DNA from: Oscillospiraceae bacterium
GTDB lineage: Bacteria; Bacillota; Clostridia; Oscillospirales; Acutalibacteraceae
Assembly: GCA_902802375.1 (NCBI GenBank)
Contig: CADCLS010000002.1
Location: 63,210-127,209, forward strand
DNA: 64,000 bases
Reading direction: 5' to 3'
The translations under genes were made by a program, and so were the position numbers. This document shows, one piece after another, positions 1 to 64,000 of this stretch (the first letter of the stretch is position 1; each line of letters begins with the position of its first letter). The notes below the pieces were generated by a model that was not told where the DNA came from, searched no databases, and was given only the letters and a program-made list of their open reading frames with translations.

Positions 1-186
1 TCCTGTTCTCGGTATCCATACCATTTCATTACTCTGTGTTTGTGTGACGGTTGTATTAATAGAAGTAGAAGAGGTATCAGTCTTAGCTTTGATTTCATCA
101 TCGAGTATCTTCAAATCATATCCTACAAATGACGCAAGCATTAGTAACGCTAATAATAGTGCAAATAGCATTTTAATAAGTTTCAT
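1..186 (-). CDS. hypothetical secreted protein, N-terminal fragment (gene continues past window start)
   Basis: ATG at 186 with GGAGG 5 nt upstream. Translation MKLIKMLFALLLALLMLASFVGYDLKILDDE... has a signal-peptide-like N-terminus followed by a Thr/Ser-rich stretch. The frame stays open to position 1. Confidence 0.5.
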   Translation of the reverse strand, partial: MKLIKMLFALLLALLMLASFVGYDLKILDDEIKAKTDTSSTSINTTVTQTQSNEMVWIPRTG

Positions 187-287
187 AATTACCTCCACCA
201 TTTAATTTTTATATTGACAGTTTTATTCTACATTCTTATGTGTGTCGAATTTTGTACTTATCGAGTGTAAGCCTTTAATTTTTTGCA

Positions 288-473
288 TAAAAAAGTGCGC
301 CAGCCGAAGCTGACGCACAAAAAACGCATAACTCCAACTGTCGCCAAACAATTATCTCAGTAATTCTCACATTAAGAATGCTGAAATAGAAGTATGCATT
401 TTTATCGGGAGATAAAAAGCATCCTTGTAATGTGAGAAATTTGAGATTTAATTTTTTGAGATAATTATTTGGC
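288..473 (-). ncRNA. candidate structured small RNA, unit A (family not recognised)
   Basis: Begins ~7 nt after the promoter at 480..508 and ends at hairpin GUGCGUCAGC-UUCG-GCUGGCGCAC (318..295) plus a U-run. 5' GCCAAAUAAUUAUCUCA pairs with 3' UGAGAUAAUUGUUUGGC. Inner stem is UUCUCACAUUA/UAAUGUGAGAA and the apical hairpin is UUUUUAUC-UCCC-GAUAAAAA. No ORF is conserved with unit B. Confidence 0.6.
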
Positions 474-479
474 ACACTT

Positions 480-508
480 ATTTTACCATTTAATAATCAA
501 ATAGTCAA
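480..508 (-). promoter_or_regulatory. sigma-A type promoter of RNA unit A
   Basis: Minus strand reads TTGACT (508..503), a 17-nt spacer, then TAAAAT (485..480). Confidence 0.6.
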
Positions 509-513
509 TAAAT

Positions 514-690
514 AAAAAAAGTGCGCCAGCCGAAGCTGACGCACAAAAAACGCATAACTCCAACTGTCGCCAAACAATTACACAATCTATTACAAAGAAC
601 AGAATGTTATAGAGTTTGCGTTTTTATCAAAAGATAAAATCGCAATTCTGTTCTTCAAAAGTATAGTATTAAATTGTGTAATTATTTGGC
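514..690 (-). ncRNA. candidate structured small RNA, unit B (paralogue of unit A)
   Basis: Has the same 5' 12 nt, the same ~65-nt 3' tail and an identical terminator hairpin (544..521) as unit A. Closing stem is GCCAAAUAAUUACACAAU/AUUGUGUAAUUGUUUGGC, inner stem GAAGAACAGAAU/AUUCUGUUCUU, apical hairpin AUUUUAUC-UUUU-GAUAAAA. Confidence 0.6.
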
Positions 691-696
691 ACAGTA

Positions 697-725
697 ATTA
701 TAACATTTATAGTGATTATAGTCAA
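697..725 (-). promoter_or_regulatory. sigma-A type promoter of RNA unit B
   Basis: Minus strand reads TTGACT (725..720), a 17-nt spacer, then TATAAT (702..697). Confidence 0.65.
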
Positions 726-757
726 TAAAAAAACTCCGGTCATAATAGAACCGGAGT
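726..757 (-). terminator. intrinsic terminator after trxB
   Basis: Stem ACTCCGGT/ACCGGAGT (733..740 / 750..757), followed by a U7 run on the minus strand. Confidence 0.7.
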
Positions 758-767
758 TTATCGCAAT

Positions 768-1682
768 TTAACCCTTTATTTCGTTTACATATCTGCAAGC
801 GGCAAGGGCTGATACTGTTCCGTCCGCCGCGGCTGTAGTCACCTGCCGTACCGCTTTACTTCGGCAGTCGCCTGCAACGAATATGCCGGGCGTTTTGGTA
901 GTGCAGGATTCATCGGTATCAAAATATCCGTAAGAATTCAGCTCTGCAAGATTACCAAACGGTTCATTTTCGGGTATGAGACCTATTGCTACAAACATAC
1001 CGTCGGCAAGTATTTGCTTTACATCACCACCGATTTCGGCTTCAACACCTTTGAATTCGCCGTTTTCGGTTATAAGCTTTGTGATTTTAGTGCCTGTATA
1101 CTTAGTTACATTATCTCTTGAGAATAATAGCTTTTGTAAGCTTTCTTCACCCGTGAAATAATCAAGGTCTTGAAGAATTATTACCTGCTTGCATTTATCC
1201 GAAAGCAAAATTGCCTCTTGAAGCGCAGAGTTTCCGCCGCCTGCCATAATTACGGTTTTGTTTTTGTAAAAATCACCGTCACAAACTGCGCAGAAAGAAA
1301 TACCCTCGCCGATAAGCTCTTTTTCGCCGTCTAAACCTAAAAGTCTGTGCTTTACGCCGGTTGCGATGATTACGGATATGCATTCATAAGCGCCGCCTTC
1401 TTCGGTTTTTACGATTTTTTTGTTGCCTTCGATTTCAATGCCTGAAACGGTTTCAAACTCAATATCGGCGCCTTGTTCGAGTATCTGTGACATCATTTTA
1501 TCTGCAAGCTCCGTACCGCTTATGCTCACGGTAGCAGGAAAATTTTCCACCTTTGGAGAATGGGTTATCTGACCGCCAAAGCCGTTTTTTTCAATTACTA
1601 AAACGGTTTTGCCGTTTCTTTTGGCATATAGCGCCGCCGTCATACCGGCAGGACCTCCGCCTACGACAATTATATCATACAT
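768..1682 (-). CDS. trxB: thioredoxin-disulfide reductase family flavoprotein
   Basis: MYDIIVVGGGPAGMTAALYA FAD-binding motif, redox CAVCDG motif, and a second GGGNSA dinucleotide motif. The start was moved to the ATG at 1682, which follows AAGGTGA. Confidence 0.85.
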   Translation of the reverse strand: MYDIIVVGGGPAGMTAALYAKRNGKTVLVIEKNGFGGQITHSPKVENFPATVSISGTELADKMMSQILEQGADIEFETVSGIEIEGNKKIVKTEEGGAYECISVIIATGVKHRLLGLDGEKELIGEGISFCAVCDGDFYKNKTVIMAGGGNSALQEAILLSDKCKQVIILQDLDYFTGEESLQKLLFSRDNVTKYTGTKITKLITENGEFKGVEAEIGGDVKQILADGMFVAIGLIPENEPFGNLAELNSYGYFDTDESCTTKTPGIFVAGDCRSKAVRQVTTAAADGTVSALAACRYVNEIKG

Positions 1683-1739
1683 AACTTTCACCTTACTGAA
1701 CGAGGGCAGAAACCGCAATAAGTTTCTGCCCTCGGTTTT

Positions 1740-4127
1740 TTATTTGCTCATTATATAGCCTTTTATGTCTGAAACGCCACGGTATTTTTCGAAGCCGTCA
1801 GCTGTGTTTACAACGAGCGTCGGAGCTTGCCGTATTCCGTATTGGGCTGAGAGCTCAGGCTCATCTTCTGCATTTATAGCCTGATACTTTATTCCGGCTT
1901 TATCAAGGAGTGCCACAGCCGCTTTGCAGTTAGGGCAGGTAGCGGTTTTGAAAAGCAGAATATCTGCGGTATCTGCGGTCGTAGGTGCGGCGTGTTCTTC
2001 ACAAGCACAAGGGCTTTCGTCGACAGGCGCCGGTTTAGGACCGGTATGAGTTAAATGTGAATTGCCTATATTGTATACCTTACGGTCTTTATACTCTTGT
2101 GCCTTACCGTCATTCCAGTTCTGTATCGGGCGGTAGTAACCGGTGATACGACTGTTTACTTCGGTTTTCTGACCGCATATCGGGCAGGTAAACTGCTCGC
2201 CTGTCAGGTATCCGTGGTCTTTACATACAGAATATGTTGGCGACATTGTGTAATAAGGAAGCTTGTAGTTCTCTGCAATTTTCCTCACGAGATTTGCCGC
2301 CGCTTTCCAGTCAGGCAATTTTTCGCCTAAGAATGCGTGGAAAACGGTGCCCGAGGTGTAAAGGGTTTGTAAATCATCCTGAATATCGAGAGCTGAGAAG
2401 ATGTCCTCCGTATAACCTACCGGCAGGTGTGAAGAATTGGTGTAATAGGGTGTTCCGTTCATATTAGCGGTGATTATATCCGGGAAGTCCTCTTTATCGT
2501 GCTTCGCAAAACGATAGGTTGTAGACTCTGCAGGGGTCGCCTCTAAGTTGTAAAGGTCGCCGTATTTTTCCTGATAGTCTGAAAGGCGCTCTCTCATATG
2601 GTTAAGCACATCACGCGCAAAACGCTGAACACGCTCGTCCGTAAGGTCGGCTTTTAGCCATTTCGCGTTAAGACCTACCTCGTTCATACCTATCAGACCG
2701 ATAGTTGAGAAGTGGTTTGCAAATGTGCCGAGATAACGCTTAGTATAGGGATATAGTCCCTGGTCAAGGAGGGTTGTTATGACCGTACGCTTGGTTTTAA
2801 GACTACGGGCAGATATATCCATAAGGTGGTCAAGACGGGCATAGAAATCCTTTTCATCCGTTGCCTGATAAGCTATACGCGGGAGATTTATCGTTACAAC
2901 GCCTATTGAACCTGTTGACTCACCTGAACCGAAGAAGCCGCCGGATTTTTTACGAAGCTCACGAAGGTCCAGACGAAGTCTGCAGCACATTGAACGGACA
3001 TCGCTCGGCTCCATATCGGAATTTATATAGTTTGAGAAATAAGGGGTGCCGTATTTTGCGGTCATTTCAAAGAGAAGTTTATTGTTCTCAGTCTCGGACC
3101 AATCAAAATCACGGGTAATTGAATAGGTCGGTATCGGGTACTGGAAGCCTCTGCCGTTAGCGTCACCCTCTATCATTATCTGGATGAACGCCTTGTTTAC
3201 CATATCCATTTCTTTTTGGCAGTCGCCATAGGTGAAGTCCATTTCCTTACCGCCGATTATAGCAGGAAGATTTTTAAGGTCGTTTGGAACTACCCAGTCA
3301 AGCGTAATATTCGAGAAAGGTGCCTGAGTACCCCAACGGCTCGGTGTATTTACGCCGTAAACGAATGACTGTATGCACTGCTTAACTTCCTTTTGAGTGA
3401 GGTTATCAACCTTAACAAAGGGAGCAAGATATGTGTCAAATGATGAGAACGCCTGAGCGCCTGCCCACTCGTTTTGCATAATGCCGAGGAAGTTAACCAT
3501 TTGATTGCAAAGGGTTGAAAGGTGATTGGCCGGTGAAGAGGTGATTTTGCCCGGAACACCGCCGAGACCCTCTTGAATTAACTGTTTAAGGCTCCAACCT
3601 GCGCAGTAGCCTGTAAGCATTGAAAGGTCGTGAAGGTGAATATCAGCATTCCTGTGGGCGTTCGCTATTTCCTCATCGTAAACTTCGCTGAGCCAATAGT
3701 TGGCGGTAATAGCGCCCGAATTTGAAAGAATAAGACCGCCTACGGAATAGGTAACAGTCGCATTCTCTTTAACGCGCCAGTCGTTAATCTTAAGATAGTT
3801 ATCAACTATATCCTTGTAATTAAGGAGAGCAGAATTAACATTACGGATTTTTTCTCTCTGCTTACGGTAGAGAATGTAGGCTTTTGCAACATCGGCATAA
3901 CCCGATTCGGAGAGCACTTTTTCTACGCTGTCCTGAATTGCTTCAACCGTAATTTTTCCGTCCTTTATTTTTGACTCGAAATCAGCGGTTACATGAAGAG
4001 CGATTAAATCAATAACGCTCGGATGTGACTGCTTGCCCTGTGCTTCAAATGCTTTGGAAATTGCGGCGCTTATTTTACCTATATTAAAATCGGTAACGCT
4101 GCCGTCTCTTTTAACTACCTGATACAT
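1740..4127 (-). CDS. nrdD: anaerobic ribonucleoside-triphosphate reductase (class III) with C-terminal CxxC redoxin-like extension
   Basis: N-terminal ATP-cone (MYQVVKRDGSVTDF), Cys-rich zinc site CPICG and glycyl-radical motif SRITGYYRP. A linker then leads to ILLFKTATCPNCKAAV..., which looks thioredoxin-fold-like. Start set at the ATG at 4127 after GAAGGGG. Confidence 0.9.
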   Translation of the reverse strand: MYQVVKRDGSVTDFNIGKISAAISKAFEAQGKQSHPSVIDLIALHVTADFESKIKDGKITVEAIQDSVEKVLSESGYADVAKAYILYRKQREKIRNVNSALLNYKDIVDNYLKINDWRVKENATVTYSVGGLILSNSGAITANYWLSEVYDEEIANAHRNADIHLHDLSMLTGYCAGWSLKQLIQEGLGGVPGKITSSPANHLSTLCNQMVNFLGIMQNEWAGAQAFSSFDTYLAPFVKVDNLTQKEVKQCIQSFVYGVNTPSRWGTQAPFSNITLDWVVPNDLKNLPAIIGGKEMDFTYGDCQKEMDMVNKAFIQIMIEGDANGRGFQYPIPTYSITRDFDWSETENNKLLFEMTAKYGTPYFSNYINSDMEPSDVRSMCCRLRLDLRELRKKSGGFFGSGESTGSIGVVTINLPRIAYQATDEKDFYARLDHLMDISARSLKTKRTVITTLLDQGLYPYTKRYLGTFANHFSTIGLIGMNEVGLNAKWLKADLTDERVQRFARDVLNHMRERLSDYQEKYGDLYNLEATPAESTTYRFAKHDKEDFPDIITANMNGTPYYTNSSHLPVGYTEDIFSALDIQDDLQTLYTSGTVFHAFLGEKLPDWKAAANLVRKIAENYKLPYYTMSPTYSVCKDHGYLTGEQFTCPICGQKTEVNSRITGYYRPIQNWNDGKAQEYKDRKVYNIGNSHLTHTGPKPAPVDESPCACEEHAAPTTADTADILLFKTATCPNCKAAVALLDKAGIKYQAINAEDEPELSAQYGIRQAPTLVVNTADGFEKYRGVSDIKGYIMSK

Positions 4128-4171
4128 ATAATATACCCCTTCATTAGATAATCTTATAGCGTGCATTCTGT

Positions 4172-4241
4172 ATTCTATCACGAACACAACATTTTGTCAA
4201 TATATTTAGAAATTTTTTTTATAAACACAATATATAGTTGT
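4172..4241 (-). promoter_or_regulatory. nrdD promoter with two NrdR-box-like palindromes (candidate)
   Basis: Minus strand reads TTGACA (4200..4195), 17 nt, TAGAAT (4177..4172). The palindrome ACAACTATATATTGTGT (4241..4225) resembles the NrdR box. A weaker box, ACAAAATGTTGTGT (4197..4184), lies between -35 and -10. Confidence 0.5.
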
Positions 4242-4934
4242 TTACTCCACTCCGCGAAGCTCGGTGTTCGGTATAAATTCACGGGCGATTTTAAGAAGCT
4301 TGTGCATTTTATCAAAGCTCGGAGAGGTGAGGTTGCCGTAAGGCACGCTGTCCCTATCAGTAAACCTCTGTAAGAAATATCGTTTTGCGCCTTTTATCAT
4401 ATCGCCTATCTTTACAAAGTCGGCTTCCTCGTGCAGTTCATTTACTACCGTTGTTCGGAACTCATAATCGGTATTTCCGTTCATAAGCAAAGAAATACTC
4501 TTTTTTATAACATCCAAGTCTACATTTTCCACACCGCAGGTCATCGCGTATTTTTCAGGCGAGTTTTTTATATCCATAGCCACATATTCCACATAGCCCG
4601 TATCAAGTATCTCTTTAAGATATTCGGGATGATAGCCGTTGGTATCAAGCTTTACTCGGTAGCCGGTGTCGTGTATCCTCTTAATAAGATTTATAAGGTC
4701 TTTGTTCATCAGCGGCTCGCCGCCTGTAATGGCAACACCCTCTAAAAGTCCCTTTCGGCTTTCGAGAAATGCTATAAGCTCGTCCTCATCCATAGTAGGC
4801 TTCAAAGTACCGTCAATAAGCTCAAAGTTATGGCAAAACGGACACCGAAAATCACATCCGCCTAAAAATATCGTGCAGGATACGCAACCCGGGAAATCAA
4901 GCAGCGTCATTTTTTGTATACCGTGTATTTTCAT
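4242..4934 (-). CDS. nrdG: anaerobic ribonucleotide reductase activating protein (radical SAM)
   Basis: CDFRCPFCHN CX3CX2C cluster motif; typical NrdG size; TAGGAGG RBS. Confidence 0.85.
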   Translation of the reverse strand: MKIHGIQKMTLLDFPGCVSCTIFLGGCDFRCPFCHNFELIDGTLKPTMDEDELIAFLESRKGLLEGVAITGGEPLMNKDLINLIKRIHDTGYRVKLDTNGYHPEYLKEILDTGYVEYVAMDIKNSPEKYAMTCGVENVDLDVIKKSISLLMNGNTDYEFRTTVVNELHEEADFVKIGDMIKGAKRYFLQRFTDRDSVPYGNLTSPSFDKMHKLLKIAREFIPNTELRGVE

Positions 4935-4942
4935 AAGTCCTC

Positions 4943-5884
4943 CTATACTGCCGAAAGAATGTGCAGATTTCTTATATAGTCGTCCGAAACTGAGTCATTT
5001 ACGGAATATGCATGCTTTTCAAGGTCGCCGCAAATGGCTTTGGTTAGGTTTTGCTCGGAAAGCTCATCTATAATATCCGCCGCAATACCCTCTATGGCAT
5101 AATATTTTTCTTCGGAGAGCTCGGGCGAATTATCAGTAGTTATAAGATATTCCATAATCTCGGCTTCAATTGAGAGCTTAGGTAAGCTTCTCAGAGCCTT
5201 AAAGCACCATTTGTAGTAAGGCTTGTATACGCGATTAAGTAAGAATATCGCTGAAATTGCGTGATTTACAAACTCATATACTGCAAGCTGTGCCGCCGCT
5301 ACTTCACCACGGTCAACACACCGTTTGTAGTTATACTGCCCGGACTGCGCCATTAAAAGCAGATTACCGGCGAGCTTTTTAAGGCGTATATCTTCGGGAA
5401 AGTATGAAAGATTTTCCCGTATTTTTGTAACCTCGCCGAAGGCATCGAAGAATATCTTGCCGTTTGTAGCCTCTGCGAGCGCCTGCTCAGGCGTGCTTAG
5501 CCAGCCGTTTACTGTGAGTATTCCGTCAGCCGAGCCGACCTTTTCAGTAAAGTACTCACTTGTTCTGAACACGCCGCGCCTTGCACCGCCGACGGGGGAG
5601 AGCATACCTCTTTTTACTCCCTCAAATTCTTTAGGAAGTTTAGAATAAGCTCTCTCAAGCAGAAAAGCTGTGCGTCGGTCTATTATACTTTCGTCAGGCA
5701 GAAAAATACAAAAGCCTGCCTCAAAATCGTGGTCGCGTGAAATACTGTCGTCAAACCCGAAGCACTCCGAGCCCGGTCCTAATATACCGCAGGCAAGTTT
5801 GTCTATTACTCCTGAGAATTCGCTTTCGAGCATAGGTTTCCCGAATTCACGAAAAAACTTTTGGGATAGCTCAATTCCTTTCAT
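4943..5884 (-). CDS. DUF4037-like (nucleotidyltransferase-associated) protein
   Basis: MKGIELSQKFFREFGKPML...GPGSECFGFDDSISRDHDF resembles the DUF4037 proteins of Clostridia as I recall them. Start moved to the ATG at 5884, which overlaps the upstream TPR gene by 14 nt. Confidence 0.55.
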   Translation of the reverse strand: MKGIELSQKFFREFGKPMLESEFSGVIDKLACGILGPGSECFGFDDSISRDHDFEAGFCIFLPDESIIDRRTAFLLERAYSKLPKEFEGVKRGMLSPVGGARRGVFRTSEYFTEKVGSADGILTVNGWLSTPEQALAEATNGKIFFDAFGEVTKIRENLSYFPEDIRLKKLAGNLLLMAQSGQYNYKRCVDRGEVAAAQLAVYEFVNHAISAIFLLNRVYKPYYKWCFKALRSLPKLSIEAEIMEYLITTDNSPELSEEKYYAIEGIAADIIDELSEQNLTKAICGDLEKHAYSVNDSVSDDYIRNLHILSAV

Positions 5885-6707
5885 ATATTTCCTTCGCTTT
5901 CCGTGTAAGTTCTTCCGCCGCGGCAAAATAGCCATAATATGAAAACGACGGTGCACATTTCTCGCACACAAAAGCATAATATCCGTCTTTCGGTACGCTT
6001 TCGGTATTTAGCAGGTCATATGCTTTGTCTAAAAGCTCAAAAGCTTTACCTTCCGCCGCTTCACTGCCCATACTTGCAACAAAAGTATCCGCCATATTAA
6101 GATAAGTAATTGCGCGCTCAAGTTCGCCGTTTTTCACCTTTTCCATACAACTTAAGGCTTTTTCGTAGTATGAAAGAGCCTCACTGTACCTGCCAAGGAA
6201 TGAAAGGGTCAGCGCCATATTGTTGTAAAGACCGCCGAGAAGGTCGTTTTCAGGTTCACTCATAGCTTCAAATGCCGCTTGCGCTTTCAAAAAGGTTTCA
6301 AGCGACTTTTCATTATCCCCGAAAGCGTTATAAGCGGTAGCTATATTTATATATGTAACTCCGGCGCTTCTGTCGCCCTCAAAGCCTAATTCCTTGAGTA
6401 ACTTAAAAGCCTTAGAGGCGTTTTCGTATGCACCCTTACGGTTGCCGGTTTTTCTGAAATGCCCTACAAGCTCATTCCTTATCATAAGCTCGCCTCGGGT
6501 ATCTTTTCCGAGTATTGCTTCGTTTAACCAATATAAAAGATGCCTTTCGGCGCCTGTATAATCGTTTTTGCCCATATATTCGTTCATTTTATCGATTATG
6601 CGCCCCTGCGGCACGCTTTTTACCTCAGGTGTCACGCCGTAAGCCTCCTCGCACAGCAGACATCTCGGCTCGGCATAATCTTCGGGTTTTAAGTAGCTGT
6701 CGTTCAT
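5871..6707 (-). CDS. tetratricopeptide-repeat protein
   Basis: Repeated A/Y/L-rich helical TPR-like units (e.g. ALSYYEKAL, ATAYNAFGD). RBS is GGAGAA. Confidence 0.6.
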   Translation of the reverse strand: MNDSYLKPEDYAEPRCLLCEEAYGVTPEVKSVPQGRIIDKMNEYMGKNDYTGAERHLLYWLNEAILGKDTRGELMIRNELVGHFRKTGNRKGAYENASKAFKLLKELGFEGDRSAGVTYINIATAYNAFGDNEKSLETFLKAQAAFEAMSEPENDLLGGLYNNMALTLSFLGRYSEALSYYEKALSCMEKVKNGELERAITYLNMADTFVASMGSEAAEGKAFELLDKAYDLLNTESVPKDGYYAFVCEKCAPSFSYYGYFAAAEELTRKAKEIYERN

Positions 6708-6823
6708 TTCATTTCTCCATTATATAGTATATAATAATTCTTTTAACACAACAAATTGTATATTCAGCAGAAATATAATAACCCAGATATTATATGCTGT
6801 CAATGACAACTTATTAAAAAAAT

Positions 6824-6858
6824 AAACAAAAAAACCGGGGTTTTTTCTACACCCCGGT
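6824..6858 (-). terminator. intrinsic terminator after lysC (bidirectional shape)
   Basis: Stem ACCGGGGT/ACCCCGGT flanked by an A-run and a T-run. Confidence 0.7.
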
Positions 6859-6872
6859 TTTTGGCTGTTATA

Positions 6873-8081
6873 CTATCCCAAAAATGCTTCGTGAACTGCG
6901 GCAACGGCTTTATCGGTCTGGCTTTTATCTATGAGAACCGAAATTTTAATCTCACTTGATGTTATCATACGGATGTTTACATCGGCGTCAAAAAGTGCCT
7001 CAAACATCTTTGCCGCAACACCCGGATGGCTCTCCATACCGGCACCTACTACGGATACCTTTGCAACATTTTCATCCTTTTTAATGTTTGAATACTGAAA
7101 TATGGATTTGAGCGACTCAATAGACTCTACCGCCGCGTCTGCCTGGTCGTGAGAAACGGTAAAGGATATATCCTTTGTTCCGTCACGCCCTACCGACTGT
7201 ATAATCATATCCACATTAACTTTATATTGTGCAAGCTTATTAAATAGCTTGAACGCAACGCCCGGAAGGTCTTTAAGACCGATAACCGAAATAGTATCAA
7301 CATTTTTATCGCTGGTAACGCCTCTTATTAGCATTTTTTCCATTTTCGTATTCTCCCTTACAATTGTTCCGTCTTTTCTTTCAAGGCTTGAAAGCACTTC
7401 AAGCTCAACACTGTATTTCTTTGCCATTTCAACCGAACGGTTATTTAGTACCTGTGCACCGAGAGTGGCAAGTTCGAGCATTTCGTCGTATGTTATCTCG
7501 TTTAGCTTTTTAGCATTCTTTACTTTCCTCGGGTCGGCGGTATATACGCCGTCAACATCTGTGTATATCTGGCAACGGTTCGCATGCATTGCCGCCGCAA
7601 TGGCTACGGCACTTGTATCCGAGCCGCCGCGGCCGAGAGTGGTCAGGTCGTCATACTTGTTTATGCCTTGGAAACCTGCCACAATTATTATGTTTTTCTT
7701 TGCAAGCTCTGCTTTAATGCGCTCTGTGTTAATGTTCTTTATTCGAGCTATACCGTGGTTTGAATCGGTGTTAAAGCCTGCCTGCCAGCCGAGAAGAGAA
7801 ATCACGGGACATCCGAGCTTTTCTATCGCCATAGCAAGAAGTGCAATAGATATTTGCTCGCCTGCGGTAAGCAACATATCCATTTCTCTCTTTGAAATAC
7901 TTCCGCCGTTTATTTCTTTAGCTTTTTCTATCAAATCGTCGGTTGTATCGCCTTGGGCAGATACAACCGTTATAACCTCGTTACCCTTTTTATAATCATC
8001 AACGATTATCTGCGCCACATTGAAAATACGCTCTGTGTTTGCAACAGATGAACCGCCGAATTTCTTAACTATAAGTGACAT
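6873..8081 (-). CDS. lysC: aspartate kinase
   Basis: MSLIVKKFGGSSV N-terminal kinase motif and C-terminal ACT repeats; 402 aa. Confidence 0.9.
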   Translation of the reverse strand: MSLIVKKFGGSSVANTERIFNVAQIIVDDYKKGNEVITVVSAQGDTTDDLIEKAKEINGGSISKREMDMLLTAGEQISIALLAMAIEKLGCPVISLLGWQAGFNTDSNHGIARIKNINTERIKAELAKKNIIIVAGFQGINKYDDLTTLGRGGSDTSAVAIAAAMHANRCQIYTDVDGVYTADPRKVKNAKKLNEITYDEMLELATLGAQVLNNRSVEMAKKYSVELEVLSSLERKDGTIVRENTKMEKMLIRGVTSDKNVDTISVIGLKDLPGVAFKLFNKLAQYKVNVDMIIQSVGRDGTKDISFTVSHDQADAAVESIESLKSIFQYSNIKKDENVAKVSVVGAGMESHPGVAAKMFEALFDADVNIRMITSSEIKISVLIDKSQTDKAVAAVHEAFLG

Positions 8082-8097
8082 TTTTATTTACCCCCTG

Positions 8098-9324
8098 TCA
8101 TAGTAGCGTCTTTATCAATTTGATACTGTCATATTTAAGCGCTTTAAGCTTTTCCTTTATGTTCTGCTCATAATCTTCATCTGTTATAAAGGCAATTTCA
8201 CCCAAATCACAGTTCTTTATATTTACAGTGCTTTCGCCGAACACTGTATTAAAGCTCTCGTCGAGCGCTTCAAAATCGGAAGACTTGGCAAGTACATAAA
8301 ACCTTTGCTTGGAATTATCCTCTACAACATAGCCTTCTTCGCTCTCTTGCCAGTCAAAATACTTTCTCGCGTTAAGATGTTTTGCACAGTCTATTATATC
8401 AGCGACCACAGCGCTTGCCGTAGGCATTTTTCCGGCGCCTTTTCCGTAAAACATAACATCGCCCGTCGCGTCGCCTCTTACGACTATTGCATTAAATACT
8501 CCGTCAACATTAGATAGTATATTATCGTGGCCTACAAGTCTCGGTGCTACATCGGCGCAGATTTTACCGTTTGGTAATTTCTTGGCTCTGGCTATCAGCT
8601 TTATCGCACAGTTAAATTTACCTGCGTACGCTACATCGTCAAGCGTTATATTGCTTATGCCTTCCGTTTTTACTTCGCTTGGGTATACATGCTTTCCAAA
8701 GGCGAGTGACGCGAGTATACAAATCTTTCTGCAGGCGTCGTGACCTTCAATATCGGCAGTAGGGTCTTTTTCGGCAAACCCTTTTTCCTTGGCTAAGGAT
8801 AGGGCAGTGTCAAAATCCATACTATCCACTATCATTTTATTTAATATGTAGTTAGTTGTTCCGTTAAGTATACCGGTAACGCGGTTTATATCGTTTGCCG
8901 CAAGGCACTGCGCCATAGGTCTCAAAATCGGGATACCGCCGCCTACGCTCGCCTCAAAGAGAAAATTAACATTTTTCTCCGCTGCAATTTTAAGAAGCTC
9001 GGCGCCTTTGGCCGCAACCAGCTCTTTATTTGATGTAACAACGCTCTTACCTGCTTCAAGACATCTTTTTACAAAGTCATAAGCAGGGTTTATTCCACCC
9101 ATTACTTCGGCAACAATCCTTACTTCGCGGTCGTTTACTATCTTTTCAAAGTCTTTTGTGAACTTATCGGCATATGTTAAATTGCTGAAGTCACGCAACT
9201 CAAGTATATACTTAACCGCGATATCTTCGCGCACCTTATCTTTAACGCGGTCATTGTGCTTTATCATTATCTCGGCAACACCCGAGCCTACCGTTCCGTG
9301 ACCTAAAATTGCTGTGTAAATCAT
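8098..9324 (-). CDS. hom: homoserine dehydrogenase
   Basis: N-terminal GxGxVG (LGHGTVGSG), a central catalytic domain and a C-terminal ACT-like region. Sits in an operon with lysC. Confidence 0.85.
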   Translation of the reverse strand: MIYTAILGHGTVGSGVAEIMIKHNDRVKDKVREDIAVKYILELRDFSNLTYADKFTKDFEKIVNDREVRIVAEVMGGINPAYDFVKRCLEAGKSVVTSNKELVAAKGAELLKIAAEKNVNFLFEASVGGGIPILRPMAQCLAANDINRVTGILNGTTNYILNKMIVDSMDFDTALSLAKEKGFAEKDPTADIEGHDACRKICILASLAFGKHVYPSEVKTEGISNITLDDVAYAGKFNCAIKLIARAKKLPNGKICADVAPRLVGHDNILSNVDGVFNAIVVRGDATGDVMFYGKGAGKMPTASAVVADIIDCAKHLNARKYFDWQESEEGYVVEDNSKQRFYVLAKSSDFEALDESFNTVFGESTVNIKNCDLGEIAFITDEDYEQNIKEKLKALKYDSIKLIKTLL

Positions 9325-9327
9325 CTG

Positions 9328-9759
9328 TTAATGTACCTCTCTGATAGAAATAATACCGTCAACCGTTTTGAGCCGACTGAGCAACTCGGAAACCGAGATT
9401 TTTGTGTTATCCGTACGCACGGTAATGGTTACTGCCGCCGTACCGCCCATTGGCTTTTCCTGGTTTACGGTTAGTATGTTCGCGCCGTAGCTTGATAACA
9501 CCGCCGTCATAGCCGAAAAAACACCCGACCTATCAGATAGAACGGCTCCTAAGGTTAATTCGTGACGGTCTTCGGTTTCGTACTTAAAAACATTGTCCTT
9601 ATATTTATAATAAGCGCTTCGGGATATGCCTGCAGCCTTAACTGCTTTTGATACATTAGTGGCTTTACCCGAGGATATAAGTTCCTTTGCGACGACCACT
9701 CCTTTGAACACATCGGGCAGCACGCCGGAATTTACAAGCAGATAAAAATCTTTTTCCAT
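9328..9759 (-). CDS. ACT domain-containing protein (UPF0735/PheB-like)
   Basis: 143 aa. The N-terminal HTH-like segment (NVSKAVKAAGISRSAYYKY) plus a C-terminal ACT-like half is typical of the gene that precedes hom in Clostridia. Confidence 0.65.
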   Translation of the reverse strand: MEKDFYLLVNSGVLPDVFKGVVVAKELISSGKATNVSKAVKAAGISRSAYYKYKDNVFKYETEDRHELTLGAVLSDRSGVFSAMTAVLSSYGANILTVNQEKPMGGTAAVTITVRTDNTKISVSELLSRLKTVDGIISIREVH

Positions 9760-9864
9760 AGGTGTCCTCCCACAAAAAACGCTGTCCTCAATTATATTAC
9801 ACTTTTTTCAAAAAATCAACCCATTTTTTTAATTTTTCGGAAATATTATTAAATAGGTGATAAT

Positions 9865-10914
9865 ATGACGGCTGAATATAAAAAAGATTTTCTTTTGAAT
9901 GTATTATTCATGGGTGCGGTAATAGGTTTAGTGCTTCTCGCTTCGCGTTTCTTGCTTTTCTATCTTTTCCCGTTTGTAATAGGCGTTATTGTTGCGCTTT
10001 TGGCACAAAAGCCTGCACAAAAAATATCAGATAAAATAAGTATAAAAAAGCAAAGCTGCGCAGTTGTGCTGACAATTATTTTCTGCTTCCTGTTCTTTGC
10101 ACTCATATTTTTAATTTCCTGGGCGCTTTGGGGAAAAACAAGCGACCTATTAAGACTTATGCCTAAGTATTTCTCCGATGTGCAAAGTTCTTTTGAAAAA
10201 TTCAGGAACGGTATTATTAAGAATATGCCTTCGCTCTCGCTTTCGCAAAAAGATGCGGTCAATGATATATTCTCTGATACTGTAAGCTCGGTTTTATCGT
10301 CGGCAACAAGATTTTTATCCTCACTTGCAACAGGTCTTATAAAAGGACTTCCGGCTTTTCTGATAAGCAGTCTTGTTACGGTGGTGGCGAGTTGTTATAT
10401 CGCAAAGGATTTTGACAAACTCAAAAAATTTGTTTTAGGTCTTATGTCAAATGAGAGGGCAGTAAAAATCGCGCAGATAAAAAGTATCTTAGGCGAAAAC
10501 ACCGCTAAATTCATTAAAGGATATGCGCTTATTACCCTTATCACATTTTTTGAACTCACCTTAGCGTTTATAATACTCGGCGTTAACAGTCCCCTGATTT
10601 TGGCATTTATTGTGGCATTTGTTGATTTGCTTCCCGTGCTTGGCGTCGGTACTATATTGGTGCCGTGGTCAGTTGTTGAGTTTTTAGGGCAGAATTACTT
10701 TTTAGGCGCAGGACTTTTAATTTCCTACGCTATAATTGCCATTGTGCGTAATTTTATTGAACCGAAAATAATCGGAGAGCAAATAGGTATTAACCCGATT
10801 TTTACTTTGGTATCAATGTTTTTAGGACTTAAAACAGCAGGAATTATAGGTATGATTTTGTGCCCTTTAGCACTTACTGTTGTGGTAGGCTATTATAAGA
10901 AAACCGAGATATGA
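9865..10914 (+). CDS. AI-2E family transporter / sporulation membrane protein YtvI-like
   Basis: 349 aa polytopic membrane protein. The C-terminal EPKIIGEQIGINP motif is typical of the AI-2E/PerM family. Confidence 0.65.
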   Translation: MTAEYKKDFLLNVLFMGAVIGLVLLASRFLLFYLFPFVIGVIVALLAQKPAQKISDKISIKKQSCAVVLTIIFCFLFFALIFLISWALWGKTSDLLRLMPKYFSDVQSSFEKFRNGIIKNMPSLSLSQKDAVNDIFSDTVSSVLSSATRFLSSLATGLIKGLPAFLISSLVTVVASCYIAKDFDKLKKFVLGLMSNERAVKIAQIKSILGENTAKFIKGYALITLITFFELTLAFIILGVNSPLILAFIVAFVDLLPVLGVGTILVPWSVVEFLGQNYFLGAGLLISYAIIAIVRNFIEPKIIGEQIGINPIFTLVSMFLGLKTAGIIGMILCPLALTVVVGYYKKTEI

Positions 10915-10943
10915 AAAAAGCGGCGGAAATCTCCGCCGCTTTA
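10915..10943. terminator. bidirectional terminator between the ytvI-like gene and atpC
   Basis: Stem AGCGGCGGA/TCCGCCGCT with A and T runs on both sides. Confidence 0.7.
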
Positions 10944-10944
10944 G

Positions 10945-13432
<2,488 letters not shown>

Positions 13433-13435
13433 ACC

Positions 13436-14929
13436 TTATTCACTCATTTCATCAAGTATAGCTTTTAGTGCGTTGATTTCTTTATCTTCAAAATTGCCGC
13501 TTTCGAGGCTTAAAAGCAGGTCTTGTGCCTTGTTTTCAAGCTTTTCGTAAAGCCGTGCCTCGTAGTCTTTTACTTTATCGACAGGTGTGGAATTGAGGTA
13601 TCCGTTTGTTACGGCATAGATTATCGCCACTTGACAACCCACTCTTACCGGACTGTTTCTCTTTTGTTTTAACACTTCAACTATTCTTTCACCAAGAGCT
13701 AGACGCGCTTTTGTATCTGCGTCCAAATCACTGCCGAACTGTGCAAAAGACTGTAATTCTCTATACTGAGAATAGATAAGCTTTAATTCGCCCGATACCT
13801 TTTTCATAGGTTTTAGCTGAGCCGAGCCGCCAACACGCGATACAGAGATACCGGGGTTTATAGCCGGCATAACGCCTGCGTGGAAAAGCTCTGTTTCAAG
13901 GAAAATCTGACCGTCGGTAATAGAAATTACATTAGTAGGAATATATGCCGAAACATCGCCTGCCTGTGTTTCAATTATTGGCAGTGCCGTGATAGAGCCG
14001 CCGCCGTATTCTTTAGATACACACGCCGCGCGTTCAAGAAGACGCGAATGCAGATAGAATACATCGCCGGGGTAAGCCTCACGGCCGGGCGGTCTTCTGA
14101 TAAGAAGTGACAGAGCACGGTAAGCTACCGCGTGCTTTGAAAGGTCGTCATATATAATTAAAACATCTTTGCCTTGTTTTCTGAAATATTCCGCCATAGC
14201 GCAACCCGAATAGGGAGCTATATACTGAAGGGGGGCAGTCTCAGATGCAGAAGCCGATACAACTATTGTATAGTCCATAGCGCCTGCCTTTGTCAGCTCG
14301 TTTACAAGACCTACAACAGAGGTGCTCTTTTGACCTATTGCAACATAAATGCAGAGAACATCGGTGTTTTTCTGGTTTATAATTGTATCAATGGCAATCT
14401 CGGTCTTACCGGTTTGGCGGTCGCCGATAAGAAGCTCACGCTGACCGCGACCGATAGGTATCATACTGTCAATAGCCTTAATACCCGTCTGAAGCGGAAC
14501 CGATACGCCCTCGCGTTCGATAATGCCGGGAGCCTCCGCTTCTATCGGCATATACTCGTCAGCATCAATAGGTCCTTTGCCGTCAATAGGCATACCTAAC
14601 GCGTTTACAACACGGCCTAAAAACTTTTCGCCTGCCGGCACCGATAAAACCTTACCTGTGCGTTTTACAACAGTACCCTCACGGATTTTGTTATCGTCAG
14701 AGAGAATTGCGACGGATACCGTATCCTCTTCGAGGTTTTGCGCAAGTCCCGCACTGCCGTCTTCAAACTCCAAAAGCTCATTTGCCATACAATCCCGTAT
14801 TCCGTAAACGCGAGCGATACCGTCGCCGACCAGTATTACCCTGCCGGTTTCTTTCATTTCGATATGAGAATTGTAGTTTTTTATCTGTTCTTTTATAATA
14901 TAACTGATGTTATCGGATGCATTTTTCAT
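13436..14929 (-). CDS. atpA: F1 ATP synthase alpha subunit
   Basis: Walker A GDRQTGKT; 497 aa. Confidence 0.95.
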
Positions 14930-15465
14930 CCGGAAATCACTTCCTTAATATCGTGAAGTTGTTTTCTTACGCTGCCGTCAATTACCTTGTCTTCAAATTC
15001 GATTTTGATACCGCCGAGCATATTTTCGTCTATCACCGTTTTAAGCTTAACCTCGCTTGAAAGCTTTTTGTGAAGCTTTTCTTTTAGCTTTTCGAGCTGT
15101 TCGTCGCTTAACGGCACAGCGCTGTAAACCTTGGCGGTAACGCGGTTTTCCGCTTGTTTCCTGAGGGCTGAAAAAACTTTTATGCACTCATAAATTTCGG
15201 TGATTTTATTATGCTCGCACATTACCTTCAAAAAATTTAAGGTGTATTCGCCGATACTTCCGTAAAATGCCGCGTTTATAAGCTTTGTACGCTCGTGCTT
15301 CGGCAGACTCGGAGAATTAAGCAGCACAGCATAATCGGGATTTTCCCTGAAAGCATCTTTTACTTTCAAAAGGTCACCGTAAATTTCATCTAATTTGTCT
15401 TCCTCGACAGCCAGCATAAAAAGAGCTGTGGCAAAATCGTTACTCGCCAAAATCATCGTCTTCAC
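14926..15465 (-). CDS. atpH: F1 ATP synthase delta subunit (OSCP)
   Basis: Operon position and size (179 aa). The exact start is uncertain because the ORF overlaps the end of atpF. Confidence 0.8.
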
Positions 15466-15955
15466 CTATCTCATCAATAAATGAGTCTATAAGCTTTTTG
15501 TGGTCATCCGCATTTATCTCGCGTGAAAGAAGCTTTTCAGCAAGTGTAGATGATACATCTATTATCTGCTCTTTAATCTCTTTTTCCGCGCGAGCTTTTT
15601 CAAGCTCAGCTTGCGTTTCGGCGCGTTTCACTATGGCGTCCGCTTCCTCGCGGGCACCCTCTATGATTTTATCCGACCGCATAGCTGCGGTAGCGGTTGC
15701 ATTATTGATTATATCTTCGGCTTTAAGCTTTGCGCCGTTAAGTCGCGTTTCGTACTCTGCTTTAAGACTTTGCGCTTCACTGTTTGCCGAATTTGCTTTA
15801 TCATACTGCCTGTCAAGCTCTTCTTGCCTCTTTTTAAGTATCTTATCCACCGGTTTATATAGAAACTTTTTAAGCACTAAAAACAGGATAGTGAGGTTAA
15901 TAAGGGCAATAAGTATCTGCCAGATATTTACAGATATTACATCAAGATGCTGCAT
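15440..15955 (-). CDS. atpF: Fo ATP synthase b subunit
   Basis: A single N-terminal TM helix followed by a long charged helix rich in A/E/K. Confidence 0.85.
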   Translation of the reverse strand: MQHLDVISVNIWQILIALINLTILFLVLKKFLYKPVDKILKKRQEELDRQYDKANSANSEAQSLKAEYETRLNGAKLKAEDIINNATATAAMRSDKIIEGAREEADAIVKRAETQAELEKARAEKEIKEQIIDVSSTLAEKLLSREINADDHKKLIDSFIDEIGEDDDFGE

Positions 15956-15956
15956 A

Positions 15957-16259
<303 letters not shown>

Positions 16260-17162
16260 TTATATATTTTCTTTATTTAATTGTTTATTTTGCCGTTTTG
16301 CCTTCTTTTTGGCGTAATCTTCGGCAGGGAAGGCACCTGCTATATAAAGCATTGTAAGCATTGCAAATATAAACGCCTGTAAAAGACCGCTGAATATGTC
16401 AAAGTACACAGATAAAACTGCCGGAATTCCTATTTGTAAAAACGGTATGTTGCCGAGCAATCCCGGAAGCTTTCCGAAAATAAGACTTGAAAGACCTTGA
16501 AGCGCTACCGCTACAAGCACTGATATAACCGAGCCGGAAAGCACATTTCCGTAATGACGGAATGCCATAGAGACCGGTGTTGCAAATTCGCTTATGATGT
16601 TAAGCGGTGCCAAAAACGGCACAGGGTCACCGAAGGATTTAATATAATGAATAGGACCGCACTTAAATTTGTAATAGGTTATCAGGAAAAACACAAGTAT
16701 CGCCCAGCCGCCGGTAGTGTTAATATCTGAAGTCGGCGGATAAAGACCTATAAGCGTAAGAAGACTGGAAAAAGCAGAAAGCCCCATTATAGCGGCAACG
16801 AAGGGCGCAAAATCCGTAAAATAATCACCCATATTGCCTTTAACTAAATTTTTTGTTTTTTCCACAACCCATTCGGCAACTAATTGTCTTTTAAGTTCAA
16901 TATGAACGGATATACCATGCGTTATGTATTTGCAAAGCCAAAATATCGACCAAATAACGACCCATGAGTTCACCTGAGTTTCGGTTATGGGTAAATCGGA
17001 AAGAGGAAGCTTTACGGTGAAATAGACAAGAGCGCCGGATATGCTTATATCATCAGAATGCGGAGTAAAAAGCACTTTAAGCACTATCAAGAACAAAGGT
17101 CCTAATGCCATAAGACAGAGGTAAATAATGTCTACCGCCAAAAAATTCTTTTTATTTTTCAC
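16260..17162 (-). CDS. atpB: Fo ATP synthase a subunit
   Basis: Polytopic membrane protein with the essential Arg context AFRHYGNVLSG. It has a long N-terminal extension. Confidence 0.85.
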   Translation of the reverse strand: MKNKKNFLAVDIIYLCLMALGPLFLIVLKVLFTPHSDDISISGALVYFTVKLPLSDLPITETQVNSWVVIWSIFWLCKYITHGISVHIELKRQLVAEWVVEKTKNLVKGNMGDYFTDFAPFVAAIMGLSAFSSLLTLIGLYPPTSDINTTGGWAILVFFLITYYKFKCGPIHYIKSFGDPVPFLAPLNIISEFATPVSMAFRHYGNVLSGSVISVLVAVALQGLSSLIFGKLPGLLGNIPFLQIGIPAVLSVYFDIFSGLLQAFIFAMLTMLYIAGAFPAEDYAKKKAKRQNKQLNKENI

Positions 17163-17194
17163 CGAAACACCTCCTTATAAGATTTTCAGAAATT

Positions 17195-17569
17195 TTACTT
17201 TTTTATTTGTCGTGCCGATATTGCTATTCTCGGAAAGAAAATCGGAATAATAACGGCTATCGGGTCAAAGCATTTTATAAGCACGCCTGCCACTGTAAAG
17301 GCAAAGATGCCGAAAAATCTTGCGGTTTGCGAAAAACGCAAGACCTTTTTTGCATCATCAGTATCTTTCTCAACCGCTTTTTGAACACCGATTCCCATAA
17401 GCAAGAAGTTGCCTACACCGATAATCAGTCCTAAAAGATTTCCGAGCAAAACAGTGTAATCAAAACGGCGAAGTATTATTAAATATACCGCCTGCATAAA
17501 AAGACTCATCACTATGGAAAAAAGCGCAATATATCGGGTTTCTTTGATAACTGTATCACTAATTTTCAC
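17195..17569 (-). CDS. atpI: AtpI-like small membrane protein (ATP synthase protein I)
   Basis: 124 aa with about four hydrophobic segments; first gene of the operon. GTG start after AAAGGAGG. Confidence 0.55.
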   Translation of the reverse strand: MKISDTVIKETRYIALFSIVMSLFMQAVYLIILRRFDYTVLLGNLLGLIIGVGNFLLMGIGVQKAVEKDTDDAKKVLRFSQTARFFGIFAFTVAGVLIKCFDPIAVIIPIFFPRIAISARQIKK

Positions 17570-17599
17570 TGTGCTTAAGCCTCCTTTTACACTCTGGAT

Positions 17600-17628
17600 A
17601 TTCTAACATAAAATCACAGTATAGTCAA
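17600..17628 (-). promoter_or_regulatory. candidate atp operon promoter
   Basis: Minus strand reads TTGACT (17628..17623), 17 nt, TAGAAT (17605..17600). Confidence 0.55.
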
Positions 17629-17644
17629 CGGTAAATAATAAGCG

Positions 17645-18571
17645 TTATAGCTTTTGAAGCATTCTGTCTATTGCTTCATCACTTGAAAAATCGAGGTTTT
17701 CGGCTTTATACAAAGACCAGCTTTCGATATGCTCGATTTCTTCTTGCGGTGCAAGCTTTTCAGCATTTGACAGCGTTTCGATTTCTATAAATTTATCACA
17801 GTTATATGTTTCGAATGAACTGCCGTTATCAAAATACGGTTTTTCGCCGTGGAATGTATCAAATTCTTTTCTGAAAACATTTCCGTTCACAAAATAATAC
17901 GAGTTACCGCGTTTCAAATCAAAGCCAAGTTTCATTGGGCTTCCTTCGGCAGTGTTCTCAATCACGGCATATTTATCACTTATATCAAAGCGATAATCTT
18001 TCATATCAGTATAAGGCCAAACGGAAATTACGCGATTCGGGAGAAGCCCGGTATCATCATTATTCATAGGTAGTATGAGCGTGCCGCCTGTAGTGCAAAC
18101 AGTCAGTGCCCAAAGCGCGCAGTTGCGAATATCATTGCTTATGTTTTTAAGCGTCATTATGACCTGCATATTTGCATCGTCGTTGTCCATTTTAATTTCA
18201 AGTGTTTTCTTAAAGCCTGCTTTTTCACTCGCATCACTTGTAAATACTGCACCGTTTTTTGTTTTAGTGTATGTTACCGGCAAATCATCCGGTGTATATG
18301 TAATCGGCCATGCTTCCGGTGCTGCCCAAATTCTGTGTCCTCCTAAATTTTCCCACTTTTTGCCTGTGCCGAAAAGCTTTTCGTAGCTCTCGTCGGTATT
18401 TCCGCCTAAAAGCTTGCGGTCATCACACAAAATGTTTTTTCCGTCTGTAAATCCGAAAAATATAATGCGCGGTCCTAAATCCAATGTTACCACCGCACGA
18501 ATTACACCGTTTTCTATTTCGAGCGCTCTGCCGTAATCCTTGTAACAATCAAGTTCCTTAAAGTTAATCAT
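17645..18571 (-). CDS. hypothetical protein (possibly galactose-mutarotase-like fold, DUF4380-like)
   Basis: 308-aa ORF with a 4-nt overlap to tmcAL. I could not verify any motif, so the fold assignment rests on recollection only. Confidence 0.4.
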   Translation of the reverse strand: MINFKELDCYKDYGRALEIENGVIRAVVTLDLGPRIIFFGFTDGKNILCDDRKLLGGNTDESYEKLFGTGKKWENLGGHRIWAAPEAWPITYTPDDLPVTYTKTKNGAVFTSDASEKAGFKKTLEIKMDNDDANMQVIMTLKNISNDIRNCALWALTVCTTGGTLILPMNNDDTGLLPNRVISVWPYTDMKDYRFDISDKYAVIENTAEGSPMKLGFDLKRGNSYYFVNGNVFRKEFDTFHGEKPYFDNGSSFETYNCDKFIEIETLSNAEKLAPQEEIEHIESWSLYKAENLDFSSDEAIDRMLQKL

Positions 18572-19740
18572 ATCAGTTCCTCCGATTTCAAAAATTTTCT
18601 TTTGTATTCAAGTCCCGCTTCAAGAGGACTTTTAAGTGACAATGTATAAATATCCGTCGCTCGGCATTCGGCAGAAAATACCTTTTCGGCATCTGCTGAC
18701 AGCGCCTTTATTTGTGCCGGTTTGGTCAAAACATCATAAAGGGTGCCCTTTGATAGTTCGCCTAACCCTTTTTCACTTGCACCGAGAAGACGCACATACG
18801 GCGGAGTTCTCATAAAGAAAGAGTTATCAAACCCTAAAAATGCAGAAAGTATTAGCCGTCTGACACGAGCTAGAGTATATCTTTTACTTTTAAGCTGCGC
18901 CTGCAACTCTTCAAGTGAAGTTGCCACGCGTACCGCAAATTCAAGACGGTTGTGGAGTCCCTCGCTAATATCGGGAAGAGTAGCGAAATCTTTAGCCGTC
19001 TTAGTCCTGAGAGCTGAGAGAATAGCCGTCTCAAGACGCTTAGTATCAGCAATATCCTTTTTGCATATGTCACCGTGAAGATTGCTTGGCATAAATCTCT
19101 CGGCAAAAGCGATATTTCCACGCATAAGCTCTTCTCTTATATAAGAGGCAGAGACAAAATCACCCGAAATACATCGGCTGTCGTGAGAGGCTCCCTCGCG
19201 CTTTATACATCTGAAATTTATCGGCAAATTAAGCTTTTTTGCGGCGATAATATATTCAACACCTAAGTTGTCGTTAGGATTTCTAAGAACGGAAACATCT
19301 GCACCAAGCCGCCCTGCCGCCTCTTCACGAGCTACGGCAAATGTGTTGGCGCCGTTTACATCTTTTGTAAGTTCCTTAAAAAAGTCATCAGAACACATAA
19401 TATCCGCGATGGATGTAAGCTTATCTATTTCACCGCACTCGCTGCCGAAAATTATTTCGTTACAGCCGAGGCTGTATAACTGCCATACACCGCCGAGTGC
19501 AAAATTCTGAGCAGTAGACATACTCCAAAGAGAAGGCAACTCAGCGACAATATCAACACCGCTTTTAAGCGCCAGCTCTGTTCTTTTACCTTTTTCGAGG
19601 CAGGCGCATTCGCCGCGCTGAACAAAGTTGCCTGATATGACTGCGGCTACCGGTTTTTCGAGTGCTTTCGCCGCGTCAATTAAATGCTTATGACCGTTAT
19701 GAAGAGGGTTGAATTCGGCAATTATTCCGGTTATGCCCAT
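18568..19740 (-). CDS. tmcAL: tRNA(Met) cytidine acetate ligase (nucleotidyltransferase, UPF0348)
   Basis: N-terminal GIIAEFNPLHNGHKHLI HxGH nucleotidyltransferase motif; ~390 aa, as in TmcAL. Confidence 0.75.
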   Translation of the reverse strand: MGITGIIAEFNPLHNGHKHLIDAAKALEKPVAAVISGNFVQRGECACLEKGKRTELALKSGVDIVAELPSLWSMSTAQNFALGGVWQLYSLGCNEIIFGSECGEIDKLTSIADIMCSDDFFKELTKDVNGANTFAVAREEAAGRLGADVSVLRNPNDNLGVEYIIAAKKLNLPINFRCIKREGASHDSRCISGDFVSASYIREELMRGNIAFAERFMPSNLHGDICKKDIADTKRLETAILSALRTKTAKDFATLPDISEGLHNRLEFAVRVATSLEELQAQLKSKRYTLARVRRLILSAFLGFDNSFFMRTPPYVRLLGASEKGLGELSKGTLYDVLTKPAQIKALSADAEKVFSAECRATDIYTLSLKSPLEAGLEYKRKFLKSEELI

Positions 19741-19861
19741 AATACAACCATCCTTTCAAAAAGCACTTGAAAAATCAGTACAAATACAGTATTATTATCA
19801 GTAGTATAATTTTACCATAAATTTACCAAATCTGCAATAACAATGTTGGGAGAAAGTAGAA

Positions 19862-21058
19862 ATGAAAATTTTTGTTGTAAACGCAGGAAGCTCATCGCTT
19901 AAATATCAGCTTATTGATATGGATAATGAAAGCGTACTTGCAAAGGGCCTTTGTGAACGCATAGGCGTTACAGGTGCTATATCTCATAAAGCGGCGGACG
20001 GAAGAGAGTACAAAGCCGAAACCCCGATGCCAACTCACAGCGAAGCCTTTGAAGCGGTGGTTTACGCTATGATGAAGAGCGACGCTAAGGTAATTGATTC
20101 TTTTGATGAAATTTCCGCAATAGGTCACCGTATAGTTCAGGGCGGTGCGATTTTCAAAGGCTCCTGCCTTGTAAACGATAAGGTTATCGAGCAAATTTCC
20201 GAGCTTGGCGCTATGGCGCCTCTTCATAATCCGGCACATGTTATAGCGATAAAGGCTTGTATAAAGACTTTTGGTGATAAAATCCCTCAGGTGGTTGTTT
20301 TTGATACTTCATTCCACCAGACAATGCCGCCAAAAGCATATATGTATGCGCTTCCCTATGATTACTACGAGCGCCTTGCCGTTCGCAAATACGGCGCACA
20401 CGGCACATCGCACCATTTTGTAAGCGACCGCGTAGCAGTTCTTGAAAACAAAGACAAAAAAGACCTCAAAATCATTACTTGTCACCTTGGAAACGGCTGT
20501 TCTATTACTGCTGTCAAAGACGGAGAATGCAAAGACACCTCAATGGGCTTTACTCCGCTTGACGGCTTTATGATGGGTACCCGTTCCGGCTCGCTTGACC
20601 CATCGGCGCTGACATATATTGCCGAGAAGGATAATCTTTCTGCTGCAGATATTAACGCTATATGCAACAAAAAGTCAGGTATGCTTGGAATTTCGGGCGT
20701 ATCAAACGATAATCGAGATATTGCCGCGGCGGCTCAGTCCGGTAACGAACGCGCGCGTCTTGCTATTGATATGCAGCGTTATCAGATACTTAAATTCATA
20801 GGCTCTTATATTGCCGCAATGAACGGTGTGGACGCGATAGCTTTCACCGGCGGTATCGGTGAAAACGACCCTGAGCTTCGCGAATATGTGTGTGAAAATC
20901 TTAAATATATGGGTGTTGAGATTGACAAAGAGGCGAACAAGTGCCGTGGTAAAGAAGTTAAGATTTCAACAGAAAACAGTAAGGTTGACATATTCGTTAT
21001 ACCGACTAACGAAGAGCTTGCAATAGCTCGCGATACTCTCGCTATTATTTCAAAATAA
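19862..21058 (+). CDS. ackA: acetate kinase
   Basis: MKIFVVNAGSSSLKYQL N-terminus; 398 aa. Confidence 0.95.
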   Translation: MKIFVVNAGSSSLKYQLIDMDNESVLAKGLCERIGVTGAISHKAADGREYKAETPMPTHSEAFEAVVYAMMKSDAKVIDSFDEISAIGHRIVQGGAIFKGSCLVNDKVIEQISELGAMAPLHNPAHVIAIKACIKTFGDKIPQVVVFDTSFHQTMPPKAYMYALPYDYYERLAVRKYGAHGTSHHFVSDRVAVLENKDKKDLKIITCHLGNGCSITAVKDGECKDTSMGFTPLDGFMMGTRSGSLDPSALTYIAEKDNLSAADINAICNKKSGMLGISGVSNDNRDIAAAAQSGNERARLAIDMQRYQILKFIGSYIAAMNGVDAIAFTGGIGENDPELREYVCENLKYMGVEIDKEANKCRGKEVKISTENSKVDIFVIPTNEELAIARDTLAIISK

Positions 21059-21071
21059 AGGGGAATTCTTT

Positions 21072-22349
21072 ATGGATTCAAAAGAATTAAAATCAGCTAT
21101 TAGTGACGGTAGATTTGATGAAGAGTTTTTGAAGCTCTACGGCGAAACGGCAAAACCGCGTGAGCGCTATTTGGCGGCGGTAGACGAGTTTTGTGCGCTT
21201 TATGGGGACAGTGAGGATTTACGCCTGTTTTCGGCTCCCGGCAGAACGGAAATCGGCGGCAACCATACCGACCACCAGCACGGTTCTGTGCTTGCAGCAA
21301 GTGTTGACCTTGATGTTATCGCAGTAGTTGCAAAGTGTGATGGGCATAAGGTGCGTATCAAATCGGCAGGCTATCCCGAGGATACGGTGGATATTGATTC
21401 TTTATCCGCAAGGGATAATGAGAGGGGACGCGCGGCGGCGCTTATCCGCGGAGTTTTGTATGCATTCAGAAATGACGGCCATGAGATAGGTGCTTTTAAT
21501 GCCTATACTACCTCTAACGTTCTTAAGGGCTCGGGACTTTCGTCATCCGCGGCTTTTGAAGTGCTTGTGTCGAACATAGTTAACGGTCTTTTTAACAAAG
21601 GCAAGGTCGGTGCTGTGAGAATAGCTAAGTATTCACAGTATGCCGAGCGCGAATTCTTCGGTAAACCTTGCGGACTGTTAGACCAAATGGCAAGTTCTGT
21701 GGGCGGTTTTACCTATGCCGATTTTCACGACCCGCAAAATCCGCAGATTGAGCAAGTAAATCTTGATGTCAGGGAGTTCGGATATACTCTTTGCGTTATT
21801 GATACCGGCGGAAATCACGCAAATCTTACCGGTGATTACGCCGCTATTACTGAAGAGTGCAGAAATATCAGCCATGCTCTTGGTGTTGACTTTTTGCGTG
21901 ACGCTAATGAGGACGAGTTTTATAACCGTATAGATGAGCTCAGAAAGAGCTTCGGTGACCGAGCAGTGCTTCGTGCATTCCATTTCTTTAATGAGCAGAA
22001 GCGTGTTGAGCTTCAGCGCGCCGCTTTGAAGGACCACGATTTTGAGAAATTCTTGTATTATGTCAACGAGTCAGGTGAGTCGTCATACAAATATCTTCAA
22101 AATCTTTACTCAAACTCTGTTGTAAGCGAGCAGGGACTGTGCCTTGCTATTGCACTGACAAAGCAGTTTTTAGGGAATACCGGCGCTTGCCGTGTTCACG
22201 GCGGCGGATTTGCCGGCACAATTCAGTGCTATATACCCGATGAAAAATTCAGCGATTACAAGCAAATGATAGAAAAAGCATTTGGAAAAGGCACTTGCGT
22301 GCCACTCCTCGTCCGTCCGGTAGGAGGATATGAGATAAAAACATTCTAA
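21072..22349 (+). CDS. galactokinase-family GHMP kinase
   Basis: Galactokinase signature-like GRTEIGGNHTDHQHG and GHMP motif GSGLSSSAA. Confidence 0.75.
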   Translation: MDSKELKSAISDGRFDEEFLKLYGETAKPRERYLAAVDEFCALYGDSEDLRLFSAPGRTEIGGNHTDHQHGSVLAASVDLDVIAVVAKCDGHKVRIKSAGYPEDTVDIDSLSARDNERGRAAALIRGVLYAFRNDGHEIGAFNAYTTSNVLKGSGLSSSAAFEVLVSNIVNGLFNKGKVGAVRIAKYSQYAEREFFGKPCGLLDQMASSVGGFTYADFHDPQNPQIEQVNLDVREFGYTLCVIDTGGNHANLTGDYAAITEECRNISHALGVDFLRDANEDEFYNRIDELRKSFGDRAVLRAFHFFNEQKRVELQRAALKDHDFEKFLYYVNESGESSYKYLQNLYSNSVVSEQGLCLAIALTKQFLGNTGACRVHGGGFAGTIQCYIPDEKFSDYKQMIEKAFGKGTCVPLLVRPVGGYEIKTF

Positions 22350-22376
22350 AATCTCAAAATATAAACAACAAACAGA

Positions 22377-22405
22377 ATTCGTCCGGCACATTGTGCCGGA
22401 CGAAT
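22377..22405. terminator. bidirectional terminator between the galactokinase-like gene and thrS
   Basis: 13-bp stem ATTCGTCCGGCAC/GTGCCGGACGAAT with a 3-nt loop. Confidence 0.7.
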
Positions 22406-22430
22406 TTATAATGTCATTTATATATGAAAA

Positions 22431-24215
22431 TTACGCTCTGTCTGTGATTTCTTTCTTAGTTTTCGTTATGAACTCATCGAGTGTCATATTTACGGTTTCA
22501 TCAGTACCGCGACCTCTCACTGATACGGTACCGCTTTCCACCTCTTTGGCACCTATGATAATCATATACGGCACCTTATCCTCTTGACGGGCTTCACGAA
22601 TTTTATATCCGATTTTTTCGTTTCTGTCGTCAAGCTCAACACGGATATGCTCGTTTTTAATCCTTTCATAAATCTTTTCAGAATAATCCAAGCTCTTTTC
22701 GGATACCGGGAGGACTTTAACCTGAACCGGCGCCAACCACAAGGGGAATATGCCCTTAGTTTCTTCAATCAAATATGCTATAAAGCGGTCAAGACTGCCG
22801 AGTATTGCTCTGTGCAAAACAACGGGCGTTTTTTGCGTACCGTCCTTATCTACATATGTGAGATTGAATTTTGCAGGCAGGCAGAAATCAAGCTGGCAGG
22901 TTGACAGCGTATACTCGGCGCCGACTGCCGGATGAACATTTACATCAAGCTTAGGACCGTAAAATGCCGCCTCGCCGATTTCTTCCGTAAATTCAATTCC
23001 GAGCTCAGTAAGCACTTCTCTGAGGGCGTTTTCTGCATGTTCCCACATTTGATCATCCTGATGATACTTAACCTTATCGTCAGGATCACGCAGCGAGAGC
23101 ACACAGCGGTAATTGGTGATGCCGAAGTCTTTATAAACATCAAATATTAAATCAACAACCTGGCTTACTTCATCCTTTATCTGTTCAGGGGTTACAAACA
23201 AATGTGCGTCGTTCTGGCAAAAATGGCGACCTCTTTCAATACCCTTTAGTGTGCCACTCGGTTCAAAGCGGAAATCATGCGCTATTTCACCTATTCTTAT
23301 CGGTAAATCACGATATGAGTGCATTTGGTTTGCATATATCATCATATGGTGAGGGCAGTTCATCGGTCTGAGTACAAACTGCTCGCCCTCAACCTCCATT
23401 ACCGGGAACATATTCTCTCTGTAATGCTCCCAGTGACCGCTTGTGTGGTAAAGGTCGACCGTTCCTACGCACGGCGTCAGCACATGGCGGTAGCCGAGCA
23501 TACGCTCTTTTTCTTTAATATAGTTTTCTAATTCCTGCCAAACCGTATAGCCTCTCGGCAAAAACATAGGAAGACCTTTTCCGATTAAATCATCAGTCAT
23601 AAACAGGCGCATTTCTTTGCCTATTTTTCTATGGTCGCGCGCCTTTGCCTCTTTTACCTGAACTTCGTATTCGGCAAGCTCCTCTTGCGTGCGGAATGCA
23701 ACACCGTTTATCCTTGTGAGCATTTTATTGCTCTGGTCGTTTTTCCAATACGCGCCGGAAACATTAGTAAGACTAAAAGCCTTCAATGCTTTAGTATAGG
23801 TAAGGTGAGGACCCACACACATATCTATATATTCACCCTGTTGATAGAAACTGATAACCGCATCAGGCTCAAGGTCGCCAATATGCTCAACCTTGTATTT
23901 CTCTTCGCGCTCTTGCATTAGTTTTATGGCTTCTTCGCGCGGTAAAATAAACGGCTTTACTGCCAAATTTTCCTTTACGATTTTTTTCATTTCCGCTTCA
24001 ATCGCCGGCAAATCATCGTCGGTAAGCTTTTTATCGCCTAAATCTATATCATAATAAAATCCTTTTTCGGTAGCCGGACCGTAGCCGAAATGCGCATCCG
24101 GGTAAAGTCTTTTTACCGCTTGCGCTAAAATATGCGCGGCGGTATGGCGTAAAACTTCGTTTTCCTGTGCCGCTTCGGCATCGGCCACTACGCCGTCTTT
24201 ATAAATGATTTTCAT
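22431..24215 (-). CDS. thrS: threonine--tRNA ligase, short N-terminus (TGS domain largely missing)
   Basis: Editing-domain HxxxH (RHTAAHILAQA) lies only ~23 aa from the start, followed by class II catalytic and anticodon-binding regions. Start set at the ATG at 24215 after GGAGG. The 51 codons upstream in the ORF track cover the T-box leader. Confidence 0.9.
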   Translation of the reverse strand: MKIIYKDGVVADAEAAQENEVLRHTAAHILAQAVKRLYPDAHFGYGPATEKGFYYDIDLGDKKLTDDDLPAIEAEMKKIVKENLAVKPFILPREEAIKLMQEREEKYKVEHIGDLEPDAVISFYQQGEYIDMCVGPHLTYTKALKAFSLTNVSGAYWKNDQSNKMLTRINGVAFRTQEELAEYEVQVKEAKARDHRKIGKEMRLFMTDDLIGKGLPMFLPRGYTVWQELENYIKEKERMLGYRHVLTPCVGTVDLYHTSGHWEHYRENMFPVMEVEGEQFVLRPMNCPHHMMIYANQMHSYRDLPIRIGEIAHDFRFEPSGTLKGIERGRHFCQNDAHLFVTPEQIKDEVSQVVDLIFDVYKDFGITNYRCVLSLRDPDDKVKYHQDDQMWEHAENALREVLTELGIEFTEEIGEAAFYGPKLDVNVHPAVGAEYTLSTCQLDFCLPAKFNLTYVDKDGTQKTPVVLHRAILGSLDRFIAYLIEETKGIFPLWLAPVQVKVLPVSEKSLDYSEKIYERIKNEHIRVELDDRNEKIGYKIREARQEDKVPYMIIIGAKEVESGTVSVRGRGTDETVNMTLDEFITKTKKEITDRA

Positions 24216-24231
24216 AATATTTCTAACCTCC

Positions 24232-24464
24232 AAAAAAATAAACTTCGTCCCAATATAGGGACGAAGTAATTCTAATACTCCGCGGTTCCACCCGCATTCC
24301 GAATAAATCCGGCACTTAAAAGCTTTAACGGAGCTTACCCGTCCGTGTTTTTTACCCACGGCACTCAAAGGTGGTGTTCATTTTTCGGTAAATACGCCGC
24401 TTTCACCTGCCGGCGCTCGCTTTAATTTACATAAGAAAAACTACTGTCCTTCTCAACGCTTTGT
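24232..24464 (-). promoter_or_regulatory. T-box leader (tentative Thr ACC specifier) with terminator/antiterminator
   Basis: Minus strand shows a Stem I start (GAGAAGGACAGUAG), GGUGAAAG in the distal region, the T-box sequence AAUGCGGGUGGAACCGCGG (24298..24280), and terminator CUUCGUCCC-loop-GGGACGAAG plus a U-run (24266..24232). An ACC-A in the predicted specifier region is consistent with Thr. Confidence 0.8.
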
Positions 24465-24470
24465 ATAAGT

Positions 24471-24499
24471 ATAATAGTCCTAAAATGTGTTATTGTCAA
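24471..24499 (-). promoter_or_regulatory. thrS leader promoter
   Basis: Minus strand reads TTGACA (24499..24494), 17 nt, TATTAT (24476..24471). Confidence 0.6.
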
Positions 24500-24593
24500 G
24501 GGGAAAGTGTTGTTTGTACGCCGAGCGCGTACACTTGTTTACAGTTTTTGCAAAAAATGTAAATTTTTTATTGACTGTAAGGGGTAAAAGTAG

Positions 24594-25979
<1,386 letters not shown>

Positions 25980-26047
25980 GCTTTAGATGTCAGACGGCGC
26001 GGAGGGAGACCTCCGCGCTTAAATTTAGTTGAAACAAAATATTTTTA

Positions 26048-26077
26048 TTGACATAGTCGGGGTGTTTGGGGTATAAT
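26048..26077 (+). promoter_or_regulatory. rpmH operon promoter
   Basis: TTGACA (26048..26053), 18 nt, TATAAT (26072..26077). Confidence 0.6.
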
Positions 26078-26156
26078 CACTTATTGTTAAGATATGTAAC
26101 TTGGATATTGTCGCTATTTTGCGGCGTTCGGGTTTTAGTCAGGAGGTTTGAGATAA

Positions 26157-26291
26157 ATGAAGAGAACATATCAGCCTAAAAAAATCCATCGCAAGAAAGA
26201 ACACGGATTTTTGAAGAGAATGGCAACTTCAAACGGCAGAAAGGTTCTTGCTCGCAGAAGAGCAAAGGGAAGAAAGCAGTTAACCTATTAA
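26157..26291 (+). CDS. rpmH: 50S ribosomal protein L34
   Basis: Absent from the ORF track because it is under 60 aa. Hand translation gives [50 protein letters not shown] lies upstream. Confidence 0.95.
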
Positions 26292-26342
26292 GCCACTGTC
26301 AAGTGGCTTTTCATTTTATGTCGCTAAAAAGCGGTGAAAAGA

Positions 26343-26681
26343 ATGAAACGAGAAGATAAGTTAAAGCAGAATTGGGAATTCCGTCGCCTTTATTCGCGTG
26401 GCAAGTGTATTGCAACTCCTGCATTTGTACTATATTTTATAAAGGGCAAATCAGGGAGAGTGCGCCTTGGGATTACGGCAGGCAAAAAAATCGGATGCGC
26501 CGTGAAGCGTAACCGCGCAAAGAGGGTTATAACCGCGGCGTTTGATGCTTGCTTGCCCGAAATTAAAACCGGATATGATTTTTGCGTAGTGGCAAGGGGC
26601 AGAATATTGTCGCTTACAAGTACGCAGGTTAAAAATATGCTTTCGGAAAAACTCTTGGAAAACGGGTTGAAAATATTATGA
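26343..26681 (+). CDS. rnpA: ribonuclease P protein component
   Basis: Basic ~112-aa protein directly after rpmH. Start is the ATG at 26343 after GGTGA (the ORF track uses the GTG at 26334). Confidence 0.85.
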
Positions 26682-26917
26682 AAAATCCGTTTTCATACCT
26701 GCTTATAGGAATTATCAAATTCTATAGAAAAGCGATTTCTCCGCTTAAATTGCCGTGTTGCAGATTTACGCCGACCTGCTCGGAATATGCCATTGAAGCG
26801 ATAAAGGTACACGGTGCGTTTAAGGGAAGTATGTTGTCATTTTGGCGTATTTTAAGGTGCAATCCGTTTTGCAAGGGCGGTTACGATCCTGTTCCGCCTA
26901 AACGGAAGAACAGATAA
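26678..26917 (+). CDS. yidD: membrane protein insertion efficiency factor YidD
   Basis: [19 protein letters not shown] signature; 4-nt overlap with rnpA. Confidence 0.9.
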
Positions 26918-26940
26918 TAACACTCGGGACGGTGTGATAT

Positions 26941-27978
26941 ATGCAATCATTGTTTAACATTATAAACATTCCGCTTGGATATGTTTTGAAGTTTTTGTCC
27001 GAAATCTTAGGCGGTAACTTTGCCGCTTCGGTTTTGGTGTTTACACTTCTTATTAATTTGGTTTTGATACCCCTGAGTATTAAAAGCCAAAAGTCGTCTG
27101 TATCGCAGATGCGTATAAAGCCGAAGTTAGACGAGCTTAAAAAGCGATACGGTGACGATAGGCAGAAAATGGCTCAGGCGCAACAGAAGCTCTATCAGGA
27201 AGAGGGCGTTTCGATGTCCGGCGGATGTCTTCCCATGATAGTGAGAATGGTGCTTCTTTTCAGCATTTATTGGCTTATAATGTCGCCGCTTACCTATATG
27301 GCAGGTGCGGACAAGGCAAAGGTTGAAAATGTTACTACTACTATCAACACTGCGCTTTCAGACCTTAAAAAGAATGATGAAAAAGAGTATAACAAGGTAA
27401 TCAAAGAAGTTTCATGGAAGCTTAACGCTACCAACAACTATGAGCTTTCACTTATAAGAATAATTAAAAACAACCCTGATAAGGTTAAGGAAATTTTAAC
27501 CGAGAAGCAATATGCTTCTATTGAGGAAGACTATAAGTATACAATTGAAAAATTGGAAAAGGCAGATATTGATTTTAACCTTTTCGGCATCGATTTGACA
27601 TCAAAGCCTAATTTTTCTTTTGATATATTCAATTCGTGGGAGGCAATTTGGTTGTTGCCCATAGCCGCGTTCTTAGCGCAGATGCTTACGAGCGTGGTAT
27701 CAATGCGGATAAATAAGCATATAAATCCCGATGCTCCGAGCATGGCAGGCATGATGCTTACAATGCCGCTTATTTCGCTATTTATCGGTTTCTCATTCCC
27801 CGGTGGCGTATGCTTTTATTGGATATGCTCTTCACTTGTAGGCGGCGCGATACAGTCAGCAATACAGATACTTTACGGTCCGCATAAAATGCTTGCGCGC
27901 GAGCGTGTACGCGAGCTTTCAAAGGTGTGCGATTTTGAAGCCGGTCAGCGTAAGAAGACCCAAACCGATAATCAATAA
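26941..27978 (+). CDS. yidC: YidC/Oxa1 family membrane protein insertase
   Basis: Synteny, and a polytopic protein with the conserved PMIVRM / GVCFYW regions. Confidence 0.85.
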   Translation: MQSLFNIINIPLGYVLKFLSEILGGNFAASVLVFTLLINLVLIPLSIKSQKSSVSQMRIKPKLDELKKRYGDDRQKMAQAQQKLYQEEGVSMSGGCLPMIVRMVLLFSIYWLIMSPLTYMAGADKAKVENVTTTINTALSDLKKNDEKEYNKVIKEVSWKLNATNNYELSLIRIIKNNPDKVKEILTEKQYASIEEDYKYTIEKLEKADIDFNLFGIDLTSKPNFSFDIFNSWEAIWLLPIAAFLAQMLTSVVSMRINKHINPDAPSMAGMMLTMPLISLFIGFSFPGGVCFYWICSSLVGGAIQSAIQILYGPHKMLARERVRELSKVCDFEAGQRKKTQTDNQ

Positions 27979-28003
27979 GTATTAGTTTTAAGGAGGATTT
28001 TTC

Positions 28004-28954
28004 TTGATTAAGGAAGCAGTTGGCACGGGCAATACTGTTGATGAAGCAAAAGAAGATGCAATGCTTGCTCTCGGTGCTTCGGCTGATGCAGATGTTCAAA
28101 TTGAAATTTTAGAAATGCCCAAAAAGAAAGTGCTTGGCATGTTTGGCGGCTCTCCTGCTAAGGTTCGCGTATTCGTAGAGTTGCCTGATATTAAAGAAAA
28201 AGCACAGCCAAAAAAGAAAAAAGAAAACAAAAAGACAGAAAAGAAAGAAGCAAAACCGAGCGAACAAAAGCCAAAAGAGAAAGAGAAAATTCAAAAGTCT
28301 TCAGATGAAGAATACGGCGAAGGCGTTGAAGTAAGCGCGCTTGATATAAATTCCAAGGCATACAAGGCAGCCGCGTATCTTAACTCCGTTTTATCAGGTC
28401 TTGGTTGTGAAAACACTGCTATGAAGGTTGCCGAAAAGGAAAACGGCGCACTTATATCCCTTGAGGGTGAAGGCTTGGGCGTTATAATAGGCAGAAGAGG
28501 AGAAACGCTTGAAGCATTGCAGTTTTTAGTGTCGCTTGCAAGCAACAACGGCGGCGGATACTACAGAGTGAACATTGATGTAGGGGACTATCGCGAAAAG
28601 CGTGCAGAGGCGTTAAACGCACTTGCAAACCGTATCGCGAAGCAGGTGCTTTCAACCGGCAGAAACCGCGCTCTTGAACCGATGAGCCCGTATGAGCGTC
28701 GTATCATTCATACCGCTGTTCAGGAAATTGAAGGCGTTGAATCAAGTTCAGTAGGAGAAGGCGAAAACCGTAGGGTTGTGATACATCAGACCGGTAAGAA
28801 GGTTGATGCAGAGCGCGAGCTCAGAAGAGGCAGACGCTCTCGCGGTAGAGGCCAAGGCAGAGACCGCAGAAGCTCAAATGCAGTATCTCCTGCTTCTGAC
28901 CGTGAGCCGCTTAAGGACAGTGATGTTCCGCTTTACGGAAAAATTGAAAAATAA
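28004..28954 (+). CDS. jag: Jag/KhpB RNA-binding protein (Jag_N-KH-R3H) with Lys/Glu-rich insert and Arg/Gly-rich tail
   Basis: TTG start 7 nt after AGGAGG. KH-like IIGRRGETLEALQ, R3H-like MSPYERRIIHTAV, insert KKKKENKKTEKKEAKPSEQKPKEKEK and tail RRGRRSRGRGQGRDRR. Confidence 0.85.
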   Translation: MIKEAVGTGNTVDEAKEDAMLALGASADADVQIEILEMPKKKVLGMFGGSPAKVRVFVELPDIKEKAQPKKKKENKKTEKKEAKPSEQKPKEKEKIQKSSDEEYGEGVEVSALDINSKAYKAAAYLNSVLSGLGCENTAMKVAEKENGALISLEGEGLGVIIGRRGETLEALQFLVSLASNNGGGYYRVNIDVGDYREKRAEALNALANRIAKQVLSTGRNRALEPMSPYERRIIHTAVQEIEGVESSSVGEGENRRVVIHQTGKKVDAERELRRGRRSRGRGQGRDRRSSNAVSPASDREPLKDSDVPLYGKIEK

Positions 28955-28967
28955 TATTTACAAATTT

Positions 28968-28992
28968 ACGGCAGCTTCGGCTGCCGTTTTTT
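28968..28992 (+). terminator. intrinsic terminator after jag
   Basis: ACGGCAGC-TTCG-GCTGCCGT followed by T6. Confidence 0.85.
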
Positions 28993-29065
28993 CGACTAAA
29001 AGTCGGTGAATGTCGCGAATTTAGTCTCTAAACTGCATATAGCTGTGCAAAAAGGAGGTTAAATT

Positions 29066-31561
29066 TTGATATTTGCTAAGGTAAATAATCAGTCACTTAA
29101 CATTTCTTATGACGGGGTAGTGTCTGATAGTGTAAAATATCTGAAAATTCATTTTGAATTCAGCAGTGACTGGGACGGCTATGTAAAAACCGCAATTTTC
29201 AGTAACAAAGAGCAGGATACCGCTTTTACCGTCCTTATGGTGGACGGCGAACCGCTTTACTTAGGTCAAAATATATGCCTTGTTCCGCATGAGGTTATAA
29301 AGACTCCTGAGTTTACGGTTTCAATTTGCGGTATCAAAGGTGAGAGCATTATAACCACTGAAGAAAAAAAGGTTTTAGTTAAGGAAAGCGGATACAGGCA
29401 GGGGGAAACTCCGAGCGAGCCTACACCGAGCGAATATGAACGCATAGCAGCTATTGCTGCTGAAGCGCAAAGTGTAGCGCAATCGGTGAGAGATGACGCA
29501 GATAACGGCGTGTTCATAGGTGAAAAAGGCAATAAAGGCGACAAGGGTGACAAGGGCGATAGGGGCGACCCGTTTACCTATTCTGACTTTACTCCCGAAC
29601 AGCTTGAAGCACTCAAGGGAGAACAAGGTGATAAGGGTGAACAGGGATATCAAGGAATAGGAATATCGAATGCTTATATACAAAACGGCAATTTGATGAT
29701 TGAAAAGGTTGACCCCGCCACAGGTGTCAAACAAACTTACCTTGCAGGATATGTGCAGGGACCTCAGGGCAGAAACATTGTAAACGTCAGATTAAATAAC
29801 GGATATTTGTTGTTGGATATTGCTGACCCTGCAACCGGTGAACGAAAGACCGAAAATGTCGGATATGTCAAAGGTGCCACCGGTCCGCAAGGTCCACAAG
29901 GCGAAAAGGGAGCTACAGGTCCGCAGGGTCCGCAAGGTCCACAAGGCGAAAAGGGTGATAAAGGCGATGACGGAATAACACCTGATATGTCCGATTACTA
30001 TACAAAAGTACAAACCGATAGTTTAATGTCAGGCAAAGCTGATACCAATGGAGTTTATGGCGATATGACAGTAGGTAATGCAGCTCAGCTTTTAAGCGAT
30101 TGTACTACACTTCCGGACAGAACGCCCTATAATTTCCGTATGTCCGGAAATTCGCGCGATATTGGCAATTATGAAACAGATACGGTTGTCGGTGCAACGG
30201 TGGTTTTTAATCAGATAGTGGATGAGAATTCACAATCAGTCACTGTCACAAAGGACAGCAAGTATCTGGCGCGCAGAGGCGGTGTGTATACTATGGCAAT
30301 ATCTGACGGAAATCCTATTTCCGTAAATACTGATTCGGAAGAAAACAGCGAATATGATAATGTTTTTAATTTGACTAAAATGTTCGGTATAGATGTGGCA
30401 GATTACATCTATGCTTTAGAACAAACAAATTCCGGCGCAGGTGTTGCATGGTTCAGAAAATTATTCCCGAAGGATTATTATGAATATGATGAAGGGAGCC
30501 TTCTTTCGGTTAAAACAAGTGCACATAAAACAGTGGGCTTTAATGCATATAATAATCAAACCGGCAAGGCAAAGCTCGTAGGCGGACAAAAATATCATAT
30601 TGCCGGAACATTTACTTCGCTATCTTTTGAAGGCGAAAACATAACTGTTGACGACAAAGGATACTTTACCCCGAGCAAAACAGGCATATTGACGGTTGTC
30701 GGAGGTAATGCTGCCGACACCTGCGTACATCTCGCTTTAAGCGGTGAGAGGGATAATGATTTTGAACCGTATACCGAGCATATTTATTCTTTAGATAGCG
30801 AATTAGAGCTTCACGGATTTATAAAAAAGGATGAGAATAATAATGTTTTTTATGACGGCGATATATACAGCAGCAACGGTAATGTAAGGCGTAAATACGG
30901 GATTATTAATTTGGGAACAGTTAATTGGACAAGGGAAATTTCATACGGCTACCCAACTTGGTACGCTCCCATACCAAACGCCTTGGGTAAGTATGCAATT
31001 AACGGGCATAGTCAACTTTGTTCTCACTATACCAATGCACAGTATTTAACCAATAATATGACCTGTAAATTCGGAGGGAGTTCCACTAATATAAATATCC
31101 ATAATGTTGACTTTGATAATTATACTCCTCAACAGGTCAAAGAGGCTATGAATGGCGTAATGCTTGTGTACCGACTTGCTAATGAAACAGCCGAAGAGGC
31201 GACACCGTATACAAATCCTCAGCTCGTGGATGCGTGGGGAACCGAGGAATATATTGATTACAGAAGCGTATCAATACCGGTGGGACACGAAACAAAATAT
31301 TCTGTGAACCTTAAAAATAAGCTTGAAGATGCACCGGATAATCCTGATAATGACGGCAACTATATTTTAAGGTGTAAGGGAAACGCTTTAAGCTATGTGC
31401 CGATTAGCCTGGGAGCTTTAACGGGAAGCGGAGCACCTACTGTTTATACGGTTGCACCCTATATAGGAGCAATGTATATAAATACTCAAAACAATTATGT
31501 ATATGTTTGCACGGCATATAACTCTGTAAGTCGTCTATACACATGGATAAAAGTAAGCTGA
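29066..31561 (+). CDS. collagen-like triple-helix repeat protein, phage tail-fibre/BppU-like architecture, no signal peptide
   Basis: TTG start 7 nt after AGGAGG. Three G-X-Y blocks are present ([65 protein letters not shown]), followed by a ~520-aa beta-rich C-terminal region. Confidence 0.7.
29872..29973 (+). repeat. longest G-X-Y coding repeat block (internal near-duplicate GGTCCGCAAGGTCCACAAGGCGAAAAGGG)
   Basis: The 29-nt string occurs twice within ~60 nt. Shorter G-X-Y blocks lie near 29519-29572 and 29617-29655. Confidence 0.8.
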
Positions 31562-31632
31562 TAATGTAAATAATCTGTAATAAAGTTTTCGCCCTGCGGA
31601 ATATCCGTGGGGCGAAACTGTTAAAAGATTTA

Positions 31633-31661
31633 TTGACGAATATTTACTGCCATGATATAAT
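31633..31661 (+). promoter_or_regulatory. promoter of the capG-like transcription unit
   Basis: TTGACG, 17 nt, TATAAT. Confidence 0.6.
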
Positions 31662-31701
31662 ATCCTTGTGCTATTATGTCCGAAAGAAACGAGGTACAAA
31701 A

Positions 31702-32871
31702 ATGTTTGAGAATATTAAGTGGAAAGAAAACGGAAAACTTAAGCTTTGCATAATAGTAGGTACAAGACCGGAAATTATACGGCTTGCGGCGGTAATAAAC
31801 AAGTGCCGTAAGTATTTTGATACCTTACTCGTTCATACCGGTCAGAATTATGATTATAACTTAAACGGTGTCTTTTTTAAGGATTTGAAGCTTGAGGACC
31901 CGGACATTTACCTTGACGCGGTAGGAAAAGACCTCGGGGAGACGATGGGCAATATTATAGCAAAATCGTACGAGCTTATGGCAGAAATAAAGCCTGACGG
32001 CGTGCTGGTACTCGGAGACACAAACAGTTGTCTTTCGGTAATAGGTGCAAAACGCCTTCACATACCGATTTTTCATATGGAAGCAGGCAACCGCTGTAAA
32101 GATGAGTGTCTTCCTGAGGAAACAAACCGCCGAATAGTAGATATTATTTCAGATGTAAATTTAGCATACAGTGAACACGCACGCAGGTATCTTGCGGAGT
32201 GCGGTCTTCCAAAAGAACGCACCTATGTGACCGGCTCGCCAATGGCAGAGGTGTTGCATAAAAACTTAAAGGAAATTGAAAACAGCGATGTTCATAAGAG
32301 ACTTGGTCTTAATAAGGGTCACTATATACTTCTTTCGGCGCATAGGGAAGAGAATATAGATACGGAAAAGAACTTTATGTCGCTGTTCGGGGCCATTAAT
32401 AAAATGGCGCAAAAATATGATATGCCGGTTCTTTATTCCTGTCATCCTCGTTCAAAAAAGCGCCTTGAGGCAACGGGGTATAAGCTTGATAGCCGTGTTA
32501 TTATGCACGAACCACTTGGCTTCCATGATTATAATTGTTTGCAGATGAATGCTTTTTGCGTGGTGTCTGACAGTGGCACACTTCCCGAGGAAAGCAGTTT
32601 CTTCACCTCTGTGGGTAAACCGTTTCCTGCGGTTTGTATAAGAACCTCCACAGAGCGCCCGGAGGCTCTTGATAAAGGGTGCTTTATAATTTCAGGTATA
32701 GATGAAAAGGGGCTTTTACAGTCTGTCGATACTGCGGTTGAAATGAACAAGAACGGGGATATCGGTATTCCGGTGCCGGTATATACCGATGAAAATGTCT
32801 CAACAAAAGTTGTTAAAATCATTCAGTCGTATATAGGAATAGTCAATAAAATGGTTTGGAGAAAATCATAA
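31702..32871 (+). CDS. capG: UDP-2-acetamido-2,6-dideoxy-hexose / UDP-GlcNAc 2-epimerase, CapG/FnlC type
   Basis: KLKLCIIVGTRPEIIRL...LVHTGQNYDYNLN...GETMGNIIAK...GDTNSCLS...HMEAGNRC closely parallels S. aureus Cap5G as I recall it. Start is the ATG at 31702. Confidence 0.8.
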   Translation: MFENIKWKENGKLKLCIIVGTRPEIIRLAAVINKCRKYFDTLLVHTGQNYDYNLNGVFFKDLKLEDPDIYLDAVGKDLGETMGNIIAKSYELMAEIKPDGVLVLGDTNSCLSVIGAKRLHIPIFHMEAGNRCKDECLPEETNRRIVDIISDVNLAYSEHARRYLAECGLPKERTYVTGSPMAEVLHKNLKEIENSDVHKRLGLNKGHYILLSAHREENIDTEKNFMSLFGAINKMAQKYDMPVLYSCHPRSKKRLEATGYKLDSRVIMHEPLGFHDYNCLQMNAFCVVSDSGTLPEESSFFTSVGKPFPAVCIRTSTERPEALDKGCFIISGIDEKGLLQSVDTAVEMNKNGDIGIPVPVYTDENVSTKVVKIIQSYIGIVNKMVWRKS

Positions 32872-34029
32872 ATGACCTATTCCGAAAATATTACACGCAT
32901 TTTAATTGCTCTTATAAAGAGTGCGGTAACGGATGATGAATTACCGACTGATATTGATTTCGAAAGTCAGTACAATCAGATAATGAAGCTCGCTTTGCTG
33001 CATGAGGTGTCACACTTGGCGGCTTTAGCGTTAATTCGAAGTGGGCGCCTGAGAGATGCAGAGCAAATTAAAACTGCTGAAAAGCAAATTTACAAGGCGT
33101 CTTTTAGAGATACTAAGAATAGTTTTACGCTCGAATTGGCAAGCTCTGTTTTCCAAGCGGAAAAAATACCGTTTATCGCTCTCAAGGGTGCGGTTATAAA
33201 GAATTATTATCCGGAAAAATGGATGCGTTCAAGCTGCGATATTGATGTTTTGGTGCCCAAAAAGGATTTTGAAAGAGCAGTCAAAATTCTTCAGAATAAA
33301 GAATTCGTTATTGACGGTAATCTTAATTACCACGATATTTCGATGCTTTATGACGGCACAAATCTTGAGCTTCATTTCAGCGTATGCGAAAACATTAAAA
33401 ATATTGATGTGCTGCTGAGTAAAATTTGGGATTATGCTCATCCGAAGTCAGGGCTTGAATATGAAGAAAACCATGATTTTTTTGTTTTTCATCATATAGC
33501 TCATATGTCTTACCATTTTCTTGCCGGAGGTTGCGGTATAAGGCCTTTTCTCGATTTGTGGATATTAAGGCGTTCCCATTTTTTCGATGAAGAAAGTGTG
33601 AGAAAGCTTTGTAACGAGTCCCGTATTTCGGAATTTTACGACGGCGTAAATCAGCTGATAGATGTATGGTTTGAGGGGAAAGCGCATAATGATATTACCC
33701 GGAGAATTGAAAAGTATATAATGACCGGCGGCGCATACGGTACATATCCGAATAACGCCGCGGCGTATACAATTAAACACGGCGGAAAAATACGCCATAT
33801 TATATCTATTGCCTTTCCTCCGTATACAAATATGAGGGTGTTATATCCTGTACTCAACCGCATTCCGGTGTTGTTGCCTTTTTGTTATATCTACCGAGTT
33901 TTTCAGAAGACGGTGGGTCGCGGCAATGACCGGGCAATTAAGAAGTATAAAATAATAAAAGAGCAGGAAGCTGCCTTTGTAAAAGAAGTTGCGTCGCTGA
34001 TGAAAGCGCTCAGGCTTGACGGCAAATAA
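32872..34029 (+). CDS. uncharacterised nucleotidyltransferase family protein (NTP_transf_5-like)
   Basis: 385 aa. The segment FIALKGAVIKNYYPEKWMRSSCDIDVLV is typical of that family. It is inserted between capG and capF. Confidence 0.5.
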   Translation: MTYSENITRILIALIKSAVTDDELPTDIDFESQYNQIMKLALLHEVSHLAALALIRSGRLRDAEQIKTAEKQIYKASFRDTKNSFTLELASSVFQAEKIPFIALKGAVIKNYYPEKWMRSSCDIDVLVPKKDFERAVKILQNKEFVIDGNLNYHDISMLYDGTNLELHFSVCENIKNIDVLLSKIWDYAHPKSGLEYEENHDFFVFHHIAHMSYHFLAGGCGIRPFLDLWILRRSHFFDEESVRKLCNESRISEFYDGVNQLIDVWFEGKAHNDITRRIEKYIMTGGAYGTYPNNAAAYTIKHGGKIRHIISIAFPPYTNMRVLYPVLNRIPVLLPFCYIYRVFQKTVGRGNDRAIKKYKIIKEQEAAFVKEVASLMKALRLDGK

Positions 34030-34038
34030 GGAGAAAAA

Positions 34039-35238
34039 ATGAATATACTTGTAACCGGAGCAAAAGGTTTTGTTGGCAGAAACCTTGTAGAAAACCTAAA
34101 AAACATAAGGGACGGAAAGAATAATACTCGGCCGGGTATAACAGTTGAAAATGTTTATGAATACGATATTGACAGTACAGCTGAAAGTCTTGATGAGTAC
34201 TGTAAAAACGCCGATTTTGTATTCAACCTTGCCGGAGTAAACAGACCGGAAAACCCGGAAGATTTCAAAAAAGGGAACTTCGGTTTTGCCTCTACCCTTT
34301 TAAGCATTCTAAAAAGACACGAAAATAAGGCTCCTGTTATGCTTTCATCTTCCATTCAGGCGACTTTGCAGGGGCGCTTTGGTGCGTCCGAGTACGGCAT
34401 TTCGAAAAAGGCGGGCGAAGACCTGTTTTTTGAGTACGGAAGAGAAAACGGAGTAAAGGTGTTGGTGTACCGTTTCCCTAATCTCGCCGGCAAATGGGTA
34501 AGACCGAATTACAACAGTGCGGTAGGTACGTTTTGCAATAATATAGCAAATGATTTGCCTATAACCGTAAGCGACCCTGATATAGAAATAGAATTGCTTT
34601 TTATTGATGATTTGATTGAAGAGATGTTTGACGCGATAGAGGGCAAAGAACATCACTGTGAATTTGACGGTGTTAATACGGTGCTGTGTGAAAACGGTAA
34701 ATTTTGCGCGGCACCCGTGACTCACAAAGTAACACTCGGATATATCGTCGAATGTCTTGAAAAATTCCGTGCTCAGCCTAATACACTTGTTATTCCTGAA
34801 ATAGCAAACGGCAGTTTTGAAAAAAAGCTTTATTCAATGTATCTTTCGTATCTGCCGGAAAGTAAGACTGCTTTTGAGCTTAAGATGAACGAAGATGCGC
34901 GCGGCAGCTTCACAGAGCTATTGAAAACTGATAAATGCGGACAGTTTTCGGTTAATATTTCAAAGCCCGGAATTACAAAGGGTCAGCATTGGCATAATTC
35001 AAAATGGGAATTTTTTATAGTCGTCTCCGGTCACGGTCTTATTGAGGAAAGAAAGATAGGAACACAGGAAGTCCGGCGTTTTGAGGTAAGCGGCGAAAAA
35101 ATCACGGCGGTGCATATGTTGCCGGGATATACGCACAATATTATAAATCTTTCAGATACAGAAAATCTGGTAACACTTATGTGGGCAAATGAACAATTTG
35201 ACCCGAACCACCCGGATACCTACAGGGAAGATGTATAA
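34039..35238 (+). CDS. capF: CapF/FnlB-type bifunctional SDR-cupin reductase
   Basis: N-terminal TGAKGFVGRNL Rossmann motif and LSSSIQA. The C-terminal cupin (NISKPGITKGQHWHNSKWEFFIVVSG...MWANEQFDPNHPDTY) parallels S. aureus Cap5F. Confidence 0.8.
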   Translation: MNILVTGAKGFVGRNLVENLKNIRDGKNNTRPGITVENVYEYDIDSTAESLDEYCKNADFVFNLAGVNRPENPEDFKKGNFGFASTLLSILKRHENKAPVMLSSSIQATLQGRFGASEYGISKKAGEDLFFEYGRENGVKVLVYRFPNLAGKWVRPNYNSAVGTFCNNIANDLPITVSDPDIEIELLFIDDLIEEMFDAIEGKEHHCEFDGVNTVLCENGKFCAAPVTHKVTLGYIVECLEKFRAQPNTLVIPEIANGSFEKKLYSMYLSYLPESKTAFELKMNEDARGSFTELLKTDKCGQFSVNISKPGITKGQHWHNSKWEFFIVVSGHGLIEERKIGTQEVRRFEVSGEKITAVHMLPGYTHNIINLSDTENLVTLMWANEQFDPNHPDTYREDV

Positions 35239-35262
35239 ACTGTAGAAAAATAAGAATAAAAG

Positions 35263-35302
35263 AGGCTTGCCGCCGGCATATTGATATGCCGGCGGCAAGC
35301 CT
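35263..35302 (+). terminator. terminator-like 18-bp hairpin after capF
   Basis: AGGCTTGCCGCCGGCATA / TATGCCGGCGGCAAGCCT, followed by TCATCATTTT (an imperfect T-run). Confidence 0.6.
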
Positions 35303-35476
35303 TCATCATTTTGGAACTATTGGCAAACAAAATCACAAATTAAATGTTGATTTGCTACCGTTATTATGATATATTATAAATAATTATAAGGTAGTGTTCA
35401 ATGGGGTACTGTGGGTTGTTTTAATTTGAGTGAATTTCGGCTTTAAGCCGGATTAAAGCAGGGGATGAATTAAAGA

Positions 35477-36835
35477 ATGAGAAACCGGGAAATGAGTCGC
35501 ACTTTGAAAATAAGAACACTTAAATTATTTCATTTCGTGGGCTCAGTGGCTATGTTTGTGGGCTTCTGGTATATGTTTTTTCTCGGGCGGTACAATACTG
35601 ATGAGCGTGAATGGAGCCAAATAGCGCTTGCTTTTATTTATGCGGCATTAATGTTTTTGCTTAACAGGATTTATGATTCTTACAGTATTGGTTACCGTGG
35701 AGCTTCCGAAAACGCATATTCGCAAACTATTTCGGATTTCTTTTCCCTGTCGCTGGTCTGGATAATTTCAATGATGATGTACAGAACATTTGTAAGTCCT
35801 TTGCCGCTTTTAGCTCTGCTCGCGGCTCAGGTTGCGTGGAATATACTTTGGTGTGTTTTTGCAAAGTATATTTACAGTAAGCTTTATAAGAACAGAAAGA
35901 CCATAATCGTTTACAGAGATGAAGACGACTTGGAACGAATAAGTGAAATCTACCGTTTCAAGAATAAGTTTGATGTGAAAAAGCAGATAAAATGCCCGGA
36001 TGATTATAAGGAACTTGAGGAAGAGCTTGAAGGCTTTGAGGCTGTTGTCGTAAGCGGTGTAAACGCTGATTTGAGAAACGGTATAGCCAAATTTTGCGTG
36101 GAGAATAAGGTCAAGGGTTACTTTGTTCCTCATGTGGGCGATATAATTATGCAGGGCGCCGGTTATATGCAGAGCTTTTATATACCGGTTCTTAATGTAA
36201 AAGGCGCTAATCCCACCCCCGAATACAGTTTTGTAAAGAGACTGTTTGATATTTCAGCCAGTGCTCTTGCGCTGATTTTATTAAGTCCGATTTTCTTTGT
36301 AACCGCTTTAGCTATCAAGATTAATGACGGCGGACCTGTATTTTATAAGCAGATACGCCTAACCAAGAATAGACGCGAGTTCAGAATTCTTAAATTCAGG
36401 TCGATGCGAGTTGACGCCGAGAAGGACGGCGTCGCAAGGCTCAGCAGCGGTCAGGCAGATGATAGAATTACTTCGGTCGGTCGTATTATAAGAGCATGCA
36501 GAATAGATGAACTACCTCAGCTTTGGAATATTTTTGTAGGTGATATGAGCATAGTGGGTCCGAGACCCGAAAGACCCGAGATTTCGGAACAGTACGAAGA
36601 GGACATGCCTGCTTTCGGTTTGAGGTTGCAGGTGAAGGCGGGACTTACCGGCAATGCTCAGGTTTACGGAAAATATAATGCTTCCCCTCATGACAAGCTT
36701 ATAATGGATTTGATGTACATAAACCGTATGAGCGTTTTAGAGGATTTGAAAATTATATTTGCCACGGTACGAATCCTTTTTAAGAAAGAGTCTACAGAGG
36801 GCGTTGAGGTCGGCAAGGTTACTGCAAAGGTTTAG
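35477..36835 (+). CDS. polyprenyl-phosphate hexose-1-phosphate transferase (WbaP/EpsL-type initiating sugar transferase)
   Basis: N-terminal TM helices plus a C-terminal bacterial sugar-transferase domain (KRLFDI..., DELPQLWNIFVGDMSIVGPRPERP). Confidence 0.85.
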   Translation: MRNREMSRTLKIRTLKLFHFVGSVAMFVGFWYMFFLGRYNTDEREWSQIALAFIYAALMFLLNRIYDSYSIGYRGASENAYSQTISDFFSLSLVWIISMMMYRTFVSPLPLLALLAAQVAWNILWCVFAKYIYSKLYKNRKTIIVYRDEDDLERISEIYRFKNKFDVKKQIKCPDDYKELEEELEGFEAVVVSGVNADLRNGIAKFCVENKVKGYFVPHVGDIIMQGAGYMQSFYIPVLNVKGANPTPEYSFVKRLFDISASALALILLSPIFFVTALAIKINDGGPVFYKQIRLTKNRREFRILKFRSMRVDAEKDGVARLSSGQADDRITSVGRIIRACRIDELPQLWNIFVGDMSIVGPRPERPEISEQYEEDMPAFGLRLQVKAGLTGNAQVYGKYNASPHDKLIMDLMYINRMSVLEDLKIIFATVRILFKKESTEGVEVGKVTAKV

Positions 36836-36865
36836 GAATTTTTGCTTTTTGAATGGGAGTTGTTT

Positions 36866-37708
36866 ATGATTACTCAATGCAATTACTCTGTTTTGATGAG
36901 CGTATATAAGAACGAAAAAGCTGATTTTCTGCGCTCGGCTATAAACAGTATTTTTGAGCAGACTGTATTGACGAATGATTTTGTAATTGTTTGTGACGGC
37001 CCATTAAGCGAAGAGCTTGATGCTGTGATTTCAGAAGCTCAAGATGCGCATAAAGATGTTTTGCACATTATAAGACTCGAAAAGAATATGGGTCTTGGTC
37101 GTGCTCTTAACATCGGCATCAAAGAATGCAAAAACGAACTTGTCGCGCGTATGGACAGTGATGATATAAGCAGACCTGATAGATGCGAAAAACAAATTTC
37201 CGTTTTTAACGAAAACGCTGAAATCAGCGTTTGTTCGGGCACGGTTGAAGAGTTTGCTTTTTTCACCGATAATATTGAGGCTAAAAGAGTTCTTCCGGAA
37301 AATAACGGTGATATAGTTGAGTTTTCAAGAAAACGAAATCCGTTTAACCATCCGTGTGTGATGTATAAAAAATCTGCGGTTGAGGCGGCGGGCTCATATC
37401 AGGATTTTTATCTTTTGGAAGACTACTATCTTTGGATAAGAATGTTGCAAAAAGGTTATAAAGGATATAACATTCAAGAGCCGATTTTGTGGATGCGAGC
37501 AGGCTCCGATATGTATAAAAGGCGCTCGGGATTAAAATATACTAAGAGCCAGGAAGCACTTTTTCGGTATATGAGAAAAGTCGGTTTTATTAGTACCTCT
37601 CAGTATCTCAAATCGGTGATTACAAGAGGAGTTTCTTCGCTGATACCTAATTCAATAAGGAAATTGGCATATAAAAAGGTGCTTAGAGAATCGAGGGATA
37701 ATCAATAA
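36866..37708 (+). CDS. glycosyltransferase family 2
   Basis: YSVLMSVYKNEK...VIVCDGP...RMDSDDIS (DxD) motifs. Start is the ATG at 36866 after GGGAG. Confidence 0.8.
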   Translation: MITQCNYSVLMSVYKNEKADFLRSAINSIFEQTVLTNDFVIVCDGPLSEELDAVISEAQDAHKDVLHIIRLEKNMGLGRALNIGIKECKNELVARMDSDDISRPDRCEKQISVFNENAEISVCSGTVEEFAFFTDNIEAKRVLPENNGDIVEFSRKRNPFNHPCVMYKKSAVEAAGSYQDFYLLEDYYLWIRMLQKGYKGYNIQEPILWMRAGSDMYKRRSGLKYTKSQEALFRYMRKVGFISTSQYLKSVITRGVSSLIPNSIRKLAYKKVLRESRDNQ

Positions 37709-37710
37709 TT

Positions 37711-38532
37711 ATGGAATATACTCCGGCAGAATTAAAGCGTGTTCAAGAGACAGAAATTGATATTCTTAAAGAGATAATACGGGTTTGTGATGAGTACGGT
37801 CTTGAATATTGGGTTTATGGCGGAACGCTTATAGGAGCAATACGACATAACGGTTTCATTCCGTGGGATGATGATATTGATATTGGAATGATGCGAGATG
37901 ATTTTGAAAAATTCCTCGAGATTGCGCCGAAAGCCTTGAAAAAGGGTTACACACTTCAGCATTTCAAAACAGACCCGAAAACTCCTACTTATCACGCCAA
38001 GGTTCGTAAGGACAAAACTCGTTTTGTAGAATGGTATACACGGAATATGGATATTCATCAGGGCATTTTTGTTGATATTATGCCGCATGATTTAATTCCC
38101 GAGGATAAAGAGCAGAGAGCAAAATACAGAAAAAAAGCAGAATGGCGAAAACAACTGTTTATTGCAAAGTCTGTAACGGATACTACTATAACCCGCGGTA
38201 AGAAAGTATGGATTCGTACAATAGAAAGAAGAATTCTCCATATTTTAATGCTACCGTTTCCTAAAGAGTGGTTGTTTGAGCGTGTTGATTCATATATGCG
38301 CCGGTACAATGGTACTGATTCACATATGTTTACGACAAGAGCAATGGAAGTCAGCGAGAATTTGATAGAAGATGTTTTTCCGCTTCAAAAGCATAAGTTT
38401 GAAAATATTGAAGTGAATGTTCCGGCAAATTACGATTTGGTTCTTCGTAGGAACTATGGGGACTATATGAAGCTTCCTGCGCCGGAAAACAGGATTTCTC
38501 ATAGTCCTTACATATTGGAATTTGAAAATTAA
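37711..38532 (+). CDS. licD: LicD-family phosphotransferase (copy 1)
   Basis: YGGTLIGAIRHNGFIPWDDDIDIGM LicD signature. Confidence 0.8.
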   Translation: MEYTPAELKRVQETEIDILKEIIRVCDEYGLEYWVYGGTLIGAIRHNGFIPWDDDIDIGMMRDDFEKFLEIAPKALKKGYTLQHFKTDPKTPTYHAKVRKDKTRFVEWYTRNMDIHQGIFVDIMPHDLIPEDKEQRAKYRKKAEWRKQLFIAKSVTDTTITRGKKVWIRTIERRILHILMLPFPKEWLFERVDSYMRRYNGTDSHMFTTRAMEVSENLIEDVFPLQKHKFENIEVNVPANYDLVLRRNYGDYMKLPAPENRISHSPYILEFEN

Positions 38533-38560
38533 AGAAGCAAATAAAAACAGGAAGGATTAT

Positions 38561-39265
38561 ATGGATAAAGATTTTGTAATCGGCGTTCTCGGAGGGATGG
38601 GTACTTATGCTACAATCCATTTGTTTGAGCAGTACGCAGAGGTGTTTCCTGCCGAAAAGGAGTGGGACAGACCGAGGATAATAATTGACAACCGTTGTAC
38701 TATGCCAAGTAGAGTGCGGGCATTTTTGTACGGTGAAAAAGTTGATGAGCTTGTTGATGAAATGGCAGAATCGATGCAGGGACTTGTAGATGCAGGATGC
38801 AGTAAGATAATTTTGGCTTGTAACACATCGCATCTTTTTCTTCCGCAAATATATGAAAAAGTTCCTCAACTTGAAAACAGAGTAGTTCATATTATTAACA
38901 CTTGCGTTGAAAAAATCGTTTCAGACGGAATATCTGAAACATATCTTCTCGCAACTGAGGGAACCATTGATTCCAAGATTTATCAAAAATCTCTTGAAAA
39001 ACACCGCGTTAAATGTATTGTGCCACAACCGCAAGAATATAGCCTTATTCGCGAATGCATTGAAGCGGTTAAACAAAACAAGTATACAGACAGAGTTAAG
39101 GAAATCTTTACAGATCTTGTTAACCGTTACCCTATATGCATTTTAGGGTGTACCGAATTGCCGGTTTTATATGAAAAATATAAAGATGAGTTGAGTTGTA
39201 AGAGTGTTTATGACCCTTTGCTTTTAGGAATTGTGAAACTAAAGAAGGAATTTGACAATGAATAA
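38561..39265 (+). CDS. aspartate/glutamate racemase family protein
   Basis: GGMGTYAT, ACNTSH and GCTELP catalytic-Cys motifs. Start is the ATG at 38561 after AGGAAGGA. Confidence 0.75.
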   Translation: MDKDFVIGVLGGMGTYATIHLFEQYAEVFPAEKEWDRPRIIIDNRCTMPSRVRAFLYGEKVDELVDEMAESMQGLVDAGCSKIILACNTSHLFLPQIYEKVPQLENRVVHIINTCVEKIVSDGISETYLLATEGTIDSKIYQKSLEKHRVKCIVPQPQEYSLIRECIEAVKQNKYTDRVKEIFTDLVNRYPICILGCTELPVLYEKYKDELSCKSVYDPLLLGIVKLKKEFDNE

Positions 39266-39662
39266 GGTTGTTACATTTGGTGTGTATGATTATTTCCATT
39301 TAGGTCACCTTCGTTTATTTAAGCAGGCGAAAAAATATGGAGATTACCTTATAGTTGCTGTTCAGGACGAAGCTTATATTCTAAAATATAAGCCGGATGC
39401 AAAAGTTTTATACAGTACTGATGAGAGGGTCGAAATGATAAGCGCTATTGGAATTGTGGACGAAGTTGTCGTGTATGAGAGCATTGGCGCGGACGCGCTT
39501 GAAAAAATTGATTTTGATGTCTTAGCTCTTGGGGAGGACCACAAAGGCGCCAGATTTGACGAGGCTGTTAAATGGTGTGAAGAACACGGTAAAAAAGTAG
39601 TGAGATTAAAAAGAACACCCGGAATTGCTTCGTCGGAGATTAAAAAGGAACTATCAAGATAG
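39258..39662 (+). CDS. tagD: glycerol-3-phosphate cytidylyltransferase
   Basis: VVTFGVYDYFHLGHLRLF HxGH motif; ~134 aa. Its ATG overlaps the racemase stop (ATGAATAA). Confidence 0.85.
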   Translation: MNKVVTFGVYDYFHLGHLRLFKQAKKYGDYLIVAVQDEAYILKYKPDAKVLYSTDERVEMISAIGIVDEVVVYESIGADALEKIDFDVLALGEDHKGARFDEAVKWCEEHGKKVVRLKRTPGIASSEIKKELSR

Positions 39663-39683
39663 CTGGAAAAGAAGGAAATATTG

Positions 39684-40724
39684 ATGGTAAAGGACAGAAA
39701 CCAATTCGTAGATATTATGCGCGGCATCGCAATGCTGCTGGTGGTGCTTGGACATACAATGACCGGTTGCACTACCGGCGCCGAGAAGAGTTTTCTCTTT
39801 AATATCGTCTGGTCTCTTCAGATACCGATGTTTATCCTCATCAGTGGGTATGTGACAAGGTATAGTCGAGGAATATCAGATGCATCCGGGCTCTGGAAAT
39901 ATATCAAGCGACGCACGATTGCTTATCTTCTTCCGTGGGTAGTATGGAGCTTCCTAGTGCGCGGCATTATCCTTGGTCAGTCAAATTTCCTAAATATTCA
40001 ATGGCTCCTATGGCATATGGACTTCGGTTATTGGTTTCTTGCGGCTATTTGGACCATTAGCGTAATTTTTGGAATCAGTACATTTACGGCAAAGAAAATA
40101 GGCAAGGATTCTGTCATAAAACAGCAGGTGCTAACACTGATTTTGTATGTTGTTGGGATGGCCATTCTTGCAGGCGTTTCATTTTTTACCGGGCTTTCAT
40201 TCTTCGCCATCAAACTCACACTTTATTACATGCCATTTTATTTTGCCGGATATTTGTACGGTCAATACCGCGAAAAGATTTTGGAACTCAAGTGTGGGAA
40301 GACCATAATTGATATTATGATTATATGCTGCTTGGTAGGTTGGATTTTTATAATTACTCGCTATCATTCATATGCTTTGCCGGATAATGGAATGGCAATT
40401 GTTGTGCGGGCTCTTTGCTCGATAACCGGATGTGTTGCAGTGTGTGGACTCTGCAAAGGGTTGTTTACAGGAACCGAAAAAAAGCTCGTGGGTATGGCAT
40501 TTCTCAACTGGTGCGGTGTACATTCTTTGGAAATATATCTCACCCACGATCTGTTTCTTAATTTGATAAAAACAAAAGTGCTTCCGTCTGCGGAAAGCGT
40601 ACAGGGTGTTGCTATGATAGCCGTTAATTATATTGTTACGGTTGCGCTTGTGTGTGTTGTGGTGGTACTGTTAAACGCAAATAAAATTTCAAGGTTAATA
40701 CTTTTCGGTAATAGTAAGGATTAA
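39684..40724 (+). CDS. membrane acyltransferase family 3 (O-acetyltransferase)
   Basis: About 10 TM segments; N-terminal FVDIMRGIAMLLVVLGH motif. Confidence 0.75.
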   Translation: MVKDRNQFVDIMRGIAMLLVVLGHTMTGCTTGAEKSFLFNIVWSLQIPMFILISGYVTRYSRGISDASGLWKYIKRRTIAYLLPWVVWSFLVRGIILGQSNFLNIQWLLWHMDFGYWFLAAIWTISVIFGISTFTAKKIGKDSVIKQQVLTLILYVVGMAILAGVSFFTGLSFFAIKLTLYYMPFYFAGYLYGQYREKILELKCGKTIIDIMIICCLVGWIFIITRYHSYALPDNGMAIVVRALCSITGCVAVCGLCKGLFTGTEKKLVGMAFLNWCGVHSLEIYLTHDLFLNLIKTKVLPSAESVQGVAMIAVNYIVTVALVCVVVVLLNANKISRLILFGNSKD

Positions 40725-40739
40725 AGGGTTGGTGAAAAT

Positions 40740-42059
40740 ATGCATCCGAGACTTTTGATAGTAGGTACTGTGCCGTACAATACAAAGTCTACCTCGCGCG
40801 CATTTGACGCATATTTCCATAACTTTGAAAAAGAGAATATTGCTCAAATATTCTCAAACACAAAAAAACCCTGTAAGGGTCACTGCGGTACGCTTTATCA
40901 AATAACCGACCATAGGATGTTAAAACGGTGGCTCGGCAAAAGCATTCAAACCGGTGTAATATATAATTATGATGAGCTTGAAAACGAATGGACCGATACC
41001 GATTTGGAGCTTTCAAGCGAGGCCGCAAAGACTGCGTACAAAATCGGAAGAAAGCACACACCGTTAACACACCTCATAAGGGGCGTTTTGTGGCGTAAGC
41101 GCTTTTGGTGTACAAATAAGCTCAATAAATGGCTTGATGAGTTTAATCCAGATTGTGTTTTTCTTGCTTTTTCGGATGATTATTTTATCCCCAAAATCGC
41201 TATGTATGTTGCAAAGCGGTATAATATTCCGATAGTCTCTTGTATAGGCGACGATTATTATTTTAACGGTGAAAAAACAATTAATCCGCTTTATCATTTG
41301 TACAAGCATACTTACCGAAAGCTGATAGACCGCGTATTAAAGTGGCCCGGAAGCGCAATATATATAAGCGATAAAATAAGAGATAAGTATAATTCGGAAT
41401 TCGGACTTGACGGAGAAACCGTTTATCTTTCCTCATCAATATCAAGAAAACCGTTCAGCGTGATTAATGCGCAAAATCCGGTTATTACTTACTTTGGAAA
41501 TATCCGAATGGGAAGGAATAATTCACTAAGCGATATAGGATATGCGCTTAAGGAAATAAATTCCGGATATCAGCTTGAAGTTTATTCAAACGAGCAAGAC
41601 GAAAGATTTATTGAAGTGTTTAAGAATAATCCCGGCGTCGTTTTTTGCGGTTCAGTACCTTATTCTCAGGTGCAAAAGAGAATGTCTGAAAGCGATATTA
41701 CCGTAATAGTTGAGGGGTTTGAGGAAAAGGATATAAATCTTTCGAGATATTCGCTTTCAACGAAAGCGGCGGACGCTCTTTCAAGCGGTGCCTCAATACT
41801 TACTTACGGTTCCCTCGAAAGCGGAATAATAGATTATATGCGTTCTACCGGTGCGTCTATGGTTTGCAATAGCAAGGATAAACTCGAAGATGCAATAAAA
41901 CAGCTTATTTCAGATGAGAAAATGCAGAGGCGCTTTTACGATAAAGCGATAGAAGTGACAGAGAAAAACCATAACAGGCGAGCAAGCTGTACCGTGTCTG
42001 AAGGCGTAATAAATAAGGCGATAAATAAGATGAAGGCAGTGGAAAAGAAAGATGAGTAA
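40740..42059 (+). CDS. hypothetical protein, possible GT-B-like glycosyltransferase
   Basis: 439 aa with no motif I can name. The C-terminal half loosely resembles a GT1 fold (FCGSVPYSQV..STKAADALSSGASILTYG). Confidence 0.35.
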   Translation: MHPRLLIVGTVPYNTKSTSRAFDAYFHNFEKENIAQIFSNTKKPCKGHCGTLYQITDHRMLKRWLGKSIQTGVIYNYDELENEWTDTDLELSSEAAKTAYKIGRKHTPLTHLIRGVLWRKRFWCTNKLNKWLDEFNPDCVFLAFSDDYFIPKIAMYVAKRYNIPIVSCIGDDYYFNGEKTINPLYHLYKHTYRKLIDRVLKWPGSAIYISDKIRDKYNSEFGLDGETVYLSSSISRKPFSVINAQNPVITYFGNIRMGRNNSLSDIGYALKEINSGYQLEVYSNEQDERFIEVFKNNPGVVFCGSVPYSQVQKRMSESDITVIVEGFEEKDINLSRYSLSTKAADALSSGASILTYGSLESGIIDYMRSTGASMVCNSKDKLEDAIKQLISDEKMQRRFYDKAIEVTEKNHNRRASCTVSEGVINKAINKMKAVEKKDE

Positions 42060-42855
42060 AAATATGACAATGCTTATACTTTCTTGTGATAAGTTTTCGG
42101 ATTTATGGGACGGTCACATTAAGCTTTTAGAGCAAAATTGGCCTGACCGCGATATGCAGACATATATTGTTACCGACGCACCGACAAATAAGAACTATGA
42201 AAACATAAAGATTATTGAGGCCGGCACGGATACTGAATGGTCGGATAGACTTTCGATTGCCTTAAGATTTGTAAATACTGATTATGTTTTCATAACATTG
42301 GATGATTATTTCCTGATAAAAAAGGTCTCTGACAGTTCAATTACTCAGCTTATAAGTATGATGAGTGATGAGGGAATTGATTATGTTCGTCTTTTCAAAA
42401 GGCCGAAAAGAGCAACGCGTGAAGAGCTTTCAGGTTACAGTGGAATAAACAGAATAGACACTTCGTGTGATTACAGTGTAAATCTTTATTCGGGCATATG
42501 GGAAAGGGAATTTATTGAATTTTGTGTTAAAAAGCCTCTTAATGCTTGGAAATTTGAAGTGAGCTTACATAAGCGTGCAAAGGAGTACGGCGCTAATTGC
42601 GTTGTAAGCCACAGAAATGAATTTGAAATACTGGATGTTGTTCGCAAAGGTAAGCTTTTGCATAAGTCCGCACGGTATTTCAAAAAACATCCGGGTATTT
42701 ATAACGGTAACAGAGATGTTAATACTTGGCGTTATGAGATTAAACTCACAATACAACAGCAGGTTGCCCGTCATACACCTAAACGGTTGCACGATTGGCT
42801 AAAAAAGGTTTTAACAAAAATTGGAATGCATTTTTACAGTGATGATGCCGAGTAA
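42052..42855 (+). CDS. hypothetical EPS-locus protein with DD motif
   Basis: 267 aa with an 8-nt overlap to the previous gene. LILSCDKFSDLW...FITLDDYFL suggests a nucleotide-sugar or phospho-transferase-like fold, but I do not recognise the family. Confidence 0.3.
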   Translation: MSKNMTMLILSCDKFSDLWDGHIKLLEQNWPDRDMQTYIVTDAPTNKNYENIKIIEAGTDTEWSDRLSIALRFVNTDYVFITLDDYFLIKKVSDSSITQLISMMSDEGIDYVRLFKRPKRATREELSGYSGINRIDTSCDYSVNLYSGIWEREFIEFCVKKPLNAWKFEVSLHKRAKEYGANCVVSHRNEFEILDVVRKGKLLHKSARYFKKHPGIYNGNRDVNTWRYEIKLTIQQQVARHTPKRLHDWLKKVLTKIGMHFYSDDAE

Positions 42856-42872
42856 AAGGAGGAAAACACACA

Positions 42873-44072
42873 TTGAAGATTCTTTTTATTAACGCAGTTT
42901 GTGGTGTGGGTAGCACCGGACGCATTGTGATTGATTTAATGCAACAGGCAAAAAAACAGGGGCATATTGTTAAAGTAGCCTGTTCGTCAATTGGGTCTAT
43001 AAAAGGCGTAGATCAAAACGATGTTATAATAGTTGGAAATAAAATCGACTACTATGCCCACAACGCATTATCAAGGTTTACAGACCATGAGGGTTTATAT
43101 TCTAAAGCCGTGACGATAAAGTTAATAAAAAAGATGAATGAATTCAATCCCGACATAGTTCATTTGCACAATATCCACGGTCACTGGATTAATTATGAAA
43201 TATTGTTTTCGTATCTTGCAGAGCATAAAAAGAAGGTCGTTTGGACTTTGCACGATTGTTGGGCTTTTACCGGGCATTGCACATATTTCAGTGCGCTCGG
43301 ATGTGAACAGTGGAAGACTCACTGCTCAGACTGTACCGGACTTCGCGGTTATCCCATATGCTACGGAAAAGGCAATGTGTCATCTAATTTCGATAGGAAA
43401 AAGAAAGCGTTTACCGCTATTGAAAATATGACGATTGTAACACCTTCCGAATGGTTGGCGGATGTTGTGCGCAGTTCTTTTCTTGGAATTTATAATGTTA
43501 AAGCCATTAATAACGGCGTTGATTTGAATGTCTTCAAACCCACAGAAAGCAACTTTAGAAAAGAACACTCTCTTGAAAATAAGAAGATTGTTTTAGGAGT
43601 TGCAAATGTTTGGAATAAGAGGAAGGGTTATGATGATATTCTTTCGTTATCGGAGATGTTGGATGACCAATATAAGATAGTCCTTGTAGGTCTAACGCGT
43701 GACCAAATTGAAAAGCTGCCGAAAAAAATCATCGGAATTGAAAGAACAGAAAGCGTAAAGCGGTTAGTAGAAATCTATTCTGCGGCGGATGTTTTTATCA
43801 ATCCGAGTTATGAAGAAACCATGGGATTGGTTACGGCTGAGGCGCTCGCCTGCGGTATACCCGCGGTGTTATATGATAAAACTGCGGTTCCTGAGGTCGT
43901 TGATAACTTAAGTGGCGTGGTTGTTGAGGCAGGAAACATTGAAATGCTATGCAGAGAAATAAAAAATGTAATTAATAATCGCGATAAGTACGGCGGTGCC
44001 AGAGAACGAGCTTTTCTTTTTGAAAAAGAAAAACAATATGGAAAGTATTTGGCGCTTTACAATAGTATTTGA
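42873..44072 (+). CDS. glycosyltransferase family 4 (GT-B)
   Basis: TTG start after AGGAGG. C-terminal EETMGLVTAEALACGIPAV, an EX7E-type motif. Confidence 0.75.
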   Translation: MKILFINAVCGVGSTGRIVIDLMQQAKKQGHIVKVACSSIGSIKGVDQNDVIIVGNKIDYYAHNALSRFTDHEGLYSKAVTIKLIKKMNEFNPDIVHLHNIHGHWINYEILFSYLAEHKKKVVWTLHDCWAFTGHCTYFSALGCEQWKTHCSDCTGLRGYPICYGKGNVSSNFDRKKKAFTAIENMTIVTPSEWLADVVRSSFLGIYNVKAINNGVDLNVFKPTESNFRKEHSLENKKIVLGVANVWNKRKGYDDILSLSEMLDDQYKIVLVGLTRDQIEKLPKKIIGIERTESVKRLVEIYSAADVFINPSYEETMGLVTAEALACGIPAVLYDKTAVPEVVDNLSGVVVEAGNIEMLCREIKNVINNRDKYGGARERAFLFEKEKQYGKYLALYNSI

Positions 44073-44128
44073 ACACGGGTAAAATGCAAATATTATATTA
44101 TAATGTAAAAACATTTGGGGATTGTTAA

Positions 44129-45328
44129 ATGGTGAACGAAAAACATATAGAGGATTCAAAACTGCTTAAAAAAGAAAACTTGTTTGAACTGTTTTTTTGT
44201 TATGCTTGGATTATGCTGTTTATATATATGGTTATAAGACCGATTATAAACAGTGGCTTGATTATAAGATTTATATGGGCTCCGTCATTGTTTCTTCTAT
44301 TCTTTTCTTCTTTCAAAAAAACTTTTACACTTAGATTTTTTTTACAGCTGATTATACCGATAGCAATAATTGTGTTTTCGGTAATTGCTAATATAGAATC
44401 GATTAATTATATGCATATTTTATCGGCTTTTTGCTATATAAGTATGTTTATGGTTTTAAGAGTATGTGCTGATATAAAACTAAAAAAGATTACATTTGAT
44501 TTAATCTTTTATGCCAATGTAGCATTATCGTTTATTTTTTTCATATATACTTTTACGCCAATTGCGCACCGTGTTCATACAGACGGCGAAGAGTGGGTGA
44601 ACAGATACTTTGTTTTTGATTTAGATAACAGTAATGCCGCGGCAATGTATATTTTTTCTTTCTATTGTGTTCTTCTTATAAATTTGGCTTACCGTAAGCA
44701 TAAGTTCCCTATTATAATATTAATGGTGCTTGATTTATATATGATATACGGCACAAATTGCAGGTCTGTTATGCTAAGCGTAATATTGGTTACGCTCGCG
44801 TATGTGTTTTTCTGCAAAAAAAGAATTCCGACATTTTGGCTTATACTCGGAATATTTATTCCCATTGTTTTTATCGTTTTTTACCTTGCGCTTTATAATG
44901 CACTTGATGGTGAAAGGATAATTCTCTTAAATAAATCTTTGTTTTCAGGAAGAGAAAATGTATTTATGATTTATTTGGGCTATATTGACAACTGGGTCGC
45001 ATTTTTGTTTGGTAATTATACAAAAGCCGCACTTCAAAATGCCCACAACATTGTAGCCGCTATTATTTCTTCTTTGGGAATTATCGGTTTAGGAGCGTTT
45101 TACAGTTATTTCATTAACCTTTTAGTAGTGATAAACAATAAAGAGACAACTTCTTTAAGAACGGTCAGTCTGGTGTGTATTGTAGCACTCTTCTTACAGG
45201 CGTCTATGGAATCATCATTTTTCTTAGGCGGATTTCCAAGCATAATGTCTGTTTCCACATTTGTGATGTTATCAAATTATAGCGATTATCCACTGAAATC
45301 CGATGAAGCAATCGCAGGAGCACAATAA
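44129..45328 (+). CDS. wzy: O-antigen/EPS polymerase (Wzy-like, O-antigen ligase family)
   Basis: 399-aa, very hydrophobic, AT-rich gene with about 10 TM segments, located in a Wzx/Wzy locus. Confidence 0.6.
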   Translation: MVNEKHIEDSKLLKKENLFELFFCYAWIMLFIYMVIRPIINSGLIIRFIWAPSLFLLFFSSFKKTFTLRFFLQLIIPIAIIVFSVIANIESINYMHILSAFCYISMFMVLRVCADIKLKKITFDLIFYANVALSFIFFIYTFTPIAHRVHTDGEEWVNRYFVFDLDNSNAAAMYIFSFYCVLLINLAYRKHKFPIIILMVLDLYMIYGTNCRSVMLSVILVTLAYVFFCKKRIPTFWLILGIFIPIVFIVFYLALYNALDGERIILLNKSLFSGRENVFMIYLGYIDNWVAFLFGNYTKAALQNAHNIVAAIISSLGIIGLGAFYSYFINLLVVINNKETTSLRTVSLVCIVALFLQASMESSFFLGGFPSIMSVSTFVMLSNYSDYPLKSDEAIAGAQ

Positions 45329-46500
45329 TGAGAATTGCTTTCTATTCTAATTTTATAAATCATCATCAGATTCCTTTGGCAAATGCTTTTAACAGCTTGC
45401 CGGGTGTTGAATACATATTTGTTGCAACTACACCTTTTAATGAGAATAGGGCAAAAATGGGATACAAGGATGAAAATTCAAAGCTTGATTTTGTGCTGAG
45501 GACATATGAAAATAAGAATCAGGAAAAATACGCGCACCAATTAGCAAAGGATGCTGATATCGTAATTGTCGGCTCTGCACCGGACAGTTATATGGCGGAA
45601 AGGCTTGATGAAGGGAAAATCACATTTCACTGTTCTGAAAGATATTTCAAAAAGGGTTTGAGCGTTAAAACACTGCCTCGCTATTTTTTGAGTTCCATGA
45701 AGCATATAAAGCCATATCAGAATAAACCGCTTTATTATCTTTGTTCAAGTGCATATACAGCAAAAGATGTTAACACATTTACCTCGTTAAAAAACCGTTG
45801 CTTCAAATGGGCATATTTTACTGAAGTGAACGAGCAGGACGAAAACAAACTTATATTTCGAAGAAAAGATAATCCCAAACCGGTATTGCTATGGGCAGGA
45901 CGATTTATTGATTGGAAGCACCCGGATGCCGCCGTTCGCTTGGCTTATAGGTTAAAAGAACAGGGCTATGATTTCTATCTTGATATGATAGGCGGAGGAG
46001 ATATGGACAACCGCCTGAAATCAAGCGTTAAATCCCTTGGACTTGAAGACGCCGTAAGATTTCTTGGATTTCTTCCGCCGGATGTTGTGAGAACACATAT
46101 GGAAAGCGCGGATGTGTTTTTGTTTACGAGTGATTTTAATGAGGGATGGGGAGCCGTGCTAAATGAGGCGATGAGTAGCGGTTGCGCTGTTGTGGCAAGT
46201 CACGCATGCGGCGCTACACCGTTTCTTGTGAGAGACGGCGTAAACGGATATATATATAAAGACGGCTGTGAAGATGAGTTGTTTGGCAAGGTAAAAAAAC
46301 TCATTGATAATCCCGAAATCAGAACAGAAATTGGTGTTGAGGCATACAGAAGCATGGTAAATATTTGGAACCCGGGTGTTGCGGCTGAGCGCTTAATAAA
46401 GCTGAATGAAGCGATAAATGGCGCCACTGCTATGTCATTATACAGTGACGGACCTTGCAGTCCGGCTCCCATACTAGGCAACGGATGGTATAAAAAATGA
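45328..46500 (+). CDS. glycosyltransferase family 1/4 (GT-B)
   Basis: C-terminal EGWGAVLNEAMSSGCAVVAS motif; ATGA overlap with wzy. Confidence 0.75.
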   Translation: MRIAFYSNFINHHQIPLANAFNSLPGVEYIFVATTPFNENRAKMGYKDENSKLDFVLRTYENKNQEKYAHQLAKDADIVIVGSAPDSYMAERLDEGKITFHCSERYFKKGLSVKTLPRYFLSSMKHIKPYQNKPLYYLCSSAYTAKDVNTFTSLKNRCFKWAYFTEVNEQDENKLIFRRKDNPKPVLLWAGRFIDWKHPDAAVRLAYRLKEQGYDFYLDMIGGGDMDNRLKSSVKSLGLEDAVRFLGFLPPDVVRTHMESADVFLFTSDFNEGWGAVLNEAMSSGCAVVASHACGATPFLVRDGVNGYIYKDGCEDELFGKVKKLIDNPEIRTEIGVEAYRSMVNIWNPGVAAERLIKLNEAINGATAMSLYSDGPCSPAPILGNGWYKK

Positions 46501-47033
46501 TTGCGATTATTAAAAAACTGCATTTATACGGTTTGCACAGGAGAATTTGCTTCTTTCTTATCAATTATATTTTTGTGGGAACGGGAAGGTTTTTTTTCGC
46601 GGCTAAAAGGGTTGTTATGCGACTGTCGGGAAATCCGGTAGGAGAGGGTACAAAAATTGTAGGTAAAATAAGAATATACGGTACCGTTTCAATAGGCAAA
46701 AATTGCTGGATAAACCGCGGATTTACAGTTCATGGGAACGGTAATGTGCATATCGGCAACAACTGTGATATAGCACCTGATGTCATATTCCTTACCGGTA
46801 GCCATAAAATGGGAAATAAAGAGCGCAGAGCAGGTAATGGTGAAACATTTTCGATAAGAATTGGAAACGGTTGTTGGATAGGGGCAAGAGCAACACTTCT
46901 CAGGAATATAATTGTTAATGACGGCAGCGTTGATGCCGCTTGCGCCTGTGTTACAAAAGATGTGCCGGAAAACACTTTGGTCGCTGGGGTTCCTGCAAAA
47001 ATCATAAGGAGGTTAGATGTTGAAAATATTTAG
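46497..47033 (+). CDS. hexapeptide-repeat (LbH) O-acetyltransferase
   Basis: Repeated [LIV]G-x4 hexapeptides (IGNNCDIAPDV, IGNGCWIGARA) and C-terminal VAGVPAKIIRR. Confidence 0.8.
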   Translation: MIAIIKKLHLYGLHRRICFFLINYIFVGTGRFFFAAKRVVMRLSGNPVGEGTKIVGKIRIYGTVSIGKNCWINRGFTVHGNGNVHIGNNCDIAPDVIFLTGSHKMGNKERRAGNGETFSIRIGNGCWIGARATLLRNIIVNDGSVDAACACVTKDVPENTLVAGVPAKIIRRLDVENI

Positions 47034-48303
47034 TCTCCTGAAGAATAAAGTGGTTAAAAATGCAAGCTGGATAATAGGAGGACGAATAGTGCACATGCTT
47101 TGTGCATTTGTGGTTTCCCTATTAACGGCTCGTTATCTTGGACCAGGGAATTACGGGCTTATCAATTATGCTACAGCATATACCACATTTTTCTACTCTA
47201 TTTGTACGCTCGGCATAAATTCTATTCTAGTAAAAGCGATAATTGATGAGCCGGAACATGAAGGAGAAACATTAGGAACTTCTATTGTGCTTCAGGGAAT
47301 AGCAAGCTTATTGTCCTCCTTAATGATAATTGGCATTGTTAGACTGATCGATGGAAAAGAAGAACTAACAGTTATTGTAACGGCACTTTGTACGATTGGT
47401 TTGTTGTTTCGTATCATAGAAGTATTGCGCTATTGGTTTCAAGCACACCTATGTTCGAAATATACGGTAATTACGACAACTGTGGCATATTTATTAACTT
47501 CTGTCTATCGTATTATTCTATTGATTCAAAGTGCGGATGTTAAGTGGTTTGCATTGGCAACATCTATAGACTATCTTGCCGAGGCGGCTTTCTTATATAT
47601 TTTTTATAAAAGCAACAATGGTCCCAAATTACATTTTACTAAGGGACGGGTGGTTAAGCTATTAAAAATGGGAACCCCATTTATATTAGCGGGGTTAATG
47701 GTTTCTATTTATGGCAATACTGATAAGCTGATGCTTAAACAAATGCTCAATGAAGAAGCTGTTGGCTATTATTCTACTGCAACTTCCCTATGCAATGTGT
47801 GGGTTTTCTTGCTTTCAGCGATAATTGACTCAATGTATCCAGTGATAATGGAAGCTAGAAAAACAAGTATTCAAAAATATGAGAAACAGAACAAATTGCT
47901 TTATGCCATTGTGTTTTATATTTCGGTTTTTGTTTCTTTGATGTTTGTCGTTTTTGCAAAACCCACAATCAGTCTGCTATACGGTGAAGTATACCTGCCA
48001 ACAGTAGGGCCATTGCGAATCTCTACTTGGTATGTCGCGTTTTCATACTTAGGTGTTGCAAGAAATGCTTGGATTGTAAGTGAAAACCAGCAGAAATATA
48101 TAGCTCCGATATATGTTTGCGCTGCAATCACGAATGTTATTCTTAATTATGCCTTTATTCCAATTTGGGGTGCTTCAGGTGCAGCGGTAGCATCTCTACT
48201 CACTCAAATCACAACTATTTTTATTTGGCCGTTGCTAATCAAGACTATGAGACCGAATGCAAAATTGATGTTGGATGCGATTCTTTTGAGAGGGATAAAA
48301 TAA
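47017..48303 (+). CDS. wzx: Wzx-type flippase (MOP/polysaccharide biosynthesis protein family)
   Basis: 428 aa with about 12 TM segments; typical N-terminus KNASWIIGGRIV. Confidence 0.75.
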   Translation: MLKIFSLLKNKVVKNASWIIGGRIVHMLCAFVVSLLTARYLGPGNYGLINYATAYTTFFYSICTLGINSILVKAIIDEPEHEGETLGTSIVLQGIASLLSSLMIIGIVRLIDGKEELTVIVTALCTIGLLFRIIEVLRYWFQAHLCSKYTVITTTVAYLLTSVYRIILLIQSADVKWFALATSIDYLAEAAFLYIFYKSNNGPKLHFTKGRVVKLLKMGTPFILAGLMVSIYGNTDKLMLKQMLNEEAVGYYSTATSLCNVWVFLLSAIIDSMYPVIMEARKTSIQKYEKQNKLLYAIVFYISVFVSLMFVVFAKPTISLLYGEVYLPTVGPLRISTWYVAFSYLGVARNAWIVSENQQKYIAPIYVCAAITNVILNYAFIPIWGASGAAVASLLTQITTIFIWPLLIKTMRPNAKLMLDAILLRGIK

Positions 48304-48304
48304 G

Positions 48305-49174
48305 ATGGAAAGTGGTGCTTCAAATATGGACCTGAACACTGAACTGAAGAGATGTGAGGTTGAGATTCTTGAGGCTTTTATTAAGGCATGTGCTGAACTG
48401 AAAATAGGATACTATCTTATGGGTGGAACTATGCTTGGAGCCATTCGCCATAAAGGTTTTATCCCATGGGACGACGATATTGATGTGGGCATGCTTCGCA
48501 ACGATTACGACATTTTTTTGGAAAAAGGTCAGTTGCTTCTTCCGTCACATATGTTTTTACAAACTCATAAAACCGATCCGGAGTTTCCTGGGGCTTTTGC
48601 AAAGATAAGAAATTCAAACACTACATTTATAGAAGCGAGTATGCGGAGTAGAAATATAAACCATGGGGTATGGATTGATATTTTTCCTCTCGATTACTAT
48701 CCGGATGATCCTAAAAAAGGAAAATTAATGAGAAAGAAATGGAACAGATACAGTTATCGTATAGGTCAAGCGTGTTTTAGCAAGGTGAGTCAAGCAAGCA
48801 ATTCTTCGATAAAGAAAAAAATCATTCGTACATGTCGAGGTTTAATTTACAATTTGATGATGCCTGATGTAGAAGAAACAATTCAAAAAAGGGAATCATT
48901 GATTAAAAAAGCAAAGCAGAGTTCATGGCTTGCTAATTGGTCTGGCGCATGGGGAATGAAAGAGGTTGTACCTTCAGAGTGGTATGGTAGTGGGACCATG
49001 AGAGAATTTGAGGGAATTATGTGTAGAGTTCCAACAGAGTATGAAAAATGGTTATCTCAAGTATATGGGAATTACATGGAACTTCCCCCGGTTGAAAAGA
49101 GAGTTACACATCATTATTCTGAAGGAATTGATCTTCATATGCCTTATACAGAATATATCGATACGCATAGATAG
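48305..49174 (+). CDS. licD: LicD-family phosphotransferase (copy 2)
   Basis: MGGTMLGAIRHKGFIPWDDDIDVGM signature. The alternative start at ATG 48326 would match the N-terminal length of copy 1. Confidence 0.8.
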   Translation: MESGASNMDLNTELKRCEVEILEAFIKACAELKIGYYLMGGTMLGAIRHKGFIPWDDDIDVGMLRNDYDIFLEKGQLLLPSHMFLQTHKTDPEFPGAFAKIRNSNTTFIEASMRSRNINHGVWIDIFPLDYYPDDPKKGKLMRKKWNRYSYRIGQACFSKVSQASNSSIKKKIIRTCRGLIYNLMMPDVEETIQKRESLIKKAKQSSWLANWSGAWGMKEVVPSEWYGSGTMREFEGIMCRVPTEYEKWLSQVYGNYMELPPVEKRVTHHYSEGIDLHMPYTEYIDTHR

Positions 49175-49295
49175 TCTGGCTCTTTCAGTAAAAACGAGTT
49201 TATATAATTATCATAAAGCGACTTTTGGCGAGATCGTAGAGTTGCTACATAATGATTACTCTCGGTAAGCCCTTATCAAGGAAACAATTAATTAG

Positions 49296-49324
49296 TAATA
49301 TTGATTACAACTTTTTCATATTAT
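49296..49324 (+). promoter_or_regulatory. candidate sigma-E type promoter of spoIIID
   Basis: TAATATT (49296..49302), a 14-nt spacer, then CATATTAT (49317..49324). Compare the B. subtilis sigma-E consensus ZHATAxx-14-CATACAHT. Confidence 0.5.
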
Positions 49325-49351
49325 TTACCAAGTCCTTTTAGGAGTGGTGAT

Positions 49352-49606
49352 ATGAGAGAGCTGACGGATAACAGACCTATAATTCTCGGCGAATACATTT
49401 GCGAGACCGGCGCTACGGTGAGGTCTGCGGCAAAGGTTTTCGGTATCAGTAAATCAACGGTACATAAGGATGTCACCGAGAGGCTTATTAAAGACGATCC
49501 GGGGCTTTACCGTCAGGTTAAAGCCGTGCTCGAAAAGAATAAATCCGAGCGTCACATACGCGGCGGTATGGCAACAAGAAGAAAATATAAAGGGGAAACA
49601 AAATAG
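49352..49606 (+). CDS. spoIIID: sporulation transcriptional regulator SpoIIID
   Basis: 84 aa. GEYICETGATVRSAAKVFGISKSTVHKDVTERL...RHIRGGMATRRKYKG matches the SpoIIID HTH and basic tail. Start is the ATG at 49352. Confidence 0.9.
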   Translation: MRELTDNRPIILGEYICETGATVRSAAKVFGISKSTVHKDVTERLIKDDPGLYRQVKAVLEKNKSERHIRGGMATRRKYKGETK

Positions 49607-49629
49607 CGAGCGCCGTTTTGGCGCTCGCT
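49605..49629. terminator. bidirectional terminator shared by spoIIID and nth
   Basis: AGCGAGCGCC-GTTTT-GGCGCTCGCT. Confidence 0.75.
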
Positions 49630-49633
49630 ATTT

Positions 49634-50281
49634 TCATCTGACATCCGTTTTCGGACAACTTTTTTCAAGCGGACATTTTTCACAATAAGCTTTTCTTGCC
49701 GTACAAATATCTCTTCCGAAAACCACCGTGCGGTGACAAAAATCACTTGATTTTTCGGGCGGTAAAAGCTTTATCATTTCTCGCTCCACTTTTAGCGGGT
49801 CCCGGGTTTTTACAAGCCCTAAGCGGTTGACAAGGCGAATAAAATGAGTGTCGCAAACTACTGCAGGTTTTTTGTAAATATCACCGCATACAAGATTTGC
49901 TGTTTTTCTGCCGACGCCTGAAAGTGTTGTAAGCTCTTCTATCGTGTCCGGCACCCGTCCGCCAAATTCGGCGGTTATTTTTTTACCTATTTCTATTAGG
50001 TCGCGCGCTTTTGTTTTATATAGACCGCAGCTTTTTATAATATTTTCGACCTCGCTTAAGTCGGCTTTCGCCATACTTTCGGCGTCAGGAAAGCGGGCAA
50101 ACAGTGTGGGAGTTACTATGTTAACTCTCGCGTCTGTACACTGCGCCGAAAGCCTTGTCGCTATAAGCAACTGAAAAGCGTCGGTGTAGTTAAGTGAACA
50201 TGCGGCGTCGGGATAAAGCTTTTCCAGTGCCTCCACCGCTTGAAGCGTCAATTCTTTCTTACGCACGGGAAATGTCCTCAA
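49634..50281 (-). CDS. nth: endonuclease III
   Basis: HhH-GPD (LSGVGRKTANLV) and a C-terminal 4Fe-4S Cys cluster (CTARKAYCEKCPLEKSC). Confidence 0.9.
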   Translation of the reverse strand: MRTFPVRKKELTLQAVEALEKLYPDAACSLNYTDAFQLLIATRLSAQCTDARVNIVTPTLFARFPDAESMAKADLSEVENIIKSCGLYKTKARDLIEIGKKITAEFGGRVPDTIEELTTLSGVGRKTANLVCGDIYKKPAVVCDTHFIRLVNRLGLVKTRDPLKVEREMIKLLPPEKSSDFCHRTVVFGRDICTARKAYCEKCPLEKSCPKTDVR

Positions 50282-51329
50282 GCTTCATATCTCCACGCTT
50301 TATAATACCGAGCTTACGCATAGCCTCAGATATACCCAGGCAGACTGCTGCCGGCAGAATAAACTGCATAACTATTATTTCTACTATTGCTACAACAGGC
50401 GTAGTTCCTGCTTCTATCATAGCAGAATAGCTCATAAACTGACCTACAAAGCCGGCAGAGCCCATACCGGAACCGATAGGATTGCTCACCATTTTAAGCG
50501 CCGCGGATGATACCGGACCTAATATTGCGCTTGCGAGTATTGACGGCACCCATATAAGCGGCCTGCGTACAATGTTAGGCATTTGAAGCATCGATGTGCC
50601 TATTCCTTGCGCTATGAGTCCGCCGAATTTATTTTCTCTGTAACTTATAACCGCGAAGCCTACCATATTACAGCAACAGCCTATGGTTGCGGCACCTGCC
50701 GCAAGCCCGGTAAGCCCCATGGAAATACCTATTGCCGCGGAGGAAATAGGAAGTGTGAGGAGTATGCCCATAATTACCGATACCGCCATACCGCCAAGTA
50801 TCGGGCTTTTTTCAACATTAATGTTTACAAGCTCACCTATAAATTTCATGGCGGCTGAAATATAAGGACCTACAATAAGACCTGCCGCACAACCAACGAT
50901 TATACAGCAAAGAGGTGTAAGTATTATTTCAAGTTTTGTTTTACCCGATATAAGCGAGCCTATCTCAATGGCAACATAAGCTGCAATAAATGCACCAAGC
51001 GGTTCTCCGGGGGCGCCCACTGCGAAGCTTTCGAGTGCTTTCGGGAAAGCGCCCACCATACCTGCTACCGCGGCAGATACAGTTGTAAGCGGAGATGCTT
51101 TAAGTTTTACGGCAACACCTACTCCGATACCGGCGCCGGTAATTGTTTTCGCTGCATTCCCCATAATATTAAGATAACTTGCCACCACCGACCAAAATCC
51201 GCCCGGAATTTGCCCTAAAAGCGAACCTATCTGGCAAATTATTGTTCCTATAATAAGTGTGGAGAACAGTCCATATGCCATACCGGAAAGCCCGTCAATA
51301 AACAAACGGTTTAAGTATTTCTTTATCAT
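50259..51329 (-). CDS. PTS EIIC-like (PTS_EIIC_2-type) membrane protein
   Basis: 356-aa Gly/Ala-rich polytopic protein. The assignment rests on recollection of similarly annotated Firmicutes proteins. It overlaps nth by 23 nt. Confidence 0.45.
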   Translation of the reverse strand: MIKKYLNRLFIDGLSGMAYGLFSTLIIGTIICQIGSLLGQIPGGFWSVVASYLNIMGNAAKTITGAGIGVGVAVKLKASPLTTVSAAVAGMVGAFPKALESFAVGAPGEPLGAFIAAYVAIEIGSLISGKTKLEIILTPLCCIIVGCAAGLIVGPYISAAMKFIGELVNINVEKSPILGGMAVSVIMGILLTLPISSAAIGISMGLTGLAAGAATIGCCCNMVGFAVISYRENKFGGLIAQGIGTSMLQMPNIVRRPLIWVPSILASAILGPVSSAALKMVSNPIGSGMGSAGFVGQFMSYSAMIEAGTTPVVAIVEIIVMQFILPAAVCLGISEAMRKLGIIKRGDMKLEDISRA

Positions 51330-51466
51330 GTTTACCCATCACCCTGTTAAGTTTTATAATATTAAGAAGATTATATCACAATATGCCGTCAAGTCAAGTA
51401 AAACACGCAAATATTGTCCTTGCAAAAACATATATATTGTGGTAAAATGCTATCGGGTGTATATAT

Positions 51467-52126
51467 ATGACTAAGATTTATATTGTGCGGCACTGCGAGG
51501 CCGCCGGCAATCAAAAGAGACTTTTTCAAGGTTCCACCGATTGCGATATAACCGAGCTTGGCGCACTTCAGCTTGAGTTTTTGAAAAAAAGGTTTGAAAA
51601 CATACCGATTGATAGTATTTATACAAGTCCGCTTCTGCGTGCGAGGAAAACGGCTGAGGCAATAAGAGCCGGTCGTGATTTAAGCATTACTAAGCTTCAG
51701 GGATTTGCGGAGATACACGGCGGTATTGTGGAGGGCAAACCGTTTTTTGAAACATTCAAAAAAATACCGGAGCTTGCTGAAATATGGAATAATCATCCCG
51801 AAGATTTTGCGCCTGAAGGCGGTGAGCCGATGAGGGAGGCTTATGAAAGAATATGGGATACCGTTCTTTCCGTCGCGAATGATAACAAAGGTAAAACTGT
51901 TGCGATAGCCTCTCACGGAGGAGTTATAAGGTGCTTAAACTGCAGGCTTTTATACGGAACAATCAACCGCCTTAAAGATACTTCCTGGAGTGAAAACACC
52001 GCAGTTTCTCTTATAACATTTGATGATGAGATGAGAGCTACGCTTAATTATATGAATGACCATTCCCATGTGCCGGATAAGTTTTTGCCTAAACGAAGCA
52101 GAATTGTGGAGGTAGCTGAGGTTTGA
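51467..52126 (+). CDS. histidine phosphatase family protein (phosphoglycerate-mutase-like)
   Basis: N-terminal IYIVRHCEAAGN (RHG-type motif) and a later SHGG motif. Confidence 0.8.
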   Translation: MTKIYIVRHCEAAGNQKRLFQGSTDCDITELGALQLEFLKKRFENIPIDSIYTSPLLRARKTAEAIRAGRDLSITKLQGFAEIHGGIVEGKPFFETFKKIPELAEIWNNHPEDFAPEGGEPMREAYERIWDTVLSVANDNKGKTVAIASHGGVIRCLNCRLLYGTINRLKDTSWSENTAVSLITFDDEMRATLNYMNDHSHVPDKFLPKRSRIVEVAEV

Positions 52127-52536
52127 TAATAATGTCGGTTGATTTAGGACTGGCAAGAACCGGTATCGCAGTATCGGATGCCGGCGAGAGCTTTGCTTTT
52201 CCGAAGTGCGTTATTGCCGAAAAAGACGGAGAACAACTCATAGAAAAAATCTGTGATGCGGCAAGTGAATACAAAGCCGAAAGAATAGTGGTAGGTCTTC
52301 CTAAAAATATGGACGGCACGCTCGGTGAACGCGCGAAAACCTGCGAGAAGATTTCTCATAAAATCGCCGAAAAGTCTGGGATAGAAACAGTGCTTTTTGA
52401 TGAGCGTTGTACAACCGTTTCGGCGCACACATATCTGAATATCAATGATGTAAGGGGCAAAAAGCGAAAAAGCACGGTAGACGCCGTCGCCGCGACAATA
52501 ATTTTAGAGGATTATTTACGCTGGATCAAAAAATAG
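52123..52536 (+). CDS. ruvX: Holliday junction resolvase-like RuvX/YqgF
   Basis: SVDLGLARTGIAVSD N-terminus; ~135 aa. The start may be the ATG at 52132. Confidence 0.85.
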   Translation: MIIMSVDLGLARTGIAVSDAGESFAFPKCVIAEKDGEQLIEKICDAASEYKAERIVVGLPKNMDGTLGERAKTCEKISHKIAEKSGIETVLFDERCTTVSAHTYLNINDVRGKKRKSTVDAVAATIILEDYLRWIKK

Positions 52537-52585
52537 TTCGTATTTATTGATATTTTCTTCGGATAATATTACCGGAGGAGATATT

Positions 52586-53260
52586 ATGGACGAAAAGCAA
52601 AAAACACAAAAAGAATGCGAAATGGACAGTATAAAGGAAATGGGAGCCGTTGAAACCTTTGGCGGTAAGCATAAGATATTCTGTCTTACAATAATAGGCG
52701 AAATTGAGGGGCACAGCATTTTGCCCGAGCAGAGCAAGACTACTAAATATGAGCATATATTGCCTCAGCTCGTTGCGGTAGAGGAAAGTGCGGAAATTGA
52801 GGGACTGCTCGTAATTCTTAACACCATAGGCGGCGATGTTGAAGCGGGACTTGCTATTGCCGAGCTCATCTCAGGTATGAAAAAGCCGAGCGTGAGCTTT
52901 GTGCTTGGCGGCGGTCATTCAATAGGCGTGCCGCTTGCAGTTTCGGCGAAGCATTCCTTTATAGCGCCTTCCGCTACTATGACTATCCACCCTGTAAGGA
53001 CCAACGGTCTTGTTATCGGTGTACCTCAGATGATGAACCATTTCACCCGTATGCAGGAGAGAATAACGGATTTTGTGGTTAAAAACTCTAAAATCGAAAA
53101 GGATAAGTTCAGTGAGCTTTTAATGAATACAGGTGAGCTTGTGACCGATGTTGGCTCAGTGCTTTCGGGTCAGGGCGCAGTTGATGTGGGACTAATAGAC
53201 AGTCTCGGTTCTCTTTCGGATGTGATTGACTGTCTTTATAACATGATAGAGAATAAATAA
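52586..53260 (+). CDS. tepA: ClpP-fold TepA-like protein
   Basis: FCLTIIGEIEGH..., ILNTIGGDVEAGLAI and GGGHSIG, as in the ClpP/TepA family. Lies upstream of ftsK/spoIIIE, as in Bacillus. Start is the ATG at 52586. Confidence 0.7.
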   Translation: MDEKQKTQKECEMDSIKEMGAVETFGGKHKIFCLTIIGEIEGHSILPEQSKTTKYEHILPQLVAVEESAEIEGLLVILNTIGGDVEAGLAIAELISGMKKPSVSFVLGGGHSIGVPLAVSAKHSFIAPSATMTIHPVRTNGLVIGVPQMMNHFTRMQERITDFVVKNSKIEKDKFSELLMNTGELVTDVGSVLSGQGAVDVGLIDSLGSLSDVIDCLYNMIENK

Positions 53261-53295
53261 TCTGCCGAAAACAAGGCAAAGTATGGAGTTGAATT

Positions 53296-55671
53296 ATGGC
53301 AAATACTAAAAACAGTAAAAGCTCTGCACGGCACGCGGCTAAAAAAGCCGCGTCGCGGCAGGCAGCGGCAATAATATGGCTTGCGGTCGCGGTGCTTTGG
53401 GCGTGTATGGTGTTTATTAAAGGTGAAGTTTTCTGGACCGATATACATAATTTTATGTTTAGTATGTTTGGAATAACGGCGTTCGTTTTCCCGGTACTGC
53501 TCGGTTTTTCCGCGATTATGGTCGCACTTGACAGGATGAGTAAGGCAGTCAAGGTGAGAACTATTGAAACTGCCGTGCTTGTAACCCTTTTGGGCACCGT
53601 AATAGATGTGTTTGCAAATTATACTAAGGGACTTACATTCGGCGAACACATTTCAGCGGTTTGGAATGCAGGTAAAACGGTATCGTCCGCTATAAAAGGC
53701 GGCGGCATTCTGGGAGCCCTCATTGGTCATCCTGTCTGCGCCGCGTTCGGTAAAACGGGGGCTTCAATAACACTTATTATAATAATGTTCGTTTTGTTTA
53801 TGCTTATGACCGGGACTACTCTCATAATGCTGTTCAAAGCGATAGGTAATTCTGCAAAAACGGTAGGCGAACAGGTTGAAAACACATTTGTTGACAGAGC
53901 CGAAAAACAGAAAGAACTTAAGGTTGTAAAAGGCTTCAATGTAGATATTCCTGTTGATGAACCTGAAAAGCACGAAAATAAGACTGTCAAGGATAGCCTT
54001 GAAGAGAAGCAAAAGAAGTTGGTCGCGTCTTATAACGGTGAAGAAGTGCCGGAGGATAGAGAGAGCGCAGATACAAATACCGCAATAGACGCGGTGAAGG
54101 AAGAGGCTAAGCCTGAGCGAGTAAAGGTTGATTTTCAAAAAGAAACCGATGAAATGACTGATAAAATCAGCGAAAACTATATTAAGAATGTAGGCTATAT
54201 TCCGCCTCCGCTAACGCTTCTCAATGAATATAACAGCGGTGATGTGAAAGCCGCCGCGGCAGAACAGGCGAGCGTTTCCGAGCATCTCGTCGAAATTCTG
54301 CGTTCTTTCGGAGTTGAAACAAGAGTTGTCGATGTAAACCATGGACCGACTGTTACAAGGTATGAGCTTCAACCGAAAGCCGGCGTTAAAATCAGTAAAA
54401 TCACAAGTCTTGCTGACGATATCGCGTTAAATCTTGCGGCGGCAGGCGTGAGAATTGAAGCGCCGATACCAAACAAAGCGGCAGTAGGCATAGAAGTGCC
54501 TAACCGTCAGTCGGCAGTGGTAGGTGTGCGCGAGATAATCGAATCCGCCGCATTTTCAGCCTCGAAAAGCAGTCTTACAGTATCACTCGGCAGAGATATA
54601 GGCGGTAATGTGGTTGTCACGGATATAGCAAAAATGCCTCACGGACTAATTGCCGGCGCTACCGGCTCCGGTAAATCAGTTTGCATAAATTCCTTTATAA
54701 TAAGTATGCTTTATAAATCGTCGCCCGATGATGTAAAGTTTTTGATGATAGACCCTAAGGTAGTTGAGCTTAATGTTTATAACGGTATACCGCATTTGTT
54801 GGTCCCCGTTGTTACCGACCCGAGAAAAGCGGCAGGCGCGCTCGGCTGGGCGGTAAGCGAAATGGAAAAGCGCTACCGTATGTTTGCGGATAGAGGCGTT
54901 CGAGACCTTGCAGGATATAATAAGCTCGTAGAGACCCTAAAGGACGAGCCGGAGGTTACGAAGCTTCCGCAGATAGTAATAATCGTAGATGAGCTTGCCG
55001 ACCTTATGATAACCGCGCCAAAAGAGGTTGAGGATTCTATAAACCGTATAGCCGCAAAAGCGCGTGCCGCTGGTATGCACCTGCTTATTGCTACTCAGCG
55101 CCCGTCGGTAGATGTTGTTACCGGCGTTATAAAGGCTAATATTCCTACCCGTATCGCATTTTCAGTATCTTCACAGATAGATAGCCGTACTATTCTTGAC
55201 AGCGCCGGCGCCGAAAAGCTTCTCGGTCGCGGCGATATGCTTTTTGACCCCGTAGGCGCCAGCAAACCGCGCAGACTTCAAGGTTGCTTTGTATCTGATG
55301 AAGAAGTGGAGCGCGTAGTAGAATATGTAAAAAAGAGCGCCAGTGCCGACTATGACGATAGCGTTATGGATGAAATCGAGCGTCAGGCGGTAATGGGCAA
55401 GCAAAAGGGCGCACAGGCGCAAAATGCTCAGAGCGAAGAGGGTGACGACGCTGACAGTATGCTTGACGATGCTATAAGAGTTGTCGTTGAAGCGGGTCAG
55501 GCTTCCACTTCACTTTTACAGCGCAGACTCAAGCTTGGTTACTCACGCGCTGCCCGTATAATCGACCAAATGGAGGAACGCGGTGTGGTAGGTCCCTATG
55601 AAGGTTCAAAACCGCGTAAGGTGCTTATAACTAAAGAACAGCTTATGGAACAGGAAGCTCGAAACGAATGA
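53296..55671 (+). CDS. ftsK: DNA translocase FtsK/SpoIIIE
   Basis: N-terminal TM helices, Walker A GATGSGKS, and a C-terminal gamma wHTH ([21 protein letters not shown]). Confidence 0.95.
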
Positions 55672-56570
55672 AAAGAGAAGTCCATAAAATAAAGAATATG
55701 GTAGCCGTAATCATAGCGGCTGCCATATTGATTTTAAGTGTAATAGGTTACATAACCGATACATTGGGAAGTATCAGGGAATTTTTGTTCCCGAAGGCGA
55801 TTGAGAGCGAAAATTCTTATGTAGAAATGCTTGATGTAGGGCAGGGAGACAGTATCTTGCTTTATAGTGGAGGTAAGGCGGCACTCATAGACACCGGCAT
55901 AAAATCTTATGCCGACGATATTGCCGACACACTCGAAAACAGAGGTATAAGCACGCTTGATTTGCTTATCATATCCCATAACCATAGTGACCATATGGGC
56001 GGAATAGTGCCACTCACCAAACAGTTTAAGATTAAAACGCTCTTAATTCCCGACCTTGAAAAAACAGATGAGCGCACCGATAAAATGACAACCGCGGTGG
56101 AAAATGTAAAAGCGAAAGGCGGTAAGAGCGTTACCGCCGAAAAGGGTATGAATTTTACTGTAGGCGATTTTGATATAACCGTTATCGGCGCTTACTATGA
56201 CGAAAAGGATGAAAACGACCGCAGTATAATAGTCAAAGCTAAAATCGGCAAGTGGAAGTTTCTTTTTACGGGTGATGCACAAGACCCTGCAGAAAAACGC
56301 CTTATGGCAGATAACGCCGATATTAAATGTGATGTGCTGAAAGTAGGCCACCACGGCAGTATGTACGGAACAAGTGAGGAGTTTTTGGAAAAGTGTTCCC
56401 CCTCTTTTGCCATGATTTCCTGTGGGAAAGGAAACCGTTACTCTCACCCTCATGATGTTGTGCTTTTAAGGCTACAAGCAGCGGGTGTAAAATATTTTCG
56501 CACAGATACATCCGGCGCAGTTAGGTTTACTGCTACCGAGAAGGAAATACTTGTAGGCTTTGGAAAATAG
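55668..56570 (+). CDS. membrane-anchored MBL-fold hydrolase (stand-alone ComEC C-terminal-domain-like)
   Basis: One N-terminal TM helix, then DVGQGDS and HNHSDHMGG metallo-beta-lactamase motifs. 4-nt overlap with ftsK. Confidence 0.7.
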
Positions 56571-56633
56571 AAACTTTTGTAAATTATAACAAAAATTCGC
56601 ATAAAAATCTCCATATTGGCTACATGGATTTGC

Positions 56634-56662
56634 TTGACATTTAATTTCCCCTTTGCTATAAT
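56634..56662 (+). promoter_or_regulatory. consensus sigma-A promoter of the cohesin-dockerin gene
   Basis: TTGACA, 17 nt, TATAAT (perfect hexamers). Confidence 0.7.
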
Positions 56663-56725
56663 TGGGATGTGTATAAGGGTTAATTGCCTAATAATACTTA
56701 TAATTTATTTTTGGAGGATAAGAGA

Positions 56726-57601
56726 ATGAAGAAAATCTTAGCACTCATCATTGCGGTGATACTTGTTGCTACGCTTTCATTCGGCGTTTCTATGATGGTT
56801 TCTGCTACTGATACAGATCCTGCCATCGTCGTTTCATCCGCAACTACTAACAAGGGCGGTACGGTTGATGTCAAAATCAGCCTTAAGAATAACCCCGGAA
56901 TAGCCTCTTTGAATTTGAAAGTTAAATTTTCAAATGATTTGTCGCTGGTTTCCTCCGGTGAGGATACATATGACGGCAAGTATATAGTGGCGGCGCCGCA
57001 AAAAAACGGAGGTCCCGAATTCAAGTTTTTTGATGAAAAAGGCAATCTTATCACTGAACCCACAACCGTTACCAACTGGGTTAAATACGATGTTGTGGAT
57101 ATCAAAGGGTATGCATATCAGCCAAGAGTCGGAGACACTTCTTTCAAAAATATACCAGAGGAGAACAAAACATCTCTAACACTTAACTGGCTTAGTCCTA
57201 CAGAAAATGTTACCGGCGACTTCACGTTTGCAACTCTTAAATTCAAGGTAGCTGACGATGCAGAGCTCGGAGACAAAGATATTACCGTTACATATGATGC
57301 AGAAGACATCTATAATTCCGATGAAAGCAATGTCGCTTTTGAAGTGCAAAACGGTAAAATTACTGTAACTGATGTTGTAAAAGGCGATGCGGACGGCAAC
57401 GGAAAAGTCAATATGCTTGATGTTACATATCTTAGACGCTATCTTGCCAAATGGGATGGCTATGAGTTAGGCATCAATATTAACAAGGCAAATTCTGACA
57501 TTGACGGCAACGGTAAGGTCAATATGCTTGATGTTACTTATATTAGACGGCATCTTGCCAAATGGGACAGTTACGAAGATTTGAATAATATTGCAAATTA
57601 G
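56726..57601 (+). CDS. secreted protein with an N-terminal cohesin-like domain and a C-terminal dockerin
   Basis: Signal peptide MKKILALIIAVILVATLSFGVSMMVSA. Cohesin-like VVSSATTNKGGTVDVKISLKNNPGIASLNLKV. Two dockerin Ca-binding repeats, DADGNGKVNMLDVTYLRRYLAKW and DIDGNGKVNMLDVTYIRRHLAKW. Confidence 0.75.
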   Translation: MKKILALIIAVILVATLSFGVSMMVSATDTDPAIVVSSATTNKGGTVDVKISLKNNPGIASLNLKVKFSNDLSLVSSGEDTYDGKYIVAAPQKNGGPEFKFFDEKGNLITEPTTVTNWVKYDVVDIKGYAYQPRVGDTSFKNIPEENKTSLTLNWLSPTENVTGDFTFATLKFKVADDAELGDKDITVTYDAEDIYNSDESNVAFEVQNGKITVTDVVKGDADGNGKVNMLDVTYLRRYLAKWDGYELGININKANSDIDGNGKVNMLDVTYIRRHLAKWDSYEDLNNIAN

Positions 57602-57645
57602 TGCTCAATTTTAAATGTTTGATTCATATAAAAGGAGATTTGATT

Positions 57646-59590
57646 ATGAAAAAAATTAAGATCTTATTTGCGTTGCTTGCAGTTGTTGCTTTGCTCGCAT
57701 GCAGCTTAAATGTGTTTCTTGGCGTTTTTGCTGAGGATCATGCACAGATTATTGTAAGTTCTGTTGAAGCAGAACGGAGCAGCGAGGTTACTGTTAGTGT
57801 TAGTTTGGCAAACAATCCTGGAATATGTGCAATGGTTCTTAGCATCAATTATGATTCGGATTTAGAATTGGTAGATGCAAAAGATGCAGGTTTACTTAAT
57901 GGTCCTACTTTGGGTAATAATTATAAAACTAATCCTTATACGGCTACTTGGGAAGATTCTGCGGCTGCCAGCGACAACTCACAAAATGGAATAATTTTAA
58001 ATTTGAAATTTAAAGTTAAGGACACTGCCGGCGTTGGCCTACATCCGGTTTCTGTATCGTACAGCACAGACCCGAGTGATATGGAAATATATAATTTAGC
58101 ACTTGATTTTGTCAGCTTTGATTGTGTTTCTGGCGGAGTTACTGTTGTTTGCAATGCCCATGTACCGGCGGCTGCTGTTCAGGAAAATGTTCTTCCTGCT
58201 ACCTGTGGTGCAACAGGTTCTTATGACGAGGTTGTTTATTGTTCCGTTTGCGGTGCTGAAATTTCACGTACACCTAAAACCATTGATGCTACCGGCAATC
58301 ATACCCCCGGCGAACCTGTAAATGAGAATGTAGTTCCTGCCACTTGCGGTCAGAACGGTTCACATGATGAAGTTGTATACTGCACAGTTTGCAATACTGA
58401 GATTTCAAGAGCCACTAAGACCGATCTTGCTACCGGCAATCATACCCCCGGCGAACCTGTGAATGAGAATGTAGTTCCTGCCACTTGCGGTCAGAACGGT
58501 TCACATGATGAAGTTGTATACTGCACAGTTTGCAATACTGAGATTTCAAGAGCCAGAGTCTCACTGGCAAGAATGTACAGTTTGCGGTGGCAAAACCGGT
58601 ACCTCAAGCCATACCGGTGCTGCTGCTGTAAATGAAAATGTAGTTCCTGCTACTTGCGGTCAGAACGGTTCACACGATGAAGTTGTATATTGCTCAGTTT
58701 GCGGCTATGAAATTTCAAGAGCCACTAAGACCGATCTTGCTACCGGCAATCATACCCCCGGCGAACCTGTAAACGAGAATGTAGTTCCTGCTACTTGCGG
58801 TCAGGACGGTTCACATGATGAAGTTGTATACTGCACAGTTTGCAATACTGAGATTTCAAGAGCCACTAAGACCGATCTTGCTACCGGTGAGCATGATTTC
58901 GTTTGGATGAGCAATGCTGAGGCTCACTGGCAACAGTGCAAGAACTGCCCTGCAATGCCTGAAGGCGCAGAGTCTGAGGCTCATACATTTGAGTATAAGG
59001 TAACCAAAGAGGCTACTACAAAGGCTCCGGGCGAAAAGGTTCCCACCTGTACCAAGTGCGGTTATGAAGGCAAAGCTGAAGAAATTCCGCAACTTGAAGA
59101 TTTATCTGTAGAAGATGGCGATCAGGCTCTTGACATTAAGGAGAACAACGCTGTTGTATTTAAGACCAACATCAAGAAAGATAGATTCAGCGGTATTAAG
59201 ATTGATGGCATTGAGCTTGAAGATGAAGATTATGAGCTCGGCGAGGATGAGAGCGGCAACACAGTTTTAACCCTCACAGATGCCGGCAAGGCTAAGTTGG
59301 CGGCAAAGAACGGCGATGTAGCAGTACAAATCCTCGGTACAGATGAAGACGGTAATCCCGCAGCCGCAGAGTATACATTAACTGTTACTAATACACAGCC
59401 GTCTGCTACAGACGATACCAATACAGAAACCGGTACAAAAACAGATGCCGGAGCAAAGACGGATGATACAAAAGCAGCTCCTAAGACCGATGATAGCGAC
59501 ATAGCATTCCTCGTAATCGCTCTTGTTGCTCTTATGGGTATGAGCATATCTACCGGTATTGTTTATCGTAAAAAGAGAAATAACAAATAA
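57646..59590 (+). pseudogene. cohesin-domain, Cys-rich-repeat surface protein with C-terminal TM anchor, split by a frameshift at ~58555 (or a sequencing/assembly error)
   Basis: The frame from 57646 (signal peptide, cohesin-like IVSSVEAERSSEVTVSVSLANNPGICAMVLSI, 47-aa repeats) stops at 58635. Skipping A58555 joins it to the frame that runs to 59590, giving ...EISRA-ESHWQECTVCGG..., more repeats, a Thr/Asp-rich linker and TM anchor IAFLVIALVALMGMSISTGIVYRKKRNNK. Confidence 0.65.
58291..58882 (+). repeat. 141-bp (47-codon) tandem coding repeats
   Basis: Copies at 58291-58431 and 58432-58555 differ at 1 nt. Further copies lie at ~58601-58741 and 58742-58882, and a diverged copy lies upstream (~58150-58290). 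Confidence 0.85.
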
Positions 59591-59607
59591 TTAAGTTTTC
59601 ACTTTTT

Positions 59608-59637
59608 CAGTCCCCTCATTGGAGGGGACTGTTTTTT
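59608..59637 (+). terminator. intrinsic terminator
   Basis: CAGTCCCCTC-ATTG-GAGGGGACTG followed by T6. Confidence 0.85.
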
Positions 59638-59787
59638 GCTGGAAAAAATTACAAAAAAGCATAAAAAAGTATTGCAATACCTCAACAGAAATAGTATACT
59701 TATATTAAACTGGGGGAATATGGTGAATATTGATTTTAATGTGCCGTATTTGGCCTTTTTAATTACCAATGTTTGGAGGCGAATTGT

Positions 59788-60084
59788 ATGAATGTTTCAT
59801 TATTGTCGGCGACGGCAAGTGCTCAAATACCCAACTGGTTTGCGGTGGTTATGGGTATCGGAACCGTGTTTGTGGGTCTTATTTCGATTATTATTATCTG
59901 TGTTATCACAGGTGCGCTCTGCGGTGCTGCAAAAAAACAAAAGAATAATCCCGTCAAATCAAAGCCGGATGATGAAAAGGTAATAAACCGCGAAATGGTT
60001 GCGGCAGTATGTGCTGTGTGCGCCGAAGATATGGGAACCGATGTTAGTCACTTAAAGGTTATTTCCTTCAAGAAAGTAAGTTAG
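59788..60084 (+). CDS. oadG: Na+-pump decarboxylase gamma subunit (OadG-like)
   Basis: A single N-terminal TM helix (WFAVVMGIGTVFVGLISIIIICVI) followed by a hydrophilic tail; first gene of the decarboxylase operon. Start is the ATG at 59788, 8 nt after GGAGG. Confidence 0.6.
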   Translation: MNVSLLSATASAQIPNWFAVVMGIGTVFVGLISIIIICVITGALCGAAKKQKNNPVKSKPDDEKVINREMVAAVCAVCAEDMGTDVSHLKVISFKKVS

Positions 60085-60093
60085 GTGGTTAAA

Positions 60094-60297
60094 TTGAAAT
60101 TTGTTTTCATTGCCGATATTATTTCTATTGCTTTACTTCTGATTTTCGGTATATGGGCGATAGTATTTCTGAAAAGAAATTTTGAAAAACCGATAGAAGA
60201 AGTAAGAAAACCATTGATTAAAGGTATAAATATTATAATTGTCTTAACAGTGTTGTCGGCAATACTTACGGTAGTAATGATAGTACTAAAAAAATAA
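60094..60297 (+). CDS. small two-TM membrane protein, unknown
   Basis: TTG at 60094, 5 nt after AGGTGG (the ORF track uses the GTG at 60085). Two hydrophobic helices separated by a basic loop. Confidence 0.45.
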   Translation: MKFVFIADIISIALLLIFGIWAIVFLKRNFEKPIEEVRKPLIKGINIIIVLTVLSAILTVVMIVLKK

Positions 60298-60318
60298 ACA
60301 TAATGCGAGGGTAATTTT

Positions 60319-60657
60319 ATGAAAAAGTACAGAGTAAGAGTAAATGGAAGTCTTTATGAGATAGAGCTCGAGGAAGTAACCGGCGGTTCTTCAGCGCCTA
60401 AGCCTGAAGTTAAAACTGAAGCGCCGAAGGCGGCGGCTTCGGGTGACGGTGAAGCGGTTGCAAGTCCTATGCCGGGCAATATTTTGTCTGTCAATGTTAA
60501 AGAGGGTCAGAGTGTTAATAAGGGCGATGTGCTTATGGTGCTTGAAGCTATGAAAATGGAAAACGAGATTATGGCGCCTGTATCCGGTACAGTTACCGGA
60601 ATAGTAGCAAAAGGTGCGGCCGTACAGACCGGTACTGTTCTTTGCACAATTAAGTGA
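60319..60657 (+). CDS. biotin carboxyl carrier (biotinyl domain) subunit
   Basis: Biotinylation motif [10 protein letters not shown] with an Ala/Pro-rich linker. Confidence 0.85.
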
Positions 60658-60671
60658 TTTGGTGATATAAA

Positions 60672-61883
60672 ATGCTTGAAAAACTGTTTGATTTTATGAA
60701 AAGCACCGGCTTTTATATGCTTTTCGGTAATATTAAAGATAACTGGGGCTCGCTTGTTATGATATTCGTAGCGCTGTTCCTTTTGTGGCTCGGTATCAAA
60801 AAGCAGTTTGAGCCGTTACTGCTTGTAGGTATTGCTTTTGGTATGCTCCTTACAAACCTTACGGCTTTCACGCCATTTGATGCACTATATCACACCGATT
60901 TATGGGCGCAGTTTATGGATAAGGGTAGTGAGTTTTACCATTCTTACGGACATATAATGTCCGAGGGGGGACTACTCGATTTCCTCTATATAGGCGTTAA
61001 AACCTGCATTTACCCTTGCCTTATATTTGTAGGCATCGGTGCTATGACCGATTTCGGCCCCCTGATTTCAAATCCGAAGTCTTTGATTTTGGGCGCGGCA
61101 GCGCAGGTCGGTATATTTGTTACATTTCTCGGATGCGTTTATATGGCGTTTCCTCAAGAGGCTGCGGCTTCAATAGGTATTATCGGCGGGGCTGACGGTC
61201 CTACCGCGATTTACACAACAAGTAAACTCTATCCTAACCTATTAGGTCCGATAGCGGTTGCGGCGTATTCTTATATGGCGTTAGTACCTGTAATTCAGCC
61301 GCCTATTATGAAGCTTCTTACCACAAAAAAAGAACGCTCAATAGTTATGAAGCCACTCAGAAATGTATCAAAAACCGAGAAAATCATTTTCCCGATAGTA
61401 GTAACGATTTTTGTCGCACTACTTGTGCCTTCCGCTACTCCGCTTGTAGGTTGCCTTATGCTCGGTAATCTTTGGAAAGAATCGGGCGTTTGCGAGCGCC
61501 TTTGTAAGACTGCTCAAAACGAGCTTATGAACATAGTAACGATTTTCTTAGGCATTTCTGTCGGTGCTACCGCTACGGCTCAAGCCTTCCTTAACCTTAA
61601 CACACTTAAAATAATGGCTATGGGTATTGCGGCGTTTGCAATAGGTACAGCAGGCGGCGTGTTGCTTGCAAAGCTTATGAATTTGTTTACAAAAAACAAA
61701 ATCAATCCGCTTATCGGCTCGGCAGGTGTTTCAGCCGTTCCTATGGCGGCGCGCGTTTCGCAGACGGTGGGACAAAAAGAAAATCCCTCGAATTTCCTTT
61801 TAATGCACGCTATGGGACCGAATGTTGCCGGCGTTATCGGCTCAGCTATTGCGGCAGGTGTGCTTATAACACTTTTCGGATAA
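60672..61883 (+). CDS. oadB: Na+-translocating decarboxylase beta subunit
   Basis: 403-aa polytopic protein with the OadB/GcdB/MmdB-like regions [13 protein letters not shown] and [15 protein letters not shown]. Confidence 0.85.
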
Positions 61884-61895
61884 TGGAGTTTTATT

Positions 61896-63293
61896 ATGGA
61901 TAAAAAACCTTTGTATATTACTGATACTATTTTGCGTGATGCGCATCAGTCTCAAGCGGCAACGCGTATGACGATTGAGGATATGCTTCCGGCGCTCGAA
62001 AAGCTTGACAAGATAGGTTATTGGTCTGTTGAGTGCTGGGGCGGCGCTACATTTGACGCGTGTATGCGTTTTCTGAACGAGGACCCATGGGAGAGACTTC
62101 GCACTATTAAAGCTCATATGCCAAACACTAAGCTTCAGATGCTTTTCCGCGGTCAGAACATTTTAGGATATAAGCATTATGCGGACGATGTGGTTGACGC
62201 ATTTGTTGCAAAGTCAATAGAAAACGGCATAGATGTAATACGAATTTTTGACGCACTGAATGATGTAAGAAATTTAGAGCGTTCGGTTAAATCGTGTAAA
62301 AAGTACGGCGGTATATGCGAAACTGCTATCAGCTATACCGTAAGCCCTGTTCATAATGAGGAGTATTTTGTGAATCTTGCAAAGACCCTTGAAAGTATGG
62401 GCGCTGATGTTATCTGTATAAAAGATATGGCAAATCTGCTTTTGCCGTTTGACGCTTATTCTCTCGTAAAGAAGCTGAAAGCGAATGTAAAAGTGCCGAT
62501 ACATCTTCATACGCATAATACCACCGGTACCGGAGATATGACGAATTTAATGGCGGCAGAGGCCGGCGTTGATATTGTTGATACTGCACTTTCTCCCCTG
62601 GCTAACGGTACTTCTCAACCTTCAACCGAGGCGCTAGTGGCAACACTTAAAGGTACTGAGCGTGATACCGGTCTTGACCTTACCGCATTAAGCGATGTAG
62701 CAACCCACTTCAGAGGTGTAGCAGACCGTCTTAAAAACGCCGGAATTCTTGACCCTAAAGTGTTATCGGTTGATACCAAGGCGCTTATTTATCAGGTTCC
62801 GGGCGGTATGCTTTCAAATATGATAAATCAGTTAAAGCAAGCCGGCAAAGAAGATAAGTATTACGAGGTGCTCGATGAAGTGCCGAGAGTAAGGAAAGAC
62901 TTTGGCTACCCACCGCTTGTAACGCCTACAAGTCAGATAGTCGGTACTCAGGCGGTTATGAATGTAATCTCAGGCGAAAGGTATAAAATGGTACCGAAAG
63001 AGTCTAAGGGACTGCTCAGAGGTGAGTACGGAAAACTTCCGGGCGAGGTTAACGAGGAGGTTCGCAAAAAGGCTATTGGCGACAGTGAGGTTATCACCTG
63101 CCGTCCTGCCGATTTGTTGGAGCCTGAGCTTAAAAAATATGTTGCTGAGATGAAAGAAAAAGGCATTGGCAAGAGCGAAGAAGATGTTTTAAGCTATGCG
63201 CTTTTCCCGGCGGTTGCCGAAAAGTTTTTCAGTGTGCGTGACGGTGAAAAAAATCAAGAAAATTCCGTTAGAGAGCTTACAGTAGAATACTAA
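61896..63293 (+). CDS. oadA: oxaloacetate decarboxylase alpha-type carboxyltransferase subunit (no biotinyl domain)
   Basis: ITDTILRDAHQS (HMGL-like TIM barrel), HLHTHNTTG, and a PYC_OADA-like C-terminal region. The protein ends without a biotin domain. Confidence 0.85.
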   Translation: MDKKPLYITDTILRDAHQSQAATRMTIEDMLPALEKLDKIGYWSVECWGGATFDACMRFLNEDPWERLRTIKAHMPNTKLQMLFRGQNILGYKHYADDVVDAFVAKSIENGIDVIRIFDALNDVRNLERSVKSCKKYGGICETAISYTVSPVHNEEYFVNLAKTLESMGADVICIKDMANLLLPFDAYSLVKKLKANVKVPIHLHTHNTTGTGDMTNLMAAEAGVDIVDTALSPLANGTSQPSTEALVATLKGTERDTGLDLTALSDVATHFRGVADRLKNAGILDPKVLSVDTKALIYQVPGGMLSNMINQLKQAGKEDKYYEVLDEVPRVRKDFGYPPLVTPTSQIVGTQAVMNVISGERYKMVPKESKGLLRGEYGKLPGEVNEEVRKKAIGDSEVITCRPADLLEPELKKYVAEMKEKGIGKSEEDVLSYALFPAVAEKFFSVRDGEKNQENSVRELTVEY

Positions 63294-63298
63294 AACTA

Positions 63299-63323
63299 AA
63301 GCCGCAGGCAGTACCTGCGGCTT
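63299..63323. terminator. bidirectional terminator
   Basis: AAGCCGCAGG-CAGTA-CCTGCGGCTT. Confidence 0.7.
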
Positions 63324-63327
63324 TAAT

Positions 63328-63969
63328 CTATTTAAGAGGCTTTTTATCACTGTCTAAAAGCAAAACTCTGTTAATTTCGTAAAAGCATTCCGTTTTACCT
63401 AAAAACTTTTTAATTATCAAATCCGGATTTACATTTTTGTTATTTCCGGCAGGTAGCGTTATATGAAGTTGAGTATTTTGGTCTTTTTTAACCTCATAAT
63501 CAATAATATCTTCGGCGGCATTTATCAGCTTAATGTCGCCTTTTTTTGTTCTTTTTTCAACTAAGATTTCCTTTTGTGCCATAAAGCTTTCAAGTGCTCC
63601 ATAAAAACTGCCTTCATCTTGAAAGCTTACAACAAACCGAGCAAAGGTAAGCTCAGTTAATTTCTTTTCAGGCTCGGCGGCACTGAAAAAACAATAGTCA
63701 GGCGTGCTGTTTTGATTTAACAACTCACAAATACACTCACAAGGATAATTATCATCTGTAAGCCTTATATCAGCAATCTCGTATTCACTTTTCATACCGA
63801 GCGATAACGGCAGGGCAAAGGTGATATACAGGTGTGGGTTAAAGCCTTCGGTGTACCATACGGGAAGCCCAGCGCGCCTGAGCAGTCTTGACATAAAGCG
63901 CACGGTATCAAGGTGGGACACATATTTTGCGTTGCCGGTCTTTTTATAAAAGAGTCTAATGTTTTTCAT
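63328..63969 (-). CDS. DUF2344 / TIGR03936-type radical-SAM-associated protein
   Basis: N-terminal RLFYKKTGNAKYVSHLDTVRFMSRLLRRAGLPVWYTEGFNPH is typical of that family. Start is the ATG at 63969. Confidence 0.7.
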   Translation of the reverse strand: MKNIRLFYKKTGNAKYVSHLDTVRFMSRLLRRAGLPVWYTEGFNPHLYITFALPLSLGMKSEYEIADIRLTDDNYPCECICELLNQNSTPDYCFFSAAEPEKKLTELTFARFVVSFQDEGSFYGALESFMAQKEILVEKRTKKGDIKLINAAEDIIDYEVKKDQNTQLHITLPAGNNKNVNPDLIIKKFLGKTECFYEINRVLLLDSDKKPLK

Positions 63970-64000
63970 AGCAAACACCTACCTTAAATCGGTTAGCACC

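Follow-up and report, generated by a model that had tools for sequence, protein, structure and literature searches.

Background

Two adjacent hairpin-forming units occupy positions 690 to 514 (unit B) and 473 to 288 (unit A) on the minus strand of the window, i.e. the entire 64-kb stretch of DNA analyzed here, and they raise the question of what kind of element such a doublet specifies. An earlier note on this DNA had read them as a duplicated trans-acting sRNA or a guide-like RNA with its specificity in the variable stem, with a DNA-level palindrome as the alternative. Comparative analysis of their homologs indicates instead that each unit is probably a complete mRNA 5' leader, which acts as a bistable transcription attenuator and is present in this locus as a tandem doublet.

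Anatomy of the tandem units

Each unit has a predicted sigma-70-type promoter, an imperfect hairpin of 122-131 nt, a single-stranded tail and a terminator that is identical in the two. The promoters that had been reported for them are indeed present at 725->697 and 508->480, with scores of 11/12 and 10/12, and both are among the top-scoring promoter-like sites in the first kilobase of the window; the RNA of unit B is predicted to start at G690, about 7 nt past its promoter. The identical GC hairpins at 544->521 and 318->295 (GTGCGTCAGC-TTCG-GCTGGCGCAC followed by a T-run) were likewise recovered, as was the exact sharing of the first 12 nt and last ~65 nt between units with otherwise unrelated interior arms. 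In both, a 5' GCCAAA closes a long basal helix (P1) with a 3' UUUGGC, immediately followed by GACAG, and both contain the previously described apical UUUU(U)AUC-N4-GAUAAAA(A) hairpin (P3) and pyrimidine-rich 3' bulge, with a further helix (P2) lying between P1 and P3. The elements of the two units are as follows:

697-725, minus strand: promoter of unit B, TTGACT-17-TATAAT with TG before the -10 element (consensus match 11/12)
514-690, minus strand: unit B, predicted whole leader RNA of 177 nt with rod hairpin, tail and terminator (3'-module profile E = 5e-15)
670-690, minus strand: P1 5' arm of unit B, GCCAAAUAAUUACACAAUUUA, partner 569-589 (from the fold and family P1 covariation)
657-669, minus strand: asymmetric A/U-rich 5' bulge of unit B between P1 and P2, a proposed hinge (fold)
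641-656, minus strand: P2 5' arm of unit B, partner 595-605, its inner end pairing with CGCA of segment 2 (fold)
622-639, minus strand: apical hairpin P3 of unit B, UUUUAUC-UUUU-GAUAAAA, bearing the conserved A-run (fold and family)
611-621, minus strand: segment 2 of unit B, ACGCAAACUCU, a 3' bulge strand able to pair with the tail as pseudoknot or anti-antiterminator (duplex -11.9 kcal/mol and family tests)
569-589, minus strand: P1 3' arm of unit B, last bases UUUGGC (fold)
551-568, minus strand: linker GACAGUU and segment 3 (GGAGUUAUGCG) of unit B, the putative switching strand common to pseudoknot and antiterminator (duplex and family tests)
545-550, minus strand: U6 tract of unit B, the computed antiterminator loop, complementary to the A5 tract of P3
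514-544, minus strand: predicted intrinsic terminator of unit B, with a 10-bp stem, UUCG loop and U-run; in duplex computations its 5' arm and loop form the second half of the antiterminator
480-508, minus strand: promoter of unit A, TTGACT-17-TAAAAT with TG before the -10 element (consensus match 10/12)
288-473, minus strand: unit A, predicted whole leader RNA of 186 nt (fold; 3'-module profile E = 5e-15)
457-473, minus strand: P1 5' arm of unit A, partner 343-359 (fold)
439-456, minus strand: 18-nt 5' bulge of unit A, a proposed hinge (fold)
419-438, minus strand: P2 5' arm of unit A, partner 364-381 (fold)
399-418, minus strand: apical hairpin P3 of unit A, UUUUUAUC-UCCC-GAUAAAAA (fold)
388-398, minus strand: segment 2 of unit A, UGCAUACUUCU, the putative pseudoknot strand within the 3' bulge (duplex -9.8 kcal/mol)
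343-381, minus strand: 3' arms of P2 and P1 of unit A (fold)
325-342, minus strand: linker GACAGUU and segment 3 (GGAGUUAUGCG) of unit A (duplex and fold)
289-324, minus strand: U6 tract, terminator hairpin (318->295) and U-run of unit A (computed)

The predicted folds are far more stable than those of shuffled sequences: unit B reaches -71.3 kcal/mol (z = -10.6), unit A -65.1 kcal/mol (z = -8.7), with 0/200 shuffles as good in either case, and the sense strand of these units is better than the antisense by ~11-16 kcal/mol. A profile of the 3' module detected units A and B and no further copy in the window.

A family of probable leaders in uncultured Clostridia

A search for homologs in related DNA, which the earlier note had advised, revealed a family of 139 copies with 114 distinct hairpins, gathered with profile HMMs of the conserved modules from Clostridia MAGs and gut and rumen metagenomes. 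An 18-nt tail pattern matched 45 genome loci, ~33 of which are true homologs from MAGs of Clostridia, Oscillospiraceae and Ruminococcaceae, and a second, independent pattern matched 115 metagenome stretches. The hairpins begin with GCCAAA in 111/114 distinct members; as the search patterns contained TTGGCGACAG and both fixed part of the RNA, this frequency and the apparent invariance of GCGACAG are partly a matter of ascertainment. A TTGAY and a TAnnnT separated by 15-19 nt precede 74/111 members, with 4-10 nt between the latter and the 5' end. Genomes carry several copies, whose tails are near-identical within one genome. When full units were aligned with MAFFT alone, the variable stems were placed wrongly; end-anchored segments along with an alignment of the 3' domain were used instead.

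No Rfam family matches either unit. A scan of the whole window with Rfam 15 (4227 models) at gathering thresholds yielded a T-box at 24254-24465 as its sole match, and positions 200-800 at E <= 10 gave best scores of 11.8-22.3 bits against cut-offs of 39-376. The same models recovered only tmRNA, tRNA and 5S RNA at 15 homologous loci, and literature searches turned up no description of this element in the papers searched. The family thus matches no Rfam 15 model and looks undescribed.

Conserved architecture of the rod

Covariation is directly observed in P1 and in the terminator, and upholds the compensatory stem changes that had been noticed between the two units. In P1 95% of the cells are paired, with changes on both sides at 10/16 pairs, as against 40-50% when registers are slid by 1-3 columns; in the terminator stem the family has 97.9% of cells paired and double changes at 8/10 pairs. 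The family mean fold is -70.0 kcal/mol in sense and -50.5 kcal/mol in antisense orientation, with the sense strand lower in 114/114 members. This strand-specificity stems from G-U pairs, and bears out the view that these are RNA-level structures with their own predicted promoters and terminators. The variable stems show ordinary covariation in a long rod and no sign of a guide.

The rod spans ~36 bp and is followed by a 7-nt linker; its 3' strand measures 38 nt (36-42), and the bulge interrupts it near its middle (median P1 17 bp, P2 19 bp). The lengths of P1 and P2 are negatively correlated (rho = -0.61) and their sum varies less than either alone; the positive correlation expected of a symmetric fold-back is absent across the family. 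Within P3 the A-run measures exactly 5 nt at both the 10th and the 90th percentile of the family, and the family conserves one A5 tract and two U5 tracts. The A5 tract is succeeded by YGC and the pyrimidine-rich strand complementary to the tail (AAAAACGCAAACUCU in unit B and AAAAAUGCAUACUUCU in unit A). Few nucleotides are conserved outside the helices, unlike in most metabolite aptamers. An AAUAU motif in the 5' bulge seemed conserved by eye and proved weak on counting (AAUA in 21/85). The GGAG of the tail was considered as a Shine-Dalgarno (SD) sequence before AUG, GUG or UUG and rejected, given its spacing of 1-2 nt and its replacement by GAGC, GGGC or GAAG in homologs. Visual inspection recognized no CsrA, ANTAR, TRAP or RAT motif, nor a PyrR motif, for which Rfam also gave no significant match.

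Two mutually exclusive partners for the tail

The tail can pair with either of two partners, namely the pyrimidine-rich 3' bulge or the 5' arm and loop of the terminator, and both complementarities are observed across the family, persisting in divergent members of differing sequence. The second of these pairings, an antiterminator, was found unprompted by RNAalifold as 17 consecutive pairs, and in both units of the window computes to -16.3 kcal/mol, compared with -19.2 kcal/mol for the terminator. Across 15 columns and 95 sequences 93.9% of its cells are paired (22-51% in slid registers), and own partners pair better than permuted ones (z = -5.0, 0/5000, in permutations that ignore sequence relatedness). 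A column test gave 93.9% against 93.3% for shuffled partners, with 10 double-change cells; the support for the antiterminator is conserved, wobble-tolerant complementarity, not classical covariation.

The alternative pairing with the bulge, a pseudoknot, averages -11.4 kcal/mol for own and -10.0 kcal/mol for permuted partners (z = -7.6, 0/5000, with permutations again blind to relatedness), and drops to -3.4 kcal/mol when the bulge is reversed. Here compensatory pairs are seen in several members: CUCA/UGAG (second copy of L029), GGCUCU/GGAGC (second copy of L003), GCUUC/GAAGC (L047), UACUUCA/UGAAGUA (L144) and GCCUGUUC/GGGGCAGGC (L068). At an anchored position U-A in 32 sequences is replaced by A-U in 15, a difference that separates two classes. 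The two resulting states have comparable mean energies, ~-29.5 kcal/mol for P3 with the antiterminator and ~-30.2 kcal/mol for the extended pseudoknot with the terminator. Helices that exclude one another in this way, here formed among tail, 3' bulge and terminator, are the hallmark of attenuators that act in cis.

Genomic setting and downstream genes

The position of the units ahead of ORFs is likewise observed directly. In 78/106 testable copies an SD and an ORF start follow the terminator by no more than 60 nt, as opposed to 5/106 in a divergent control and 14/106 at random positions, and the start codon lies a median of 21 nt past the terminator in the family. The ORF of the window begins at 186, 102 nt past the terminator of unit A, a longer gap than that median. 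The flanking features are:

1-186, minus strand: start of the gene under the tandem leaders, cut at the window edge (continued on an identical contig, L165:17896-18189)
731-759, minus strand: predicted terminator of the upstream thioredoxin-reductase-like gene (768-1718)

The latter would shield the leaders from upstream transcription. Genes in the neighborhood include nrdD, nrdG, the trxB-like gene and an aspartokinase. The complete downstream gene is monocistronic with its own predicted terminator, and encodes a protein of 97 aa with an N-terminal hydrophobic anchor or signal followed by VWIPRTGVKYHRNASC...CKKCY, which we take, by motif recognition, to be Ltp-like. Across the family the downstream products are mostly secreted or membrane proteins and include BspA-type LRR proteins, zinc-ribbon membrane proteins and proteins with DUF6273, collagen repeats, CHAP, S8, M23 and Ltp domains. 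An N-terminal hydrophobic segment is present in 55/95 of them and in 139/757 control ORFs.

A potential mechanism

The above architectural and contextual observations point to the following potential mechanism. Transcription is predicted to start at GCCAAA, and the first ~120-130 nt would fold as a rod made up of P1, the A/U-rich bulge, P2 and the apical U5/A5 hairpin P3, with segment 2, the pyrimidine-rich bulge, placed just 3' of P3. The rod would be followed by the 7-nt linker, the segment 3 tail GGAGUUAUGCG, a U5-6 tract and the intrinsic terminator. Pairing of the tail with the 5' arm and loop of the terminator would constitute an antiterminator, permitting read-through and leaving the gene ON. 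Conversely, its pairing with segment 2 would create a long-range pseudoknot that serves as an anti-antiterminator, upon which the terminator would form, the RNA would end at ~180 nt and the gene would be OFF. In many members the strand just upstream might hold segment 2 as an extended P3, which would result in a five-segment cascade of 1:2, 2:3, 3:4 and 4:5 pairings. The geometry counts against a pseudoknot in cis: with a rod of ~36 bp and a linker of only 7 nt, the rod would have to bend back on itself at the bulge by nearly 180 degrees, and the lengths of P1 and P2 do not match each other. We infer that the pseudoknot does form in cis, that it drives termination and that a signal shifts the balance between the two states. 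As to the nature of the trigger, our expectation is divided roughly into thirds between a small molecule (e.g. a second messenger), a protein, and a remainder of ions, kinetics or RNA-RNA contact. Starting at +1, the rod probably also guards the read-through mRNA against 5'-end-dependent decay.

More speculatively, these leaders might define a new riboswitch class or an RNA-sensing attenuator, in which a U-shaped fold-back of the ~36-bp rod, clamped by the pseudoknot beside a U-A-U-rich tract, senses a cellular signal (for example a cyclic-dinucleotide second messenger) and, in uncultured Clostridia of gut and rumen, coordinately shuts off a regulon of fast-evolving proteins that are adhesin-like or located at the surface or in the membrane; we offer this tentatively, as a possibility that is less likely than not to hold in this full form. 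If the attenuator reading is right, a single RNA element would define a surface and secreted-protein regulon in these abundant organisms, whose products are the likeliest mediators of contact with the host, phages and neighboring cells. The leader would then offer a handle on what these organisms sense, and its ligand or protein partner could be sought directly with the RNA. It would also provide a compact, well-defined terminator/antiterminator platform for engineering, and the conserved rod length combined with a long-range pseudoknot poses a clear structural question.

Relationship to known regulatory RNAs

The proposed organization is reminiscent of the PyrR-dependent pyr attenuators of Bacillus subtilis, which similarly combine mutually exclusive anti-antiterminator, antiterminator and terminator in one leader, sequester the 5' strand of the antiterminator in an upstream helix and may occur as serial attenuators. 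However, the present leaders lack a PyrR binding loop (Rfam PyrR 17.6 bits, cut-off 54), their anti-antiterminator is long-range, reaching across a ~36-bp rod, whereas that of pyr is a local stem-loop, and they precede genes for envelope proteins rather than pyrimidine synthesis. Among the Firmicutes pseudoknot riboswitches (e.g. preQ1-I) and the c-di-GMP-I/II riboswitches ahead of surface-protein genes of Clostridia, a 3'-strand pseudoknot decides between terminator and antiterminator, as proposed here, and several copies per genome precede adhesin-like and surface proteins; tandem arrangements are also known for riboswitches. Nevertheless, the leaders match no Rfam riboswitch model, and their long variable rod and scarce conserved unpaired nucleotides set them apart from known aptamers. 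The M-box (Mg2+) riboswitch offers a conceptual parallel, in that side-by-side compaction of its helices hides the antiterminator strand much as the rod fold-back would; its fold is nonetheless unrelated to that of the leaders, which have no Rfam match to it and no association with Mg2+ transporters. The T-box leaders, too, are a Firmicute family of terminator/antiterminator leaders with many copies per genome, sometimes in tandem, but the present leaders lack their specifier loop, T-box sequence and tRNA-acceptor bulge, and RF00230 (T-box), which scored 109.3 bits at 24254-24465 in the same scan, has no match at 288-725. 6S RNA is comparable in its ~180-nt length and rod-like imperfect hairpin; the leaders differ in having no large two-sided central bubble and in possessing their own predicted terminator with an ORF directly downstream, and the 6S models RF00013 and RF01685 do not match the locus even at E <= 10.

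Alternative explanations

Were the units independent trans-acting sRNAs, as first proposed, their ~180-nt terminated transcripts would regulate other mRNAs or proteins, and the adjacency of ORFs would be incidental or reflect a dual function. The strong predicted promoters and the strong, conserved terminators mean that terminated RNAs, in which segment 2 as well as segment 3 would be free, should accumulate, and there are several copies per genome. Against this, the 78/106 units with an SD and ORF start no more than 60 nt past the terminator have no space for another promoter, the cis helices fully account for the only conserved single strands, and the apical loop is not conserved: the UCCC of unit A, which had been likened to a seed, is UUUU in unit B and differs in homologs. 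The prediction of targets with the variable arms, also advised earlier, found no convincing excess over chance in the window or in the units' own downstream mRNA (89/2000 and 282/2000 permutations as good), and we accordingly regard a trans-acting role as unlikely. The arms bear equally on an RNA-guided system in which the variable stem of a guide RNA is the specificity element. Conserved ends around a variable middle and several differing copies per genome are features of that kind, but the variable part is self-paired and, among 95 distinct homologs, behaves as an ordinary covarying helix; arm matches elsewhere in the window do not go beyond chance; and there is no effector gene nearby. Moreover, L013 and L041 have near-identical leaders ahead of different genes, and in L008 and L041 related genes stand behind different leaders; a guide is highly improbable. 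It is also unlikely that the leader is unregulated, with the rod as a 5' stabilizer, the terminator as a fixed, leaky attenuator that sets low expression and the alternative helices as by-products. Helices starting at +1 stabilize mRNAs in Firmicutes, no ligand-like pocket is evident and the regulon is heterogeneous, as such a leader would have it; yet the complementarity of the tail to both the terminator arm and loop and the bulge in divergent members, as well as the two near-isoenergetic states, would be left unexplained. A more exotic variant of the fold-back clamp may operate between molecules: terminated leaders would capture the nascent tail through segment 2:segment 3 pairing and force termination, amounting to regulon-wide negative feedback. 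The 7-nt linker cannot bridge ~36 bp of unbent rod, the total length of the rod is kept constant as antiparallel side-by-side pairing would need, and tails are near-identical among the copies of one genome. However, this reading would be drawn purely from geometry, the mid-rod bulge also permits fold-back in cis, and capture of nascent RNA in trans should be slow relative to folding of the antiterminator, for which reasons we rate it slightly below the two readings just termed unlikely.

The reading as a DNA-level element, be it a palindromic repeat, a MITE, an integron attC-like site or an invertible segment, is already contradicted, and its probability is close to negligible. The units do have terminal inverted repeats (GCCAAAUAAUUA / UAAUUGUUUGGC) and a largely palindromic interior, and GTTTGGC differs by a single base from the attC R' consensus GTTRRRY. 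Yet the antisense fold is ~20 kcal/mol weaker throughout the family, P1 has U-G at pair 7 in 55 sequences and C-G in 40, the orientation to promoter, terminator and downstream ORF never varies, and the tail pairings lie outside the palindrome. Integron attC sites are imperfect palindromes of 57-141 nt with R'' RYYYAAC and R' GTTRRRY, one per cassette and near an integrase. As candidates for such sites the units were rejected: GCCAAAT and GTTTGGC each deviate from this consensus, the units are adjacent with no intervening cassette, they carry promoter and terminator and their fold is strand-specific; no integrase was found among the neighbors examined. A MITE or other dispersed repeat was dismissed too, with copy interiors that are unrelated yet paired, a fixed orientation to the ORF and just two copies in 64 kb. 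Mobile-element collections contributed almost nothing: BLAST against plasmids gave no match, and three IMG/VR scans returned 0, 25 and 49 stretches, chance matches except for two contig-end fragments, so that the leader is not a phage element. BLAST against phages recovered one 'unverified bacteriophage' scaffold, where a divergent member whose P1 base and linker are different lies upstream of a gene for a DNA methyltransferase.

The tandem leaders and their homologues

The window carries a tandem doublet of a leader element lying before the gene of a small surface protein, and this element represents a new family, best read as cis-acting, riboswitch-like terminator/antiterminator leaders. The reality of the feature is strongly supported. 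The constituents of the doublet, with promoters and RNAs as predicted from sequence, are:

759->731, minus strand: terminator of the thioredoxin-reductase-like gene, preceding both units
725->697, minus strand: unit B promoter, TTGACT-17-TATAAT, with TG before the -10 hexamer
690->514, minus strand: unit B RNA
508->480, minus strand: unit A promoter, TTGACT-17-TAAAAT, with TG before the -10 hexamer
473->288, minus strand: unit A RNA

Each unit folds into a single long imperfect hairpin followed by an unpaired tail and a terminator, with folding energies of -71.3 kcal/mol (z -10.6) for unit B and -65.1 kcal/mol (z -8.7) for unit A. The hairpin is a rod comprising stem P1, a 5' bulge, stem P2 and an apical hairpin P3, with a pyrimidine-rich 3' bulge strand (segment 2); the tail is termed segment 3. 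The initial 12 nt and the final ~65 nt of the two units are identical, their interiors are unrelated, and their terminators are the same (10-bp stem, UUCG loop and U-run). The description in the earlier note, namely two units with promoters, shared terminators, identical ends and self-complementary, differing arms, is borne out in full by the sequence; its functional reading, as trans-acting sRNAs or guide-like RNAs, mostly did not hold, and the UCCC loop to which it drew attention is not conserved. A 66-aa ORF with a GTG start across unit A (275-475, minus strand) is absent as a conserved ORF from the homologues and is very likely spurious.

No Rfam 15 model matched the units at gathering thresholds, nor did any at E <= 10; the earlier note, too, had not recognised the fold as that of a named RNA family. 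The same scan recovered a bona fide T-box leader at 24254-24465 (minus strand; RF00230, 109.3 bits, E = 3e-23), which provides a positive control. A search of 15 homologue loci likewise returned no Rfam family covering the leader element, the published literature searched contained no description of it, and it did not qualify as a member of any named family tested.

The exact tail 18-mer matched 45 genome stretches, ~33 of them full homologues in MAGs of uncultured Clostridia, Oscillospiraceae, Ruminococcaceae and 'Eubacterium' that came from human gut, rumen and the guts of other animals, with up to four copies seen per genome. Another pattern, which used the A-run and the P1 base as anchors, matched 115 metagenome stretches, and profile searches over all retrieved sequence recovered 139 units representing 114 distinct hairpins. 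At 3 of 135 loci the units form tandem doublets like that of the window, repeating at a period of 212-224 nt. The family falls into two classes: class 1, the window type, has a hairpin of ~105-135 nt, and class 2 has one of ~145-175 nt with an additional inserted hairpin, an A5 tract within the P3 loop and a tail shorter by one A. A divergent class 2 member is present on an 'unverified bacteriophage' scaffold from human faeces (L167, MT835503.1, 339-531, plus strand); it differs in its P1 base, GUCACACGAAC/GUUCGUGUGAC, and in its linker, AACG in place of GACAG, which indicates that the family is broader than the search patterns used.

At L004 (5800-5900, plus strand) a naturally truncated leader runs from a promoter-like TTGACT...TGATAAAAAT directly into TGTTTGGCGACAG, tail and terminator, with neither rod nor segment 2; under the switch model it should be a constitutive antiterminator. 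At L039 (4856-5115, minus strand) unrelated sequence replaces the terminator 3' arm and another hairpin with a U-run lies further down, which may represent an insertion or a decayed copy. Stable RNA genes lie just upstream of some leaders (tmRNA, L006:1-353; 5S rRNA and tRNA, L013:1-176).

Conserved pairings

In end-anchored, unfitted columns of 95 distinct members P1 is 95% paired, with changes on both sides at 10 of 16 pairs; registers slid by 1-3 columns gave 40-50% pairing, and 0 of 500 shuffles reached any observed measure. Pair 7 is U-G in 55 sequences and C-G in 40, and the sense strand folds better than the antisense by ~20 kcal/mol on average, being lower in 114 of 114 members; the structure is therefore one of RNA, and of this strand. 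This strand specificity speaks against a DNA-level palindromic element, which had been offered as an alternative. The proposal that the variable stems are specificity-carrying guides found no support: P1 shows covariation, arm matches elsewhere in the window are no better than chance, and leaders and genes do not go together, in that near-identical leaders precede different genes (L013, L041) and different leaders precede related ones (L008, L041). Complementarity of the arms to their own downstream mRNA also showed no convincing excess (equalled in 89 and 282 of 2000 permutations). Across the family P1 varies freely except distally, where CACA/UGUG is common (e.g. UCACAA...UUGUGA); this may reflect a weak preference for particular bases, a contact with a protein, or a tertiary contact.

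RNAalifold analysis of a crude alignment predicted pairing of the tail CAGUUGGAGUUAUGCGU with GUGCGUAGCUUCGGCUG, which spans the terminator 5' arm, the loop and the first bases of the 3' arm; this pairing would be an antiterminator (-16.3 kcal/mol versus -19.2 for the terminator in both window units). Its pairing over 95 distinct 3' domains amounts to 93.9%, versus 22-51% in slid registers, and own compared with permuted partners gave z = -5.0. Shuffled partners pair as well as the real ones (93.3%), so its support is conserved complementarity and not classical covariation. Its substitutions are mostly one-sided and wobble-compatible, and the affected columns remain paired in the terminator too: column 37, whether G or A, is opposite U in either structure, and the U -> C change at column 31, opposite G20, has a compensating A -> G in the terminator. 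Pairing in the terminator reaches 97.9%, and 8 of its 10 pairs carry double changes.

The tail is also complementary to segment 2 (e.g. GCAUA-CUCU with GGAG-U-UAUGC), a pairing that would form a long-range pseudoknot; the class 2 pair GCAAAUUCC and GGAGUUUGC matches perfectly over 9 bp. The mean for own bulge-tail duplexes is -11.4 kcal/mol versus -10.0 for permuted ones (z = -7.6, 0/5000) and -3.4 for the reversed bulge. One anchored position changes from U-A (32 sequences) to A-U (15) between the classes, and all three structures are kept in divergent members despite changed sequences.

Bulge strand / tail strand in individual leaders
L144: UACUUCA / UGAAGUA
L047: GCUUC / GAAGC
L068: GCCUGUUC / GGGGCAGGC
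L029, second copy: CUCA / UGAG
L003, second copy: GGCUCU / GGAGC, plus GCGAAA / UUUCGC at the P1 base

A proposed bistable switch and its geometry

The A-run beside segment 2 has a length of exactly five and is accompanied in ~95% of members by an upstream U-run of at least five, supplied by the P3 5' strand in class 1 and by the CCCUUUUU tract in class 2; a further U5-6 tract lies between tail and terminator. Extended through A5:U5, the pseudoknot averages -15.5 kcal/mol. Local P3 plus antiterminator amounts to ~ -29.5 kcal/mol versus ~ -30.2 for extended pseudoknot plus terminator, loop penalties not included; such near-equality in energy of the two states is what would be expected of a switch. 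Inspection of sequences showed that the strand directly 5' of P3 can pair with segment 2 in many members; this extra pairing would yield a 1:2 / 2:3 / 3:4 / 4:5 cascade. In its logic the element follows the pyr attenuators of Bacillus subtilis, with their anti-antiterminator, antiterminator and terminator, as well as pseudoknot-type transcriptional riboswitches.

P1 and P2 have median lengths of 17 and 19 bp, which are anticorrelated (rho = -0.61), their sum being less variable than either singly. The 3' strand measures 38 nt (36-42) from bulge to base and the linker from rod base to segment 3 just 7 nt; a pseudoknot in cis therefore needs a fold-back at the roughly central asymmetric bulge, where the rod would bend so that segment 2 meets the tail. 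Alternatively, segment 2 and tail might pair between molecules lying antiparallel; we favour the cis fold-back.

Downstream genes and potential trigger

In the homologues the terminator U-run is followed by a Shine-Dalgarno site and start codon at a median distance of 21 nt. Of 106 testable units, 78 are followed within 60 nt of the terminator by the start of an ORF (50 aa or longer) that has such a site, compared with 5/106 in the divergent direction and 14/106 at random positions. The 95 distinct downstream proteins are heterogeneous with a strong cell-envelope bias, including BspA-type LRR (11), zinc-ribbon or DZR membrane proteins, DUF6273, collagen repeats, CHAP, subtilase, M23, Ltp, TM2 and SHOCT; 55 of the 95 have a hydrophobic segment at the N-terminus, versus 139 of 757 among control ORFs of these loci. 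The gene after the window's leaders, as read on an identical contig, is monocistronic and encodes 97 aa; its product begins with a hydrophobic segment and has, at the C-terminus, a VWIPRTGVKYH...CKKCY module, which we take to be Ltp-like (no Pfam hit is on record). The L167 leader lies 44 nt upstream of a 382-aa NPPF-motif protein, by eye DNA methyltransferase-like, after which comes a 369-aa protein with an HNH-like motif at its end; hence the family is not restricted to envelope genes.

The heterogeneous envelope regulon resembles the one governed by c-di-GMP riboswitches in Clostridia. Such a regulon speaks against a biosynthetic metabolite as the trigger and would accord with a second messenger, an ion or a global RNA-binding protein. 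Few conserved unpaired nucleotides are left for a classical binding pocket. The leader is a well-defined orphan regulatory RNA marking a surface-protein regulon of uncultured gut Clostridia; its mechanism is testable and its structure poses a puzzle.

Neighboring genes in the window

NrdD (1740-4187, minus strand), an anaerobic ribonucleotide reductase with ATP-cone and NRDD domains, possesses a C-terminal glutaredoxin/thioredoxin-like domain and is directly followed by the thioredoxin-reductase-like flavoprotein gene (768-1718, minus strand), with NrdG (4242-4934) upstream; the arrangement suggests that the class III RNR has a reductant supply of its own. The DUF4037 and TPR ORFs (4943-5977 and 5871-6707, minus strand) overlap by ~100 nt in longest-ORF calls; the DUF4037 product called on the identical contig is shorter, at 313 aa, and the start of the longest ORF is therefore probably incorrect.
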